From positions 1-64,000 of the forward strand of contig JBHLQH010000013.1 of the NCBI GenBank assembly GCA_048884965.1: DNA of 64,000 bases, given 5' to 3'. The number at the start of each line of letters is the position of its first letter. Position 1 is the stretch's first letter. Below, in pieces: positions 1 through 64,000 of the stretch. A program made the position numbers and the translations under genes. The notes under the pieces were generated by a model. It was not told the DNA's origin, did not search any database, and was given only the letters and a program-made list of their open reading frames with translations. The DNA is from Candidatus Thorarchaeota archaeon (GTDB lineage: Archaea; Asgardarchaeota; Thorarchaeia; Thorarchaeales; Thorarchaeaceae).

Positions 1-779
1 CAGAATGGAGGAACTTCCCAATCATAGCTTGGGATAGTCCCACTTGTTTTCCACTTCCAATCCTTTGGAGCAGGGAAAGAATAGAGCTTGATAGCCGCCT
101 TAGTAAATACGCCAAGACCTCCATATGCTCCAAGCCATCCCCTAATCACACCACGAAGACTGAACCCTGGACCGTCAGCAGTGAACCATTTCTGTGCGGA
201 ATCAAAAGAACCAAGTCTGATGATCTCACCATTAGGAGAAACCCATTCAGCACCAAGTAGATTTCTCCCACTGAATCCAGTATATGGTGAAGTAAATCCA
301 GGACCAACAAAGGAAGTGTGACTTGCTAGAGGTGAAGTCTGAGGACCCGCTCCTTGTGCATGATGCATTAACCCATATTGGAACAACTCAGACTGTAGCT
401 CTGCATTTGTCACATATGGCTCTATCACCGCATAGAGATTCTTGGAGTCGACCTCTAGTATCTTGTTCATTCGCCTTAGGTCAATCTGAATCGCTTCAGA
501 AGTAGAGACTCCAGCCCATGGTCCCATCCCTGTACTAAATGGCTTGTAAGGAATCTTGAATTCATTGCATATCTTGACGATTGATTGGACTTCTTCGGTA
601 TTGGCTGGGAGTAGCACAGCTGAAGGTCTATGACCGAACCGGGATGGTTCTTCTCCTCTCTGTGCACTCTCAATCTCAAAACACCATTGAAAAGCGTAGG
701 TATCGAGAATAGCAGGACTTCTCGTGATATTGCGTTCTCCAACGACATCCCGCAATCGAGAATAGATCTTGTCGTCCAC
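1..779 (-). CDS. FAD-binding oxidoreductase, GlcD/FAD_binding_4 family (3' end beyond window start)
   Basis: Not in the ORF track; translated by hand from GTG at 779: MDDKIYSRLRDVVGERNITRSPAILDTYAFQW...RPSAVLLPAN...MNKILEVDSKNLYAVIEPYVT...EWVSPNGEIIRLGS. Paralogous to 2049-3518 and abuts the stop of 781-2052. Confidence 0.85.
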   Translation of the reverse strand, partial: MDDKIYSRLRDVVGERNITRSPAILDTYAFQWCFEIESAQRGEEPSRFGHRPSAVLLPANTEEVQSIVKICNEFKIPYKPFSTGMGPWAGVSTSEAIQIDLRRMNKILEVDSKNLYAVIEPYVTNAELQSELFQYGLMHHAQGAGPQTSPLASHTSFVGPGFTSPYTGFSGRNLLGAEWVSPNGEIIRLGSFDSAQKWFTADGPGFSLRGVIRGWLGAYGGLGVFTKAAIKLYSFPAPKDWKWKTSGTIPSYDWEVPPF

Positions 780-780
780 T

Positions 781-2052
781 TTACTCACCCTCCTCCAGAC
801 TCATGAGTACTATCTCTGTCAGATCGAAGTACTCCATTTCTGATTGCCTATGCTTAATCGAGTCTCGTAGGTTCGTGGAACAGAAGGGACAAACAGATAC
901 GAGGCCTTTCGCACCGGTAGACTCAGCCTCTTGGACTCTCTCACCTGCAGTCCACAGTGCGAATTCAGGAAACGCAGATTTGACTCCTCCTCCTGCGCCA
1001 CAGCAATAGCTGTACTCCCGTATTCTCTCCATCTCAACCAACTCTACTCCGGGAATCTGCTTGAGGATATTTCTAGGTGCATCGTACACCCCATTCGCAC
1101 CCCTGCGCTCTGGTTTTGGAGGGTCCCACATATAGACTTGAGAGAGAATCTCAATCTTCTCACCTTCGTAAGGTTCGTATGGTTCAGACATCCGACCCAA
1201 ATGACAGGGATCATGATATGTCACCTTCATTGGGACTTCATTCCTTGGCTTTAGCCGACCATCGGCTAGCATACTCTCCATCAACTGAGAGATATGGATT
1301 ACCTCAAAGGAATGGTCAACATATCGAGGATATTCAGTCTGTAGCATATTGAAACATCCGGAGCAGCTAGTGATGATCTTCTTGATTCCTTGGCTCTCAA
1401 AGAACTCGACATTGCTCCGCATGAGTTCAATTGCTTTCTCGCGGTCACCTACACGATAAATAGGACTGCCGCAACAGACTTCATCGGTGCCTAGAATTCT
1501 AAAGCTCTCATCTCCAGCGTTCAAGATACGAGCAGTTGACTTCGCAATCTCCTCTCTCCTGTAGGCTGCAGTGCAGCCAACAAAGAATATTGTACTGGAA
1601 TCCTCATCCAATCGTATGTCCTCTTCTAGCCAAGCAGGGCGCTTTTCTCTTGGCTCTCCATATGGATTCTGACTCCGTTCAACGAGGTCGATGTACTTCT
1701 TATGTTTTGGCAGTGGTCCGTAACCCGACTCTACAGCTTTGACACGAAGCTCGTGAATAACCTCATTTGGTTCAAGATCGTATACCCATTTACAAGAGAT
1801 CTCACAGCCGCCACAATTCGTACAGCTATAGAGGACATCAAGCATCTCGGGAGTGAACTCGATTCGCTCCTTTTGAAGGGCATTAGCCATGATCATCCGT
1901 CCTCCGCCAGAGTAAGCATGGAAATTGAAGTACTCTATTGAGGGGCAGATATGAGAGAAGCGTTTGCTCTTAATCTGAATCTGTGGAATGAACTTGCATT
2001 TTGAACATCGTACGCAGCTGTCCATCATATCTTCAAAATCGCCTAGTGTCAT
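781..2052 (-). CDS. Fe-S oxidoreductase, GlpC/GlcF/HdrD-like (4Fe-4S dicluster plus two CCG domains)
   Basis: CVRCSKC..CP and CTNCGGCEISC ferredoxin motifs; FVGC, EVCCG, SCSGC, YHDPCHLGR, CCGAGGG and CPFC CCG-domain motifs. Confidence 0.9.
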   Translation of the reverse strand: MTLGDFEDMMDSCVRCSKCKFIPQIQIKSKRFSHICPSIEYFNFHAYSGGGRMIMANALQKERIEFTPEMLDVLYSCTNCGGCEISCKWVYDLEPNEVIHELRVKAVESGYGPLPKHKKYIDLVERSQNPYGEPREKRPAWLEEDIRLDEDSSTIFFVGCTAAYRREEIAKSTARILNAGDESFRILGTDEVCCGSPIYRVGDREKAIELMRSNVEFFESQGIKKIITSCSGCFNMLQTEYPRYVDHSFEVIHISQLMESMLADGRLKPRNEVPMKVTYHDPCHLGRMSEPYEPYEGEKIEILSQVYMWDPPKPERRGANGVYDAPRNILKQIPGVELVEMERIREYSYCCGAGGGVKSAFPEFALWTAGERVQEAESTGAKGLVSVCPFCSTNLRDSIKHRQSEMEYFDLTEIVLMSLEEGE

Positions 2053-3518
2053 TTGCTCACCTCCTCAAAGCAAAGATTCCCAGGACTCAGGACATTATTG
2101 GGATCAAAGATTCCTTTCACACGATTCATAGCCCTTACTACTTCAGGAGAAACTTTCGCGAACACTATCTCTCTCAGGGCATCAGGAGGTCTTGAGAAGA
2201 AGGCACCTGAGTCTAATAGCTTCTGAGAGCCATTTGTGAATAGATTCTCAACATTCGTGAAATCCTGTTCATCTTCAGGATTGTAATAGATATCAAAACA
2301 GCAGTAGGTGTTTACACCTTGAACAGTTGGTTGAACATATGCGCCAATACAATCTCGCGATATTCCTGCGATTTCAGCCTGTTCGAGGAAGAGTCGGTAG
2401 AAAGATGGAATCTCATCTAGAGTAGATGTGAAATGGACCTCTCTACATCCTCCATGTGACCTTAGTTTCCAATACGGCTCAGAACTTGCAACGTTCAGGA
2501 CTTTCTGAATATCAACACTCTCAATATTGCCAATCTTCGTTTCAAGATTTACTCCTGTTTCTTGTGCGATTTCAATAGTATCTCCGTATCTGTAATCGAA
2601 TTCATCCTGTGCAAGGGGACCATGTCCAGAGATGCCCATCACAAGCAACCATTCAGGAAGTGATGAATCATACTCCATCCCAAGCATGTGTGCTACAGTG
2701 GTCGAATTCACTAGAAAGTGTTCATCTACTAAGCGTCTTCGGATTATGGCATAATTGAACTTCTCTAAGTAGTCCAAGTTGTCCGAACCTGCAAGGAAGA
2801 CTTCATGGATTTCAGGAGCTACTTCACATTTCATTGTGATCCAAGTCACGATACCTATCGTTCCTTGAGAACCTTGGACCAACCTGAAAGGATCAAATTG
2901 AGATGGTCCCATAGGATTCTTTTGAGCCTGTCCGGATTCCCATTGTTCTTCAAGACTACCAGGACCAGAAGCTGATCCGGTCCTTAGCATCTCGCCAGTA
3001 CCAAAGATTGTTTCAGTACATAGAAGAGGGTCAGAGGCATCCCAATGAAATCTTGGTATCGTTGTAGGTTCTCTATCTAGGCAACTTACAAGAACAGATT
3101 GAGATGATTTTGGTAAAAGTGGCATAAGCGGACGTAAACCAGCCTTCTTCAACTCAGGAAGGAGTTGCTCATAAGTTACACCGGGTTCTATCATTGCGAC
3201 CTTGTTCTTCGAGTCAACACGAATTATCCGATTCATCTTGCCAAGATCTAGGATGATGGTTCCCCTGACCTTTGGAGCACTACTTCCACTCATCCGAGGT
3301 CTTCCTGAACTAATGGGAATCAATGGGAAGTATGTCTTGTTTGCTAATTCCACAATTCGAGAAACCTCTTCAGCGGATGCTGGCCATACGACTAGTTGGG
3401 GGATTTCTCTATCGTTCTTGACGAATTGTTCAAGCAGTTCTAGATTGTTGGATATATTGGCAGCTCCAACAATCTTTGCCAAATCATTGTAAATTGATGT
3501 ATTCATACTTGCATCCAC
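2049..3518 (-). CDS. FAD-binding oxidoreductase, GlcD/VAO family
   Basis: VVWPASAEEV, LDLGKMNRI, EPGVT, GSQGTIGIVT and C-terminal FDPNNVLSPG; overlaps the next gene by 4 nt. Confidence 0.9.
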   Translation of the reverse strand: MDASMNTSIYNDLAKIVGAANISNNLELLEQFVKNDREIPQLVVWPASAEEVSRIVELANKTYFPLIPISSGRPRMSGSSAPKVRGTIILDLGKMNRIIRVDSKNKVAMIEPGVTYEQLLPELKKAGLRPLMPLLPKSSQSVLVSCLDREPTTIPRFHWDASDPLLCTETIFGTGEMLRTGSASGPGSLEEQWESGQAQKNPMGPSQFDPFRLVQGSQGTIGIVTWITMKCEVAPEIHEVFLAGSDNLDYLEKFNYAIIRRRLVDEHFLVNSTTVAHMLGMEYDSSLPEWLLVMGISGHGPLAQDEFDYRYGDTIEIAQETGVNLETKIGNIESVDIQKVLNVASSEPYWKLRSHGGCREVHFTSTLDEIPSFYRLFLEQAEIAGISRDCIGAYVQPTVQGVNTYCCFDIYYNPEDEQDFTNVENLFTNGSQKLLDSGAFFSRPPDALREIVFAKVSPEVVRAMNRVKGIFDPNNVLSPGNLCFEEVSK

Positions 3519-3525
3519 TCATTGT

Positions 3526-3795
3526 TTATCCTTTTTCAAATACTACTCCTGTACCACCAGCAGGATATCTGAAATCGATAGCACCAGGCTCACAAACCTG
3601 ATAGCATGCAGCACACTCAAAGCATTTTGATTGGTAATCGTCAATAATGTATACATAGTCGCCCTTCTTCTTCCATAGATTAGCTATGCAGACGATAAGG
3701 CATCGCTCACACATTGTACATTTCTCATTGTCTACGCTAATGAAATCTCCAGTTCCAGGGATTCTTTTTACTAGGTCATTGATTCTGATATCCAT
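3526..3795 (-). CDS. FixX-like ferredoxin
   Basis: CTMCERCLIVC, CFECAACYQVC and C-terminal YPAGGTGV typical of FixX. Start moved to ATG 3795, behind AGGAGG and after the stop of the upstream gene. Confidence 0.85.
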   Translation of the reverse strand: MDIRINDLVKRIPGTGDFISVDNEKCTMCERCLIVCIANLWKKKGDYVYIIDDYQSKCFECAACYQVCEPGAIDFRYPAGGTGVVFEKG

Positions 3796-3799
3796 AGGG

Positions 3800-5215
3800 T
3801 CAGTCCTCCTCATCATCATCAGATTCCATGAAAGCTTGTGCAACCGCTAATTCCAATTCCGGATTTGCGGCAAGCAGTTTCTCTGGATCAGTTATCATTT
3901 CCATATTCTTCTCACCAAGACTCACTGTCAGCAGGGGCAATACTTCTTTCATGAGCATGGGAATGATTTTCGGAAGGTAGCCCTTAACAGCTCTCGCAAC
4001 CTGCCGGATACGTTTTGGATGAGGTTGTGACCAATCTATGATACCACCTAGTACTTCCGAGATTAGGGGAACTAACCATGACATGTTTTCTCTAGGACTG
4101 AATGGAAGTGCCCTCCAGATGCTGTATAGCTCTGGACCAGCTTCAAAATCCTCACCAACACTTGTTTTCTTCCACGCATCATCGTATCGAGAGAGAAACT
4201 CCTTTGATGTATCTCCTTCTGATATTGCATCAGCAGCTGTCTGTGCTGCGGCCCTCCCAGTAATCATAGCAGGATAGATCCCTTCAGCTTCCAAGGGACA
4301 GGGGAATCCTCCTGCATCGCCAATCAGGATCACATTATCTGTGTGAGTGTCATGCGGCTCACCTTGCCATGGTAGTAGGTGCGGATTGCATTCGCGTGGT
4401 TTGGCATCCAGAATTCGCATGAGCCTTTGGAAATATTTCAGATTAACCACACGGTTGAGATAGTATAGAGGATTCTTGTCCCACCACGTCATCCAATTAC
4501 CAAGTCCGATATGAAAGCCATCATTGAAGAACACCTGATATGCCGCAGGGAAGACAGCAGACCACCAGACTGCAAGTGCTTCATCCCCCATGATATCATC
4601 AATCTTCTTCGAATCAACATGGAAGTCATATTGAGGGACCAGAGTGACTTGTTTCTGTTTCCATCTTGAACGTAATCCACTCTCCCGAGCAACCATGGAG
4701 ATTACACCATCAGCACCGATAACAAGGCCTTTGTATTTCTCGCCCTTCTCGTCAATTACTCCAACAACTTTTCCATTCTCTTTTAGTAGGCCCACGACTA
4801 GAGTTGATGTCTTTAACTCAGCACCTGCATCAGTAGCGAACTTGGCAATCCACGGATCGAAATCGCTTCGGTAGATATTCATTGTAATGAGAGACTTTGC
4901 AGGCTCATAGTTAACAGAAGCCGTTGGTCTAGTCATGATGTAGCTAGAAACCTCACCTTCTGTGTCTACGAAGTAGTTGCGAGCAGCTGCGCCAGCCCTC
5001 ATCGACGGACATCTTTCTGGAGATAGTTCCTTCATAATATCAAAATCAAGCCACATCCTTGGACCAAGACCACAGCCAGAGGAATTCTTCTCACCAGGCT
5101 TTCGTCCACGCTCAAAGAATATTGTCTTGAAACCTTGTTCTGCAGCTTCTTTCGCTGCAGTAGATCCTCCTGGACCTGCTCCTACAATAACTAAATCATA
5201 ATTGTGTGTACTCAA
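3800..5215 (-). CDS. FAD-dependent oxidoreductase, FixC/geranylgeranyl reductase family
   Basis: GAGPGG Rossmann motif, KNSSG, RSDFD, GADG, IGDAGG..EGIYPAM; adjacent to a FixX-like gene. Confidence 0.85.
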   Translation of the reverse strand: MSTHNYDLVIVGAGPGGSTAAKEAAEQGFKTIFFERGRKPGEKNSSGCGLGPRMWLDFDIMKELSPERCPSMRAGAAARNYFVDTEGEVSSYIMTRPTASVNYEPAKSLITMNIYRSDFDPWIAKFATDAGAELKTSTLVVGLLKENGKVVGVIDEKGEKYKGLVIGADGVISMVARESGLRSRWKQKQVTLVPQYDFHVDSKKIDDIMGDEALAVWWSAVFPAAYQVFFNDGFHIGLGNWMTWWDKNPLYYLNRVVNLKYFQRLMRILDAKPRECNPHLLPWQGEPHDTHTDNVILIGDAGGFPCPLEAEGIYPAMITGRAAAQTAADAISEGDTSKEFLSRYDDAWKKTSVGEDFEAGPELYSIWRALPFSPRENMSWLVPLISEVLGGIIDWSQPHPKRIRQVARAVKGYLPKIIPMLMKEVLPLLTVSLGEKNMEMITDPEKLLAANPELELAVAQAFMESDDDEED

Positions 5216-5219
5216 TATC

Positions 5220-5777
5220 TCACTCGCCTTCTCTCATCGCGTCTGAATCAAGTAGTTGTATTTCATTTCTGATAGTTTGAACCTTGTCAAGAAGCATACG
5301 CTTTCTTTGCAGAAGTAGAAACCGTTTCAAATCAGCATCATCAATATCTCGAATAGCTTCTATGATTGTCATTTCAGGATAGATGTCATCCAATCCAAGT
5401 TCTAGGAAATTCTGAAGGATACTAGCTGTGAAGCTCGCTGGCAAGCGTTCTGCAGCTACTTTTACGAAGTTATAATTGAATAGGACATAGTCCTTGACGA
5501 ATTCATGTGTGTCACTTACGAATTCTCTTCCAGCCTTCGTTAGAGTATAGTATGTTGTATCCTGTACATCTTTCTCAGAAACAAGATTCTTCTTTACCAG
5601 GGTCTTTAGAGCGGGATATACAGTTCCTGTCTTGGGGTTCCAAACTCCCTCGAAATCCTCACGCAGATTCTTTAGAATTTCGTAACCGTATTTTGGACCT
5701 TCAAGTAATTGAATGAAGATCAGCATCTGCATTGGAGTGATTTTTCCTCCAGTTGGTAGAAATGGACGAATACTCAT
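5220..5777 (-). CDS. PadR family transcriptional regulator
   Basis: GPKYGYEI...GTVYPALKTL...YYTLTKAGR PadR wHTH signature. Confidence 0.9.
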   Translation of the reverse strand: MSIRPFLPTGGKITPMQMLIFIQLLEGPKYGYEILKNLREDFEGVWNPKTGTVYPALKTLVKKNLVSEKDVQDTTYYTLTKAGREFVSDTHEFVKDYVLFNYNFVKVAAERLPASFTASILQNFLELGLDDIYPEMTIIEAIRDIDDADLKRFLLLQRKRMLLDKVQTIRNEIQLLDSDAMREGE

Positions 5778-5790
5778 GTTATCACTGCTA

Positions 5791-5827
5791 ACTAGGTAGA
5801 TTTCTACTTAGTTGCATTCTACCTAGT
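5791..5827. promoter_or_regulatory. Putative PadR operator (inverted repeat plus a third half-site)
   Basis: ACTAGGTAGA (5791-5800), TCTACTTAGT (5803-5812) and TCTACCTAGT (5818-5827), just upstream of the padR start. Confidence 0.6.
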
Positions 5828-6117
5828 AATAAACCATGGGGATGAGCTCGTATAATAGCTCGTCAAAAGACAAATTTCCACATCTACAATCGGCAAAATT
5901 CATTGAGCAAATCATTCTTACAAGTGTTCATCGTATTGCATTGGGGGGATCTCTTCTTAGTATTTCTGAGGAACAACAGAATGTTCAACCACTCACCAAT
6001 CATTGCTATTCCAGACATGCACCCGAGTAATGACTTGATCTTCTTATTCGAAGTGATTTGTTCCAAGAAATCGATGTAAGCAGTGTAGGGTATAATAATG
6101 CATAGTGTTTATATAAC

Positions 6118-6135
6118 TATATGACATGTCATATA
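6118..6135. promoter_or_regulatory. Perfect 18-bp palindromic operator TATATGACATGTCATATA
   Basis: Perfect palindrome just after a TATA-like TTTATATA (6108-6115), about 100 nt upstream of the SBBP gene; near copies at 12516, 13614, 13652 and 14151. Confidence 0.65.
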
Positions 6136-6237
6136 ATTACTAAGAATAATATCAAGATATGACAGATAACACATAACCGGGATGATTAGAGAACTTAGAA
6201 TTCCTGTCTATTCTTGTGACTACTGGAGGAAGAGAAG

Positions 6238-9200
6238 ATGAAACTCACTCGCAAACATTATTCCATTCTACTCATAGTCATTCTAGCAAGCTCGCTTGTT
6301 GGATTCGAGATTGGAAGCATCATATCAACTGAAGTTCGAGCTGATGATAATGTACAGTATTCAAGAGAACCTGATACAGATACATCAACTGGTGTTCAAG
6401 ATGAGGAAATTGAACAGAATGCACTTTGTGCAATGGCATCATATTTCACTGAGAATCTTGGGCAATGTAGGGATGAGAGTATACTGTATTATGGAAATAT
6501 CCCTGGTGGAATGATTGGATTTGCCAAGGGAAGAATCGTTCTAATCACTGAAGGCGCGGATAAACCAATAGAGATCACTTTCCCATATTCGAATTCTGTC
6601 TTGCCCAAAGGGGAGTTGTTGACAGAGACTACTTCGAATTTCTACCTTGGTAGCAGAGGCACCTACACGGGAGTAAGAACGTACACGAATGTAAAGTATG
6701 AGGAGCTCTGGGAGGGGATAGATTTGATCTACAAAGCAGGTGAGAATGGTACAAAGTATGAATTCGTAGTATACCCTGCAGGGGATCCCTCAGACATTCA
6801 AATTGCATATGAGAATATGGAAGATATCGAAGTAGAAGAAACCACCCTCACAGTCAAGACGGGGCAATCATCGATTGTTGACACAGGCTTGATTACGATT
6901 CAAGATACGATAACTGTAACTTCAAGCTTCGTCCATTTGGGTGAGAATATTGTTGGATTCGAACTTGGCGATTACGACTCCTCGAAACCACTTATTATCG
7001 ACCCGTTAGTGTACTCGACATTTGTAGGCGGATCTTCCCATGATAAAGGAGTCTCAATTGTAATTGATAGTGAGAATTATGCGTACATCATAGGAGCAAC
7101 ATTGTCAAGCGCCTTCCCAACAGTTAACGCATATGACACATCCTTCAATGGAGGATGGGATGTCTTCATCTTGAAGATGAATCCCTCTGGAAGCTCTATC
7201 AACTTCTCGACTTTCATAGGCGGTACAGATGAGGATGTTGGCATGGACATCGACATTGATTCGAGTAATACTATCTATGCTACAGGCTACACGTACTCAG
7301 ACGATTTCCCAACTACATATGAAGGAATAAAAATTGGGAGCACTCATTTTGTCTTCGAATCCCATTTCGGGGATGCTGATATATTCATCATAAGATTGAG
7401 TTCGGATGGGTCGGACTTGAGGCACTCCACATTCATGGGAGGAGCAGCAGAAGACAGAGGCATGGGAATTGTTGTAGTAGATAGTGATAATGTCTACCTA
7501 ACAGGCTTTACAAAATCCAGCACATTACAAGTTCGATCAGCATATGATAGCACTCACAATGGAGGTGCAGATTGCTTTGTGGCCAAGCTACAATTCACTA
7601 ACAATCAGAGACTCTATGTGACTTATGTTGGAAGTGGAGCAGATGAATATGCCAATGACTTGGCGGTAGACTCGTCAGGCAATGCCTATGTCACTGGAAC
7701 TTGTCCTACAGGGATAATTCCTAGCTTCCCATCTGATGCTACGATTGGGGGATCAGGACTTATGGATGCGTTCGTTTTCAAACTGAACGGTACGGGGAAT
7801 GGATTAGACAAGTCAATAAAGATAGGGGGAGTTAACAATGAAGAGGGCAGAGGCATTGAGGTGAGTGCCGAAGATATAGTCTTTGTTGGAGGGTGGACAG
7901 CTTCGCACAACTTCCCAACTGCTAGCCCAGCAGATCCAACGTTCAATGGGCAAAGGGATGGATTTGGATTCAAGCTAAATATGGATACTGAGTCTTTGGT
8001 ATATTCCACGTTCATAGGAGGCTCTGAAACTGATGAAGTCAATGACATCGCGATTGATAGCTACGGACATCTGTACCTGACTGGAACGACAAATTCGACA
8101 AATATGCCCATAATTAACCACTATGATCAATATTACAATGGCAATTATGACATCTTCTTCACAGTACTGAAGTCAGGCGGTGGATGGTTCACATCATCAT
8201 ACATCGGAGGGGGATCAAGTAAAGATTCAAGTCAGGGCATCTGTGTGGATTCAGGAGATGGAAGAGTATACTTCACGGGATATTCAGATCGTGCGTCATA
8301 CCCCTCCGATTTTCCAACTACATCGGGGGCGTTTGATGAAACCTCAAATGGTTTGCAAGATTGCATAATATTCGTCTTCGAAGAGCTCATACCTCCAACA
8401 CTCACAAACAATCGGGATCTGCCGAATCCAGACATAGGACAAGAAGTAACGATGACCACCACAATAACTGATGTCTACGGCAGTGTTAGCATTTCAGACG
8501 TACACGCATGGTATAGAGCAAAAATTGGAGAGGGATCTTGGTCCAACTACATTGAATTATCAGTATCCGGAGGTGGATCCTATGAAGCAACAATTCCTTC
8601 CATGCTGCAAAACGATACTCAAGTGGAATATCACTGGTTCGCTTACGACAATCATGGAAATCGTGCGGTTTCACCAACCGGATCATATTTGGTTGCAGAC
8701 GATGAAGATCCAGCTGTTGGGACCTTTAGTCATGACCCAACTGCACCGGGTTATACTGATTCAGTTGAGATCACTGCAGAAGTAACAGATAATGGCATCT
8801 TGAACAAAGTCGAATTATGGTACAGAGTGGATAGCGGAGACTACTCTTCCATCTCGATGATACAACAACCGGGCAATTCATTCACAGCAGAAATACCAGC
8901 TCAGAGTTATGGATCTCTTGTTGAATACTACATCTACGCAGAGGATTCTGGTGAGAACAGTGATTCAAGCTCTATAGATTCCTATACAGTAGGGGACTTC
9001 ATTGCGCCAGTGTTCGTTGAGATGTCATACTCTCCTGAATATCCTGAGTTCTCGCAGGATGCCACAGTAGAGACCGATCTAACAGATGCAGCATCAGGGA
9101 TAGACCTAGTGCGCTTGTACTATCGAACAAGGGAAATTGGAGGCCAATGGTCAGCTCCAACATTTGTAGTAATGAGCCTGATAGCTGGAGATGAATTTGA

Positions 9201-10092
9201 AGGAACATATCAAGAATCAATCCCATCCCCACCGCAGGATTATGAAGTGATCTTCTGGATATATGCTGCAGACAATGAGGGTAACATTCTTGACAACCAC
9301 CTGACAAATATGACATACCAAATCTATGCGCACGATGAAGCAGGCCCTGATATCACCTTTGAGTACGACCCAACGACAATAACAGATTTGGATGATGTTG
9401 TATTCACTGCAACAGTCACTGACTACACTGGTGTTCATGCAGTAACACTGTCATATTCGACAAATGGCCAAATAAGCTGGACGAATGTATCAATGATACA
9501 TACTAGTGGAGACGAATATGAAGCAACAATTTCAAGCCGTTCAATTGGTACAACGATTCATTACAAGATTTATGCAGTGGATGTCAAGGGTAATTGGGAG
9601 GAGACCGAAACAGACTCATACACTGTTGAAGCGACAGACTCTACAGGACCTAATATCTCTCCATCAAGAGAGAACAGCAATCCAACAGATGCCACTTCAG
9701 TTTTGATCAATGCAATTGTGACCGATTCAAGCGGAATTGATCAAGTCTTTCTAGATTACAGAATCAATAACGACTCGACATGGATATCTATCTCAATGAC
9801 TCAAGATACTGTGGATTCTTCAATTTGGTATGAAGCTATCCCGATACAATCTGCGGGTACCAAAGTAATATATCGGGTTAGAGCATGTGACGAAATGGGA
9901 AATTGGCGAACATCAAGCGAATCTTGGTATATTGTTGTAGCTGCAACGCCTGATAAGACGTTGATGGATATTCTAAGAGAGAATGTTTTCCTGTTCACAG
10001 TGATTGGAGGAGTACTCACCATCTGGCGCACATATGTCTGGCGGAAGGATCGGTCAAAAACAGAAGGTCTAACTGAAACGAATCTGTCCTAG
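6238..10092 (+). CDS. Membrane-anchored SBBP-repeat (beta-propeller) surface protein with repeated Ig-like domains
   Basis: N-terminal signal/TM, FTENLGQ, PLIIDPLVYSTFVGGS, repeated STFIGG..D/YxTGxTxSxxFPT units, D-x-SG-[IV]..V.L.Y Ig-like units and a C-terminal TM. The frame stays open for 81 codons after the TAG. Confidence 0.85.
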   Translation: MKLTRKHYSILLIVILASSLVGFEIGSIISTEVRADDNVQYSREPDTDTSTGVQDEEIEQNALCAMASYFTENLGQCRDESILYYGNIPGGMIGFAKGRIVLITEGADKPIEITFPYSNSVLPKGELLTETTSNFYLGSRGTYTGVRTYTNVKYEELWEGIDLIYKAGENGTKYEFVVYPAGDPSDIQIAYENMEDIEVEETTLTVKTGQSSIVDTGLITIQDTITVTSSFVHLGENIVGFELGDYDSSKPLIIDPLVYSTFVGGSSHDKGVSIVIDSENYAYIIGATLSSAFPTVNAYDTSFNGGWDVFILKMNPSGSSINFSTFIGGTDEDVGMDIDIDSSNTIYATGYTYSDDFPTTYEGIKIGSTHFVFESHFGDADIFIIRLSSDGSDLRHSTFMGGAAEDRGMGIVVVDSDNVYLTGFTKSSTLQVRSAYDSTHNGGADCFVAKLQFTNNQRLYVTYVGSGADEYANDLAVDSSGNAYVTGTCPTGIIPSFPSDATIGGSGLMDAFVFKLNGTGNGLDKSIKIGGVNNEEGRGIEVSAEDIVFVGGWTASHNFPTASPADPTFNGQRDGFGFKLNMDTESLVYSTFIGGSETDEVNDIAIDSYGHLYLTGTTNSTNMPIINHYDQYYNGNYDIFFTVLKSGGGWFTSSYIGGGSSKDSSQGICVDSGDGRVYFTGYSDRASYPSDFPTTSGAFDETSNGLQDCIIFVFEELIPPTLTNNRDLPNPDIGQEVTMTTTITDVYGSVSISDVHAWYRAKIGEGSWSNYIELSVSGGGSYEATIPSMLQNDTQVEYHWFAYDNHGNRAVSPTGSYLVADDEDPAVGTFSHDPTAPGYTDSVEITAEVTDNGILNKVELWYRVDSGDYSSISMIQQPGNSFTAEIPAQSYGSLVEYYIYAEDSGENSDSSSIDSYTVGDFIAPVFVEMSYSPEYPEFSQDATVETDLTDAASGIDLVRLYYRTREIGGQWSAPTFVVMSLIAGDEFEGTYQESIPSPPQDYEVIFWIYAADNEGNILDNHLTNMTYQIYAHDEAGPDITFEYDPTTITDLDDVVFTATVTDYTGVHAVTLSYSTNGQISWTNVSMIHTSGDEYEATISSRSIGTTIHYKIYAVDVKGNWEETETDSYTVEATDSTGPNISPSRENSNPTDATSVLINAIVTDSSGIDQVFLDYRINNDSTWISISMTQDTVDSSIWYEAIPIQSAGTKVIYRVRACDEMGNWRTSSESWYIVVAATPDKTLMDILRENVFLFTVIGGVLTIWRTYVWRKDRSKTEGLTETNLS

Positions 10093-10609
10093 GTCGATAG
10101 TCTACCTCCATCGCTTTCAAACAAGTTTACACAATCTGTTGAGATATCAAAACCAGAAGATTCAGGACAAACGAAGGACAACATGTCTGAAACTGCACGT
10201 GAACATACTTTGGGGAATCTTGATATGAAACGGTTAAATCTCAAGACAAAGAATCGGAATCTAGTAAGTTTACGGGCAAAACTCAAACAGCTCGATTCCG
10301 ACATAACGCGAATGTGCGGAAATGGAGGGACTCTCTGAGGCGCCAGATAGATTCACATCGATAAATAAAAAGAGAGCAGACGTAGAGGTGGAATAGCAAA
10401 AAGCTAGTGTGGAGGTAGAGAGCATTGGTCGTGAGATTGCAAATTCTCAGTCATTGCACCTCTACTCCAAATCCTCATGCAGATGCATGGCTCTCATTGA
10501 ACTTAGTAAAATTTCCATTAAGGCAAAGAAGTGCACATCACTGAACATTGAACTGCTGTGGAAATAACCTTTCTTAATTGGCTAGAGCAAATATAATCAG
10601 TGATCCATA

Positions 10610-10696
10610 ATGAGTAAACGTAGTATAGGCAGGATTGCCTTTGGTATACTTGCAGTAGTCTTCTTTGCTTTAGGTGTTTATCTTATGTTCACCTAA
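10610..10696 (+). CDS. 28-aa single-pass membrane microprotein (copy 1)
   Basis: MSKRSIGRIAFGILAVVFFALGVYLMFT; GTGAT SD-like site upstream; aligns without gaps to 29657-29743. Confidence 0.65.
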   Translation: MSKRSIGRIAFGILAVVFFALGVYLMFT

Positions 10697-10728
10697 CCAA
10701 TCTTTGAAGTTTCCTGAAAAAAAGGAGT

Positions 10729-10749
10729 GTCGAGAGAAAATCTCTCGAC
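10729..10749. terminator. Hairpin between convergent genes
   Basis: GTCGAGAGA-AAA-TCTCTCGAC 9-bp stem; an A7 run upstream on + gives a U-tract on the - strand. Confidence 0.55.
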
Positions 10750-10847
10750 CAAGAAAGAGAATGATGACGTTTTACGAACACCTCATTGTGAGCAACTAGT
10801 TCATTTCAAATCTAGTTGATTTAGTTCCGTTACTACATCGTATATGA

Positions 10848-12392
10848 TTAAGGCAATCCCCAGACATTCGAGTTAATCTTCATCGCGTCTGAGATGTACT
10901 CTCCAGGAACATAACCCAGCACACTAGTGACTCCAACTAGGAAATTGTTAGTGCCAAAATCTGCAACCATGTCATTTGCATGACCAACCACAATACAATC
11001 GCGAGTTCCCATTTCCAACCAGATTGCAGCCATTCCATGCCAGTAAGGCTCCCAAGGACCACCATCAACTGTCCACCCTTCAAGGTTATTTCCAATAATA
11101 CTCAAACCTCGATCTTCTGCTCCAAAGAAGCCGATGTACATTGCTGCTGGACCACTACCGGTCATGAGGTTGTTTCTAATCACCGCATTGTGAGCATTAA
11201 CTGTAAAGATAGGGCCATACATCCATTGGCCTACGCTATGGAATCTATTGCTCTTTATTACTAGATCCGCCCAGTCATCATCATCTATGTTGTTGTATAT
11301 CTCAATGCCTCCATAGTCGCCAAATTGCTGCAGCATGACATCATTCTGTTGAAAACTGATGTAGTTCTTCTCATAGTCAAGATAGGTAAATGGATTGACT
11401 GGATATGTTTCCAGAACCATTCCTCCACTATCTAACATGATATTTCTGGATATGTCAACTATACTCCCACTGAGTCCCCACAATGCAACACCCCATCCGC
11501 CCATGTTTTCAAAAATGTTATCACATACTGTGATGTCCAGTCTATCACAAAATACTGGAACTACTCCAGCAAAGCCATTCTTGAAGACACAGGATTCCAC
11601 AATTATCTTTGAGTTCATCAATGCAATTGGTTGATACGAGTTAGAGCCCATTCCTATGAAGTCACACTCTCTTGCAATATGAGTCCCACCATCATCCACA
11701 ACAGATAGTTGAGGACCTGTGATATAGAATCCGTGATTTGGCGAGACTGGTTGAAATTGAGTACCATCATTAGCACCAATAATTCCAACCCTCTCCAAAG
11801 TCGTGTCACAACCTGGTGCGATATCTATAATGAACGCGTAGCCAATATTGTAACCCCAATCGTATTCAAGTGAAAATAGAACATCTCCTGTAACACTATC
11901 CACAACAACAGACAACTCAGCCATGTCGTCCTCTGACATTACCATAGTGAGATCAGATATCACTACATTGTCCTCACCACCAAGGTAGCCTATAGTGGGT
12001 GTATGAAGCTCTGCTCCAACAGGAATTGAGAACTCTTCCCAATCATCCCATGCGTCGATGTGTTCTGCAGCGAACAAATCACTATTTGATGCTCTTGATG
12101 CAATGATGTTTGTAACGTCCTTACCAGCACCGATTATAGAACCTGAAAAGCTCTCCTTTACTAAGGCTCTGTGGATATAGTAGTCCCCTGCGCCAAGCAC
12201 GATCGTATCACCAGGCATTGCATTGTTCAAAGCAGTTTGGATGTTGCTCCAATCCGTTTCTGGTATACCAGTCGGATTAGCAACATATACCGTACCGTCA
12301 GCTGCTGCAGTTATTGTGAACATTCCGAACAAAGAGAGAATAATGGAAACACTCACTGTAATTGCAAGAAGCGACGTTCTTCTGTTGTTCAT
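10848..12392 (-). CDS. Secreted right-handed parallel beta-helix (pectin-lyase/NosD-like) protein
   Basis: Signal peptide, IQTALNNAMPGDTIVLGAGDY start-of-beta-helix motif, and repeated I.NN/.N.. ladders. Confidence 0.75.
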   Translation of the reverse strand: MNNRRTSLLAITVSVSIILSLFGMFTITAAADGTVYVANPTGIPETDWSNIQTALNNAMPGDTIVLGAGDYYIHRALVKESFSGSIIGAGKDVTNIIASRASNSDLFAAEHIDAWDDWEEFSIPVGAELHTPTIGYLGGEDNVVISDLTMVMSEDDMAELSVVVDSVTGDVLFSLEYDWGYNIGYAFIIDIAPGCDTTLERVGIIGANDGTQFQPVSPNHGFYITGPQLSVVDDGGTHIARECDFIGMGSNSYQPIALMNSKIIVESCVFKNGFAGVVPVFCDRLDITVCDNIFENMGGWGVALWGLSGSIVDISRNIMLDSGGMVLETYPVNPFTYLDYEKNYISFQQNDVMLQQFGDYGGIEIYNNIDDDDWADLVIKSNRFHSVGQWMYGPIFTVNAHNAVIRNNLMTGSGPAAMYIGFFGAEDRGLSIIGNNLEGWTVDGGPWEPYWHGMAAIWLEMGTRDCIVVGHANDMVADFGTNNFLVGVTSVLGYVPGEYISDAMKINSNVWGLP

Positions 12393-12515
12393 TTCTTCTC
12401 CTCCTCAAAATTACGAACAAGAAATCACCGTGTTGACGTCTGATGCGATAGCCTCCTTTTGAGAGTTCAACCAGACACACTATCTATGTCATAATTTTTC
12501 GTAATTATAAGTAAT

Positions 12516-12537
12516 TTTATTACATGTCATATAATTA
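12516..12537. promoter_or_regulatory. Copy of the TATATGACATGTCATATA-type operator
   Basis: TTTATTACATGTCATATAATTA; 16/18 match to the palindrome. ACATGTCATATAATTA is identical to 6124-6139. Upstream of the beta-helix gene, with an extra half-site TATGTCATA at 12485. Confidence 0.6.
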
Positions 12538-12853
12538 TATTAATTTTGTGTTTATTTCGAGGTCATTCTTTCTACATGGAATGACTACTCATTTGGGCAA
12601 TCCATCTAAATCACTGATTCTAGTTGTTGTATCAACAAATGATTCCTTAATACCCAAGTAGAGAACCCTGTGATTCATCTTCCATTGCGAATCGAACCAG
12701 TCTAAAAGCGTCGGTGAGTTTCCCAGATTATCGCAGATATGATGAATGCAATGACCGCTAATACTAGTTTCAGGAATGTCTGCAGTAATTCCTCATTTGG
12801 ACACAATTATTTGAATTCCATCAGAATCAGCATATCTGTAGGTATTCTTAGGG

Positions 12854-13015
12854 TCAGACTTTGAGATCGAATGGACCTCTACTATCCTCAACAGATTCTT
12901 GAGGTGTCTTCGTCCTCCTTCGTTGTTCATATCCTTCGACTGTCATTGTATTCTTGCAATAGTGGCACGCTACAGGTTTGCCGTTCCTCAAATCTTCAAC
13001 TTCAACAGGATTGGA
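12854..13015 (-). pseudogene. Start-less C-terminal fragment of a probable zinc-ribbon protein
   Basis: Alternative frame reads SNPVEVEDLRNGKPVACHYCKNTMTVEGYEQRRRTKTPQESVEDSRGPFDLKV*: one CxxC knuckle, preceded by an in-frame TAA. Confidence 0.4.
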
Positions 13016-13551
13016 TTAGTAGGATCAGATATGTCAATAATCGCCAATCCAGAAGGACCATCTGCAATATATGCATAATTACCATCCACACATATATCAT
13101 GAGAAGTTCCAGTAGTATATCTATAGACAGGCGCGGATGGATTTGTGGGGTCTGTTATGTCGATGATTGCTACACCTCCCCCAAGCTGAGTAACATATGC
13201 ATAGTCACCAACAACAACTACATCTTGAGCAAAGTATGCTGTTTCCTCGAGAACTGATGCTTTTGGATCTGTTGGATCAGAAACATCACTAATCTCCAAA
13301 CCTGAACTTGTAGCGACATATGCATAATCGCCTTCAACGAATATTCCATATGTAATCCCATATGTTTCCCCAGAGTATTCAGTAATTTGATCCACATGAA
13401 TTTCTTCTCTTGCAGTTGCGAAATATGGTTGATTCAATAGAAGAACTGTAGACAAGATCAGGATCAATAGAGCAAACCCGATTTTTCTTGCCATCATGTC
13501 CAATCCATCTCCGATATTTGATGTGAGAGGAGGGGTCTCCCCCCTCACCAC
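12988..13551 (-). pseudogene. LVIVD-repeat surface protein, apparently truncated after about 3 repeats
   Basis: Signal peptide (MARKIGFALLIL...; true start probably ~13498) and GDYAYVA..GL.I.D[IV]SDP.NP repeats; ends abruptly at NPILLKLKI*. Confidence 0.65.
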
Positions 13552-13603
13552 AATTAGTTTCGCAACGAATTACTAGAGAACGCCTCATTGCACACCAACT
13601 AAT

Positions 13604-13668
13604 TATATGTCATAATATTACTTGTCATATTATTAAGTATATCGCTTGGTTTATATGACATGACCATA
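13604..13668. promoter_or_regulatory. Operator cluster in the divergent LVIVD/RHH promoter
   Basis: ATGTCA-taa-TATTACTTGTCATAT (13607-13630) and TATATGACATG (13652) overlapping TTTATAT. Confidence 0.55.
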
Positions 13669-13730
13669 GTATATATATTGTTAAAATTCTCATCACTAGA
13701 CATATTAGAAATGCAAAGCTGAGTGTGTAT

Positions 13731-14072
13731 ATGCCAAGGAAGAAGAAAGAAACAGGCGAAGAACCAAAGGCACGAGTGAGTCTCCGTGAACAGATTCTAG
13801 GAGAATATTCCTCAGAGGAATTCTCAACCAGAAGTCGTGGTACACATGTCATGACACGTTTGAGTGATGACATCGTTGAAGCAATTGATGCGTTGGTAGA
13901 ACTTGGTATATTCAAGAGTCGTTCAGAGGCAGTTGCTGCCTTTGTAGAGAGATCTATTCTCTCTAAAGCCGATCTGTATAGTAAGCTCAAGAAGCAAGCT
14001 AAACACATTGGAGCAATGCGTGACGAAGCGATGGAAGTTGCACTAGAAGCATTCCAGCAAACTGATAGTTAG
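13731..14072 (+). CDS. Ribbon-helix-helix (CopG/MetJ-like) regulator, paralog 1
   Basis: HVMTRLSDDIVEAIDALVELGIFKSRSEAV RHH signature; ATG at 13731. Confidence 0.85.
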   Translation: MPRKKKETGEEPKARVSLREQILGEYSSEEFSTRSRGTHVMTRLSDDIVEAIDALVELGIFKSRSEAVAAFVERSILSKADLYSKLKKQAKHIGAMRDEAMEVALEAFQQTDS

Positions 14073-14143
14073 TTCACATGAATCCGGAAGCCATTCTGCA
14101 GATTTTTCTAAGCAGAGCATCTAGTTCAAAAGGCTTATATCAG

Positions 14144-14168
14144 ATGTCAGTATATTACATGTCAGACA
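14144..14168. promoter_or_regulatory. Operator upstream of RHH paralog 2
   Basis: ATGTCA-gta-TATTACATGTCAGACA, the same arrangement as at 13607; follows TATA-like CTTATAT. Confidence 0.55.
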
Positions 14169-14245
14169 ATAATTAATGATTAACTAAGATGCGGAATTGA
14201 ATAAGCCGAGGAATGCAAGATTTGATCTAGGATGAAGTGGATGTC

Positions 14246-14587
14246 ATGGTGAGAAAGAAAACCCGATCTGATGTTGATGAAAAAACTCGGGTACGATTTC
14301 GAGATCAGATACTAGGCGACTACGACTCGGACGATTTCTCTACTCGTATACGCAATAACCACATTATGACGCGACTGAGTGATGATATCCTAGAGATTAT
14401 TGATGCATTGGTTGAACTTGGTATTTTCAAGAGCCGCTCAGAGGCGGCTGCAGCATACATAGAAACATCAATCATCTCAAAAGCAGATATCTATCTGAAA
14501 CTGAAACAGCAGGCCAAAAATATTGGTCTAATGCGAGAAGAAGCTATGGAATTAGCATTTGATATTTTTCAGGAAACTGAGGATTAA
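14246..14587 (+). CDS. Ribbon-helix-helix regulator, paralog 2 (tandem duplicate)
   Basis: HIMTRLSDDILEIIDALVELGIFKSRSEAA; 73/113 identical to paralog 1 by manual ungapped count. Confidence 0.85.
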   Translation: MVRKKTRSDVDEKTRVRFRDQILGDYDSDDFSTRIRNNHIMTRLSDDILEIIDALVELGIFKSRSEAAAAYIETSIISKADIYLKLKQQAKNIGLMREEAMELAFDIFQETED

Positions 14588-14695
14588 CCCTAGCAAACAT
14601 ACAGGAGCCTAAGAGAATCGTTTCTCAGTTGGTATCGCTCTTGACAGAAGAAAAAAAAGGGAGTAAGTTAACATAGTACTCGGAGGTTAGATGGG

Positions 14696-16171
14696 GTGGA
14701 ACCCATCGGAACAATTACAGCATATTTCTCATTGGTAGAAGATGATACACAAGTCATTCTTGAATCAACGATGGAAGAAGCTCAGAACTTCCGTGAGTTC
14801 GTCGATATCTTGTGCGCATCAGTTCTAGATGAGAAGCCATCGGACGAGCTAATTTTCTTTGCGGTACACTTCGCGGCACTTCTTTTTGATTTCAACTTGA
14901 TAAACAGAATTGCAGACAAATATAGTAGTTTGAGTATCATTCGTCCGAACCTTTTCTATGGAAGTGCTTTCCAAGGAAAACATGAAGATTTCAGGAAAGT
15001 CAGAGAAGCCGCTGATAATGTGATGGCAACAGGTCCACCAGATTGGCTCAAGCTTGAGATGTACATAGTGAAGCTAGAGGCAGAGAATGAGGAATATCCG
15101 AAGGAATTGTATGATTCATCGACTCATGATGCGATAGAAAATATGATCAAAAGAAAACCTGAATTTGGTTTCTACAAATCACGAGTTCTTGATTCTTTGA
15201 GTATTAGAGCAATCAGAGATGGTGATACAGATCAAGCCCTAGAATTGAATCAAAGAGCTATTCAAAATGCAGAAGAACACAACGATTTCAATCGCCTCGC
15301 TCATCTTTTACGAACAAGAGCAAGCATTCTCCAAAGCTCCAATCGAGAAGTATCTCACGAACTGCTACGTCGTTCCCATGTTCTCCTCAAATCCATGGGG
15401 GATAAAGGAGGTATGGGTGACGTATTATTCCTACTAAGCAAGTTAGAATCAATACAAGGGAATTATGATAGAGCGATTGAATACAACCTTGAATGTATAG
15501 GGATCTGGCAGTCCATTGGTATGCCTACTGGTATGTTCGGACTCACTCTCTCGACTCTCTATAATCTCATAGGAGACCAGAATACAGCACTTGAATGGGC
15601 AAAAATGGCTGAGTCTGAATTGCTAAGCAAACCAATGTTACAACCTAGAGCAGTTCTTAATCAGGCATGGGCTCTGGCGGAATCAGGCAAAATCTTGAAA
15701 GCTCGTCAATTGGTGGATAGCATACGCGATTCTATCTTAAAATCAGGACTAGAATCCAATCTTGGATGGCTGTATCTCATAGATAGTATCATCGAACCAT
15801 TGGAAGGCAATTATTATTCAGCGGCTAATCATGTTGAAGAATCGTTGGATATCTACGAGCGAGCGAGAGGTTATTTCAGCTATTACATATGCCTCCACCA
15901 AAGGGCGAAGATAGAGGTCTCTAGCATAGATCTGGAAACGACATTGACAAAAACGGAACAGCCAGGAACTTGGTTATTGCTCCTCGAGGAAAAAGCCCGC
16001 AAGGAAAATCTTCAAGGATTACTCGCCCAGGCACTTATACTGCAAGTGGAATTCTTCAATAAGGTTGGTAACGAATTCAAAGCGGAATCGGTATTGGAAG
16101 AACTGAAGGACCTAATGAAAGAAGGGGAGTTTTCTTTCTTAGAGAGTAGAGTGAAAGAATTGGAGCGATGA
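14696..16171 (+). CDS. Tetratricopeptide-repeat/alpha-solenoid protein
   Basis: Helical repeats such as GDTDQALELNQRAI, GNYDRAIEYNLECI and GNYYSAANHVEESL; GGAGG upstream. Confidence 0.7.
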   Translation: MEPIGTITAYFSLVEDDTQVILESTMEEAQNFREFVDILCASVLDEKPSDELIFFAVHFAALLFDFNLINRIADKYSSLSIIRPNLFYGSAFQGKHEDFRKVREAADNVMATGPPDWLKLEMYIVKLEAENEEYPKELYDSSTHDAIENMIKRKPEFGFYKSRVLDSLSIRAIRDGDTDQALELNQRAIQNAEEHNDFNRLAHLLRTRASILQSSNREVSHELLRRSHVLLKSMGDKGGMGDVLFLLSKLESIQGNYDRAIEYNLECIGIWQSIGMPTGMFGLTLSTLYNLIGDQNTALEWAKMAESELLSKPMLQPRAVLNQAWALAESGKILKARQLVDSIRDSILKSGLESNLGWLYLIDSIIEPLEGNYYSAANHVEESLDIYERARGYFSYYICLHQRAKIEVSSIDLETTLTKTEQPGTWLLLLEEKARKENLQGLLAQALILQVEFFNKVGNEFKAESVLEELKDLMKEGEFSFLESRVKELER

Positions 16172-16194
16172 ATTGAGTAAGAATCACGACCAAT

Positions 16195-18903
16195 CTACTT
16201 CAGCTTCTTCGACGATGATTCACTCGGGATTCTTCGGGGATAATTCAAGTAAGGTTCGTGGACAGGAATAGGTCGTCCATCTGGAAGGTCAGTTGGATGA
16301 TTCCAGAGAGGTTTTGGGGGAAGTACAATCCCTTTATCAGGCAAATCTGTAGGATGGTTCCATTCGGGCTCAGGAATTGGCAACTTATCTGGAAGATCAG
16401 TAGGATGATTCCATAATGGCTCATTTATCGGAATTGGATTACCATCAGGCAAATCGGTCGGGTGATTCCAGTCTGGTGATAACAACGGAATTGGATCACC
16501 ATCAGGCAAATCAGTAGGATGATTCCATTCAGGCTCGGTAACCGGGATAGGTTGTCCATCTGGAAGGTCTGTCGGATGGTTCCATAATGGTTCAGGCGGT
16601 GGCTCGGGTGAACCGTCTGGGAGATCGGTCGGGTGATTCCAGCAAGGCTCAGGACTAGGTTCGACACCAGAATCCGGAAGATCAGTAGGATGATTCCATT
16701 CGATCTCTTGGATTGGCTCCTTGTAGGGTTCTATCCTGACATCCGCCGATTCAGATGTCGAAGCCAGAGACATAGTAAGTTCATACTGGTCCCTCCGTAA
16801 GCGCTTCATGACTTGGCCAACTATTATTGAAACAACTGCTACTGCTGCTATCACAAGTGCAGATACTACCGTGTAATAGACATCCTGCATACTTGGCTCT
16901 GGATTTGTATTAGCGGGTTGACTGATGTAGAGGGAATATCCAAAGATGAAAGCATCGTAACCTCCCAAATAGTCCGGAAGATCCTCAGAACGCGTATTTC
17001 CACAGATGTAGGTGTTATTTGCCTCATCAACTACCATTGCACTTACAATATCATCATTTAATCCACCCAGACATGAGCAGCAAATAATTGAACTCAAATT
17101 CATCTTTAGGACGAAAGCATCATATCCACCATGATGTGTTCCTTCAGCCATAGGAAAATCAGTAGATGACGTCGTCCCAGCAATGAAGATTTGACCTTGG
17201 GAATCTACTGAGATGCTTTCTGCATAGTCAATGGAATCTCCACCGATGAATGTGCTGCTTATCAAAGTGTCACCAAACTCTGATATTACGCTTACAAAGC
17301 AATCTCGAGAACCACTTAGTGTGTCATCAATAGCATTTAGTATGGGATAATCAGCTGATTCCGTGTAGCCTGTGACATATGCAACACCATCAGCATCAAC
17401 TGCGACTGAATGCCCCTCATCTCTACTATCACTCCCCAAATAGGTCGAGTAGACTACATCCCATGAACTGTCAATCTTGATGACGAAAGCATCTGTGCCA
17501 TCCGAATATGAGCTATAGAGGGGATTAATCAGAGAGAGCCCACCTTCGGTGTGTCCAGTGATGACAAAATCACCGTTCTGACATACAGCAAGGTCTTTGA
17601 CTCTATCAATTCCGCCCCCTCCGATGAAACTGCTGAATAAGAATTCATCCCCTGCAGCTGAAAGACATAGAATGAATCCATCAAAAAGATCGTAACTCTC
17701 ACTATCTATTGGATTGATAAGAGGTATATTTTCCGAGCTTGTCCAGCCACCAACAAAGACTTTACCGTCAGAATCGATATCTATTGAAGTGCCACATTCT
17801 CCATTGGTTCCGCCGTAGTAAGTTGAATACTCTATGCCATTTCCGGTTGAGTTAAGCTTGAGGATGAAGACATCACCTTGGTGGTCCTGATATTCACCTC
17901 TGAGAATAGTCAAGTTCTCTGATACAGAGTACAATGGATTCTCTGTAGGAAAGTCGTTGCTTTTGGTATTCCCTGTTAGATAGACATTTCCCTCTGCATC
18001 AATAGCTATATCCTCTGCAACATCATCTGGCTCAGATAGTAGGAGATTGGTATAATCTCCACCTATACAAGTCGAGTAGATTATTGAGCCATCCGCGTTC
18101 ATCTTTGTGACGAAAGCATCCATTCCACCTTGATAGGATTGAAACTCATTGCGCAGTGGAAACTCTGGTGAATATGTAGACCCAGCTATGTAGAGATTTC
18201 CTTCTTGATCACGAGTCATACATTGTGCCCTGTCTGATTCAGACCCGCCTAGGCATATCGATAATAGTGAGCGATCATCTATTTGAGAGATTCTGTATCT
18301 ATGCGAGTCATCAATAGGCAGATCAAAATGGAATCTAATCCCAGAGCTACCAGGAACTAGGTTCGATTCATCTATTCTAATATCATCCCAGAAGGTATCA
18401 ATTTCTTCAGCACTCAAATCTTCTTTGAGCTCAAATGTAAAATCGATACCATCCTCGACATAACAAACTGCGAGATTTACACCTTTTGTGAAATCTCTGT
18501 ATTCTAACGATTGATAACAGCTCACATCCGTGTAGGTTCCTCGAGAACCAAGGAAGTAATGACATCGATAGTCTTGTTCTGAATGACCAACTATTACAAC
18601 GTCATCTGAGGTTTCGAAGGACAAGAGATCAGATTTTTGAGAGGAGTCACTCCAAAAAGAGACACTATTTGAGTCCAATGTAATGTATCCGTCGGGAACA
18701 CGACCATAGTATTCTATGTCCGAGTTATTGATCTGTCCCTGATTCTTGATGAAATATCCATGGGATAGACTTCGAGATTCTGGTCCCTCTTCAGTGTATT
18801 TTCCTTCTGAAGTAAGAACTAGCAGAGGTGCAAGTAGTGCTGCAATCAGTACAATGGAGAGTATCATTCTGAAGCTTCTCGAATGCAATCTTGAATATCT
18901 CAT
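16195..18903 (-). CDS. SBBP beta-propeller membrane protein with C-terminal WNHPTDLPD repeat tail
   Basis: Signal peptide, FIKNQGQ, multiple STY.GG/YxTGxTxS.DFP repeats, TM (VYYTVVSALVIAAVAVVSIIVGQV) followed by KRLRR, then 8 repeats. Confidence 0.85.
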   Translation of the reverse strand: MRYSRLHSRSFRMILSIVLIAALLAPLLVLTSEGKYTEEGPESRSLSHGYFIKNQGQINNSDIEYYGRVPDGYITLDSNSVSFWSDSSQKSDLLSFETSDDVVIVGHSEQDYRCHYFLGSRGTYTDVSCYQSLEYRDFTKGVNLAVCYVEDGIDFTFELKEDLSAEEIDTFWDDIRIDESNLVPGSSGIRFHFDLPIDDSHRYRISQIDDRSLLSICLGGSESDRAQCMTRDQEGNLYIAGSTYSPEFPLRNEFQSYQGGMDAFVTKMNADGSIIYSTCIGGDYTNLLLSEPDDVAEDIAIDAEGNVYLTGNTKSNDFPTENPLYSVSENLTILRGEYQDHQGDVFILKLNSTGNGIEYSTYYGGTNGECGTSIDIDSDGKVFVGGWTSSENIPLINPIDSESYDLFDGFILCLSAAGDEFLFSSFIGGGGIDRVKDLAVCQNGDFVITGHTEGGLSLINPLYSSYSDGTDAFVIKIDSSWDVVYSTYLGSDSRDEGHSVAVDADGVAYVTGYTESADYPILNAIDDTLSGSRDCFVSVISEFGDTLISSTFIGGDSIDYAESISVDSQGQIFIAGTTSSTDFPMAEGTHHGGYDAFVLKMNLSSIICCSCLGGLNDDIVSAMVVDEANNTYICGNTRSEDLPDYLGGYDAFIFGYSLYISQPANTNPEPSMQDVYYTVVSALVIAAVAVVSIIVGQVMKRLRRDQYELTMSLASTSESADVRIEPYKEPIQEIEWNHPTDLPDSGVEPSPEPCWNHPTDLPDGSPEPPPEPLWNHPTDLPDGQPIPVTEPEWNHPTDLPDGDPIPLLSPDWNHPTDLPDGNPIPINEPLWNHPTDLPDKLPIPEPEWNHPTDLPDKGIVLPPKPLWNHPTDLPDGRPIPVHEPYLNYPRRIPSESSSKKLK
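16279..16698 (-). repeat. Eight coding repeats of WNHPTDLPD with Pro-rich spacers (period ~17-20 aa)
   Basis: The 9-aa core is identical in all 8 copies while codons differ (e.g. TGG AAT CAT CCT ACT GAT CTT CCG GAT vs TGG AAC CAT CCG ACA GAC CTT CCA GAT). Confidence 0.95.
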
Positions 18904-21242
18904 TCCTCTTTCAAACCTCCTAGTTCATCAAGCTCTAATTCCAATCTCCTTCTAGCTTCGAGTAAGCGAAGTATCTCCTTTGGTGGTGGTAGGTCTATGA
19001 GTCTTTCAAGCTCAATCAGCACCTCAAGTTCTACTGAGTCAAGTGAAGATCGGTCTTTTGTCAAGAAATCAACAGTGATCTCTTGGATGTCTGCGGGTTC
19101 TGCTCCCGAATTTACAAGGGAGAGCTTCACACTGGATTCTAAGACCTCCTCAATTTCTTCTAGTCTAGTTACATCTTGCTCCAATAAGCGAAAGTGCTCA
19201 ACGTTGACTTCTAACGATGCAACATCCGGTTTCAGCAACTCCTTAGCAACTAACTCAGTCGGCGGCAAGTCGCCGGTTAGTTCCTCGAATGCCTTCAACG
19301 TTTCCTCCTTGTCATCAAGTATCGGTTCTTCTTTTTTATGAGTGAAAGTATCTCTAAATCGATATGCAGCATATAGACCAATGACAGTGAATGATACAAG
19401 TATGATGAGCGGAATATTATAGTGAATTACTTCGCGAAGTGAAACATTATCATCATCCGGAGGATATCCATTGGCTACTTCCCAACCATCTGGATATGTA
19501 TCAAAATCAGAATCTTGGTTTCGGGGATCAGTTCCTATTGTGAACTCAAAGTAAGTTGTTAATCCATCATTATCATGATCCAGTAAAGCATCATTGGGAT
19601 TATTCGGATCTAACTCGTTTGCGACTTCATATCCATCAGGAAGCAAATCTGAATCAGTGTCATTATTTGCACGATCAGTTTCAAGTATGTTTTCCTGACA
19701 TTCAGCTAAGAGATCATTATCCATATCACCCCAATCATAGAGAATTGAGAGGAAGGCATCCATTGCTCCACCCATGAATTCGCTTTGATGTGAGTTTGCC
19801 GTAACTGGAAAGTCCTCGGCATTCGTCATCCCACAAAGGATTATGTTACTAGATGCATCGAGTGCGATTCCTTCCGGGTCGTCATTGCTATTGCCACCCA
19901 GATATGAGCTATACAACAATCTGTTTGTGCTCAAGTCAAGCTTGGAGATGAAACAGTCAATCGAGAATTCAACATTCAACTCACCATCAAGTTCCTCATC
20001 AAAGGCATTCGCCATTGGAAAGTCATCGGAGTTCGTGCCTCCGACAATATAGACACATCCCCAAGTGTCTATAGCAAGGCCTCTTGGAGAATCGTCATCG
20101 AATCCACCAAGAAAAGATGAATAGAGAACATCTGAACCGTTATCATTCAGCTTGAGAATAAAACAATCACTCTCTCCGCCTCGTTCAGGTTGCAAACCTC
20201 CAATCATAGGAAAATCTCTGGATCGTGTCCATCCAGTGATATAACATGACCCCTCAGCATCTATCACAGAATAGGAACACTCGTCACTGGAGATTCCTCC
20301 AATTAGAGTGCTGAATTGAATCTCACTGCCATCGGACGCAAGATTGATCAGAAACCCATCACGTGTTCCGTTCAAAGTCCTATCAAAAGCAAATTGCGAG
20401 GTATAGAAATCGGGAGAGCTGGTCCATCCAGTGATGAATATCGAGCTGTCTTGCCCAATCATAAGGTCATTCCCACATTCGCCAAGGTTTCCCCCTAAAT
20501 ATGAAGAGAATAGCAACTCATCTCCATCTGGCCCAATCATGACTATGAAAGCATCTTCAGTTCCATTCAGAGTGTTGTCGATGCTCTCCTCCAAGGGAAA
20601 ATTGGGAGATTCTGTCCTACCTGTCAAGTAGACATTACCACTAGAGTCAACACGTAGGCAGCTGACCTCATCATCTTCATTACCTCCGATGTACGTTGTA
20701 TAGATTATTTCATTATCAGTAGGATTGAATTTGATGACAAAAATATCATCTCCACCATTATGTGATTCATCATACGCTCCAGAAGTGGCAAGATTGCTTG
20801 AGTTGGTCATTCCTGTGATGTAGACATTATCCGAGTCATCCACTTCCATGTATATGGGAAAATCTTTCCCGTCCCCACCTAGATAAGTGCAATAGAGCAT
20901 TTGGGATCCATCTGAGCTTAACTTCAAAAGAACGATATCAGACTCACCACCTTGATAGGAGTCATGATATGCATCTATTGTACCCCATGATTCAGTATCA
21001 GTGTATATTATAACGTAGATTGAACCATCAGGTCCAACACAGGTATGTGCCGCACGGTCATCGCCAGAGTAATAACTATCACCACCATAATAGGAAGAGA
21101 AAATAAGAGAGTCTTCGATGGATATCTGCTGATTCTTGAAATTCGAAGATGTATAAATAGAGCTAGATGATACACAACTCACGAGTCCAATGCAAAGAAG
21201 TGAGAGAAAAGTCATCCCTACTACGACATCCCGCTTCTTCAA
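18900..21242 (-). CDS. SBBP beta-propeller membrane protein with DxDxDG (TSP3-like, Ca-binding) repeats and an acidic helical tail
   Basis: SBBP repeats, DTDSDLLPDGYE, DHDNDGL and DSDFDTYPDGWE, then a TM and a ~150-aa tail; its stop overlaps the start of 16195-18903. Confidence 0.85.
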   Translation of the reverse strand: MKKRDVVVGMTFLSLLCIGLVSCVSSSSIYTSSNFKNQQISIEDSLIFSSYYGGDSYYSGDDRAAHTCVGPDGSIYVIIYTDTESWGTIDAYHDSYQGGESDIVLLKLSSDGSQMLYCTYLGGDGKDFPIYMEVDDSDNVYITGMTNSSNLATSGAYDESHNGGDDIFVIKFNPTDNEIIYTTYIGGNEDDEVSCLRVDSSGNVYLTGRTESPNFPLEESIDNTLNGTEDAFIVMIGPDGDELLFSSYLGGNLGECGNDLMIGQDSSIFITGWTSSPDFYTSQFAFDRTLNGTRDGFLINLASDGSEIQFSTLIGGISSDECSYSVIDAEGSCYITGWTRSRDFPMIGGLQPERGGESDCFILKLNDNGSDVLYSSFLGGFDDDSPRGLAIDTWGCVYIVGGTNSDDFPMANAFDEELDGELNVEFSIDCFISKLDLSTNRLLYSSYLGGNSNDDPEGIALDASSNIILCGMTNAEDFPVTANSHQSEFMGGAMDAFLSILYDWGDMDNDLLAECQENILETDRANNDTDSDLLPDGYEVANELDPNNPNDALLDHDNDGLTTYFEFTIGTDPRNQDSDFDTYPDGWEVANGYPPDDDNVSLREVIHYNIPLIILVSFTVIGLYAAYRFRDTFTHKKEEPILDDKEETLKAFEELTGDLPPTELVAKELLKPDVASLEVNVEHFRLLEQDVTRLEEIEEVLESSVKLSLVNSGAEPADIQEITVDFLTKDRSSLDSVELEVLIELERLIDLPPPKEILRLLEARRRLELELDELGGLKEE

Positions 21243-21614
21243 CCAGTTCGCCTCTACAAACTAACCTTAGCTCCTCCTCTTCTATTCGCCATATTCCTAT
21301 ATAAATAAGAGTTAGAAGCGACAAAGAGAACTCCGCATTCTCAAGAAATTAACAATTCATGGAAGCCCGTTTTCTTAAATAATGAAATTAAATGACAAAG
21401 GTTTATACCTCACCGTTCTCATATAGTTGGTAGCTTCGCAAAAACGCAAAGATATCCGATAGGCAGTGTAGTAATTGTAAATTTCATGATACGTACTATA
21501 TATTGCTCTATTCGATTCTGTGAAGACCGATTGAATTTGACCCCTATTCGATCTTGAAAATACATGGGATGCACTGGACCTGAAGCGACATTTCGCGTGG
21601 AGTGTGTGGAGAGA

Positions 21615-23486
21615 ATGAGAAGATCGAATACGGGAATTAGGAGGAGACTCGTTACATTCGTTTTAATCTACTGCATCATATGTACAGGTACCATATCATC
21701 AGTAGAAGGACAGAACGACTCAGCTAGGAATGACTGGACTGGACCGAACCTAGATAGGATTCGCTATACACTGTTCAATGGAAGCTATCCAGGTGCTGGT
21801 GGAGATGCGCATAGAGCTGAAGTGCTAGCTTTGATTGATGGTGAGATTGATGCAATAACAACTACAGTGCATTACACAGAGGATATGGTAACAATTCTGG
21901 AAACAGCCAATATCGAGCTTGTCCAGTTCTATCGCACTGCTGCCTTTGACCTGCGGTTCAACTGTGAATACTGGCCACTAAATATCACAGAGTTTCGAAG
22001 GGCAATTCATTATGCAGTTGACAAAGAAACTCTATGTTCATTGCAAGATATGTTACCTCAAGATAGTCAGATTATCCCACCACATCCATTTTCTATTGAA
22101 AATGAAATGGAACATCACTATTATCAACCTGAGATTGCAGAAGGAGCAGCTCTCCTTGATAGCATTGAATTCATTGATATTGATCATGATGGAGTTCGAG
22201 AAGCACCAAATGGTGAAGAACTTGCTCCAATCGAGGTCAAGTTCATGCGAATACCAGCAGCAGGACCACTGGCGGAGCAAGCAGCTGACGCTGTGGTTGA
22301 AGCATTGCACAATCTGAATATCTCCGCTTTCTCAAGCAGAGTGTACGATACTAGTGAGGCATGGCAAGAGTATTCGAGCGGCAACTATATGATGTACACA
22401 GGGTGGACCCATTCGTGGGAGTTCAACCTCGAGTCATGGATCAGAGATTGGGGACCATCGAATCTTAAGAAATGGTCAAATGCGACATTCAATGCTTATG
22501 CAGATGTAGCACGCTCTTCTATGGACTTCAATGAAATAACCAACGCAGTGAAGCAGATGCAACACATCATGATAGAAGAATGTCCGAATATTGTTCTAAT
22601 GCAAATACCCTTGTTTACTGCCTATCGATCGGATTGTCATGAGAACTTCACTGAGCATCCATGTGGAGGATCATATACATTCTTCACCGGGCTATCTGCA
22701 TGTAATATTACAGTGAACTCAACAGGCGGTTGCCTAAATTTTGGAATGTCATCCGATATCATCGAGGTGCCAACCCACGTTAGTCCTAATCCTAGTGCCT
22801 ATTGGTGGCTTTCTGATGAGAACTTGATGGGGATGATGCATGATTCACTTTGCCAGATAGATCCTAACCTGAATGTAATTGATTGGCTACTTGAGGATGT
22901 TACCATCGAGTGCCATGATGATGATTCGACTATACCAGAAGGACATACGCGAATCTCCCTTGATATAGTTGATAATGCAAAATGGAGTGATGGAAATCCT
23001 ATAATCATGAATGATGTGTCATTCAGCATCAATTGGTATAGAGAGAACATGCCCTACACAAGTGACACACTCAGCAATTTGATCTATTGCATGGCAAAAA
23101 CACCAGACCTCTTAGTAATGGAATTTAACACTCAAACGTTCTGGAATTGGTATAGGGTATGTTTCCTTCCGATTCTGCCAAGCCATGCTACAAGTCAGTA
23201 TGCTTTGGATCCAATTGAGAAAAAAATGAGCCCTGTCGTATTTGATGAAAGTCTAATTGTATCTGGCCCATTCATGGCATCTGAGCAGGTGAAAGGCAAG
23301 TATTTCGAAATAGTGCAAAACCCATACTATTGGAAGAATCCAAAGAATATTCCGCAAGAAGTGAATGATACAAACAATACTACGCCACCTCCTGTTGATC
23401 TCACATTGTCACTTACTGTAGGGGCGATTGGAGCAGCATCAATAATCCTTGTTGGAGGTATAGTAATTACAAGGAAATATAATTGA
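21615..23486 (+). CDS. ABC transporter substrate-binding protein, family 5 (peptide/nickel), permuted domain order, C-terminal TM anchor
   Basis: GEIDA, FRRAIHYAVDK, WSDGNP..NDVSFS, SGPF and NPYYW; start taken at ATG 21615 behind GGAG. Confidence 0.85.
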   Translation: MRRSNTGIRRRLVTFVLIYCIICTGTISSVEGQNDSARNDWTGPNLDRIRYTLFNGSYPGAGGDAHRAEVLALIDGEIDAITTTVHYTEDMVTILETANIELVQFYRTAAFDLRFNCEYWPLNITEFRRAIHYAVDKETLCSLQDMLPQDSQIIPPHPFSIENEMEHHYYQPEIAEGAALLDSIEFIDIDHDGVREAPNGEELAPIEVKFMRIPAAGPLAEQAADAVVEALHNLNISAFSSRVYDTSEAWQEYSSGNYMMYTGWTHSWEFNLESWIRDWGPSNLKKWSNATFNAYADVARSSMDFNEITNAVKQMQHIMIEECPNIVLMQIPLFTAYRSDCHENFTEHPCGGSYTFFTGLSACNITVNSTGGCLNFGMSSDIIEVPTHVSPNPSAYWWLSDENLMGMMHDSLCQIDPNLNVIDWLLEDVTIECHDDDSTIPEGHTRISLDIVDNAKWSDGNPIIMNDVSFSINWYRENMPYTSDTLSNLIYCMAKTPDLLVMEFNTQTFWNWYRVCFLPILPSHATSQYALDPIEKKMSPVVFDESLIVSGPFMASEQVKGKYFEIVQNPYYWKNPKNIPQEVNDTNNTTPPPVDLTLSLTVGAIGAASIILVGGIVITRKYN

Positions 23487-23579
23487 ATCATAATGCATTA
23501 GGACTCACCGAAGAAGATTCATATACTTCGTCAAAGATAGATGTCGAAATCTGCAACTAGCTATACAACTGTGAAATAA

Positions 23580-25097
23580 ATGATAACTAGACAGAAAATA
23601 TCTCGTGATGAGATATTCATCTTGGGTTTCTTTATCCTAGTGTTAGCAAGTGTATTCTATCTTATGATCACAGAAACCGTCTGGATTATCGTGCAAACTG
23701 AAGTAATGGCGGTCTGGATAATCTTCGCTTCAGTATCTACTGCTACTCTGGGAGGTGTGGTCTTAACATATTCCTTCGTTGCACACAGACAAGTTCCAGA
23801 GCTTAGGTATCTCGTCATTGGATTGTTAGCATTAGATATGGTGTTTATTTCACTATCATTTCTTTTCACTCATCCTGCATCTGAGTTATGGATTCCCCAA
23901 TTGGCAGACAGACAGAGGAATCGATCAATCATTATTGCTTTTGGATTGGCATTGATACCAAGTGTTCTTTTTGGGGCGTTCAAAGGGGAGGTTCCAATCC
24001 TTGGAGAGAAGCTATGGATCAATTCACTTTGGAGTGGTGTTGTCATCCCTCTGGTCGTCTTGTGGTTCACATTCAATCCAGAACCAGTAATCGTTAGCAC
24101 AGATACATCTGATGCAGGAGGTATCTTTAATGCAACACCAATTGGTCTTATTATCATACTCGCTGTGATGAGTGCATTCCTGCTATCGTTTGCTCGCTAT
24201 TCTATCGAGTGGCTTCGTTCCCGGAATCGAATAACTCTCGGTTCAAGTTTGTCCCTCTTCCTTTGGATTCTCGCCCTGATTCTACTTGGAATCCTCGATG
24301 ATCCTTTCCTGATCCTAGAGATTGTCTGGTATGGACTGGTGGGTTGTGGTTTCTTGATTATTGCGACTACGATGATAATCACATCAATCCTAGAACCCCA
24401 TAAGGCACTCAATGAGCTCGTTGAAGAGAGAACGAAAAAACTTGAAAGCTCTGAAATGGAGAGCTCCATGTATCTAGATCTCTGGTCTCACAAGATTGGC
24501 AACATCCTTCAAGGTATGATGACCTACATCGAGATAATATCGGAGATAGCTCGGAATGAAGGAATTACTGAGCCAATTGAGAAAGCAAAAGACCTCGGTA
24601 AAGAAGCCAACCTCATCAATAGACAAGTGAATAATCTTGCTGCTATCAAGCAAACGCTTGACCAACCACTTCGCAAGGTCAATGTTCGGGAAGCATTGGA
24701 ATCCATCTCACCCTACAACCTTGAGAGAGAAACAGCATTCCATCTCTCAAATGACGTTGATCCTGAATTCGAAATCATTGCGGATGAGCTTCTAATTCAA
24801 CTATTCTACAGTCTATTTGTATATGCGATTAAGCGAACCACACATGAGCAATTGACAATGGATGTGCAATCTCTGATAGAAGACCACGAAAGGCAGGTTG
24901 TGATACACTGCTCGGATCGATCAATACTCCCAGATGTAACTAGTTATCTTAGCAATAGGATGGACACAACATCGAAGCATTTTGGTTTAGAACTATTCAC
25001 TATGAAATTGCTACTCCATCGCTATGATGCAAAGTCGAGATACATTGAGTCAGTTGATGATAATAGTGGCAACCTAGTCTTGTCGTTCAAAATGTGA
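23580..25097 (+). CDS. Multi-TM sensor histidine-kinase-like protein with degenerate ATPase domain
   Basis: About 8 TM helices, LVEERT coiled linker and H-box YLDLWSHKIGNILQG; N and G boxes degenerate. Confidence 0.7.
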   Translation: MITRQKISRDEIFILGFFILVLASVFYLMITETVWIIVQTEVMAVWIIFASVSTATLGGVVLTYSFVAHRQVPELRYLVIGLLALDMVFISLSFLFTHPASELWIPQLADRQRNRSIIIAFGLALIPSVLFGAFKGEVPILGEKLWINSLWSGVVIPLVVLWFTFNPEPVIVSTDTSDAGGIFNATPIGLIIILAVMSAFLLSFARYSIEWLRSRNRITLGSSLSLFLWILALILLGILDDPFLILEIVWYGLVGCGFLIIATTMIITSILEPHKALNELVEERTKKLESSEMESSMYLDLWSHKIGNILQGMMTYIEIISEIARNEGITEPIEKAKDLGKEANLINRQVNNLAAIKQTLDQPLRKVNVREALESISPYNLERETAFHLSNDVDPEFEIIADELLIQLFYSLFVYAIKRTTHEQLTMDVQSLIEDHERQVVIHCSDRSILPDVTSYLSNRMDTTSKHFGLELFTMKLLLHRYDAKSRYIESVDDNSGNLVLSFKM

Positions 25098-25178
25098 TCG
25101 AGTCATTCATGATGTATAGCTTGTTTCCGAACCTGCTGGTTTAGGGTAGTTGATATTATACATAAGGAAGGTAATCTC

Positions 25179-25556
25179 GTGGAGAAGACTATGCATAGTA
25201 GTTTGAAAGGAAAATTCATTGAAGCGACCACACAGTTCCAGCAATCGCCGCACTCAGAGGGATGTGCAAGTGTGATATATCGTACACCATGGGTACGTAT
25301 ACTTATTGAGCCCCACAAAGAAGATGACACTTATTGCATTGAAGTAGAAGTGTTCCTTTCAGATCAAGATGGTGTTGATGAATCGGACTCGATGGTTCTT
25401 TTTGATAGGCTAGTCCGGCATGTCGATTATCTCCGCTGTCTACGTGAGCATGGTTTTGAACTGTGCATCATAGGTTCGGGATGCATTCTATGTGCCACAA
25501 AAGTGATTGAAGGAACACCGCAGGACAATCTATTTAGTGCGCTATTACCACCATAG
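25179..25556 (+). CDS. Hypothetical protein
   Basis: 125-codon ORF with globular composition, co-oriented between real genes. Confidence 0.6.
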   Translation: MEKTMHSSLKGKFIEATTQFQQSPHSEGCASVIYRTPWVRILIEPHKEDDTYCIEVEVFLSDQDGVDESDSMVLFDRLVRHVDYLRCLREHGFELCIIGSGCILCATKVIEGTPQDNLFSALLPP

Positions 25557-25610
25557 TGTTGACACAAATCAAAAATAGCTAGTTTGTCTAGCGAACAAGT
25601 TTGATCCTAT

Positions 25611-26540
25611 TTGATGGTGGACATATTGGATCTATTGGATAAGAGCATCCTACTCGCACTTGATACTAATTGTAGGTTGTCCTATCAAGCATTGGCGGAG
25701 AGATTAGGTATTACTGCAACAGCTGTACGAAAACGATTGGACAAGTTGATTGAAGAGCATGTCATTGAAGAGTTCGATGTTATCCTTAGACCTGCAATGA
25801 TAGAATCTGAATACCTAATCGCCCTAATCTATACTGACGGATCTGAGAACGAAGAAGAATTCATACCAATAATAGGCACTAATGTGAATGTGATCCAAGC
25901 TGGGCAGATTGCCACAAGTAATGGAAGATTGTATTTTGTGCATTGTGAGTATACCTGTACAGAGAGTTTACAGAACCTGGGCACATTCTTCAGAAAACTA
26001 GAATCAGTCACCAATATTGAGTTGCACACGATAATCACGACGCGAGGTTCGAAATTCGATATCAAGAAGATGCACTTGAGAGTCCTGCAATGTCTACTAG
26101 AGGATGCGAGGATGCAGATAAGTGATATCTCTCAGCGTACTGGGATGACAGCTAGAAGGGTAAGTAGGGCCATCCAAGAGATGCAAGAGAGCGAAGCCTT
26201 CTGGTTTGCTACCAGGTGGAACTTGAGCCTTGGCAATAACACCGAGTTCTATCTTAAAGTTCATTATGATGAGCAAATTTCACGAAGAGATGAAATTGAA
26301 GAATGGTTCCAAAAAGAGTATCCATTGGAGTATTGGTACTCCTTCTACTCTGCTCTAGAGCCAACTCTTTTCGCCAAATTTGTAACAGGTCATTTTCGTG
26401 AATCTGAGTCTATCTCCAAGGCAACGAAGAAAGCATCCTTCTGTTGCTCTGTCGATGTGCTTCTTTCCTATCCTGTTGTTAAGTTTCCTCGTATAGGACA
26501 TGCAAGAATCAAAGAGATGATTGAAGAAAGTGGGATCTGA
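25611..26540 (+). CDS. Lrp/AsnC family regulator with duplicated wHTH
   Basis: LDLLDKSIL..L..NCRLSYQALAERLGITATAVRKRL and a second LLEDARMQISDISQRTG unit. Confidence 0.85.
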   Translation: MMVDILDLLDKSILLALDTNCRLSYQALAERLGITATAVRKRLDKLIEEHVIEEFDVILRPAMIESEYLIALIYTDGSENEEEFIPIIGTNVNVIQAGQIATSNGRLYFVHCEYTCTESLQNLGTFFRKLESVTNIELHTIITTRGSKFDIKKMHLRVLQCLLEDARMQISDISQRTGMTARRVSRAIQEMQESEAFWFATRWNLSLGNNTEFYLKVHYDEQISRRDEIEEWFQKEYPLEYWYSFYSALEPTLFAKFVTGHFRESESISKATKKASFCCSVDVLLSYPVVKFPRIGHARIKEMIEESGI

Positions 26541-26685
26541 AGAAAACTTCGATTCACCTTTGTTCAAGATTTCAATAGCATATTCATCTCTTAGTCGTCA
26601 AAAGGGATCAATTGTGAATGGGGAGTTGTTATATGTTGGATTGTCCTTTCAGCAAGACTCAGGTTCTTACAAGAAGTGAGAAACG

Positions 26686-28701
26686 ATGACAAACGTGAAG
26701 GTTGATGATGCCGCGAGGAAAGCAGCAGATCTCCTCTCAAAGATGACTCTGAAGGAGAAGTTCCAAGCGTTGACAAGTCCAGGGATTCGCCGCATCTATT
26801 CTACGAAGCCCATCAAACGACTAGGCATCCCCTCCTTTCGGATGACGGATGGTCCACTCGGACTCGCATATCACTCAAGTGGCTTTACAAAGTGCACACG
26901 ATTCCCTGCAACTGTTGCGCTCGCAGCCACATGGAACAGAGAACTTGCCAAAGAGATGGGGGTAGCGCTAGGGGAGGAGATACGAGGGATAAATCGGCAT
27001 ATGCTGCTCGCACCTGGGATTAATATCTGTAGAACCCCACTAAACGGAAGAACCTTCGAATACTTCAGTGAAGATCCATACTTAACAAAGGAACTTGCGA
27101 TTCCCCTTGTTCAAGGTGTCCAGAGCCAAGGAATTGGTGCCTGTGTTAAGCACTATGCAGTCAACAATCAGGAGATTGATAGAAGAACAAGCAGTTCTGA
27201 GGTAGATGAACGTACTCTTCACGAAATGTATCTACGGGCTTTCCGAGAGGTCGTTCACGAAGCTGAGCCCTACTCCATTATGGGGTCTTACAACAAAATC
27301 AATGGTGTCTATGGGTGCGAGCATGAATACCTTATCCGCGAAACACTCATGGAGAAATGGGGATTCAAAGGGTTTGTCGTCTCAGACTGGTTTGCAACTC
27401 GACCTATTGCATCCGCGGCCAGATGCATAAGAGGAGGTCTCTCTCTGGAGATGCCGTTGCCAGCCAAATATAAACAGAGGACATTGATGAAGGAGTTCAA
27501 GGAAGGGAAGTTTACAGAAGAGATGGTTGATGACCTAGTTATTCGATTTCTACGTGTCATGTTTCTAACCGGTGCGTTCGAAGAACGAAAGACTTTGTCA
27601 AAGAAGACCCTAAACACAGTTGACCATCAGACACTAGCTCGTAGAATCGCGGAGGATGGGATGGTCCTACTAAAGAATGAAAATGGATTGCTTCCCCTTC
27701 GTCTTGGAGATCTCGACTCCATTGCGTTGGTTGGTCCCAATCTCAAAAAGAAATTCGGACGAATCTTCTATGGTGGTTCATCGGCAGTTCAACCACCTCA
27801 TGAAATAACCCCTCTAAAAGGCATGAAGGAGAAGATGAAGGGAAAGGTCCAGATCAAAGACGATGTATCCAGCTCAGACATAGCGATCGTCTTTGCTGGA
27901 TTGAACCATGGCAAGGGAAATGACTCTGAAACATATGATAGAGCAGATCTTCACCTTCCTCCAAATCAAGTACATCTCATCAACGAAACAGCGAAAGATA
28001 ATCCGAATACCATTGTTGTCTTGATTGCAGGTAGTCCAATTGCTATGGATGGGTGGATAGAAAATGTACCGGTCGTTCTTGAAGCGTGGTATCCCGGGAT
28101 GGAGGGCGGTAGGGCCATCGCGAACATGCTCTTTGGGGATTGCTACCCATCAGGTAAACTTCCTCTCACGTTTCCAAAGAAGTTAGCTGATTCTCCAGCT
28201 CATAGCACTAGTGATAGTAAGAACTATCCTGGTGATGACGAGAAGAAAATCCACTATGATGAAGGCATATACATTGGCTATCGCTGGTTTGATGAAAAGA
28301 AGATCGCTCCTTTGTTCCCGTTCGGATTCGGACTCGGATATACGGACATCCAGATAGGAGAGATTCAATCCCCAGAAGGCAACATCAAAGAATCAACAGA
28401 AAACTTCACAGTCAATGTCGAATTGGAAAACATAGGCGAATCAATAGGTGCAGAAGTTGCGCAAATCTATGCTCACGATGTGCATTGCACGGTCGAGAGA
28501 CCGCCCAAAGAACTCGTGGGATTCCATAAGGCAATCCTCCAGCCGGGTGAAAGAAAATTGATCCCTATAGTTGTGAAATCGAAGGATTTGATGTTCTATG
28601 ATGTGAATACCCATGATTGGCTTTTAGAGGGTGGAGATTTCGAGCTCCGGATAGGCACATCTAGCAGAGATATTCATTCAAAGATTCAGCTCAGCGTATA
28701 A
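26686..28701 (+). CDS. bglX: Beta-glucosidase, glycoside hydrolase family 3
   Basis: TDGPLG, GRTFEYFSEDP, KHYAVNNQE, nucleophile motif VSDW, AWYPGMEGG, FPFGFGL and an Fn3-like C-terminus. Confidence 0.92.
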   Translation: MTNVKVDDAARKAADLLSKMTLKEKFQALTSPGIRRIYSTKPIKRLGIPSFRMTDGPLGLAYHSSGFTKCTRFPATVALAATWNRELAKEMGVALGEEIRGINRHMLLAPGINICRTPLNGRTFEYFSEDPYLTKELAIPLVQGVQSQGIGACVKHYAVNNQEIDRRTSSSEVDERTLHEMYLRAFREVVHEAEPYSIMGSYNKINGVYGCEHEYLIRETLMEKWGFKGFVVSDWFATRPIASAARCIRGGLSLEMPLPAKYKQRTLMKEFKEGKFTEEMVDDLVIRFLRVMFLTGAFEERKTLSKKTLNTVDHQTLARRIAEDGMVLLKNENGLLPLRLGDLDSIALVGPNLKKKFGRIFYGGSSAVQPPHEITPLKGMKEKMKGKVQIKDDVSSSDIAIVFAGLNHGKGNDSETYDRADLHLPPNQVHLINETAKDNPNTIVVLIAGSPIAMDGWIENVPVVLEAWYPGMEGGRAIANMLFGDCYPSGKLPLTFPKKLADSPAHSTSDSKNYPGDDEKKIHYDEGIYIGYRWFDEKKIAPLFPFGFGLGYTDIQIGEIQSPEGNIKESTENFTVNVELENIGESIGAEVAQIYAHDVHCTVERPPKELVGFHKAILQPGERKLIPIVVKSKDLMFYDVNTHDWLLEGGDFELRIGTSSRDIHSKIQLSV

Positions 28702-28774
28702 GACGTGTTACACATACTTAAGACATTGAAATTGAACTAACATCAGATGACTAGTATCTAGTGGGGATCAGCTT

Positions 28775-29506
28775 TTGTCGAGGCATACTGACATTACTGA
28801 ATGGCTTAATCTGGCGATTGAACTACTGCAATCTGGAAAACTCAATGATGCAGAGGAAGCTGCCAGAGAGGCGATTGATCTTGACCCCACATACGCCATC
28901 TCATGGAATGAGCTTGGGATAATACTTGGTTTTGGGGGAAGATACCAAGAATCAGAAAAGGCCTTTAGAAAAGCAATTGAACTGGATCCAGAACTTGCTA
29001 TGTCATGGGGAAATCTGGGAACGACTCTGAATCAATTGACAAGATATAATGAAGCTGAAATTGCTCTTAGAAAGGCAGTCGAACTTAGGCCATCTGAGTC
29101 GCAGCCATGGATTGACCTTGGAGACGCTTGTAGAAAGCAAAACAAGCTTGAGCACGCAGAGCATGCTTATGAGAAAGCTGTCGAGCTTGATGAACGCAAT
29201 GCAAGAGCTTGGCATGATCTTGGTATCACACTGATTACCCTTGGGAAAGATGAGAGAGCAGAATACGCGTTGCGTCAGGCTGTTGCTCTACAACCATCAT
29301 CTGCAGAATCATGGTACAACCTTGGGAATCTGTTGGGACGTCAAGGACATCACAAGGAAGCGGAGGAACCTTTCAGAAAAGCCATCGAACTCAATCCAAC
29401 ATATGAGCTAGCATGGACTGGACTGGCAATTGTTTTACGTGAACAAGGAGAACAAGAGAAAGCAAAGGAAGCATTAGATAAAGCACGAAGTCTATTGAAC
29501 CGATGA
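28775..29506 (+). CDS. TPR repeat protein
   Basis: About 6 canonical 34-aa TPRs (W..LG.......Y.EA..A.RKA.EL.P). Confidence 0.9.
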   Translation: MSRHTDITEWLNLAIELLQSGKLNDAEEAAREAIDLDPTYAISWNELGIILGFGGRYQESEKAFRKAIELDPELAMSWGNLGTTLNQLTRYNEAEIALRKAVELRPSESQPWIDLGDACRKQNKLEHAEHAYEKAVELDERNARAWHDLGITLITLGKDERAEYALRQAVALQPSSAESWYNLGNLLGRQGHHKEAEEPFRKAIELNPTYELAWTGLAIVLREQGEQEKAKEALDKARSLLNR

Positions 29507-29656
29507 ACTGAGGCTTCAAGTAGGTGAAACTCACACTCGTATGAGATAAAAGAACCTTGTAAATCAAAGCAATGAGATTCTCGATTGTGGACATAGGCTT
29601 GCACTCTAGATTACATTTCTTTACTTGGTGCATGAATATCTTGTTGGTGATAAATA

Positions 29657-29743
29657 TTGAAAAGAAACAAGTTAGTCTATATCTCATTCATGGCTTTCGG
29701 AATAGTTGCCTTTGTTCTTGGTTTCTACTTCTACTTTAGTTAG
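29657..29743 (+). CDS. 28-aa single-pass membrane microprotein (copy 2)
   Basis: TTG start behind GGTGAT: MKRNKLVYISFMAFGIVAFVLGFYFYFS; similar to 10610-10696. Confidence 0.65.
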   Translation: MKRNKLVYISFMAFGIVAFVLGFYFYFS

Positions 29744-29938
29744 TAGAAAGAGTACCAACAACTAATGGGATGCAAAGAGAGAATCGGGGGAGATTTATTT
29801 CGATGCGATCATCTCAGACGTGTATGGTACTCCGGGAATACTGCTAAAGAAGATACTACAGACTTGCGTCAATTATTCTCCTTTGCTGAGTTTGGACACT
29901 TTATATTAGATTCATACATGTAGCCATTGGAGATTTAG

Positions 29939-30787
29939 ATGTTTGCAACTAGAAATTCCAAGATCATTGCAGGTGCAATTCTGATAACTATCGTTATAGT
30001 AGCTCCAGCAATCTACTTGACATTCCTGAATCAGGGGACCTCACCGGTTATACCTCCTGATGATGATAATGACCCACTTGAGATTCCAGTGACCTCGGTC
30101 AACATCACACTCCTAGATACAGCAGGGGTAATGATTGAAGCCAACAATATCCGGATATACATCGACCCATATCGTATACCGAAGGACAACTTCTCAAACT
30201 TTCCTGCGGACCTGATACTCATTACTCATGCACACGTTGACCATTATTCAGCCTCTGACATCAGAGATATCCAGAAGAATAGTACAATGGTCGTCTGTCC
30301 TGCAACTATGACGACCCAGCTTGAAAGATACAATAATAGCTTGGGGGTTAAGCCCGGAGATAGTTTTCTGTACAGAGGCATCAACATTACTGCCTTTGAT
30401 CTATATCTTGAGAACTATCCCTCAGGAGTTTTATCTGCACATCCGAAAGCCAATAATTGGACAAGTTATATCATCGATATCGATGGCTTTGTCATCTTCC
30501 ATGCAGGTGATGCCAAATACATGGAGGAGTATGAAGACTTCACAGCAGAAGTAGATGTCGCACTCCTTCCAATCTACTATGATCCCGGATATGGAACCAA
30601 AGATGAATCGCTTGCACCCATTATCCAAGTTATTGAGGAGATACAGCCCAGCTATTGCATACCAACCCACTGGTACAATGAGGACAATGTTCTCTTCATG
30701 GATGAGTATGTACCATTCCTAGTTGATGATTGCATAGTCATGAACTTGGATTTCTGGGAGTCACATGTATTCAGTAATGATAGCTAA
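29939..30787 (+). CDS. Membrane-anchored MBL-fold metallo-hydrolase (UlaG-like)
   Basis: N-terminal TM, IYIDP, THAHVDH, HAGD and IPTHW. Confidence 0.85.
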   Translation: MFATRNSKIIAGAILITIVIVAPAIYLTFLNQGTSPVIPPDDDNDPLEIPVTSVNITLLDTAGVMIEANNIRIYIDPYRIPKDNFSNFPADLILITHAHVDHYSASDIRDIQKNSTMVVCPATMTTQLERYNNSLGVKPGDSFLYRGINITAFDLYLENYPSGVLSAHPKANNWTSYIIDIDGFVIFHAGDAKYMEEYEDFTAEVDVALLPIYYDPGYGTKDESLAPIIQVIEEIQPSYCIPTHWYNEDNVLFMDEYVPFLVDDCIVMNLDFWESHVFSNDS

Positions 30788-30856
30788 GAGTATGGATTCT
30801 ATATGAACAATGGACATGATTCTTACAGTCTTGGCAAAAAGAAAGAATGAAGGAAA

Positions 30857-30928
30857 GTGCGGGCGACCCTTGCGGGGTCGTCCAGCCCAACCCGAGTTTC
30901 GGTTGGACCTTCATGCGCCGCCCAGCAC
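30857..30928 (-). promoter_or_regulatory. Eukaryote-type SECIS element of vhuU, followed by a U-rich terminator tract
   Basis: AUGAA/GGAC non-Watson-Crick core, 9-bp upper stem GGUCCAACC/GGUUGGGCU, apical GAAACUCG, lower stem GUGCUGGGCG/CGCCCGCAC with an inserted GACCC-CGCAA-GGGUC hairpin. Confidence 0.8.
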
Positions 30929-31075
30929 TAGATCCTTCCTGGCTATCTCGTGCAGTTCACCATCGTCATCCTCGCGAACGACGACCATGTGAGCCGCACA
31001 TGATAGTCAGCAGTCATAGCAGCGTACGACCATCTCGATGAGATTGAGTACGCCTTCCGGTATTTCGTCAGTCAT
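30911..31075 (-). CDS. vhuU: Selenocysteine-containing [NiFeSe]-hydrogenase small peptide subunit VhuU/MvhU
   Basis: Hand translation: MTDEIPEGVLNLIEMVVRCYDC-U-LSCAAHMVVVREDDDGELHEIARKDLVLGGA*. The in-frame TGA at 31009-31007 falls at the metal-ligand position of DPxxxCxxH, and the upstream MvhA lacks this motif. Confidence 0.9.
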
Positions 31076-31087
31076 CTTTCATTACTC

Positions 31088-32404
31088 CTAGGTCTTTACC
31101 AGTGGTTCGGGTAGTTTCAGACTATCGAGGGCTTTATCCTCGAAGATCTGCTTCGCTGCGGTCATGAGTGACTTCTCAATACCAGCGATGTTGTTATTCG
31201 TTGCAACGATGAGGTTTGCATGTACAAGCATCCCATCATCATCGCTGACGTAATTATGCATGAGGGTTCCTCTCGGGGCCTCAACGATGCCTACGCCATC
31301 TCCAGCCTTGGGCTCTACATCTGAGAGCTTGACATCCTTGCTTACGATCATTGGATCCTCCAAGAGAGTCTTGATCCATTCTGCTGCCTGCACTAGCTCA
31401 ACGATACGTGCATAGTGGTACACAAAGGTGTGGTGTGATGGTCTACCGACAAGATCACGCATCTCCTTGAGCGCCGCATCTGCAAGAGGTGTTGCCATCT
31501 TGTCAGCGACATTACATCGAGCAAGCGTATTGGCTCGCCAGATCCCATCAGGATATCCAGCAGGCTTGTAGTAGATATGGCTAGCATATGAATGTGGAGC
31601 GATGTGCTCGCCATAGTACTTTGTGTAGTCCTTTGGCTCGAAGTCAGCGACTATCTTACCGTTTGGATCCATAACGCGCACATTGCCATCATAGATGTCT
31701 AAGACACCGTTGTTCGTTAGACCAATGTAGTATGTTGGTGTTACAGCAACCTTAGTGATGACATCGATATATGCATTCACGACGGTCTTCGCAAGCTCGA
31801 CAGTTTTAGTCACGTTCTCAAGCATCTCTGGTACTCGCTTCAGCCACTTATCACGATCTTCTTCAGGAAGGGCATGTAGCATTCCACCAGGAATTCCTGT
31901 AACAGGATGAACAGCCTTTGCACCAATATCACGGATGAGTTCTTGGCCAAACTCCATGATCTTTATCGCTTGTACTGTCACATCAGGAAGGTGCTTCAGT
32001 ACTGCTGCGACATTCCTCACTGACGGGTCAGCGAATGGACCGAACACAAAGTCAGGTGCTGCTAGAGCATAGAAGTGGATGGCATGAGATGAGAGCTGCT
32101 TGGCCTCAATCATCAATCGCCGTAGCTTTATTGCTGCTGGGGGTGGTTTGACGTCCCAAGCAGCCTCTACAGCTTTGATTGATGCCAAGTGGTGAGGAAT
32201 TGGACAGATCCCACAGATTCGAGGAGCTATCCTTGGCGCTTCCTCCATAGGACGACCAGTTAGGAACTTCTCGAAGAATCGCGTAGATCCAACATTGTAT
32301 TGGATGTCTTTGACCTTGTTATCTTTCCCTAGCTTGATTGTCAGCGCACCGTGGCCCTCCATTCTTGTTACTGGGTCGATCTTTATCGTCTTCTCGTCAG
32401 ACAT
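31088..32404 (-). CDS. mvhA: F420-non-reducing hydrogenase large subunit (group 3c), split form without the C-terminal ligand motif
   Basis: TRMEGH, RICGICPIPH, EAPRGTLMH and VATNNN; no DPCxxC motif. Confidence 0.92.
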   Translation of the reverse strand: MSDEKTIKIDPVTRMEGHGALTIKLGKDNKVKDIQYNVGSTRFFEKFLTGRPMEEAPRIAPRICGICPIPHHLASIKAVEAAWDVKPPPAAIKLRRLMIEAKQLSSHAIHFYALAAPDFVFGPFADPSVRNVAAVLKHLPDVTVQAIKIMEFGQELIRDIGAKAVHPVTGIPGGMLHALPEEDRDKWLKRVPEMLENVTKTVELAKTVVNAYIDVITKVAVTPTYYIGLTNNGVLDIYDGNVRVMDPNGKIVADFEPKDYTKYYGEHIAPHSYASHIYYKPAGYPDGIWRANTLARCNVADKMATPLADAALKEMRDLVGRPSHHTFVYHYARIVELVQAAEWIKTLLEDPMIVSKDVKLSDVEPKAGDGVGIVEAPRGTLMHNYVSDDDGMLVHANLIVATNNNIAGIEKSLMTAAKQIFEDKALDSLKLPEPLVKT

Positions 32405-33340
32405 CTATGCGACCTCCTTTGCGTGTTTCGCGTCTTCGCGCCTGATTCGCATGCGGTTCAAGTGACTTGTACCATAAGTGAATCTATAGAACATGCTTAG
32501 CGGATCCTTCACCTGCTCAACAAGCTTCTCTGGCTCCATAGGAGCATATGTTCCCAGCATTGATATTGCGGCAGCACCGAAATCTGAGGTGATTGGCGGA
32601 GGTGGTCCGAAGCAGCCACGACATGTGGCACCTTTGTTGACGCACTGCCCTTCGCATAGACCCCATGTACTTGAACCAACACAGATGTAGCCCTGTTCCA
32701 ATAGGCATCGGTCATGGTCAGCATGACCAGTAAAGGGTCGCAGGATCTCAGAGATGGGTGTTTCCTTCTTCTCTCGAGAGCAGTAATGACAAACAGTATG
32801 AGGTGGTAGATCTAGAGGAGTTCCCGTCAAGAGGGAGTTGATAGCAGCTCCGATGAGCTTGGAAGTTGGAGGGCATCCAGGCAAGTAAATATCGAAATCT
32901 ACATAGTCAGAGTTGGGTCTAACAACTGGCTCAATCTTTGGGATATTCACTGATGGAACCTTACCTCCACTGAATGTCTTGTTCTCTCTGTATTTCACAT
33001 CATAACATTCTTCGATGTCTGATAGATTTGCCAATGCAGAAACGCTTCCGAAACATGCACATGAACCAAGGGCAACTAAAATCTTGCACTTGTCACGCAT
33101 TATCTTCAGAAGATGTACATCCTCTTCTGTTCTCGCCATCCCTTCGAAGAAGCCAACGACAATTGACTTGTCCTCATATCCTTCGAGGTGATGGAGTTTG
33201 AAGTCCGCTACTGCTTGCCAATATTTGATTTCTAATTTTGGTAGTACGTCTGCTAGTCCAAGATGAATGTCGACGAGGCTCTGATAGCATCCCCAACATG
33301 AGGAGCCTTGAGCCATTGCGACTGGTACGGGATCACCCAT
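32405..33340 (-). CDS. mvhG: F420-non-reducing hydrogenase small subunit
   Basis: SCWGC, GSCACFG, PGCPP, CLLEQGYICVG and CRGCFG. Confidence 0.92.
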   Translation of the reverse strand: MGDPVPVAMAQGSSCWGCYQSLVDIHLGLADVLPKLEIKYWQAVADFKLHHLEGYEDKSIVVGFFEGMARTEEDVHLLKIMRDKCKILVALGSCACFGSVSALANLSDIEECYDVKYRENKTFSGGKVPSVNIPKIEPVVRPNSDYVDFDIYLPGCPPTSKLIGAAINSLLTGTPLDLPPHTVCHYCSREKKETPISEILRPFTGHADHDRCLLEQGYICVGSSTWGLCEGQCVNKGATCRGCFGPPPPITSDFGAAAISMLGTYAPMEPEKLVEQVKDPLSMFYRFTYGTSHLNRMRIRREDAKHAKEVA

Positions 33341-33342
33341 TT

Positions 33343-33582
33343 CTAGACCTCCTTAATGGCATAGACTAATTCGTGGTTTTCTTCTCCAGCGACTTCGACA
33401 TCACCCCACTTGAGCATCCCCATCAGGTTCCAGACAACCAGTTCTTGGGACAACTCAGTTTTCTTGGAAATCAAAGCCACCGTGTTTGCGCCGCCGTTCA
33501 ATGCCTCTTTTATTGTTTTGCGTTGCTTACGCACATCACTGTGCTTTTGCTCAAAATAAGTTGCAAACCGTCTCATCGCCAC
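33343..33582 (-). CDS. Small winged-helix protein within the mvh operon
   Basis: TVALISKKTEL..ELVVWNLMGMLKWG.V..wing..Y pattern; tightly packed between mvhD and mvhG. Confidence 0.65.
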   Translation of the reverse strand: MAMRRFATYFEQKHSDVRKQRKTIKEALNGGANTVALISKKTELSQELVVWNLMGMLKWGDVEVAGEENHELVYAIKEV

Positions 33583-34016
33583 TCCCTCTCTATTGGTCCA
33601 AGTTCCTTGACTTGGTCTACAAGTGTTCTAACTCCATCTGCGAATATCTGAGCCTCAGAGGCACTTGCCCACTGAAGACGAACTCGCTTGGGATTAACAC
33701 CTGATTGTTCTATGACCTTCTCCATCAATGCCCATCGTGCTCTAGCTTTCAGATTACCACTGGTATAGTGACAATCTCCAGGGTGACACCCGCTGACTAG
33801 CACGCCATCAGCGCCCATATCCAAGGCTGCGAGGATGAACTCCACATCAATCCTGCCTGTGCAGTTAACGCGGAGAATCCTTGCATTGGGAGGGTACTGA
33901 ATACGAGATGTACCAGCTAGGTCTGCTCCTGCATACGAGCACCAGTTGCAGCAATATGCGATAATACGAGGTTCCCAACCTAGATAGGGTGCCTTGGCTG
34001 TTGCAGCTGCGGTCAT
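33573..34016 (-). CDS. mvhD: Hydrogenase/Hdr [2Fe-2S] subunit D (Cys form)
   Basis: CCNWCSYAGADLAG, RVNCTGR, GCHPGDCHY and WASASE. Confidence 0.95.
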   Translation of the reverse strand: MTAAATAKAPYLGWEPRIIAYCCNWCSYAGADLAGTSRIQYPPNARILRVNCTGRIDVEFILAALDMGADGVLVSGCHPGDCHYTSGNLKARARWALMEKVIEQSGVNPKRVRLQWASASEAQIFADGVRTLVDQVKELGPIEREWR

Positions 34017-35797
34017 TATGCTCCACCTCCTACAGAGGGTTCTAGCGTAGGACAGAGGAACGCCTCCACCATTGCTAGAATCTGTTCATTGGTTGAGTGT
34101 AGCATAACGATTGCACTACTTGGGCAGGCCGCGGCACAGGTGCCACATCCATGACACTTTGCCTCAGTCACATAGGCAATGTGTGGATCATGGGAATCAT
34201 CCCAAGTTATCGCACCGTAGGGACATGCAGTCAGGCAGGTGGCACAAGAGGAACAGAGTTCTGGAATGACTCTTGATACAGTCGATTCAATCTCGACTGC
34301 TCCTTTTGCCATAAGACCGACAGCTTTTGCTGCAGCACCACTTGCGTCGATGACTGCCTCAGAGGCGTTCTTCGCAGCTTGAGCCGCTCCAGCTATCATA
34401 ATCCCAGCAGTATGAGTCGTAACAGGATTCAGCTTGACATGTTCGGGATTGAAGAAGCCATCACCACTACGCGTGAGGCTGAAGGTATGACCTACATCCT
34501 CGATGCCCTCAGGTGGAACCATCGCTGATGCAAGGACCAGAATATCAGGGCTGAATTCCAGATCTGTATCACCAAGGACATCCCTCCAAGTCACTGTAAT
34601 CTTTCCACGCTTTACATCGACTTCAGGTTTCTCACCAGCTGGGAATTTCGTATAGATGACATGTTTCTTTCTGGCAATCCTCTGGAAGTCCTCATGGTCC
34701 TTACCGTAAGTTCTGATGTCTTGGTATAGGATGAGGGATTCATCCAGCTTATCGGCCATGATTCCAGCGGTCTTTGCTAAAGCACTACAACAGTATCGTG
34801 AGCAGTGCTCATGACCTTTCTGACCAGCCTCTCGAGACCCAACACATCCAATGTAGGCAATCTTCTTGACAGGCTTACCATCACTAGGACGAATATATTG
34901 CTCTGCGTCGGGCTTTGATTGAAGCTCTGCTAGAGTCATTATATCTGGAGTTTTTCCGTATCCGTACAATCCTGTTGGAATATAGGGTTGGAATCCTGTC
35001 GCCACAATCACTGTTCCAATCTGATATTTCTTTGGAGCTTTCTGGCCTTCAACGGCAATCTCTGCCTCGAAGTTACCAACGTAGCCCTCAAAGTTCTCAA
35101 TTCTCGCGCCAGTCTTGACCTCTATCTTCTTGTGTTTCTTCACACGATCGATTAATGGCTTCAAGACTTCAGAACCGGGTTTATCCCCAGGGAACATATG
35201 GGACCACTTACGAACGTTGCCGCCAAGCTCCGAGTCGCGTTCGACTAGTACAACCTCGAACCCACGATCAGCAACATCCAGCGCTGCACGAAGTCCAGCA
35301 ATTCCACCACCAACAATCAAGACTCGTGGGGTAATCTGAACGGTCTTAATCGGTAATGATTCGAGATTTGCAGCACGAGCAACTGACATTCGTACGAGGT
35401 CTTTCGCTTTCTCAGTAGCTTCCTCAGGTTGCCGCATATGGCACCAGGAAACATGCTCTCGCAGGTTGACCTGATCGAACAGATACCTGTTCAGTCCAGC
35501 CTCTTCGACCACTCTCCTGAAGGTGGGCTCATGCATTCGTGGGGAGCAACTCGCCACAACGACGCGATTCAGATTATGCTCTGCGATCTTCGTTCGAATG
35601 GTTTCTTGTCCTGCATCACTACAGGTGAACATCTCATGGGTTGTGAATACTACATTAGGTAGCTTCGCTGCAGCTTCTGCAACCTCAGCTACATCGACAA
35701 CTCCTGCGATGTTGTGGCCGCAGTGGCACACAAACACACCTATGCGCGGTTCCGCCGAGGTGTCGGCGGCCTTGATTTCTACACTGCCTTCAGTCAT
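34016..35797 (-). CDS. hdrA: Heterodisulfide reductase subunit A (short form without inserted ferredoxin)
   Basis: RIGVFVCHCG, SCSPRMHE, NLREHVSW, GGGIAG, GCVGSR, CSRYCC and C-terminal 2x4Fe-4S; start at ATG 35797 (TAATG overlap with the hdrB stop). Confidence 0.9.
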   Translation of the reverse strand: MTEGSVEIKAADTSAEPRIGVFVCHCGHNIAGVVDVAEVAEAAAKLPNVVFTTHEMFTCSDAGQETIRTKIAEHNLNRVVVASCSPRMHEPTFRRVVEEAGLNRYLFDQVNLREHVSWCHMRQPEEATEKAKDLVRMSVARAANLESLPIKTVQITPRVLIVGGGIAGLRAALDVADRGFEVVLVERDSELGGNVRKWSHMFPGDKPGSEVLKPLIDRVKKHKKIEVKTGARIENFEGYVGNFEAEIAVEGQKAPKKYQIGTVIVATGFQPYIPTGLYGYGKTPDIMTLAELQSKPDAEQYIRPSDGKPVKKIAYIGCVGSREAGQKGHEHCSRYCCSALAKTAGIMADKLDESLILYQDIRTYGKDHEDFQRIARKKHVIYTKFPAGEKPEVDVKRGKITVTWRDVLGDTDLEFSPDILVLASAMVPPEGIEDVGHTFSLTRSGDGFFNPEHVKLNPVTTHTAGIMIAGAAQAAKNASEAVIDASGAAAKAVGLMAKGAVEIESTVSRVIPELCSSCATCLTACPYGAITWDDSHDPHIAYVTEAKCHGCGTCAAACPSSAIVMLHSTNEQILAMVEAFLCPTLEPSVGGGA

Positions 35798-36669
35798 TAG
35801 CTCACCCCACAACAATCAATAATCGAGTGCGGATCGATCTTGTTCAGTTCAACTCCAAGTATATCCTCATTGATACCCAGCGCAGGGCCTAGGAACTGCG
35901 GAATAGGTAGAACAGGAATCTTCTTCCTGCTACCTGCACGGTCACCAAACTGCACCTGAGTGAGTTGGATATCGCAGAATACACATGCAGTCACGATTCC
36001 ATCTGCACCAGTTCGTGCGATATTGTCGATTTTATCGAGCCCTATAGTGGCTGCAACGGCTTCATCCATTGCCAACATGGGACCACCGCAACAACGAGTC
36101 TTGCCAGGATAGTCAACAGCAGTTGCACCTACTGCCTCGACTAGACGGTCCAGAATTGTAGGATTCTCGGGATCATCGACTTGCACGATCTCGTATGGCC
36201 GGGTTACGTGACATCCATAGTGAGCAGCAAGCTTCACTCCGTTATACGGTTTGACGACAGCTCGTTCGATGGCATCGAATCCAATGTCATCTGCGAGGAC
36301 TTGGAGTAAATGACGGACCCGAACTTTCCCAGTGTATTTGAGCCCCTCCTCAGCTAGGAGTGAGTTCACTTCGTCTCGGGCACGGATGTCATGGTCAAGC
36401 AAGTACTTGTTCGTCTTTAAAGACCCAGAGCATGCACCACAGAGTGCAAGGATATCTTTCTCTTCTCTCTCCGCAAGAGCAAGAATTCTTCCACTCATTG
36501 CAGCATATGCCATCCTGTCCATAGATTCCACATATTGAGCTCCGCAGCAGTTCGTGTCTTTCATCTCTGTGATCTTGACACCCAACTTCTTCAGTACTGC
36601 AATAGTCGCGGCTTCATACCCAGGAAGTCGTACTGGAGTAGTACAACCTCTGTACAGCAGAAGTTCCAT
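35797..36669 (-). CDS. hdrB: Heterodisulfide reductase subunit B
   Basis: YRGC, NCCG, CGAC, HYGCH, RCCG and ACVFC CCG motifs. Confidence 0.92.
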   Translation of the reverse strand: MELLLYRGCTTPVRLPGYEAATIAVLKKLGVKITEMKDTNCCGAQYVESMDRMAYAAMSGRILALAEREEKDILALCGACSGSLKTNKYLLDHDIRARDEVNSLLAEEGLKYTGKVRVRHLLQVLADDIGFDAIERAVVKPYNGVKLAAHYGCHVTRPYEIVQVDDPENPTILDRLVEAVGATAVDYPGKTRCCGGPMLAMDEAVAATIGLDKIDNIARTGADGIVTACVFCDIQLTQVQFGDRAGSRKKIPVLPIPQFLGPALGINEDILGVELNKIDPHSIIDCCGVS

Positions 36670-37199
36670 TATGCTACCGCCTCCTCTTTCATCTTCTTTC
36701 GTTGGAAGTATCTCTTCTTGACTTTCTCGACAAAGTCATGATTCATCTCAAGATTGGGATTCAGTCCAAGGTCTTCCCTGTCCTCCTCTTGGAAGTCAGT
36801 ATAGGAATCCTTCAACAGCCATCCATCTTCCAGTACAGTATCGACAGTGTCCCTGAAGACCCTTGGTATGTGACCTTCTCGTGCAGCAATGACACGAACT
36901 GCATGGAAGATCTCTGCGGGAGAAACGCCTTCCTGACATCGCTCCTCACACATCCTGCAGTTCAGACATAGCCATGATTGATCACTGCCCAGCACCTCCT
37001 CGCGCTTTCCTAGAATGATCTTCTGGATCATTCGACGGGGACGATAGAGGTCATTGGCATTGGCAACAACACAGCTGGCTGTGCAGATACCACATTGTAC
37101 GCACTTATTGATCGCATCACCGCCTTCTTCCATTGCCACCTCTCTGGCAAAATTGGAATTGGGTACATGAACGGATTTTGGTTTGATTTCTGTAGTCAT
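36669..37199 (-). CDS. hdrC: Heterodisulfide reductase subunit C
   Basis: CVQCGICTASC and WLCLNCRMCEERCQ. Confidence 0.92.
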   Translation of the reverse strand: MTTEIKPKSVHVPNSNFAREVAMEEGGDAINKCVQCGICTASCVVANANDLYRPRRMIQKIILGKREEVLGSDQSWLCLNCRMCEERCQEGVSPAEIFHAVRVIAAREGHIPRVFRDTVDTVLEDGWLLKDSYTDFQEEDREDLGLNPNLEMNHDFVEKVKKRYFQRKKMKEEAVA

Positions 37200-37209
37200 T
37201 CTGCATCAC

Positions 37210-40017
37210 CTATCTCGACTTGGAAGCCTCTAATTCAGGTCCTGGAGTCATAGCCTTGACTTGTTCGCTGGCTCCTCCATTTTGCATTATTCCCAGTATT
37301 ATTGATGCACGCATTGCAGCGGCACTACCAGCAGTGACAGAGTCAGGAATGTCCTTTGGTCCATCAGCACACCCACAAACGTAGATGCCATCCTCGCTGG
37401 TATCGACTGGTTCTATTATCTCATTTCGAACATCGATGTAGCCTTCCTCTGAAAGATCAAGACCAAGTTCTGCGGCCATCTCATCCATGTCATCCGGTGG
37501 TTGGAGACCAGGGCTTATGACCAGGAGGTCGTGCTCGATCTTATCGATTATGCCAGTTTCTGTGTTCTCTACTTGGATGATCAGATTACCATTTGCGGTG
37601 TTCTCATCAACCTCGGCGACCCTTCCTCGTACAAAGGATACACCAAAGCGGGTCCTTGCCATCTCATAGAACTCCTCGAAGCCCTTGCCAAAGGCTCTGA
37701 TGTCTGCATAGTACATTGACACCGTGGCTTCAGGATCATGCTCTCGAGCCATCACTGCGTTCTTTATGCCATACATACAGCAAACTCGGCTGCAGTTGGG
37801 CACGTCCTTCTGAGTATCTCGTGCTCCGACGCATTGCACGAAACCGATGTTCTTGGGCATCATTCCATCACTGAAACGAATAAGATGTCCTTGAGTAGGC
37901 CCAGCCGCGTTGATGAGTCGCTCGTACTCCATGGCAGTTATTACGTTCTGGAACTTACCATATCCCAGGCGCTTGTACTTACTGACATCAAAGAGCTTGT
38001 AGCCAGTTGCTACAACAATTGCTCCAACATTCAATCGATGATGTTCCTCTTTCATTGCGTGGTCAATAGCCTGTCGCTCACATGCCTCGACGCAGCTCAT
38101 ACACTCACAACAATGTGTACAATTAAGACAACGTCCGGCCTCACTTACTGAAACATCTTCAGTGAATCCAAGTTCGACCTCAGTGAAATCACCTTTTCTA
38201 CTGGCGATGCTTTGATGAGGCATGAATGCTCTTGGTTGTGGCTTGAAGTGAGCAGGATCTACGGTAGGCTTTGCAACTCTGTAGATCTCAGGGTCTCGGC
38301 CAGCTTTGAGATCCTCTCCACGCAGATACCTATCGATTGAGATTGCGGCCTCTCTTCCTTGACCAACTGCCTGTACGACAGTAGCTGGTCCGAGAACGCA
38401 GTCACCACCAGCAAATACATCCTTCATACTAGTCTGCAGGGTTATTTGGTCTGCGATGAGAGTTCCCCATTCTGTAGTGTCCAAACCATTATGCAGTGGA
38501 ATCGGCTCTACAGATTGTCCAACTGCAATAATCATCGTGTCTGCGACCACAGTGAACTCAGAGTCAGGGATTGGTCTTGGTCGTCGACGTCCAGAGTGAT
38601 CGGGTTCTCCAAGACGCATTCGGATACACTTGACTCCTTGGATAGCACCTCGTTGTGTTATTACTTCAACGGGATTCGTAAGGAACATAAAGCGAATGCC
38701 CTCTTCTCTGGCCATCTCTACCTCTGAAGGGGTTGCGGGAATCTCTACTTGGGACCGACGATATATCATGGTGACCTCTTGCGCACCCATTCTTTGTGCG
38801 GTTCTGCAAGAATCTACTGCGGCGTCACCGCCACCGATGACGACTACTCGCTCTCCAACTTCGACTCTTTCATGTGAGGCGACTTTATCCAAGAAATCAA
38901 TGGCATGATAGACACCCTTCGATTCCTCACCTTCAATCATAAGTTTGTTACTTTGACTTGCTCCAGTCCCGATGAAGATGGCCTTGTATCCTTCCTCCCT
39001 AATCTCATCAAGGGATTGGATATTCCGGTCACAGATGAATTCGACTCCATGCTTCCCGACCCAATGGATTTCTTCACGTAGAATCTCTCTTGGAAGTCGG
39101 TACTCAGGGATGGACCATTTGAGGAGACCTCCCTCCTCTGACCGTTTCTCGAAAACAGTGACTGGATAGCCTTTACGTGCAAGTTGGTATGCACAGGAAA
39201 TGCCTGCTGGACCCGCTCCCACAATTGCCACTTTCTCAGTCTTGTCAATCTTCGACTCCACCGGTACTTGTGTTCCATGCTCCTTCTCATAGTCAGCTAG
39301 GAATCTATGGAGATTTCGGATGCTTATGCTCTCATCGTACTCACCTCGCTGGCATTGTCCTTCACACCAGCTGACACAGACTCGTCCCAAGGTTCCAGGG
39401 AAGGGGATCGCTTCACGTACGATCTTTATCGCATCGGCATATCTCTCTTGATTCAGTAGTGTCACGAAAGCCTGCGCATTCACTTGTGCTGGACAATTGA
39501 TGCGACATGCAGGATGGTCCCGCTTGTCAATAGTGTAGACATTGGGAGTTGCTTGTGGGAATGGGAGGTATGTTGCTTTCCTGAAACCTAAGCCTTGATC
39601 GAATTCATTGGCAGTTTCTATCGGGCATACCTCAACACAATCGCCACATCCCGAACATTTGTCCTCTAAGATGTAACGCGGCTTTCTCAGTACTTCCACA
39701 TGGAAGTTTCCAGATTTTCCAGTCACCCGCTTGACCTCCGAATAAGTCAATAGCTCGATATTCGGATGTCGTGCGACCTCGCTCAAGCGGGGGGTCAGGA
39801 TACATGCAGAGCAGTCAAGAGTTGGGAACGTCTTGTCGATTGCTGCCATTCGTCCCCCTATACTGGGGGTCTTCTCAACAAGATGTACCTTGAACCCTTG
39901 ATTTGCAATATCAAGTGCTGCTTGCATTCCTGCAACTCCACCGCCAATCACGAGTGCACTGGGAGTCTGGTCATCAGCTCCTATAGCATTCGTTTGCGTC
40001 GGTTGATCAGTTGTCAT
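37210..40017 (-). CDS. hdrA: HdrA-like flavoprotein with inserted GltD/NfnB-like NAD(P)H module (HdrL-type)
   Basis: HdrA motifs GGGVAG, DKTFPTLDCSACIL, QCVGAR, CSRVCCMY and GPKDIP; GltD-like insert CRINCP, LGRVC..WCEGQC.RG, GAGPAG, GGGDAAVD, YRRS and FAGGD. Confidence 0.88.
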   Translation of the reverse strand: MTTDQPTQTNAIGADDQTPSALVIGGGVAGMQAALDIANQGFKVHLVEKTPSIGGRMAAIDKTFPTLDCSACILTPRLSEVARHPNIELLTYSEVKRVTGKSGNFHVEVLRKPRYILEDKCSGCGDCVEVCPIETANEFDQGLGFRKATYLPFPQATPNVYTIDKRDHPACRINCPAQVNAQAFVTLLNQERYADAIKIVREAIPFPGTLGRVCVSWCEGQCQRGEYDESISIRNLHRFLADYEKEHGTQVPVESKIDKTEKVAIVGAGPAGISCAYQLARKGYPVTVFEKRSEEGGLLKWSIPEYRLPREILREEIHWVGKHGVEFICDRNIQSLDEIREEGYKAIFIGTGASQSNKLMIEGEESKGVYHAIDFLDKVASHERVEVGERVVVIGGGDAAVDSCRTAQRMGAQEVTMIYRRSQVEIPATPSEVEMAREEGIRFMFLTNPVEVITQRGAIQGVKCIRMRLGEPDHSGRRRPRPIPDSEFTVVADTMIIAVGQSVEPIPLHNGLDTTEWGTLIADQITLQTSMKDVFAGGDCVLGPATVVQAVGQGREAAISIDRYLRGEDLKAGRDPEIYRVAKPTVDPAHFKPQPRAFMPHQSIASRKGDFTEVELGFTEDVSVSEAGRCLNCTHCCECMSCVEACERQAIDHAMKEEHHRLNVGAIVVATGYKLFDVSKYKRLGYGKFQNVITAMEYERLINAAGPTQGHLIRFSDGMMPKNIGFVQCVGARDTQKDVPNCSRVCCMYGIKNAVMAREHDPEATVSMYYADIRAFGKGFEEFYEMARTRFGVSFVRGRVAEVDENTANGNLIIQVENTETGIIDKIEHDLLVISPGLQPPDDMDEMAAELGLDLSEEGYIDVRNEIIEPVDTSEDGIYVCGCADGPKDIPDSVTAGSAAAMRASIILGIMQNGGASEQVKAMTPGPELEASKSR

Positions 40018-40118
40018 ATTGTTAGCTCCTCAAGCTGTAATTGTATAGTCTAACCTGTTAGAAATAAGAACGATAGAATATGGTACGCTCTGACGATATT
40101 TCCTCAAAACCCTACGAG

Positions 40119-40600
40119 TTACATTCTGTAATAATATTGTATACCTTTGCACGAACGTTTCACTCTCGTTGGCCTTCAAGCAAGGCGATTCAATGCGTCA
40201 GAGGTACGGTCGAATGTAGTCAATGTTTGTCAACAGGCTAGTTATAGGCCGTACATGAGTTAGACTATCGCGAAATAAGTTTGTCCAGTATAAAAACGTT
40301 CATGTTTTTGGAGTTTCTTTGTCATTTCGTAACTAAATTCGAAAATTATGTAAATTTTGTAACATTTTCTTTGATGATTTTGTCGATGCGTTTCGAAAGG
40401 TAACTCGTAAATGTTTGGTATCGGACTATCTGGAAGATAACAGAGTATGATATCGTTAATAGCTGACTTGAATTGTGTTTGTTTTCAATCATAGCTGTTA
40501 CAAAATGTAATTATTTACATTCTATAAGTAAATTTGGACATCTTCACAATATCTGTGCCGCTTTTCAAGCATAATTTCAACTTCTTCTTACAATGTGTAA
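40119..40600. promoter_or_regulatory. Array of TTACA-N3-TGTAA palindromes upstream of the hdr/mvh operon
   Basis: Perfect copies at 40119-40131, 40498-40510 and 40588-40600; near copies at 40515-40527 and 40350-40362. Confidence 0.6.
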
Positions 40601-40664
40601 CCGCGATAGTATGGATTGTATGGTTTCAGTTCTCGGGTAATTGCAGAGTATCGATTTCGGACAT

Positions 40665-42575
40665 TTACACGAAAAGAGATGGTAGTAGATGGTCGCCGTT
40701 TTGCTTCCGAAGTTCCATAAGCCGCTTTCGCTGGTCACTCAGAACAGAGAAAAGTACCTCTGGAGTATCTAGTACTGTTTCCCGATAGATTCTCTCAATG
40801 CGATCGATCTTGGCAAGGAGTTCAGGCACACGTATCTTGAACTGCTCCTCATATTCCTCCGTAGTATATTCCTTGTCCAAGTATTCTTCGAAGAGCTGAT
40901 TAACATCATCATATTGGGGAATGAATCCGGTAGGGGTATGAATCGCCTCGACCTCTTTGTGAACACGAAGTTCCATCCATTTTAGCCAAACCTGCTTGTC
41001 AGTCTTGTCAGTGAGGAATTTTCCTTCCTTATCCTTCAGGAAATAGTTCACAGCAAATATCTGAGGTATCTCCTTCAAATCTGCGACAAAGTCCAGGTGG
41101 TTCTGTATGTATTTCCCAAGTGAGATTGAGATGAAATCCATGTTTGAGAATGGCTGAAAAGCTCGTACACCACTTGGTCCCAAAGTGGCTGCTGTAGTTT
41201 CAGACTCCAAGCTTGCGCCCATTGTGATGACACCATGTTCCCAATCTAAGGACTGCTGAACTGGTACCCAGGTATCACTGTCACGCCCACCATAGATAAT
41301 CCCGCCAACATCGACTCCACGAGGATCATCCAGCGTGTCATCCAAGTTCGCTAGACCTTCCAATCCAATGGTATAACGTGCATTCTTATGAGCGAAGGAG
41401 ATAACTTCTCCATTTTGGTCGACTTTCCCTTCAAACCACTCACCAGAATGATTAATCCCAATTTTCGGGACTTCGAGCCCATCATCCAACCAGCGCGGTT
41501 CTGCATCATCAGTGATTAGAACATTGGAGAAAATCGCTGGTTGCTTCGAATGAAGCACATCCCAGATTACAGGATCATCCTTTGCGGTAACCGATCTAAT
41601 AATACCAAAGATACCCCGCTCAACGTTGACACCTTTTACTTTTCCATCATCCTTACGGAGATATGTAAGGTCATCACCAACGATGGAGTTCGCACGCACC
41701 ATAGAGGTGCTGGTCTTCCCGCAGCCCGAAGGAAATGCTCCAGTAAAGTAGGTCTTTCTCCCTGAAGGACCATGAATAGCCATCAAGAACATATGTTCTG
41801 CTAGCCAACCTTCTCGGTCAGCTTTTCTAATCGCAAGTCTGAGTGCCAGTTTTTTCAAACCTATCGTATTGCCAGCGTATTGCGTATTAACACTATACAC
41901 GGTATTCTCTTTGTAATCAATCATCACACCCCGCTTCTTCCAATCAGTACTCACTGAGTGAATAAGTTTCCCGGATGAATGAAGCATCCAGAATATCTCA
42001 CGATCCTCAGGCATCCTTCTGAAGTATTCATATCCACGGCGATAGAGGAGGTCCTCGCTATGAGCTACATAGAATGAGTCAGTAATCTGAACAGCTGGGA
42101 TCGAGAAAGTAGAATCTAATGGTCCAAGTACAAAGAATCGTACTACCATCTTCTTATTCTCCATACTTCCATCAAGCCTACTCTGAGCAAGTTCTAGCCC
42201 ATAATCTCGGTCCATCTGAGATAATTGCTCTCCAAGAGATTCACCCTTTGGGACGAGATAGACTGTGCTCTCCTTGTCTCGGGCTTGATCGAAGTACCCA
42301 TCAAAGTGAACCGTGTGATACGGATTTGCCAAAGGTGTTTCTTCTCCTCTAGCTATCGCTGTTCGCCGGATGTACTCCGTGTCCATCTTGGAGTCATTGC
42401 AAACAAAAACCTTCATTGGCTTGCAAAGCTGTATAGCCTCAGCAACGAATTTGTGCACCCTCCGATTCGGAATAGCAAGGAGTTTTCTGAAATTCGCGTC
42501 AGTTAAGGCCTTTTCAAGGACGGAAAGTGTTTCATTCATGGCATAAGCCTCAAGGAGGTGTGGTGGTTGGGTCAA
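40665..42575 (-). CDS. pckG: Phosphoenolpyruvate carboxykinase (GTP)
   Basis: DQAR, YAGNTIGLKKLALRL, WLAEHM, AFPSGCGKT, VGDD, HKNARY and GGRD; true start probably ATG 42539. Confidence 0.95.
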   Translation of the reverse strand: MTQPPHLLEAYAMNETLSVLEKALTDANFRKLLAIPNRRVHKFVAEAIQLCKPMKVFVCNDSKMDTEYIRRTAIARGEETPLANPYHTVHFDGYFDQARDKESTVYLVPKGESLGEQLSQMDRDYGLELAQSRLDGSMENKKMVVRFFVLGPLDSTFSIPAVQITDSFYVAHSEDLLYRRGYEYFRRMPEDREIFWMLHSSGKLIHSVSTDWKKRGVMIDYKENTVYSVNTQYAGNTIGLKKLALRLAIRKADREGWLAEHMFLMAIHGPSGRKTYFTGAFPSGCGKTSTSMVRANSIVGDDLTYLRKDDGKVKGVNVERGIFGIIRSVTAKDDPVIWDVLHSKQPAIFSNVLITDDAEPRWLDDGLEVPKIGINHSGEWFEGKVDQNGEVISFAHKNARYTIGLEGLANLDDTLDDPRGVDVGGIIYGGRDSDTWVPVQQSLDWEHGVITMGASLESETTAATLGPSGVRAFQPFSNMDFISISLGKYIQNHLDFVADLKEIPQIFAVNYFLKDKEGKFLTDKTDKQVWLKWMELRVHKEVEAIHTPTGFIPQYDDVNQLFEEYLDKEYTTEEYEEQFKIRVPELLAKIDRIERIYRETVLDTPEVLFSVLSDQRKRLMELRKQNGDHLLPSLFV

Positions 42576-42806
42576 TCACTTGACGTTTCCAATATAACAC
42601 ACTCGCCAGCTGCAAACTTAAGAATAATTCGCTGTTAATGTAAAAGAGCGTTTGCACAATAATTAGGGGAAGTGAGGAGAAGGATTCATGGCCACGACTC
42701 AAAGGTTCATTATGCATCATAGAACATGTCGGCTACGGCAAGACTCAAATGTGACCTACGTGCGATTCGGCTCAGTTGCCTCGGAGGATAGTAGGCAGAA
42801 AGCAAC

Positions 42807-45005
42807 TTGCTGGTGGTTCCTATGCTGAAAGAGTTCACTTATGAAGTGCCAAAGATTGAGCGAGGGTATGCAAACCAAACGCTCTATGTGAATCTAAGTA
42901 CAAACGAGATCAAGCTGAAACCTGTTGATGATAAGATGAAGGAAACCTTCACCGGTGGTAAAGGGTTTGATCTCTGGCTAATGTGGAATAGTCTCCCTAA
43001 GGATAGAATCGTGAAATGGGACGATGATGAAAACGAAATCTGCATTGCAACCGGTCCACTCGGAGGAGTGACTCAGTATCCAGGTGCTGGAAAATCGATC
43101 GTCACATCAATCTCTCCAATGACAGGGATACCCATTGACTCTAACGTTGGTGGCTACTTTGGACCACACCTGAAGTTCAGTGGATTCGATGCCATGGAGA
43201 TTCAGGGCAAGGCAGAAAAAGATGTATACGTTTTCATTGACGGGGACCGCGGGAAAGTACAGATTTGCGACGCTTCTGACCTTCCAAATACAGCTTACGA
43301 AATAACACGTGTACTCAGTGAGCGACACACAGAGAAGGAAGGCAAAGACATGTCCGTAGTTACTTCTGGTCCAGCAGCCGAGCACGCATGGATGGGATGT
43401 CTCAACTTCAGCTGGTGGGATATGCGTCGTAACCTTCCACGATACAAGCAAGCGGGTCGTGGAGGAATTGGAACAGTCTTTAGAAATAAGAGAATCAAGG
43501 CATTAGTATGCAAGCTGGAGAAGATCACTCTTGATATGAACAATCCAGCAGATGAGGAAGCAGTAAAGACAGTTGGCCGCGAGCACTCGGGAGAGATTCT
43601 TGAACTAGATCCCAAGCAGAATAGGATGCGAGTCATAGGCACTGGACATCTCCCAATCATCATGGATGAGTTCGATCTTCTACCCACACGCAATTTCCGT
43701 ACTGGAAGTGATCCTGATGCGAAAGGGCTTTTCGGTGATGTATGGGAAAAGATGTTTAGCAACCCTGGAAAAGGATGGGATGGATGCTGGAGGCCCTGCG
43801 CTATCAACTGCTCACATTGCATCGAGGGTTTCATTCCAAAGACAGGATCCTTCAAGGGCAAGAATGTAGTGGTTGATGGACCAGAGTATGAGACCATCGC
43901 TGGTTGTGGTTCCAACATCGGAGTATTCGATCCCCATTACGTAGCCGAATTGAACTTCTATTGTGATGCATATGGAATCGACACCATCTCCTTCGGAACA
44001 ACTATGGGATTCGTCATGGAGCTCTTCGAAGAGGGGCATATAGATGAGAAAGCGACTGGCGGACATAAGCTCACATGGGGAGCTGGAGATGAAGCCCTTG
44101 CTGTCCTACATGAGATGGCTGAGGGAAAAGGGTTTGGCGGTGAACACTTCGGTAAGGGCGTGCACTACCTCAAGGGATACTTTGGCGATAAGTTCGGTGT
44201 TGACAAGCAGGTCATGCATGATATCGGAATGGAGCACAAGGGTCTCGAATATTCTGAGTATGTCACAAAGGAAAGCCTCGCTCAGCAAGGTGGCTACGGT
44301 CTTACTCTGAAGGGACCTCAGCATGATGAAGCTTGGCTCATCTTCCTCGACCAAGTTCACAACTATATGCCAACCTTCGAGGACAAGGCCGAGGCTTTAC
44401 ATTACTTCCCGAACTGGCGAACCTGGTTCGGGTTGAATGGGCTGTGCAAGCTACCTTGGAACGATGTCGTACCTGCAGATAACGCAAAGAGTTCAGAGCC
44501 AGCCAAGGTGCCAAAGCATGTCGAGTTCTATGCTCGTTTCTTTGAGGCAATGACAGGTAAACCAACGAAAGGCAAAGACCTCATCAACATGTCAGAGAAG
44601 GTCTACAACTTCCAACGTATCTTTAACATACGACAGGGCAAGGGTCTTAGACTCAACGACTCATACATTCCCTACAGGAGTGCGGGACCTGTCACTGATT
44701 GGGAGTACGAATCCCGACAGGATAGATACGATGGACAGCTCAAGGAGGCGGGTGTTGATATCAGTGGTATGTCAACAACGGAGAAGAACAAGAGACTCCG
44801 TGAGATCAGAGAGGAACGCTATAGGCTTCTCACTGACGCGGCTTACAAGCGACGTGGTTGGACACGAAACGGTGTCCCCAAGATGGAGAAGCTCAAGGCA
44901 CTCGGTCTTGATTGGATTCCAGAGGTAGTTGATATTGTGAGGAAGTTCGAGAACTCTGAGCCTCCAAAGGATACACTGCCATCAAGCGATGAGGCGTGGA
45001 ACTAA
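42807..45005 (+). CDS. aor: Aldehyde:ferredoxin oxidoreductase (tungsten AOR family)
   Basis: DSNVGG, AGRGGIG, GCWRPCAINC, GPEYET, DAYGIDTIS, CKLPW and YKRRGW..NGVP; likely start ATG 42822. Confidence 0.9.
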   Translation: MLVVPMLKEFTYEVPKIERGYANQTLYVNLSTNEIKLKPVDDKMKETFTGGKGFDLWLMWNSLPKDRIVKWDDDENEICIATGPLGGVTQYPGAGKSIVTSISPMTGIPIDSNVGGYFGPHLKFSGFDAMEIQGKAEKDVYVFIDGDRGKVQICDASDLPNTAYEITRVLSERHTEKEGKDMSVVTSGPAAEHAWMGCLNFSWWDMRRNLPRYKQAGRGGIGTVFRNKRIKALVCKLEKITLDMNNPADEEAVKTVGREHSGEILELDPKQNRMRVIGTGHLPIIMDEFDLLPTRNFRTGSDPDAKGLFGDVWEKMFSNPGKGWDGCWRPCAINCSHCIEGFIPKTGSFKGKNVVVDGPEYETIAGCGSNIGVFDPHYVAELNFYCDAYGIDTISFGTTMGFVMELFEEGHIDEKATGGHKLTWGAGDEALAVLHEMAEGKGFGGEHFGKGVHYLKGYFGDKFGVDKQVMHDIGMEHKGLEYSEYVTKESLAQQGGYGLTLKGPQHDEAWLIFLDQVHNYMPTFEDKAEALHYFPNWRTWFGLNGLCKLPWNDVVPADNAKSSEPAKVPKHVEFYARFFEAMTGKPTKGKDLINMSEKVYNFQRIFNIRQGKGLRLNDSYIPYRSAGPVTDWEYESRQDRYDGQLKEAGVDISGMSTTEKNKRLREIREERYRLLTDAAYKRRGWTRNGVPKMEKLKALGLDWIPEVVDIVRKFENSEPPKDTLPSSDEAWN

Positions 45006-45017
45006 CAAGCTGTCAAA

Positions 45018-45038
45018 GAGGAGCTATATTTGCTCCTC
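45018..45038 (+). terminator. Hairpin downstream of aor
   Basis: GAGGAGC-TATATTT-GCTCCTC, 12 nt after the stop. Confidence 0.5.
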
Positions 45039-45223
45039 AGCCTATGTTTCCATTCCAATAGAAATAGATTTGCAGTGCGAACAATATCGAGAATTACTTG
45101 ATGAACGTTTCTAAAAATCTCTTAGTCCCTGGAAGTCTTCAGTTAGATTGATTCCAATAGACCAATCAGATGGCATCATATCTATATATCACCAAGTACT
45201 AGCACTCCAAGGAGGAGGCTCTA

Positions 45224-46858
45224 TTGGATCGAGAACATATTGAGATTAGATTGGAAGGAGAAGACCTCGAGTACTACGAAACCACTATGTCTGCCATTCA
45301 GCTTTGGAAAGATGATAAAAAGAAAGAGGCAATAGAAAAGCTACAGGGTCTAGTGGAAAAATTCCCTGATGTGCCAGGAGTATATCATCACCTATCTGGA
45401 TATCTACATGAAACGGGGTCAAGAGATAAGGCATATGGCCTTGTAGAGAAGGCAATATCGTTAGATGAGAATAATCCAGATTCATATATTCAAAAGGCTA
45501 AGCTTGCTACAATGGATGGCAACTTTGAGGATGCATCTGAACTTGTCGATTTAGCATTGAGCAAGACAGTAAATATTTACCTCACATTTCTGGTTGCCGC
45601 ACAAGTTTTCTCAGACTATGGGATGGATGAAAAAGCAGTAGAGATTTACGAAGAAGGAGTCAAACGAATTCCACAGAGTGGAGCCATCTGGCGAGACTAT
45701 GCTAAACTGTACTCGGAGAAATTTGCATTCGAGAAAGCCATTGATGTTATGAAGCGCGGTGTCAATGCTGCAGGAAATGATAAAGAATTACTACTGGATT
45801 TTGCCATTCTTACTGGCGGACTTGGTATTACAGAACTTGCCATCCCAGTAATAAAGGCGTATGAAAAACTGTCGCCTGATGATAAAGACCACTATGTCAA
45901 TTTAGCAAGAATGTATATGGCAAGCATGGAACTTAATTCTGCAGAGGATGCAATCAAGAAGGCTTTGAAAAGAGACAAGATGAATGATAAGGCATGGATG
46001 GCGAAGGCATCACTAGCAAAATTCAGAGGAAAACAGAAAGATGCAGACAAAGCATACGATGAAATGATTAAGATAAATAGAAGAAACGAAGGCCTCGTCA
46101 ATACCATTCGGTCAACACCAGCAATCAGATCAACTGAAGTCATTTCTCAATATATTGCGATTCAAAATCTTCGCACCACACTAGAAAGTATCCAAAGAGG
46201 CGATCAGCAATCAACGGTTGAAAACCTAAAGAAGGCAATCAAATCAGGCACTGAACTTTGGTTAGAAGAAACCCTTGTTTCCGCAGCAAAGTCAGATGAT
46301 ACCAAATTGGGACTGCTAAAATTGCTTACATCTGTAATTGAAACCTCTGGTGACAAAAAGAAAAACATCGGAATCCTTCATAGAGCAACCAAGCAGTTTC
46401 CAGACGATTCTACATTGTGGATGAACCTTGCAGTATCATCGTACAACATTCGAAGCTATCACGGAGCATTGAAAGCAATCGAAAAGGCAAAGAGCATTGA
46501 TCCCAGCATAAAAGGCGCAAATGGATTACATGGCAGGATTTCAATCAATCTGGATGATTATGACCAGGGTTATGTCTTAACAAAACTAGCGTATGAAGAG
46601 AATCCCAAAGATATCTCGAACCTCACATTTCTCGTAGCAAGCTGTATTGAGCTGAAGAAATTTGATGAAGCGGAGCGGTATAACAATGAGGGCTTGGATC
46701 TCAATCCCAAAGTACCATATTTCTATGGATACAAAGCTCATATCGAACATCACCATGGCAGACTGGAAGAAGCAAAGCAATCTCTAGAGGCATGCTCGAA
46801 GATTGACCCAAATATCGCAAAGGAATTCGAAGAGGAGATCAATGAGATATCCAAATAA
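45224..46858 (+). CDS. TPR repeat protein
   Basis: Many TPR-like units ending in P (e.g. AISLDENNP, AYEKLSP, AKSIDP, GLDLNP); GGAGG SD. Confidence 0.85.
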   Translation: MDREHIEIRLEGEDLEYYETTMSAIQLWKDDKKKEAIEKLQGLVEKFPDVPGVYHHLSGYLHETGSRDKAYGLVEKAISLDENNPDSYIQKAKLATMDGNFEDASELVDLALSKTVNIYLTFLVAAQVFSDYGMDEKAVEIYEEGVKRIPQSGAIWRDYAKLYSEKFAFEKAIDVMKRGVNAAGNDKELLLDFAILTGGLGITELAIPVIKAYEKLSPDDKDHYVNLARMYMASMELNSAEDAIKKALKRDKMNDKAWMAKASLAKFRGKQKDADKAYDEMIKINRRNEGLVNTIRSTPAIRSTEVISQYIAIQNLRTTLESIQRGDQQSTVENLKKAIKSGTELWLEETLVSAAKSDDTKLGLLKLLTSVIETSGDKKKNIGILHRATKQFPDDSTLWMNLAVSSYNIRSYHGALKAIEKAKSIDPSIKGANGLHGRISINLDDYDQGYVLTKLAYEENPKDISNLTFLVASCIELKKFDEAERYNNEGLDLNPKVPYFYGYKAHIEHHHGRLEEAKQSLEACSKIDPNIAKEFEEEINEISK

Positions 46859-47062
46859 ATCAAATCCTTGAGGGCATCTTTCCTGTAAGGAAGTATGAGA
46901 ATTCTGAATCTCCAAAGGACACTCTTCTAGCAAACAACGAAGATTTAAACAAATACTATTGGAGGATATTCGTTCCTCCTCTTTCATTGTTTAGGAAGAG
47001 TGAATATCACTGCTATAGGATTATATCTGTAGGAATTCAATTTTACTCTGAGGAGATACTAA

Positions 47063-47344
47063 GTGGCTAAAGCAGGGAACAAATGTCGGTCGTGTGGTGC
47101 GACTGTTTCAATAAAAGAGAGATATTGTCCAAAGTGCGGGAAAGAAATCCTTCAGAGAAGACTAACAAAAGACTTCTCAGGCGTACTTCATCAACAAGGT
47201 CGTGTAGTGATAGATGACGACTGGAGCGAAGAAAGCCAATTGCATTCAAAATCAGAAAGAGTTGCTAGTGTAAGATGCGAATCGTGTGGGTCAATCAACA
47301 CTGTATCGAGCAAGCAGTGCAATCACTGCGGAGCTAGTCTCTAA
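47063..47344 (+). CDS. Double zinc-ribbon protein
   Basis: CRSCG/CPKCG and CESCG/CNHCG; GAGGAG SD. Confidence 0.8.
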   Translation: MAKAGNKCRSCGATVSIKERYCPKCGKEILQRRLTKDFSGVLHQQGRVVIDDDWSEESQLHSKSERVASVRCESCGSINTVSSKQCNHCGASL

Positions 47345-47555
47345 CTTTCATCGGATTCCTCAGAAGTAATTTCCGAAGTACAAGAATAGAATCAGGGCCA
47401 TTAGTTAAGTCACATTGAATCAATATCAAGATTCAAGCAATCACACGGATTGGGATATACTTGCCAGTTTGCTCAATACAAATCATTCATTCATCTCATA
47501 TCTCGTCATCATCCCAGCATACAATTCCTATTCCTTCTCCGCAAGGGAGATTTAA

Positions 47556-48629
47556 GTGCAAAGAAATGTAATTCGACATTCGCCAATTTGCATGAAGAGG
47601 AGAAGCTTTCTTGTGAATGACATCTCAAAAGTAAGACTCATCCGTCGAAAGGCCTTCCAAGACAAATCTCATCTCACGATTGCAGACTGTGTGGATCAGA
47701 ATCTCATAGATGACATTCGCATTGCTTCTGCAAATGCAAGCTCCTTTTGCTTCGAGATCTTGGATGGGAACAAATTCGATACCACCTTGATTGGTATGAT
47801 ACCAAGCATAGAATATCTTAGTATCACAAAAGGAACCGATATTGAGTCAATCAATCTTCAAGGATTAGCTTCTATGAAACGCTTATTGAATTTCGAACTT
47901 GATCTGGGTCCAAAGAAACCATTAGCATGTCTTGACTTATCTCCACTCGGAGGACACGAGAGAATTCTTTCAATCAATCTAGCTTGCCTGATCAAAAAAC
48001 TGAAACTAGATGGTCTAGGAGCATGCCCCAAACTGGAAGCATTTTCAATATCCTCCTTTGTATCTGGAGTCCTAGACCTTTCACAACTATCCGGTGCATC
48101 GATGTTGAGATCCATTTTCATTGGCGATCTTGGCCGTGAGGTAGAAGAGAAGCAGAAGATAAGAATCGTACTACCTAAAAACACTCACCTCAGATCTTTG
48201 CAAATCTCCAACCCAGTGAATTCATTTGTAACTCCAGATGTCGACTTTTCATTTTGTCAAAGCACGAAAGTAATGGATGATATTTCACTTACTGGATGCA
48301 ACCTGCGTGATTTTGATCTTGAACCCCTAACGGCGCTTGAAAGGATTGGTAGGATTGATCTTCGTCAGAATTCAATTTCACGCTTGAATCTAACTCCACT
48401 CCTTGAGATGCCAATGCTGAGCATGAATAATCTGGGAAGCCAACCATTTCAAATAGATAATACTGTGGTTCTCCAAATTGATAGCAGCAGGAAGAAGGAA
48501 ATTGAAGGAATCCTTGAGATTCCAGATTACACCAACGAAGACCATTTTGGAGATTATCCTATCGAGTATGTATTTGGACATCAATGGCTGGGATCTCTAT
48601 TGTCCAAGCATTCAATAGAATGGATCTAG
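47556..48629 (+). CDS. Leucine-rich repeat protein
   Basis: LDLSPL, LDLSQL, LTGCNLRDFDLEPL and LRQNSISRLNLTPL repeats; start codon uncertain. Confidence 0.7.
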   Translation: MQRNVIRHSPICMKRRSFLVNDISKVRLIRRKAFQDKSHLTIADCVDQNLIDDIRIASANASSFCFEILDGNKFDTTLIGMIPSIEYLSITKGTDIESINLQGLASMKRLLNFELDLGPKKPLACLDLSPLGGHERILSINLACLIKKLKLDGLGACPKLEAFSISSFVSGVLDLSQLSGASMLRSIFIGDLGREVEEKQKIRIVLPKNTHLRSLQISNPVNSFVTPDVDFSFCQSTKVMDDISLTGCNLRDFDLEPLTALERIGRIDLRQNSISRLNLTPLLEMPMLSMNNLGSQPFQIDNTVVLQIDSSRKKEIEGILEIPDYTNEDHFGDYPIEYVFGHQWLGSLLSKHSIEWI

Positions 48630-48711
48630 TTCGGGGATTTATGATTCATCCAATTTCGTTAATTGGCTTTGAGGAACACATTTTTCTATACGGTTTCTTT
48701 GATTCACAATC

Positions 48712-49905
48712 ATGTCCGGTCAACTGAAGAAATGCAATACTGATGACAAAGAGGAAATCTGGGACCTGGTTTCATACGCATATGGTGTACCTGAAACTTC
48801 ACGTGAAGGATTCCTAGAAAGGTTAGATATTATCTCAAAGGAGTTCTATATCTACAAGGTCGATGATGTACCTGTCGCAGCTGCGAGAATGCTACCCTTC
48901 AAGCAGAATATTAGAGGGCTTCTCAAACCAATGGGAGGTATTGGAATGGTCGCAAGCTCTCCTGAGCATAGAAGAATGGGATACGTGCATGAGCTTATGA
49001 TTGCGATACTAAAGGAGCTCAAAAAACAAGGCTATGCTACAAGTACTCTATACCCATTCAAAGACACGTTCTACATGGCTGTTGGATATACTAAGATGCC
49101 AATGTCGAGAATACTAGAAGTTGACCCACGTACTCTATCTGGGGTGTCGATGCCAGAAGGATACTCTGTAAAACGCGAGTCTGGTGACGATGTGTTCAAG
49201 CTCTGGAGAGAGATCCATGAGGGAATGGTTCTTGAAACCCATGGAGCTGTCATGCGAAATGATGATCGCTGGATGGAACGAACCAGTGCCTTTAGAGCGA
49301 AAGCTGCAGTAGCAAGGAACTCTTCAGGAAAACCTGAAGGAATCATGACCTTTGGCATCAAGGGGTATGGCGATGGACATGCATGGTCAGAACCGGGACA
49401 GCTCAGCATAGGAGACTTTCATTGGACATCTATCGAGGCTAGAAACGCTATTCTGAACTTCATTTTCAGACATGCTGATCAAATCACAAAAGTGAATATC
49501 CTGATTAATTCTCGAACGGATGATTACTATCATTGGCTGACCAATATTCACACACCAACATTGAAGTCAGGTATCTTCAACATGGCGAGAATTGTAGACA
49601 TCCAGACGGCGTTCTCAGAGATGCGAACCGAGAAGGAAGGAAATTTGAAGCTCAGAGTTGTGGATAAACAGCTGGACTCCAATTCCTCAGGATATGAGTT
49701 CATTTCGCAAGGGGGCAATCTACAGGTAGAAACGACTAAGGAGGAACCTACCACAAAGATATCCATCGAAGGTCTTACTGCTGTGCTTTATGGAACCCTC
49801 AATGAGGCACAACTTCGAAGATTGGGATGGCTTTCTGGAGAGTCACCTGAATTAATGTTCAATTGGTTTGGCAGCGCTACGCCTTGGCTAACAGAGGATT
49901 TCTGA
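48712..49905 (+). CDS. Eis-family GNAT acetyltransferase (GNAT-GNAT-SCP2)
   Basis: GGIGMVASSPEHRRMG, STLYPF..FY..GY, MARIVD and C-terminal EDF. Confidence 0.88.
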   Translation: MSGQLKKCNTDDKEEIWDLVSYAYGVPETSREGFLERLDIISKEFYIYKVDDVPVAAARMLPFKQNIRGLLKPMGGIGMVASSPEHRRMGYVHELMIAILKELKKQGYATSTLYPFKDTFYMAVGYTKMPMSRILEVDPRTLSGVSMPEGYSVKRESGDDVFKLWREIHEGMVLETHGAVMRNDDRWMERTSAFRAKAAVARNSSGKPEGIMTFGIKGYGDGHAWSEPGQLSIGDFHWTSIEARNAILNFIFRHADQITKVNILINSRTDDYYHWLTNIHTPTLKSGIFNMARIVDIQTAFSEMRTEKEGNLKLRVVDKQLDSNSSGYEFISQGGNLQVETTKEEPTTKISIEGLTAVLYGTLNEAQLRRLGWLSGESPELMFNWFGSATPWLTEDF

Positions 49906-49951
49906 AAAGAGAAAATGAAGGGAGAGCCCCTCGGTGAGGGACATCCCGATT

Positions 49952-50626
49952 CTATAGTAATCCTTGAGGTCGAGGATTGAATTTCAATGATGCATATCTT
50001 GCATCGCCAGGTTCGTGAGTAGACTTGAGCTCACGTTTGTAACGTTCATAATCATCCTCACACTTTCCTTCAAGCTGGAACTTGGTGTATTTCAATTTGA
50101 TTTCGTTCTTCGTTATATGCTGAATGAAAGGCATGGGGATTAGCAAGTCTAAATCTGGCTGGATACCAATCTTCTCAAGAAACTCTTCGAAAGAACCCCC
50201 ACTCGCTACCAGCCATGGTGCTCCATCGAAATCAAACCAAATATCAATGGCACGTCCTACTTTCATCCCATCTGAATCTATGATCGGCAATTTTGAGAAT
50301 TCTGAGAGTCGCATATCATGCTCAGTAATTGTGCCCTCATCTAAAGTAGTCTTCAGACTCTCAACATCTGTAATCAATACAACATCCTCAGTAATTTGAG
50401 AGATGCAATCCATCTGAAAGACTGGATCAATATCAGGCTTGAGTCCTATTGACTCCATGAATTCCTCAATTCTGCCGCCTCCTAGGACGATTGATTTCAG
50501 GGCTACTTTGTTCTCAGCAAAGGTAATGATGAAATCATTGACCTGTCCTGCTTCTTTGTTACTTGAATCAATTACTTTCTTGTTCATCAACTGGCTAAAT
50601 CGAATCCCACAACACTGGTATGGCAA
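49952..50626 (-). CDS. Tandem PRC-barrel domain protein
   Basis: Two repeats of S.L....V.DS.G..[AV]G...D.....GG..EEF.E.IG..PD.D. Confidence 0.8.
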   Translation of the reverse strand: MPYQCCGIRFSQLMNKKVIDSSNKEAGQVNDFIITFAENKVALKSIVLGGGRIEEFMESIGLKPDIDPVFQMDCISQITEDVVLITDVESLKTTLDEGTITEHDMRLSEFSKLPIIDSDGMKVGRAIDIWFDFDGAPWLVASGGSFEEFLEKIGIQPDLDLLIPMPFIQHITKNEIKLKYTKFQLEGKCEDDYERYKRELKSTHEPGDARYASLKFNPRPQGLL

Positions 50627-50694
50627 AAGGATTCACCTCTTATTAACTATAGTGAAATGCTAGCTATATAAGCTTAGCTCAAGCATCGTTTTCC

Positions 50695-50964
50695 TTAGAC
50701 TATTGTCATCATCCAGATGATGATTGCTACCATAATAAGTAGTATAGCAAGCATCCCAGTGATACAAGGAAGTCGTTGGTCAAGAACGCGATACGATTTC
50801 ACAAAGGAGCACTGACCTATAAAGTCGCCGCCTATCCATAGCATGCATTCTCTAGTGATACAGCTACCCTCACGGAATGGGCAATCTCTAACAGGAACTG
50901 GTTTCTTGGGTGCAAACATCACACTCATCTTAGGTGAAATGACATGAACCTGACTATTAATCAT
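50695..50964 (-). CDS. Small Cys-rich protein with C-terminal TM
   Basis: CPF..C..ECMLW..QC motif followed by a hydrophobic tail; start uncertain. Confidence 0.5.
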   Translation of the reverse strand: MINSQVHVISPKMSVMFAPKKPVPVRDCPFREGSCITRECMLWIGGDFIGQCSFVKSYRVLDQRLPCITGMLAILLIMVAIIIWMMTIV

Positions 50965-51083
50965 GCTGGAACATGGAGATTCATTCCAAGATTATACTTG
51001 ATTGCTTTGCAAGCCTCATTTCTAAAATGCACTTGCAACTCTAAGGCTCAAATACTCTTAAAGTGAGAATCGAAAATAGAATG

Positions 51084-51108
51084 AGATGGAGCCCATCAGG
51101 GCTCATCT
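51084..51108 (-). terminator. Hairpin downstream of 51121-51441
   Basis: AGATGGAGCCC-ATCA-GGGCTCATCT imperfect stem. Confidence 0.4.
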
Positions 51109-51120
51109 GATAGGATTATT

Positions 51121-51441
51121 CTAATAGACTTCTCTAGGACTGTGGTGAAGCTTGTCAGGCAATTGACCACCTTCACCTAGAACCTCTAGATCATGATTGC
51201 GACCTGCACGACCACCGCTCCTGAGAAGGAAGCCGGTCTTAGTGATGCCACGAGCTTGACGCTCAGCAGCTCGCTTCGTGATCATTGATACCCCAGAGGG
51301 GACGGTCATAAGTAACTTCTTCCGCCCTTCATCGATTGCTAGAAGGATAGCATCTTCAGCCGTGACCCTTGTGGTCTCTTGAAACTGGGATGCTGAAGGA
51401 TTGAACTCAAGATAGACTGGCATTGCAACAACAACTCCCAA
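51121..51441 (-). CDS. Hypothetical protein, possibly a divergent single gelsolin-like domain
   Basis: EDAILLAIDEGRKKLLMTVPSGVSMITKRAAERQARGI...LEVLGEG resembles the gelsolin strand-strand-helix pattern; likely start ATG 51423. Confidence 0.5.
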   Translation of the reverse strand: MGVVVAMPVYLEFNPSASQFQETTRVTAEDAILLAIDEGRKKLLMTVPSGVSMITKRAAERQARGITKTGFLLRSGGRAGRNHDLEVLGEGGQLPDKLHHSPREVY

Positions 51442-51517
51442 TGAGTTTTCGTTACTCTTGTCTATGAGCCTTATAATAAAATCTCGCGCGTCCTAGAGAG
51501 CTAGGACACTTTGAAGA

Positions 51518-52216
51518 CTAGGTCGGAAGTAAGTGAGCAGTCCTGCAATGTGAACAGACTACTGCTTCTTCCCAATATTCTGGGAGCGGCAATGGTGCGC
51601 CACAATTTTGACACTTCAGTTCCTTGATCTCTGAGCGTTCTTCAGGAGATATATCCAGACGAAAGACCTTCTCTGCAACATCAGAGATTCCCTTGCCAAT
51701 CTTCTCAGCAGCCCTTGCAACTGCACTCGTTTCTCTGTCAGTGAGAGAGCCAAGACCAACAGCTTTGAAGAAGGTCTCGATGGCTTGACCAACACGACTT
51801 ATGAAATCGCCAATAGACCTACCTCTCCTCCAATCCCGAACCGCTGCAAGATGAACCTCTATTAGCTCGTTATCAGGATGACCGGGAATCTCGTATCCCT
51901 TTTGCCAATTGATCTTTTTATCACGCTTTGGCGATAAAATCTGACCACAGCCAGGACATTCCAAACGATATTCTTTGGAGAAGAAACCCTTCTTGTGTGT
52001 CTTCTCTCCATGATTATACCAGCATCGCTTATGAGCGACCTTACTACAGTTTGGACACGGAAATAGGAAATATCTCTCAGGTTTGTGTTTCAAAGATTGT
52101 CCCACTGCATTTGGCACATATGCAAGATCAGCCATCGTATTGGTCAGCAAATCTTTTCCGCAAATGAAACAGGGTCGATCCTTGAATTTGTCCATCTTGT
52201 CAGCTGTGAGTTTCAT
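51518..52216 (-). CDS. Zinc-finger protein: N-terminal C4HC3 (PHD/RING-variant-like) plus C-terminal zinc ribbon
   Basis: CFIC...CPNC-x4-H-x2-C...CPGC, then CQNCGAPL...CSHC. Confidence 0.7.
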   Translation of the reverse strand: MKLTADKMDKFKDRPCFICGKDLLTNTMADLAYVPNAVGQSLKHKPERYFLFPCPNCSKVAHKRCWYNHGEKTHKKGFFSKEYRLECPGCGQILSPKRDKKINWQKGYEIPGHPDNELIEVHLAAVRDWRRGRSIGDFISRVGQAIETFFKAVGLGSLTDRETSAVARAAEKIGKGISDVAEKVFRLDISPEERSEIKELKCQNCGAPLPLPEYWEEAVVCSHCRTAHLLPT

Positions 52217-52377
52217 CTTCTCGCCTCAATCGAGAAAGGACTCTGAGAACTATTAAGGTATTTTGCTTTGGCATCAACATGAATTTTGCCTAGTTATTTG
52301 CCGTCCTGAGGAGGATTTTTGAAGTACGAAAGGATAAAAGAAGGCCAAACTCCTATCCCGAGAAGGGGTGCAAGAAC

Positions 52378-55095
52378 ATGACTCCCGAGCCCTATATTCT
52401 ATCACTTAATCAAATAGCAGCAAATTCCATATCTCTCGTTGGAGGAAAGGCGGCAAAGCTGGGAGAGATGAAACAGAATGGATTCAATGTTCCAGACGGA
52501 TTCGTTCTGACCACAAGTGCCTATAGACATCTCGTGGAGAGTTCCGATTTTCAGAAACAACTCTTAGAGGTGATTGGAGCTATTGACTATGATGATGCGA
52601 GCTCGATTCAAACTGCATCAACGAATCTTGCTAAGATAGTAAACCAAATGGAAATCCCTGATACCATTCTCACCCAAATTAAGGGCACTTATGGGTCTCT
52701 AATGGAGAAGCGTGTTGCTGTTAGATCATCTGCGACGGCTGAGGACCTGCAGGAAGCGTCCTTTGCCGGACAGTACGAAACATTCCTTAATGTGAAAGGA
52801 ATGAGTGATCTAGTCACCAATATCAGAAAATGCTATGCATCTCTTTGGACCCCAAGAGCAATCTCCTACCGTTATAGAAATAAGATTCCTCATGACGCCG
52901 TAAGAATAGCAGTTCTTGTACAGTCAATGGTTGACGCGGATAGAGCGGGTGTCCTATTTACTGATGATCCAACAGTCCCCTCACAAACCCAGATGTTGAT
53001 CGAATCGAACTTTGGACTAGGAGAGTCCGTTGTATCAGGAGTTGCTACACCAGACCGATATGTAGTATCCCGGAAAGATAATCCTCGATACAAGGAGCAT
53101 AGGCTTCTCTTCTCTGAGATAGGAACAAAGGATGTGATAATCCGCTCAGGAGGTATTACTGAAACAGGTGTTACTACTTCTACAACGACAGATGCGATTA
53201 GTCAAAAAGCATCATTGAGTGAAGATGAAGCGATACAACTTGCTGAGATAGGGTACTCATTAGAGAGATTCTTCAAAGGACCTCAGGATGTTGAATGGGC
53301 GATTGATACATCAGGGAATCTACATGTACTTCAATCCCGACCAATCACTGTACAGCGACACAGCGAAAGCCAGGAGATTCTATGGAGTAGGGGTTATTCT
53401 GATGACTACTGGAACGATAATGTCACCCCCCTTTTCTTCGATCTCTTGGGAGATCAAATCAAGTACATTGTGAATGTTGAATTGAATCAAATCATGGGCT
53501 ATAAGGGAATGCCCTCAGAGATTCTCAAATTGTATAAGGCTCATGCGTATTTCAATCTTGAAGTCATCCGGAACAAAGTTGTCAATGAGATACCACCCTT
53601 CCTCCGATCAGATGATGTCCTGAATTATTTCCCTGAAGGAAATGGTCCCTATGGAAAGGAAACAATGAGAAACCTTCCATTTGCCACCAAGAATCGTATA
53701 CTGGCTGAGATTCGTGTGATGGCTTTTGATTCTCAAGGAAGCATGACAAAGACCGCCGATGAGTACAAGAAATGGACAGAGGAGGAATTCATCCCTTATC
53801 TGGATAAATTCGATTCGAATCTTGGGAAGCTAACAGATCAAGATCAGCTGGCCGAATTATGGGAACTCGCTAAAGAGATTGACAAAGTTATGATTCGTCA
53901 TTTTCGTATGGTCAGGTATGGAATCCCAGTCCACAATATTGGCATGAACCTCATTGTCAATTATCTACTTAGACGATGGATGGGAGAATCTCGTGCCGTG
54001 CGGCTTTTCCCGCTATTGGTCACAGGCTTGAAACACAAGACGAATGAAACAAATCAAAGACTCTCAGAACTAGCAAATCTCGGTAGGAGAATGGATGACG
54101 TAAGGAAATTGATTCTTGGTACACCGTCAGACCAATTGTATTCGGAGTTTGAGAAGCAGGATAACGAGGATAAGAAACAATTCTTTCTTTCCTTTAGCAA
54201 GTTCTTGGAAGACTTTGGTGTCAGGGGGTATACCAGAGAGCCATATTATCCTCGATGGGGTGAGAAACCATCCCTTGTGTTTGATATTCTGAAACCACTA
54301 ATGGCAGCCCAAGGAAGCGATCCCCTCGATCAGGATAGCCGCGTAACCCAGATGCGATTAGACGCAGAGGAAGAGGTTGAAGCGGGCATTAAAAGCACTA
54401 GAAATGGAAAGATCAAGTGGATGCTTTTCAACACCATCCTAGGCATGAGTCGCACATACATTGCTTTCAGAGAAGACCAACGTTTCAATCTTGATAGATG
54501 GATCACACGGAATCGAGCATTGTTCCTACAGATGGGGAGGATTCTCAAGCACAGAGGAGTGATTGAGCGACCTGAGGATATCTTCTTCTTCTATAAATCG
54601 GAGATAAAGCTGATAGTGAACAATGGACCTGAGACCCTCCCTATATTGCTCGAGAAGCTTCGAGAACGGAAAAAGGAATTCGATGAGAATGAAGATATGA
54701 CTCCACCAAAGTTCATTCAAGGTTCTCGAGTTTACAATGACAGGCTCGGACATTCGGAGGATGACACAACGCTAGTAGGCTTACCTGCAAGCCAGGGAAC
54801 TCTCACTGGATATGTGAGGGTCCTCAGAAAAATCGAAGAGATTCCACTTGTCAAGGAAGGTGAAATCCTTGTTGTACCAAGGACGGATCCAGGATGGACA
54901 CCAGTCTTTGCTCAAATTGGAGGATTGGTCACTGAAACAGGGGGAATCCTATCTCATGGTGCTGTAGTTTCGAGGGAATACTGCATACCAGCTGTTACTA
55001 ATATTAGACAGGCCTGCGACATATTGAAAACAGGTCAAAGAATAACTGTCGATGGAAACAAGGGTACGATAACATTTCATGATGACCATGAGTGA
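52378..55095 (+). CDS. PEP-utilising enzyme with rifampin phosphotransferase (RPH)/PigC-like architecture
   Basis: ATP-grasp VGGKA, VAVRSSA.AED..ASFAGQYET and QSRPIT; large central domain; C-terminal swivel TDPGWTP, GGILSHGAVVSRE. Confidence 0.88.
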   Translation: MTPEPYILSLNQIAANSISLVGGKAAKLGEMKQNGFNVPDGFVLTTSAYRHLVESSDFQKQLLEVIGAIDYDDASSIQTASTNLAKIVNQMEIPDTILTQIKGTYGSLMEKRVAVRSSATAEDLQEASFAGQYETFLNVKGMSDLVTNIRKCYASLWTPRAISYRYRNKIPHDAVRIAVLVQSMVDADRAGVLFTDDPTVPSQTQMLIESNFGLGESVVSGVATPDRYVVSRKDNPRYKEHRLLFSEIGTKDVIIRSGGITETGVTTSTTTDAISQKASLSEDEAIQLAEIGYSLERFFKGPQDVEWAIDTSGNLHVLQSRPITVQRHSESQEILWSRGYSDDYWNDNVTPLFFDLLGDQIKYIVNVELNQIMGYKGMPSEILKLYKAHAYFNLEVIRNKVVNEIPPFLRSDDVLNYFPEGNGPYGKETMRNLPFATKNRILAEIRVMAFDSQGSMTKTADEYKKWTEEEFIPYLDKFDSNLGKLTDQDQLAELWELAKEIDKVMIRHFRMVRYGIPVHNIGMNLIVNYLLRRWMGESRAVRLFPLLVTGLKHKTNETNQRLSELANLGRRMDDVRKLILGTPSDQLYSEFEKQDNEDKKQFFLSFSKFLEDFGVRGYTREPYYPRWGEKPSLVFDILKPLMAAQGSDPLDQDSRVTQMRLDAEEEVEAGIKSTRNGKIKWMLFNTILGMSRTYIAFREDQRFNLDRWITRNRALFLQMGRILKHRGVIERPEDIFFFYKSEIKLIVNNGPETLPILLEKLRERKKEFDENEDMTPPKFIQGSRVYNDRLGHSEDDTTLVGLPASQGTLTGYVRVLRKIEEIPLVKEGEILVVPRTDPGWTPVFAQIGGLVTETGGILSHGAVVSREYCIPAVTNIRQACDILKTGQRITVDGNKGTITFHDDHE

Positions 55096-55101
55096 TTCAC
55101 G

Positions 55102-56070
55102 ATGGAACCAATAACACACCCACCGAACAGCAATGATAGCAATTGGAACGAGAGCTACTACTTCATCTTCTATGACAAGAAAGAGAAGATAGGCGGAATG
55201 AGTCGAATAGGATTCAAGCCGAACAAACCTGAGGGAATGACATTCTTCTTTCTATTCCTTCCTAATGGCGATGTTGCTGCATATCACCAAACAGACGAGG
55301 GATCAGCCTATCCTGAAGCTTTGAGGGTCATGGGGATGAGCCACTCTCCACAATCTGATGACACATGGAAATACAAACTTGAAGGCTCTCTTGTTGTTGT
55401 AGAGAATTCCGAGCACTTACCTCTGGCAAGAAAGGAACCTCAATACATCAAGGACCTCGTTGAAGCATCAATAGATCTTAACCTCCGCCCAATCCATAAA
55501 GAGTATGAATATTCAGAGCACATGACGCCCGAAAGTCTTGAACTCGGTAAGAAATCAGGAGACAAGCATTGGGAACAAATCGGTAAAGTGTCTGGGACTA
55601 TAAGAATCGAGGATAGGGTAATCGAGATATCAGAATGCATGGGTCAGAGAGACCATACCCATGGGATTCGTGATTGGACTGGCATCGGGAACTGGTTCTA
55701 CTTCGTAGTTTGGTTCAACGATAATCTGTGTATCAATCCTGCAGCAATTGTGATGGAAGATGGTCGCTTAGGAACTGGAGGATTCCTCTTCAAGGATGGA
55801 GAGAATATTCCCTTAGTAGATATCAAACTCAAGAGTCATGATTTTGGAGAGAACGGAGTCTTTCCAACACAGACTACTCTCGAAATAACTGATGCTAGAA
55901 GAAACACCCATACTCTGATTGGCAAACCGGGAGATATCATTCCTGTGCCATTCATAGATGCAGATGGGAACGAATCAATTCTCGTACAATCATTTGGTGA
56001 ATACCAACTTGATGATATGGATGGTGGATATGGGTCATACGAGGTTCTAAGAAGGATGGAGAAGAATTAA
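55102..56070 (+). CDS. AttH/tocopherol-cyclase-like beta-barrel protein (DUF7064/7065-like)
   Basis: WNESYYF, HWEQ.G...G and GQRDHTHGIRDW motifs. Confidence 0.65.
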   Translation: MEPITHPPNSNDSNWNESYYFIFYDKKEKIGGMSRIGFKPNKPEGMTFFFLFLPNGDVAAYHQTDEGSAYPEALRVMGMSHSPQSDDTWKYKLEGSLVVVENSEHLPLARKEPQYIKDLVEASIDLNLRPIHKEYEYSEHMTPESLELGKKSGDKHWEQIGKVSGTIRIEDRVIEISECMGQRDHTHGIRDWTGIGNWFYFVVWFNDNLCINPAAIVMEDGRLGTGGFLFKDGENIPLVDIKLKSHDFGENGVFPTQTTLEITDARRNTHTLIGKPGDIIPVPFIDADGNESILVQSFGEYQLDDMDGGYGSYEVLRRMEKN

Positions 56071-56123
56071 GAAGAGGTACATTTGCAGACTAAGATGCGT
56101 CTACCCTTCTTGGAGGATATACT

Positions 56124-56771
56124 GTGTTCGAAATAATTCAGGAACCTGACTACGGATCTATTTCTCGTGTGATGATACACGTCGTCGTTCATGGGGAGCC
56201 AGATAAAAAGGAGAAGGATGGCCTTTCAGAGAGAGGCAGGAATCAGGTATTCGAACTGGCAAGGTCAAGACTATTAGCAGGCCCCTCAAAGCTGTACTCA
56301 GCTGATACCAAGGAGTGCAAATCTTCTGCTGAAACCTTGGCAAAAGAATTGAATTCCTCCGTAGCCAAATTGGATTGTCTATCGGACATTGACCTTGGAA
56401 CGAAGGAACTTGATGAAGCATATCTGCAAAACGAAATGCCAAAACTCTGGAATGACATCAACTACGAGCCCAAATTGGGAGAGAGCCTGCGAGATGCCCA
56501 GAGTAGAATCGCAACATGCGTGGATAGACTAACAAAAATGCATCCAGAAGCCACTATCGGCATCGTTCTCTCTCCTATTACGTCAATACTCTTTCACAAA
56601 CTTGTTGTGGGCGGTGAACCTCAGATCGAGGATTGGCTTCACTTGGAATTTGCATCTTGCGCGACATATGAGTACTCAAAGAATGGATGGTCTCTTATTA
56701 TGCCTCCAGAAAGCAGTTTTTTGAGCGATCCCTCAAGAGTTCTTGATACACTTCCATCAGGTGTATTCTAA
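56124..56771 (+). CDS. Histidine phosphatase (phosphoglycerate mutase-like) fold protein with degenerate active site
   Basis: VVHGE, LSERGR, L.DIDLG and GESL motifs; lacks the RHG Arg and the second His. Confidence 0.7.
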   Translation: MFEIIQEPDYGSISRVMIHVVVHGEPDKKEKDGLSERGRNQVFELARSRLLAGPSKLYSADTKECKSSAETLAKELNSSVAKLDCLSDIDLGTKELDEAYLQNEMPKLWNDINYEPKLGESLRDAQSRIATCVDRLTKMHPEATIGIVLSPITSILFHKLVVGGEPQIEDWLHLEFASCATYEYSKNGWSLIMPPESSFLSDPSRVLDTLPSGVF

Positions 56772-56782
56772 TAAAAAGAGAG

Positions 56783-56801
56783 AGGGAGGGAAACCCTCCC
56801 T
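56783..56801. terminator. Hairpin between convergent genes
   Basis: AGGGAGGG-AAA-CCCTCCCT perfect 8-bp stem. Confidence 0.6.
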
Positions 56802-56810
56802 AGATGTATT

Positions 56811-59800
56811 CTATCTACGTCGACGTACTAGGACACAAGCGATGACTACGACAATCACAATACCAGCAACCATCACAACATCCGAAAATGAACCTCCATT
56901 TGTTGGGGGTGTAGGAGTTGTACCGGTCGTTGGCAAGGTCGAAGTTGACGTGGTCGTAGTAGTTGTCACACTAGGAGTCTGGTGAGCGCTTGTATATGAT
57001 ACAAAGACAGGATCCACGCGAATCTCCTGACCACCCCAATGTGTATAGCCAGCGGTCATGAAGAGCATGGAAGCATCAACGTTCCACTGTGTGATGCTTT
57101 GGCCACTGTCTGATTGATACATGGCACTGAAAGCACCAATGGGAGCTGTTGATGACCCAGAGATGTACTCAACTGAGAATGCTGGATTATCACCTGCCCA
57201 AGTATATGGCAAACCACCCATGCTCACGTTTGCATATGGACTATCTTGGGAACCAAATAAGTAGTAATTGGCTCCAGTACTATCACCATTTGTATCAGTG
57301 ATGGGCTCAGAACCAGCTTGATACTGGGTATGTGTCACAGTTCCTAGCACTGCAAAGTAGTTCACCGCAAGACTTCGTTCCGCTAGTGCGTCATCATTGA
57401 AATCAACAAGATCCCAATCACCAATGACTTGATCGACCTTGAACGATGTCGCATGGTTCCATGTCGTTGGATCAGACTCATCGTACTCGACCATATCAAC
57501 TATGAATGAAACATCAAAGGACATTTCCTCGATCGTCGCGTGAGTGATTCTATAGTCGAAATCAGTAGAGTTCAATCCGATGGCGCCTTCATAGGATTGC
57601 CTGAATTGCCAAGGTCCACGTATACCTTCACCATTCTGGATACGGAGAGGATAGATGGTTACATTGACATCATAGATCGATACTCCATAGCTGATGTCAG
57701 TTTCTGGACTGACATACACCAAACCAGATCCGTTGGTTGCTCCAAATGGTTGCCGTACTTCAACAGATCCTATGGAGTCAATCAATACAACATGCGATAC
57801 CTCCTCCGTTACGACACCACCTTCCTCTATCGAGAAATCAGGAGCATCGGGTGATGCACCCATTGGATCATCATCGAAGATGAGCATACCTGCATATTCA
57901 GTCCTGAAGGTTGCTATGGTTCGCGAGCTCTCACTAATGGCAACATTGAATGCCTGTTGTGAACCCCACGAGAACCATGTATTCTTCCATACGCCTGTTT
58001 CCAAACCAGGAATCTGAGTCATATCATAGGTCCAGTTTCTGGAAAGCCAAGCTACATAGGAATACTCTGGAGCAGGAATATCATTACCCTCATCGGCCCA
58101 AAGTTGATCCTTAATATCAACCATCTCAGAAGAGGATACAGGAGAGAAGTCATTGGCATGGAACCAGTAGAATGTTTCATTCGCACTGAACTCCATGGTG
58201 AGTGATACTGCACCCATCCAATTGACCGCATGAAACTCATCTCCATTGTTTCCAGGACTTGGATCGAATATCAGGTTAACTCGCATTCCCTCTGCAGTGA
58301 TGTTGCCATAATCCTCCCAGTAGCCTGTTCGCTTCACAAAGTACTGGTCTTCGGTAGTGTATGTGTTGCCATCAAGATCGATGGCACCATCATCGGTTAC
58401 AGCCCAAACCTGAGGTACATAGAATTCTACATCGCCAAGTCTGAAGTGCACTGGACTCCAAATGATATCGTTGGTAACGTCGTAGGGATGGTATTGATCA
58501 ATCCATTCCGGAACTGTATCATACCCAATCCACCATGGGAAACCATAGGTGTTATTGGCAGGATCCCATATCCTCAGATTCTCTAGTAGGCCTACTGTCA
58601 TCTTGGCTTTGTCAAAGATCATATCAGGTGCCTGCGCATCGAAGGTGATGTTCAAGTAGAGTTTGCTTAGATTGGGACCCATAGTTATGTTCCAATCATT
58701 CACCGTTACCCATTGGTCGATGACGATTTGAAGTGGTCCTACTTGCACGCCAGTTTCCTTCAAGTGAGTTCGTTTGACCATTACGGACCAGACCCGAGCT
58801 TCATTTTCTTCGAAGTCTAGCGTGACATTGTACGAAGCTGCATATACCCAGTAGTGCGTATCGTTCTCACCAGAGCCATCACCAGATAGTTGAATGGATA
58901 TGTTAACCAGCTGTTCAGTTAGTTCCCACCAATTATTTTCATGATAGAACTCTTCGGTTCCATTGAACGATTCCAACGGTTTGTGTATCAGCATAGTGAT
59001 GTTGAGGCTCTCACCTTGATCGCCTTTATCCGCTATGTTTCCTTCGGCATCAAAGACGAATGATTCAATGAAATCAGCTCGATAAGCTAAACGCATTGTT
59101 TGCAATCGAGTTATTTCTGGACGAGGTACTAGCTGATTACCCTCTGCATCCTCAACTTGAGTGAACCAGAGAATATCAGTAGGATCGATGACATCACCAT
59201 TACTAAAGGGCGAAGCATCCATATCGGTAATGTTAGTGAAGTATCCTCCCCACATTACGCCATTCCCTCCGTCGAACTCTCCTGTATAGGTCGCATTCAT
59301 TACATAGAACTCTTCTAGGTCGATTGTCGTATTCCGTATCATCGTGAACTTCGGAAGCCACTGACCTATACCAGGAGCTATCTCGGTCCACAGGAACTCA
59401 ATGTGTGGATACCCTGCCAGAGCATAGGTCCCTGTTTCATTGTGCTTGAAATAGACCATTGGTCCAAGTTTCATAGATTGGTTCTCTAATGGAGGATTCT
59501 CAAGATACATGTTCGCACTTGGGAATCCAACAGGTTGAGTGAAATTCACCCACTGCTGATAGCTCGTATTCCATGTCAATACTGCAAATGGTACAACCAC
59601 ATCGCCTAATTCATGAGCTGCTCTTATCCGAACAATGAAGGTATCGTTGTAGGATGCATAATGAAGGAGTTGCCCATTCGGAGATACTATGTCGCCATAG
59701 AAATACTGCGGAAGCGAGAAATCTCGTGGATTCACTGGTAAACCAAGGGCGATTGGAGGTGTGACAAAAGCCCCACTCTGCAATCGAGAGAGCCATGATG

Positions 59801-60407
59801 GCGAAACTGGACGTCCAAGCGTGTCGATTGCTTGCATTCCTGTCCAGAATACTCCATTAATTATTTCCTCAGTGAAGGTCACTGCAAAAACGGCGCTGTA
59901 GTCGTCTGCTGTTTCCACATAGGTATTGTTCTCCAAGTCAGCTGATAAGAAGTTTGAGAACGAAGGCACTTCTGCTCCAGGGGCATAGTGCAATGTGACT
60001 GGAGTCGCCCAGTCATCACCTGTTGCATTGTATTGAAGCAAGAATATCGCCCTTCCAGTTCCTGTTGCCTGTCCCCAGAATCTTATGATCTCGAGTTCAA
60101 CACCTTCTCCAAGAAATGGCTTGGGAATTGTTATGTTGATGAAAAGCTTGTCACCTACATCAACAGAATAGAAATTGTCTGCAATGTCGGTTCCATTCTC
60201 AGCATACGATATCACTATCGTAGGTTGTGGACCGAACATCCACTCAGAGCTCTGTTCACTGTGGCTTAGTTCCTGGAATGAATCAACAACTTCCCAACCA
60301 ACTAGTACAACGGGATCGGGAGCAGTTTGAGCTGAAACAAAAGCAGCTGAGGAAGCTAAGCCAACAAGAAGCAGAGCGACAATAAGTATGCTATACGTCT
60401 TATTCAT
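56811..60407 (-). CDS. Large exported, C-terminally anchored (S-layer-like) glycoprotein
   Basis: Signal peptide, many N-x-S/T sequons, Thr-rich linker, TM and RRRR tail. Confidence 0.75.
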   Translation of the reverse strand: MNKTYSILIVALLLVGLASSAAFVSAQTAPDPVVLVGWEVVDSFQELSHSEQSSEWMFGPQPTIVISYAENGTDIADNFYSVDVGDKLFINITIPKPFLGEGVELEIIRFWGQATGTGRAIFLLQYNATGDDWATPVTLHYAPGAEVPSFSNFLSADLENNTYVETADDYSAVFAVTFTEEIINGVFWTGMQAIDTLGRPVSPSWLSRLQSGAFVTPPIALGLPVNPRDFSLPQYFYGDIVSPNGQLLHYASYNDTFIVRIRAAHELGDVVVPFAVLTWNTSYQQWVNFTQPVGFPSANMYLENPPLENQSMKLGPMVYFKHNETGTYALAGYPHIEFLWTEIAPGIGQWLPKFTMIRNTTIDLEEFYVMNATYTGEFDGGNGVMWGGYFTNITDMDASPFSNGDVIDPTDILWFTQVEDAEGNQLVPRPEITRLQTMRLAYRADFIESFVFDAEGNIADKGDQGESLNITMLIHKPLESFNGTEEFYHENNWWELTEQLVNISIQLSGDGSGENDTHYWVYAASYNVTLDFEENEARVWSVMVKRTHLKETGVQVGPLQIVIDQWVTVNDWNITMGPNLSKLYLNITFDAQAPDMIFDKAKMTVGLLENLRIWDPANNTYGFPWWIGYDTVPEWIDQYHPYDVTNDIIWSPVHFRLGDVEFYVPQVWAVTDDGAIDLDGNTYTTEDQYFVKRTGYWEDYGNITAEGMRVNLIFDPSPGNNGDEFHAVNWMGAVSLTMEFSANETFYWFHANDFSPVSSSEMVDIKDQLWADEGNDIPAPEYSYVAWLSRNWTYDMTQIPGLETGVWKNTWFSWGSQQAFNVAISESSRTIATFRTEYAGMLIFDDDPMGASPDAPDFSIEEGGVVTEEVSHVVLIDSIGSVEVRQPFGATNGSGLVYVSPETDISYGVSIYDVNVTIYPLRIQNGEGIRGPWQFRQSYEGAIGLNSTDFDYRITHATIEEMSFDVSFIVDMVEYDESDPTTWNHATSFKVDQVIGDWDLVDFNDDALAERSLAVNYFAVLGTVTHTQYQAGSEPITDTNGDSTGANYYLFGSQDSPYANVSMGGLPYTWAGDNPAFSVEYISGSSTAPIGAFSAMYQSDSGQSITQWNVDASMLFMTAGYTHWGGQEIRVDPVFVSYTSAHQTPSVTTTTTTSTSTLPTTGTTPTPPTNGGSFSDVVMVAGIVIVVVIACVLVRRRR

Positions 60408-60659
60408 TTCAATATCTCCTCATTGATATTGATGACTGCAAACATGCCAAGATATTGAACTCAACGTAGTGTGTGGTTTCTTTATTGTGATTAATATCAG
60501 GCGCGGAATCAAGTGCAGGTCCAATCAATATCATTTCACGTTTCATCAAAGGATACGTCCTATAATCCTCTGATAGAAGAAACCATTTGACTGCAGGTAC
60601 TAGTGCGAAGGTTTGCTATTAAAGCGCGATGTATGAATCGTCTAGAAAAACCATCCACA

Positions 60660-61628
60660 CTATTTTTGGGCATAATAGGTTGATTCTCGCTTTACTAACT
60701 GAGCAACTCCCCTCGTTTCAAGTACCCTTACAAGATCCTGGGTTTCAGCAAGTGCCAAGATCAATTGACTGTCATCGTATTCCCCATAGAGGTATCTAGA
60801 TAGCTTATAGATCGAAATGGGAGTAGAGGTGATATGCTGAGAAGCTCGCTCGAGTTTCTCGTCATAGTCCGAAAGTAGCGCTTCAATTCTAGCTGACAAA
60901 TCGTGAATGAGAGACCGATGACCGGGTAGAACCAGATAGTCAGAATATCTCCTAATCTTTTCTAGAGACTCAAAGTACCTCAGGATGGATATCCCTAAGA
61001 TACCATCGAAATCCAGGGAGGGATTTGACGAGATATCACCTAGAACATGGTCTCCTGAGAATAGAACATGTTGTGACTTTAAGGCATAGCATAAAGACCC
61101 CAATGAATGGCCTGGAACCCAGACAGTGGTTAGGTCACCGAGTCCAGACTTGATGAGGTCTCCATCAGTTGCATGAAGAACTTCTGGAACAGACTCGCCA
61201 AACTTCAAGAAATACGCAGCAAGAGCGTTGTGCGAATCAAGAATCCCACTCTCAACAGATGCCCCTGACTCAAATGCGATTCTGTGATAGGCATGCATTC
61301 TATCATCAATATATTCCTCGTATGCTGTGATTCGTGAGGAATCCATTTCATGGATCCATACCTTCACGTCGTGCTTGCTTCGATCTATAATCGTCTTTAC
61401 AAGTCCAATATGATCAACATGTCCGTGAGTCAGACATACTTGCTCTATATCTTCAATCTCATATCCAGTATCTGAGAGACCCGATTCAAACTTCGCCAGT
61501 GCAAGTGATGATTTTACTCCAGTGTCTACCAGTGTAACAGGACTACCTTCAATCAGATAGCAGTTCACAGGACCTACTGGAAATGGAGTAGGTACTTCAA
61601 TGAGATGAATGCCTTCAGAAACCTGCAA
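60660..61628 (-). CDS. MBL-fold metallo-hydrolase
   Basis: PVNCYLI, LVDTG, THGHVDHIG, PGHS, SGDH and PGH. Confidence 0.9.
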   Translation of the reverse strand: MQVSEGIHLIEVPTPFPVGPVNCYLIEGSPVTLVDTGVKSSLALAKFESGLSDTGYEIEDIEQVCLTHGHVDHIGLVKTIIDRSKHDVKVWIHEMDSSRITAYEEYIDDRMHAYHRIAFESGASVESGILDSHNALAAYFLKFGESVPEVLHATDGDLIKSGLGDLTTVWVPGHSLGSLCYALKSQHVLFSGDHVLGDISSNPSLDFDGILGISILRYFESLEKIRRYSDYLVLPGHRSLIHDLSARIEALLSDYDEKLERASQHITSTPISIYKLSRYLYGEYDDSQLILALAETQDLVRVLETRGVAQLVKRESTYYAQK

Positions 61629-61632
61629 TGTG

Positions 61633-63648
61633 TTAGAGCTCCTGGAAATACACTCTCAATAATTCTGCTACATTTCTAGCCCTCGAAACTACTCCTCTGT
61701 CACGATGAGGCTTGGAGCCATCGAACATATCAGAGATTGTTCCAAGACATCCACTTCTAATGGTATCGAGAACTGGTCGGAAGAACTCTTTCTCGGCATA
61801 GGCCTTATTCTCAGCAGTTCGGCCGTTCACAGCGAGATAGGCTGAGATGTATGGACCAATCAACCATGGATGAACGGTCCCTTGATGTGTGGCTCCTGCT
61901 CTACTTCGAGGTCCTCCAGTCAATGCACGGGCATACCTCTTATCCTTGGGCGACAAAGTGCGTAGACCGTAGGGAGTAAACAGCTCATCTTCAACTACTT
62001 TGAGCACTGACTTCTCCATCTCCGGTTCAAGTATCCTATATGGTAGACACAATGCAAAAATCTGGTTCGGACGAATTGAGTCATCCTTCTCTTCGTCGGA
62101 TATCAGATCATAGAGATACCCTAGCTCTTCATCCCAGAAAGATTGAATGAAAGCTTCTCTAATCCAGGATGCCACAGCTTTGTATTCATAGGGATCACGC
62201 CCCATCATTTGAGACATATCTCCCATTGCCATTAAGGCATTGTACCATAGCGCGTTGACTTCAACGCACTTCCCAATCCTCGGAGTAGCACACCAATTGC
62301 CAATCCGTTCATTCATCCACGATACCTCAACACCCTCAATACCTGAGCAGATCAATCCGTCGTGATCCTCATGGATGTTGAACTTCGTCCCAATTCTATA
62401 TGCAGTAATAATAGACTCCATGGTTTCCCAAATGATACCTCGCAGGAATTCCACATCGTTAGTTGCCTCAAGATACTTCTTCACTGCAATGATAAACCAA
62501 AGAGAAGCGTCTACTGAATCGTACTCTGGTTGAATACCTCTATCAGGAAAGTCATTTGCAATCAGTCCATATCGTGAATACCTAGCGTAAGTAGTGAGGA
62601 TTTCTCGAGCATCCTGAAATCTACCTATAGCTACGCTCAGACCTGTATGAGCTATAAGAGCATCTAGTCCAATATCAACTAGTTCGTGAAATCCCGCCAG
62701 AATGGATTTTCTTCGTGTGGAAGCCCTATCTACTATGAATGTGTCAGCATTATAGACAAGCCACTCAATGTCCTCATCGCGAGCTCTATCAGTAAGAGCA
62801 TAAGCCCGATCATTGAGAATCTTCCTTCTGCGTAACTCATCAAATCGCAGCTGAGCGAAATCCTTCCTCTCAGCTTTGGCTAGTTCTCCAAGCTCAGTCA
62901 TCAGAGTCTTCTGAGTTTGTCCTACTGCAAACAAGAAACTCAGAAAATGCTCTCCGGGTTCAAGTATAGTATGAAAGACTCCGGGGATATAGAGTTCTTC
63001 TTGATGAGGCAATCCCTTTGCTTTGTCCTTGCGGTAGATTTGCGGTTCAGAAATCTTGAGTTTTGTCTGCATGAACTCCGCATCAGGGGTATAGGCATAC
63101 ATCCAGGGGCTGATATCTCGGTCATCATATGAAAAATAAGAATGATCATCGATTATCTCTATGGCCGGAGTGAAATCCAACTTTGACCGCAAGCTGTTGA
63201 TTGGACGACAAGTCTGAAACGGTGTCACCGTTAGGACAGTTTCTTCTGAGTTCTGAAACTCGTAATTAACGACAGTCAGATTTCTTCTATGGGCCATAAA
63301 GACGGTCTTGTGCATTGTAAGGCAATCAGTTGAGTAAGTCATCTGAGGCAATGGATTAAGAACGAATCGTGTCAGACTCCTATAACCTCGTTGTGATACA
63401 CCCTCAGAAGTGTGCTCTGTTCCAAGATTACAGGGCTCATCCCCTGTAGCTACTACTTCGTCAAGACGTGAAAGAGTTAGCCAGCGATCAACAGGAGGAT
63501 TCAGAGATGACACTAAGAGCCCATGATGGCTTCGAGTATTCATCCCTACAATCGTTGATGAGGCATACCCCCCAAGGCCATTCGCATAGAGATATTCGAA
63601 TGTGACAGCTCGGTTCAGCCTCAGATCTGCTTCCTCTAGTATTATCAC
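61633..63648 (-). CDS. Glycogen debranching enzyme family (amylo-alpha-1,6-glucosidase, GDE_N+GDE_C), divergent active site
   Basis: NGLGGYASS, TRSHHGLL, DASLWF, GKCVEVNALWYNAL, IRPNQ, TPYGLRTL and HQGTVHPWL. Confidence 0.85.
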   Translation of the reverse strand: MIILEEADLRLNRAVTFEYLYANGLGGYASSTIVGMNTRSHHGLLVSSLNPPVDRWLTLSRLDEVVATGDEPCNLGTEHTSEGVSQRGYRSLTRFVLNPLPQMTYSTDCLTMHKTVFMAHRRNLTVVNYEFQNSEETVLTVTPFQTCRPINSLRSKLDFTPAIEIIDDHSYFSYDDRDISPWMYAYTPDAEFMQTKLKISEPQIYRKDKAKGLPHQEELYIPGVFHTILEPGEHFLSFLFAVGQTQKTLMTELGELAKAERKDFAQLRFDELRRRKILNDRAYALTDRARDEDIEWLVYNADTFIVDRASTRRKSILAGFHELVDIGLDALIAHTGLSVAIGRFQDAREILTTYARYSRYGLIANDFPDRGIQPEYDSVDASLWFIIAVKKYLEATNDVEFLRGIIWETMESIITAYRIGTKFNIHEDHDGLICSGIEGVEVSWMNERIGNWCATPRIGKCVEVNALWYNALMAMGDMSQMMGRDPYEYKAVASWIREAFIQSFWDEELGYLYDLISDEEKDDSIRPNQIFALCLPYRILEPEMEKSVLKVVEDELFTPYGLRTLSPKDKRYARALTGGPRSRAGATHQGTVHPWLIGPYISAYLAVNGRTAENKAYAEKEFFRPVLDTIRSGCLGTISDMFDGSKPHRDRGVVSRARNVAELLRVYFQEL

Positions 63649-63796
63649 AGCTGGAATCTCACATTCTTTCTCTGCTCACTACACTACAACCAGACTTTAA
63701 GCATTGCGTGCGCTATGGATGAATGTGGCACAGACAGTCAGTATCTTAAGGAGCTCATTTCCTCGTCCATTATTCCAATCAAATTGGTGATACAAG

Positions 63797-64000
63797 ATGG
63801 TAACTCCAGATCATACAGTAATAAAGCCCCCTGCCAGAAGGATAGGAGGACTTACTGGAAATCTCTGGAGACTCGCTCTTGTAATCGGTGTCGCACAATT
63901 CTCTATGAGTGTGTGGACATGGCAATTCGGCATTTACATTGAAACACTCATCGAGCCTTGGCAGATGGGTCTAACTTTCACTGCTAGCTCTATTGCAGGT
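63797..64000 (+). CDS. Probable MFS transporter (N-terminus only; runs off the window)
   Basis: ATG behind GGTGAT: MVTPDHTVIKPPARRIGGLTGNLWRLALVIGVAQFSMSVWTWQFGIYIETLIEPWQMGLTFTASSIAG, with a TM1/TM2-like pattern. Confidence 0.65.
   Translation, partial: MVTPDHTVIKPPARRIGGLTGNLWRLALVIGVAQFSMSVWTWQFGIYIETLIEPWQMGLTFTASSIAG

Follow-up and report, generated by a model that had tools for sequence, protein, structure and literature searches.

The window, that is, the whole stretch of 64,000 nucleotides analysed here (contig JBHLQH010000013.1 of assembly GCA_048884965.1), comes from a genome of Candidatus Thorarchaeota. It contains two coupled genes for surface beta-propeller proteins, one of which carries an array of a nine-residue motif in the tail behind its membrane helix. 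The features of the locus are the following.

14696..16171, plus strand: 491-residue soluble protein with a TPR superhelix, convergent with the array gene at a distance of 23 bases, candidate partner
16195..18903, minus strand: array gene, encoding a predicted 902-residue single-pass surface protein with a signal or anchor helix, DUF7948, an SBBP propeller, a transmembrane helix and a 206-residue cytoplasmic tail
16225..16248, minus strand: decayed ninth unit of the array, which keeps N, P and P
16279..16698, minus strand: eight WNHPTDLPD cores with proline-rich spacers of 8-10 residues (residues 736-875)
16762..16815, minus strand: basic juxtamembrane helix of RRxxYxxxM type (residues 697-714), the sole ordered part of the tail model
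16816..16872, minus strand: C-terminal transmembrane helix (residues 678-696), with no Lys or Arg before it and four after it
16924..18267, minus strand: SBBP beta-propeller region (approximately residues 213-660)
18388..18753, minus strand: DUF7948 match (residues 51-172)
18900..21242, minus strand: upstream gene, encoding a 780-residue surface protein with an SBBP propeller, TSP3-like acidic repeats, a transmembrane helix and a tail
19275..19307, minus strand: conserved short helix-like segment of the upstream tail, behind the membrane (residues 646-656), found in 12 of 12 aligned rows
21564..23486, plus strand: family-5 solute-binding protein, divergent, in the cassette at nine of the ten distinct loci whose upstream side is on the contig

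Beyond the solute-binding gene, positions 23580-26540 encode a 505-residue sensor-like protein with multiple transmembrane helices and no Pfam match, a 125-residue protein and a double AsnC/HTH regulator, and the first two of these genes stand in the same order in the locus L034. On the other side, two tandem ribbon-helix-helix genes (13725-14587), 66% identical to each other, lie directly upstream of the TPR gene. Another paralogue of this type is convergent to a TPR paralogue (contig C1, 219906-221716), and such genes near the TPR gene are not conserved at the other cassette loci. An LVIVD-repeat gene for just 187 residues (12988-13551) appears to have been cut short after a few repeats. The search against Rfam gave no match within the window.

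Both surface proteins belong to the SBBP family (PF06739), with 118.6 and 99.8 bits against a Pfam cut-off of 20.5, and the genome encodes at least nine SBBP-type paralogues. Their ectodomains belong with the SBBP/DUF7948 surface propellers, and no solved homologue was found by sequence; the motif is found in no other protein of the genome, WNHPTDLPD being absent elsewhere in all six frames of its 4.09 Mb. The transmembrane helix at residues 678-696 and the KRLRR that follows it are as described in the first-pass annotation. The array protein also has a hydrophobic N-terminal helix, so that it presents an N-terminal signal or anchor, one C-terminal transmembrane helix and basic residues behind it. 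When seven array proteins were scanned for hydropathy, their last helix proved to be preceded by 0-1 and followed by 4-6 Lys or Arg residues, while 5-7 N-glycosylation sequons lie before it and 0-1 after it. By these simple rules, the distribution indicates that the propeller faces outside and the tail inside, which agrees with the cytoplasmic position first proposed for the tail. With regard to its structure, the tail is 22% proline, and its AlphaFold2 model (from an 11-row alignment; mean pLDDT 56, pTM 0.16) shows a single confident helix, beside the membrane, and no secondary structure elsewhere, in line with the disorder that had been suggested. The Tyr and Met of the RRxxYxxxM helix are invariant in seven aligned orthologues.

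The eight WNHPTDLPD copies follow one another with a period of 19 residues, once 17, and are identical in amino acids, as had been reported together with the decayed ninth unit. All eight 27-base cores are distinct in DNA and every difference is synonymous; the region presents a short conserved motif repeated in a segment modelled as disordered, as in other arrays of short linear motifs. It is not an assembly artefact, since 15631-17021 is spanned without any difference by a contig assembled from another sample of that study. In sample X3, a single contig of low depth differs by a synonymous (Leu) change in the core at 16621, which may be an error. In nine arrays, the synonymous difference between cores ranges from 0.46 to 0.92, near saturation in most, with an amino-acid change of approximately zero (the small non-zero value for the cores of the window's array results from averaging paths between Leu codons), and the flanks, taken as four codons on each side of the core, change at up to 0.64. 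In the nearest orthologue, whose copies can be matched one to one because the spacing pattern is the same, the eight pairs of cores do not differ in a single amino acid, and the spacers are identical at 43 of 68 positions. If the 24 species-variable positions changed as fast as the spacers, they would all have stayed the same with a chance of about 2e-5, so even the lineage-specific letters are maintained. Saturated synonymous sites, identical cores and diverging spacers bear out the view that selection acts on the peptide, and recent slippage or ongoing gene conversion of the cores is rejected given the saturation.

The stop codon of the upstream gene overlaps the start of the array gene by four bases (ATGA), as first noted, and the two genes follow one another in this order in all 11 loci where this can be assessed, so that the coupling of the two propeller genes is conserved. 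The upstream product had been described as a second SBBP propeller with DxDxDG repeats; the propeller stands, and the protein gives a weak TSP3_bac match under Pfam's cut-off. The two DLP words pointed out in its tail do exist but are not conserved, and they have been rejected as a motif shared with the array, since only the closest of 11 orthologues keeps one of them. The upstream tail occurs in a long and a short form: an additional, helical-looking domain of approximately 100 residues (18900-19270 in the window), with no Pfam match, is present in five loci and lacking in the others.

Fourteen distinct orthologous loci have been found, all with the core array, one of them only as a tail-end fragment. 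The named relatives are Ca. Thorarchaeota, a few of them under the broader name Promethearchaeota, which bears out the Asgard archaeon that had been taken as the likely host. The orthologues have 3-14 core copies, and across the 14 loci the motif reads W-N-[HYQ]-P-[TSG]-[DE]-x-P-D, with WNHPTDLPD at two loci and WNHPTDQPD, WNHPTDHPD, WNQPTDHPD, WNYPTDHPD, WNHPSDNPD, WNHPTDRPD and WNYPGESPD as further variants. Trp1, Asn2, Pro4, Pro8 and an acidic residue at position 6 are universal, and position 9 is Asp with a single Asn. The pattern WNHPxDLP proposed earlier therefore needs correction: the array is conserved in the orthologues, but what stays invariant is W-N-x-P-x-[DE]-x-P-[DN], since His3 and Leu7 differ between species. 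Positions 3, 5 and 7 vary among species and are nearly fixed inside each gene, while W, N, P and P are retained between lineages about two changes per site apart in the ectodomain. It seems that in each lineage a single variant gave rise to a re-expanded array and was retained from then on, which points to a surface reading positions 3, 5 and 7. Two members of one 90% cluster, L025 and P0018, differ solely in copy number (three versus five), through strain variation or assembly collapse.

A relaxed core pattern matched these genes alone, in five of 400 Asgard genomes. A DNA scan of 185,579 genomes for the exact motif returned one match, attributable to chance, in rRNA-like Bacteroidetes DNA where the frame is short; a profile search of 1.84 billion representatives returned four orthologues, the remainder being FNIP or unrelated repeats, and a metagenome scan added one orthologue. 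Searches of the tail in Pfam, the ESM Atlas and PDB sequences gave nothing usable, with no entry covering the tail, and no description of the motif or the tail was found in the literature searched, so the statement that it matches no described repeat family holds in these databases. The motif array is real, selected and hitherto undescribed.

Orthologues of the array protein, the upstream protein and the full-length TPR protein co-occur in the same five of 86 genomes of the family, from three genera; in a sixth genome the TPR gene runs off the contig, and one further genome matches the upstream gene more weakly. The convergent TPR gene, to which attention had been drawn as a neighbour, lies behind the array gene in all 14 loci, while the outer flanks change. 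The system is a rare accessory cassette of Thorarchaeota and no pan-Asgard trait. The TPR proteins of the cassette form one clade (support 100/100), and the tree of the ectodomain, with about two changes per site between deep lineages, recovers the same groups.

The TPR protein has a TPR_12 match at the cut-off and a confident model (pLDDT 92.7), which is closest to MalT domain III, LGN, Rap, APPBP2 and NprR (Z 20-23). Most of these proteins bind peptides in a concave groove. At 11-15% identity, the likeness to LGN, Rap and MalT seen in the model is one of fold only. Residues specific to the cassette clade, that is, fixed in it and rare in paralogues, number 18 on the helices that we assigned to the groove and seven on the outer helices, a borderline excess (p 0.055) for which the paralogue clades offer no comparable counterpart; among the few lineages available, no residue of the TPR protein was seen to change along with the motif variant. 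Paralogues of the TPR gene in many other Thorarchaeota genomes are convergent to genes of C25 (gingipain-like) surface proteases, which have merely a few basic residues after the membrane. The tail-to-tail layout is thus a habit of the TPR family that needs no tail ligand, and synteny is no proof of binding. Furthermore, the solute-binding and upstream genes are linked to the array gene almost as tightly as the TPR gene.

The pairing with proteases recurs at L019:3965-7687 and L054-L073, where members of this TPR family of approximately 490 residues stand tail-to-tail with membrane-anchored C25 peptidases of 900-1280 residues. Such loci often lie near a double AsnC-type regulator and a 125-residue protein, and this grouping of TPR, C25 and AsnC genes may represent an undescribed peptide-sensing regulatory set. 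At L071:7614-15827 (G000 contig C12), two tandem proteins of 1300 residues that resemble NTPase plus WD40 (STAND-like) proteins precede a TPR paralogue.

The orthologues also point to the origin of the repeat. One of them has a complete unit, WNHPTDHPDGCRCPLC, at the end of its tail, plus a second Cys module, and the sequence HPxGCxCxxC closes the tail in 11 of the 14 loci, being missing in three that include the window's protein. On this comparison of sequences, the repeat derives from the front half of a longer, zinc-knuckle-like His/Cys unit ending in HPxGCxCxxC. The orthologue at L034:6907-9711 (P0021) has two terminal His/Cys modules, one of them continuous with a perfect core. HPxGCxCxxC is no widespread Asgard module: across 400 Asgard genomes, what else matched was either a short, off-frame ORF or a tRNA-guanine transglycosylase-like protein, the latter being the only other long reading frame with an HPxxCxCxxC-type match. 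The CxCxxC of tRNA-guanine transglycosylase binds zinc. The terminal module of most orthologues has the same Cys spacing, although it is a free-standing knuckle of ten residues after His-Pro and is absent from the window's protein, and it probably binds zinc as well.

These observations bear on a first alternative, in which the tail would be a metal-binding or metal-sensing strip whose repeats, as halves of a His/Cys zinc site, use His and Asp as ligands, either by themselves or together with the terminal module. The orthologue with the complete unit and a second module, the Cys-rich tail ends of the 11 loci, the HxxxH pair of the commonest core and the zinc site of the transglycosylase all lend it some credit. 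However, His3 is replaced by Tyr or Gln in three loci, His7 by Leu, Gln, Arg, Asn or Ser elsewhere, and one lineage lacks both. The invariant residues are Trp, Asn, Pro and Pro, and three loci without the Cys module, the window's among them, keep the array under selection. The repeats hence need no terminal module, the window's tail does not offer the four ligands of a His/Cys zinc knuckle, and His/Asp metal binding, which had been offered as an alternative function, fails as a general one since neither His is universal; as an account of the array it is unlikely.

A second alternative holds that the cores would bind one another, by stacking or in a condensate, and so cluster the receptor, a structural role with no separate partner. 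The copies within a gene are identical at the very positions that vary among species, as in-register self-association would favour, and weak matches relate the core to a part of the FNIP repeat (PF05725), whose short-form units contain FNHPIDLPDG, near the window's core. FNIP repeats form a folded LRR-like solenoid, whereas in the orthologues their hydrophobic positions are occupied by T/S/G and H/Q/R/N/S and the hydrophobic strand is missing; the FNIP profile matched none of seven tails at E 10, against 1.5e-50 for a true FNIP protein, so that the likeness, judged by these profiles, is superficial. Moreover, the period varies from 17 to 23 within arrays, and the proline-rich tail is modelled without a fold. 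Self-association is quite improbable.

In a third alternative, the tail would be a precursor from which proteases release identical short peptides, with the TPR protein as their target in the manner of RRNPP signalling. RRNPP systems combine a receptor of 250-500 residues with TPRs, an adjacent peptide gene and a propeptide of 10-100 residues, the peptide being secreted, matured and re-imported (PMC10075063). As in Rap-Phr, NprR and AimR, a Rap/NprR-like TPR protein, here of 491 residues with TPR_12 at the cut-off, adjoins a gene with repeated short peptides in lineage-specific variants, 23 bases away though convergent. Identical cores, X-Pro spacers and the neighbouring TPR protein of RRNPP size and fold and family-5 solute-binding protein would fit, and Rap-Phr systems include pheromones duplicated in tandem (PMC11343458). 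Unlike in RRNPP systems, the host is archaeal, and the cores belong to a 902-residue membrane protein, on what is predicted to be its cytoplasmic side, instead of to a small propeptide that is secreted, matured and re-imported (PMC10075063); there is neither a conserved cleavage site nor a protease gene in the cassette, which leaves this reading very unlikely. Finally, neutral slippage debris in a disordered tail, to which the labile copy number and the near-identical units and assembly gaps in the arrays of some orthologues might point, is refuted by the saturated synonymous sites, the invariant cores with diverging spacers and the conservation across deep lineages, and has next to no probability.

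The explanation considered best, with a probability somewhat above even, is that the inside-facing tail serves as a multivalent docking array for a cytoplasmic partner. The disordered tail would present 3-14 equivalent motifs, each W-N-x-P-x-D-x-P-D core could bind one site on a soluble partner, rigid X-Pro spacers would keep the cores apart, and copy number would set avidity or the number of partners recruited. The three versus five copies within one 90% cluster disfavour a fixed fold. The two coupled propeller proteins may act as a pair, and the tail may relay an outside signal or anchor what the paired propellers bind outside. With regard to the partner, the weight given to docking is shared about equally between the neighbouring TPR protein, which is the likeliest named candidate, and some host protein whose gene lies elsewhere. 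A prediction of the complex between the TPR protein and three repeats scored 0.00 twice and, being run without controls, is no evidence either way.

The docking array is proposed to work like the motif arrays of two eukaryotic systems. In epsin, DPW and NPF motifs are arrayed in a proline-rich disordered region and gain avidity from their copy number. The Thorarchaeota tail likewise repeats a motif of aromatic, Pro and Asp residues in proline-rich disorder, but the motif sequence differs and the array is carried by the membrane protein itself. Profiles for EH, alpha-adaptin appendage, UEV and WW domains had no match in the genome, with controls equally silent, and the MIT profile had one match below the cut-off. 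The core does not fit a MIM2-type pattern, on our reading, and its invariant positions do not fit the tankyrase (RxxPDG), PTAP, YPxL, LIR or WW-domain motifs. The second system is that of calsyntenin-1 and SKIP, whose W-acidic motifs, in which Trp is flanked by Asp or Glu (EWD), are bound by the TPR domain of kinesin light chain (PMC6214655). There, too, a membrane protein repeats short motifs centred on Trp in its disordered cytoplasmic region, and their reading by a concave TPR groove is the working model proposed for the Thorarchaeota tail. Unlike in calsyntenin-1 and SKIP, the copies number 3-14 instead of two, and the archaeal TPR protein is a candidate partner similar in fold only. The cores are not W-acidic in sequence, as Asn follows Trp in all intact copies; the residue before Trp is E, D, Q, L, K, C, N or T.

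A bolder form of the docking model, which must be considered doubtful, is that the tail is a peptide ligand, tethered to the membrane and present in many copies, for the TPR protein with its RRNPP/LGN-like fold, the two forming an archaeal receptor-adaptor pair in which every lineage would have fixed a motif variant of its own in all copies, matched to its TPR protein; the tail would hold several TPR molecules at the membrane and free or cluster them when the paired propellers sense something outside. If true, this would amount to eukaryote-style multivalent-motif signalling evolved within Thorarchaeota from a zinc-knuckle unit. Receptor tails that recruit through repeated short motifs are a eukaryotic hallmark, of which no Asgard case was found in the literature searched. 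What limits the importance of the array is its presence in just five of the 400 Asgard genomes searched, all from one Thorarchaeota family, which makes it a lineage-specific invention and not an ancestor of a eukaryotic system. The family lends itself to a small and cheap test, since the peptide has nine residues, three of its positions vary naturally and the candidate partner is soluble and confidently modelled. It also illustrates one origin of such motifs, in which half of a Cys/His module is expanded in tandem.
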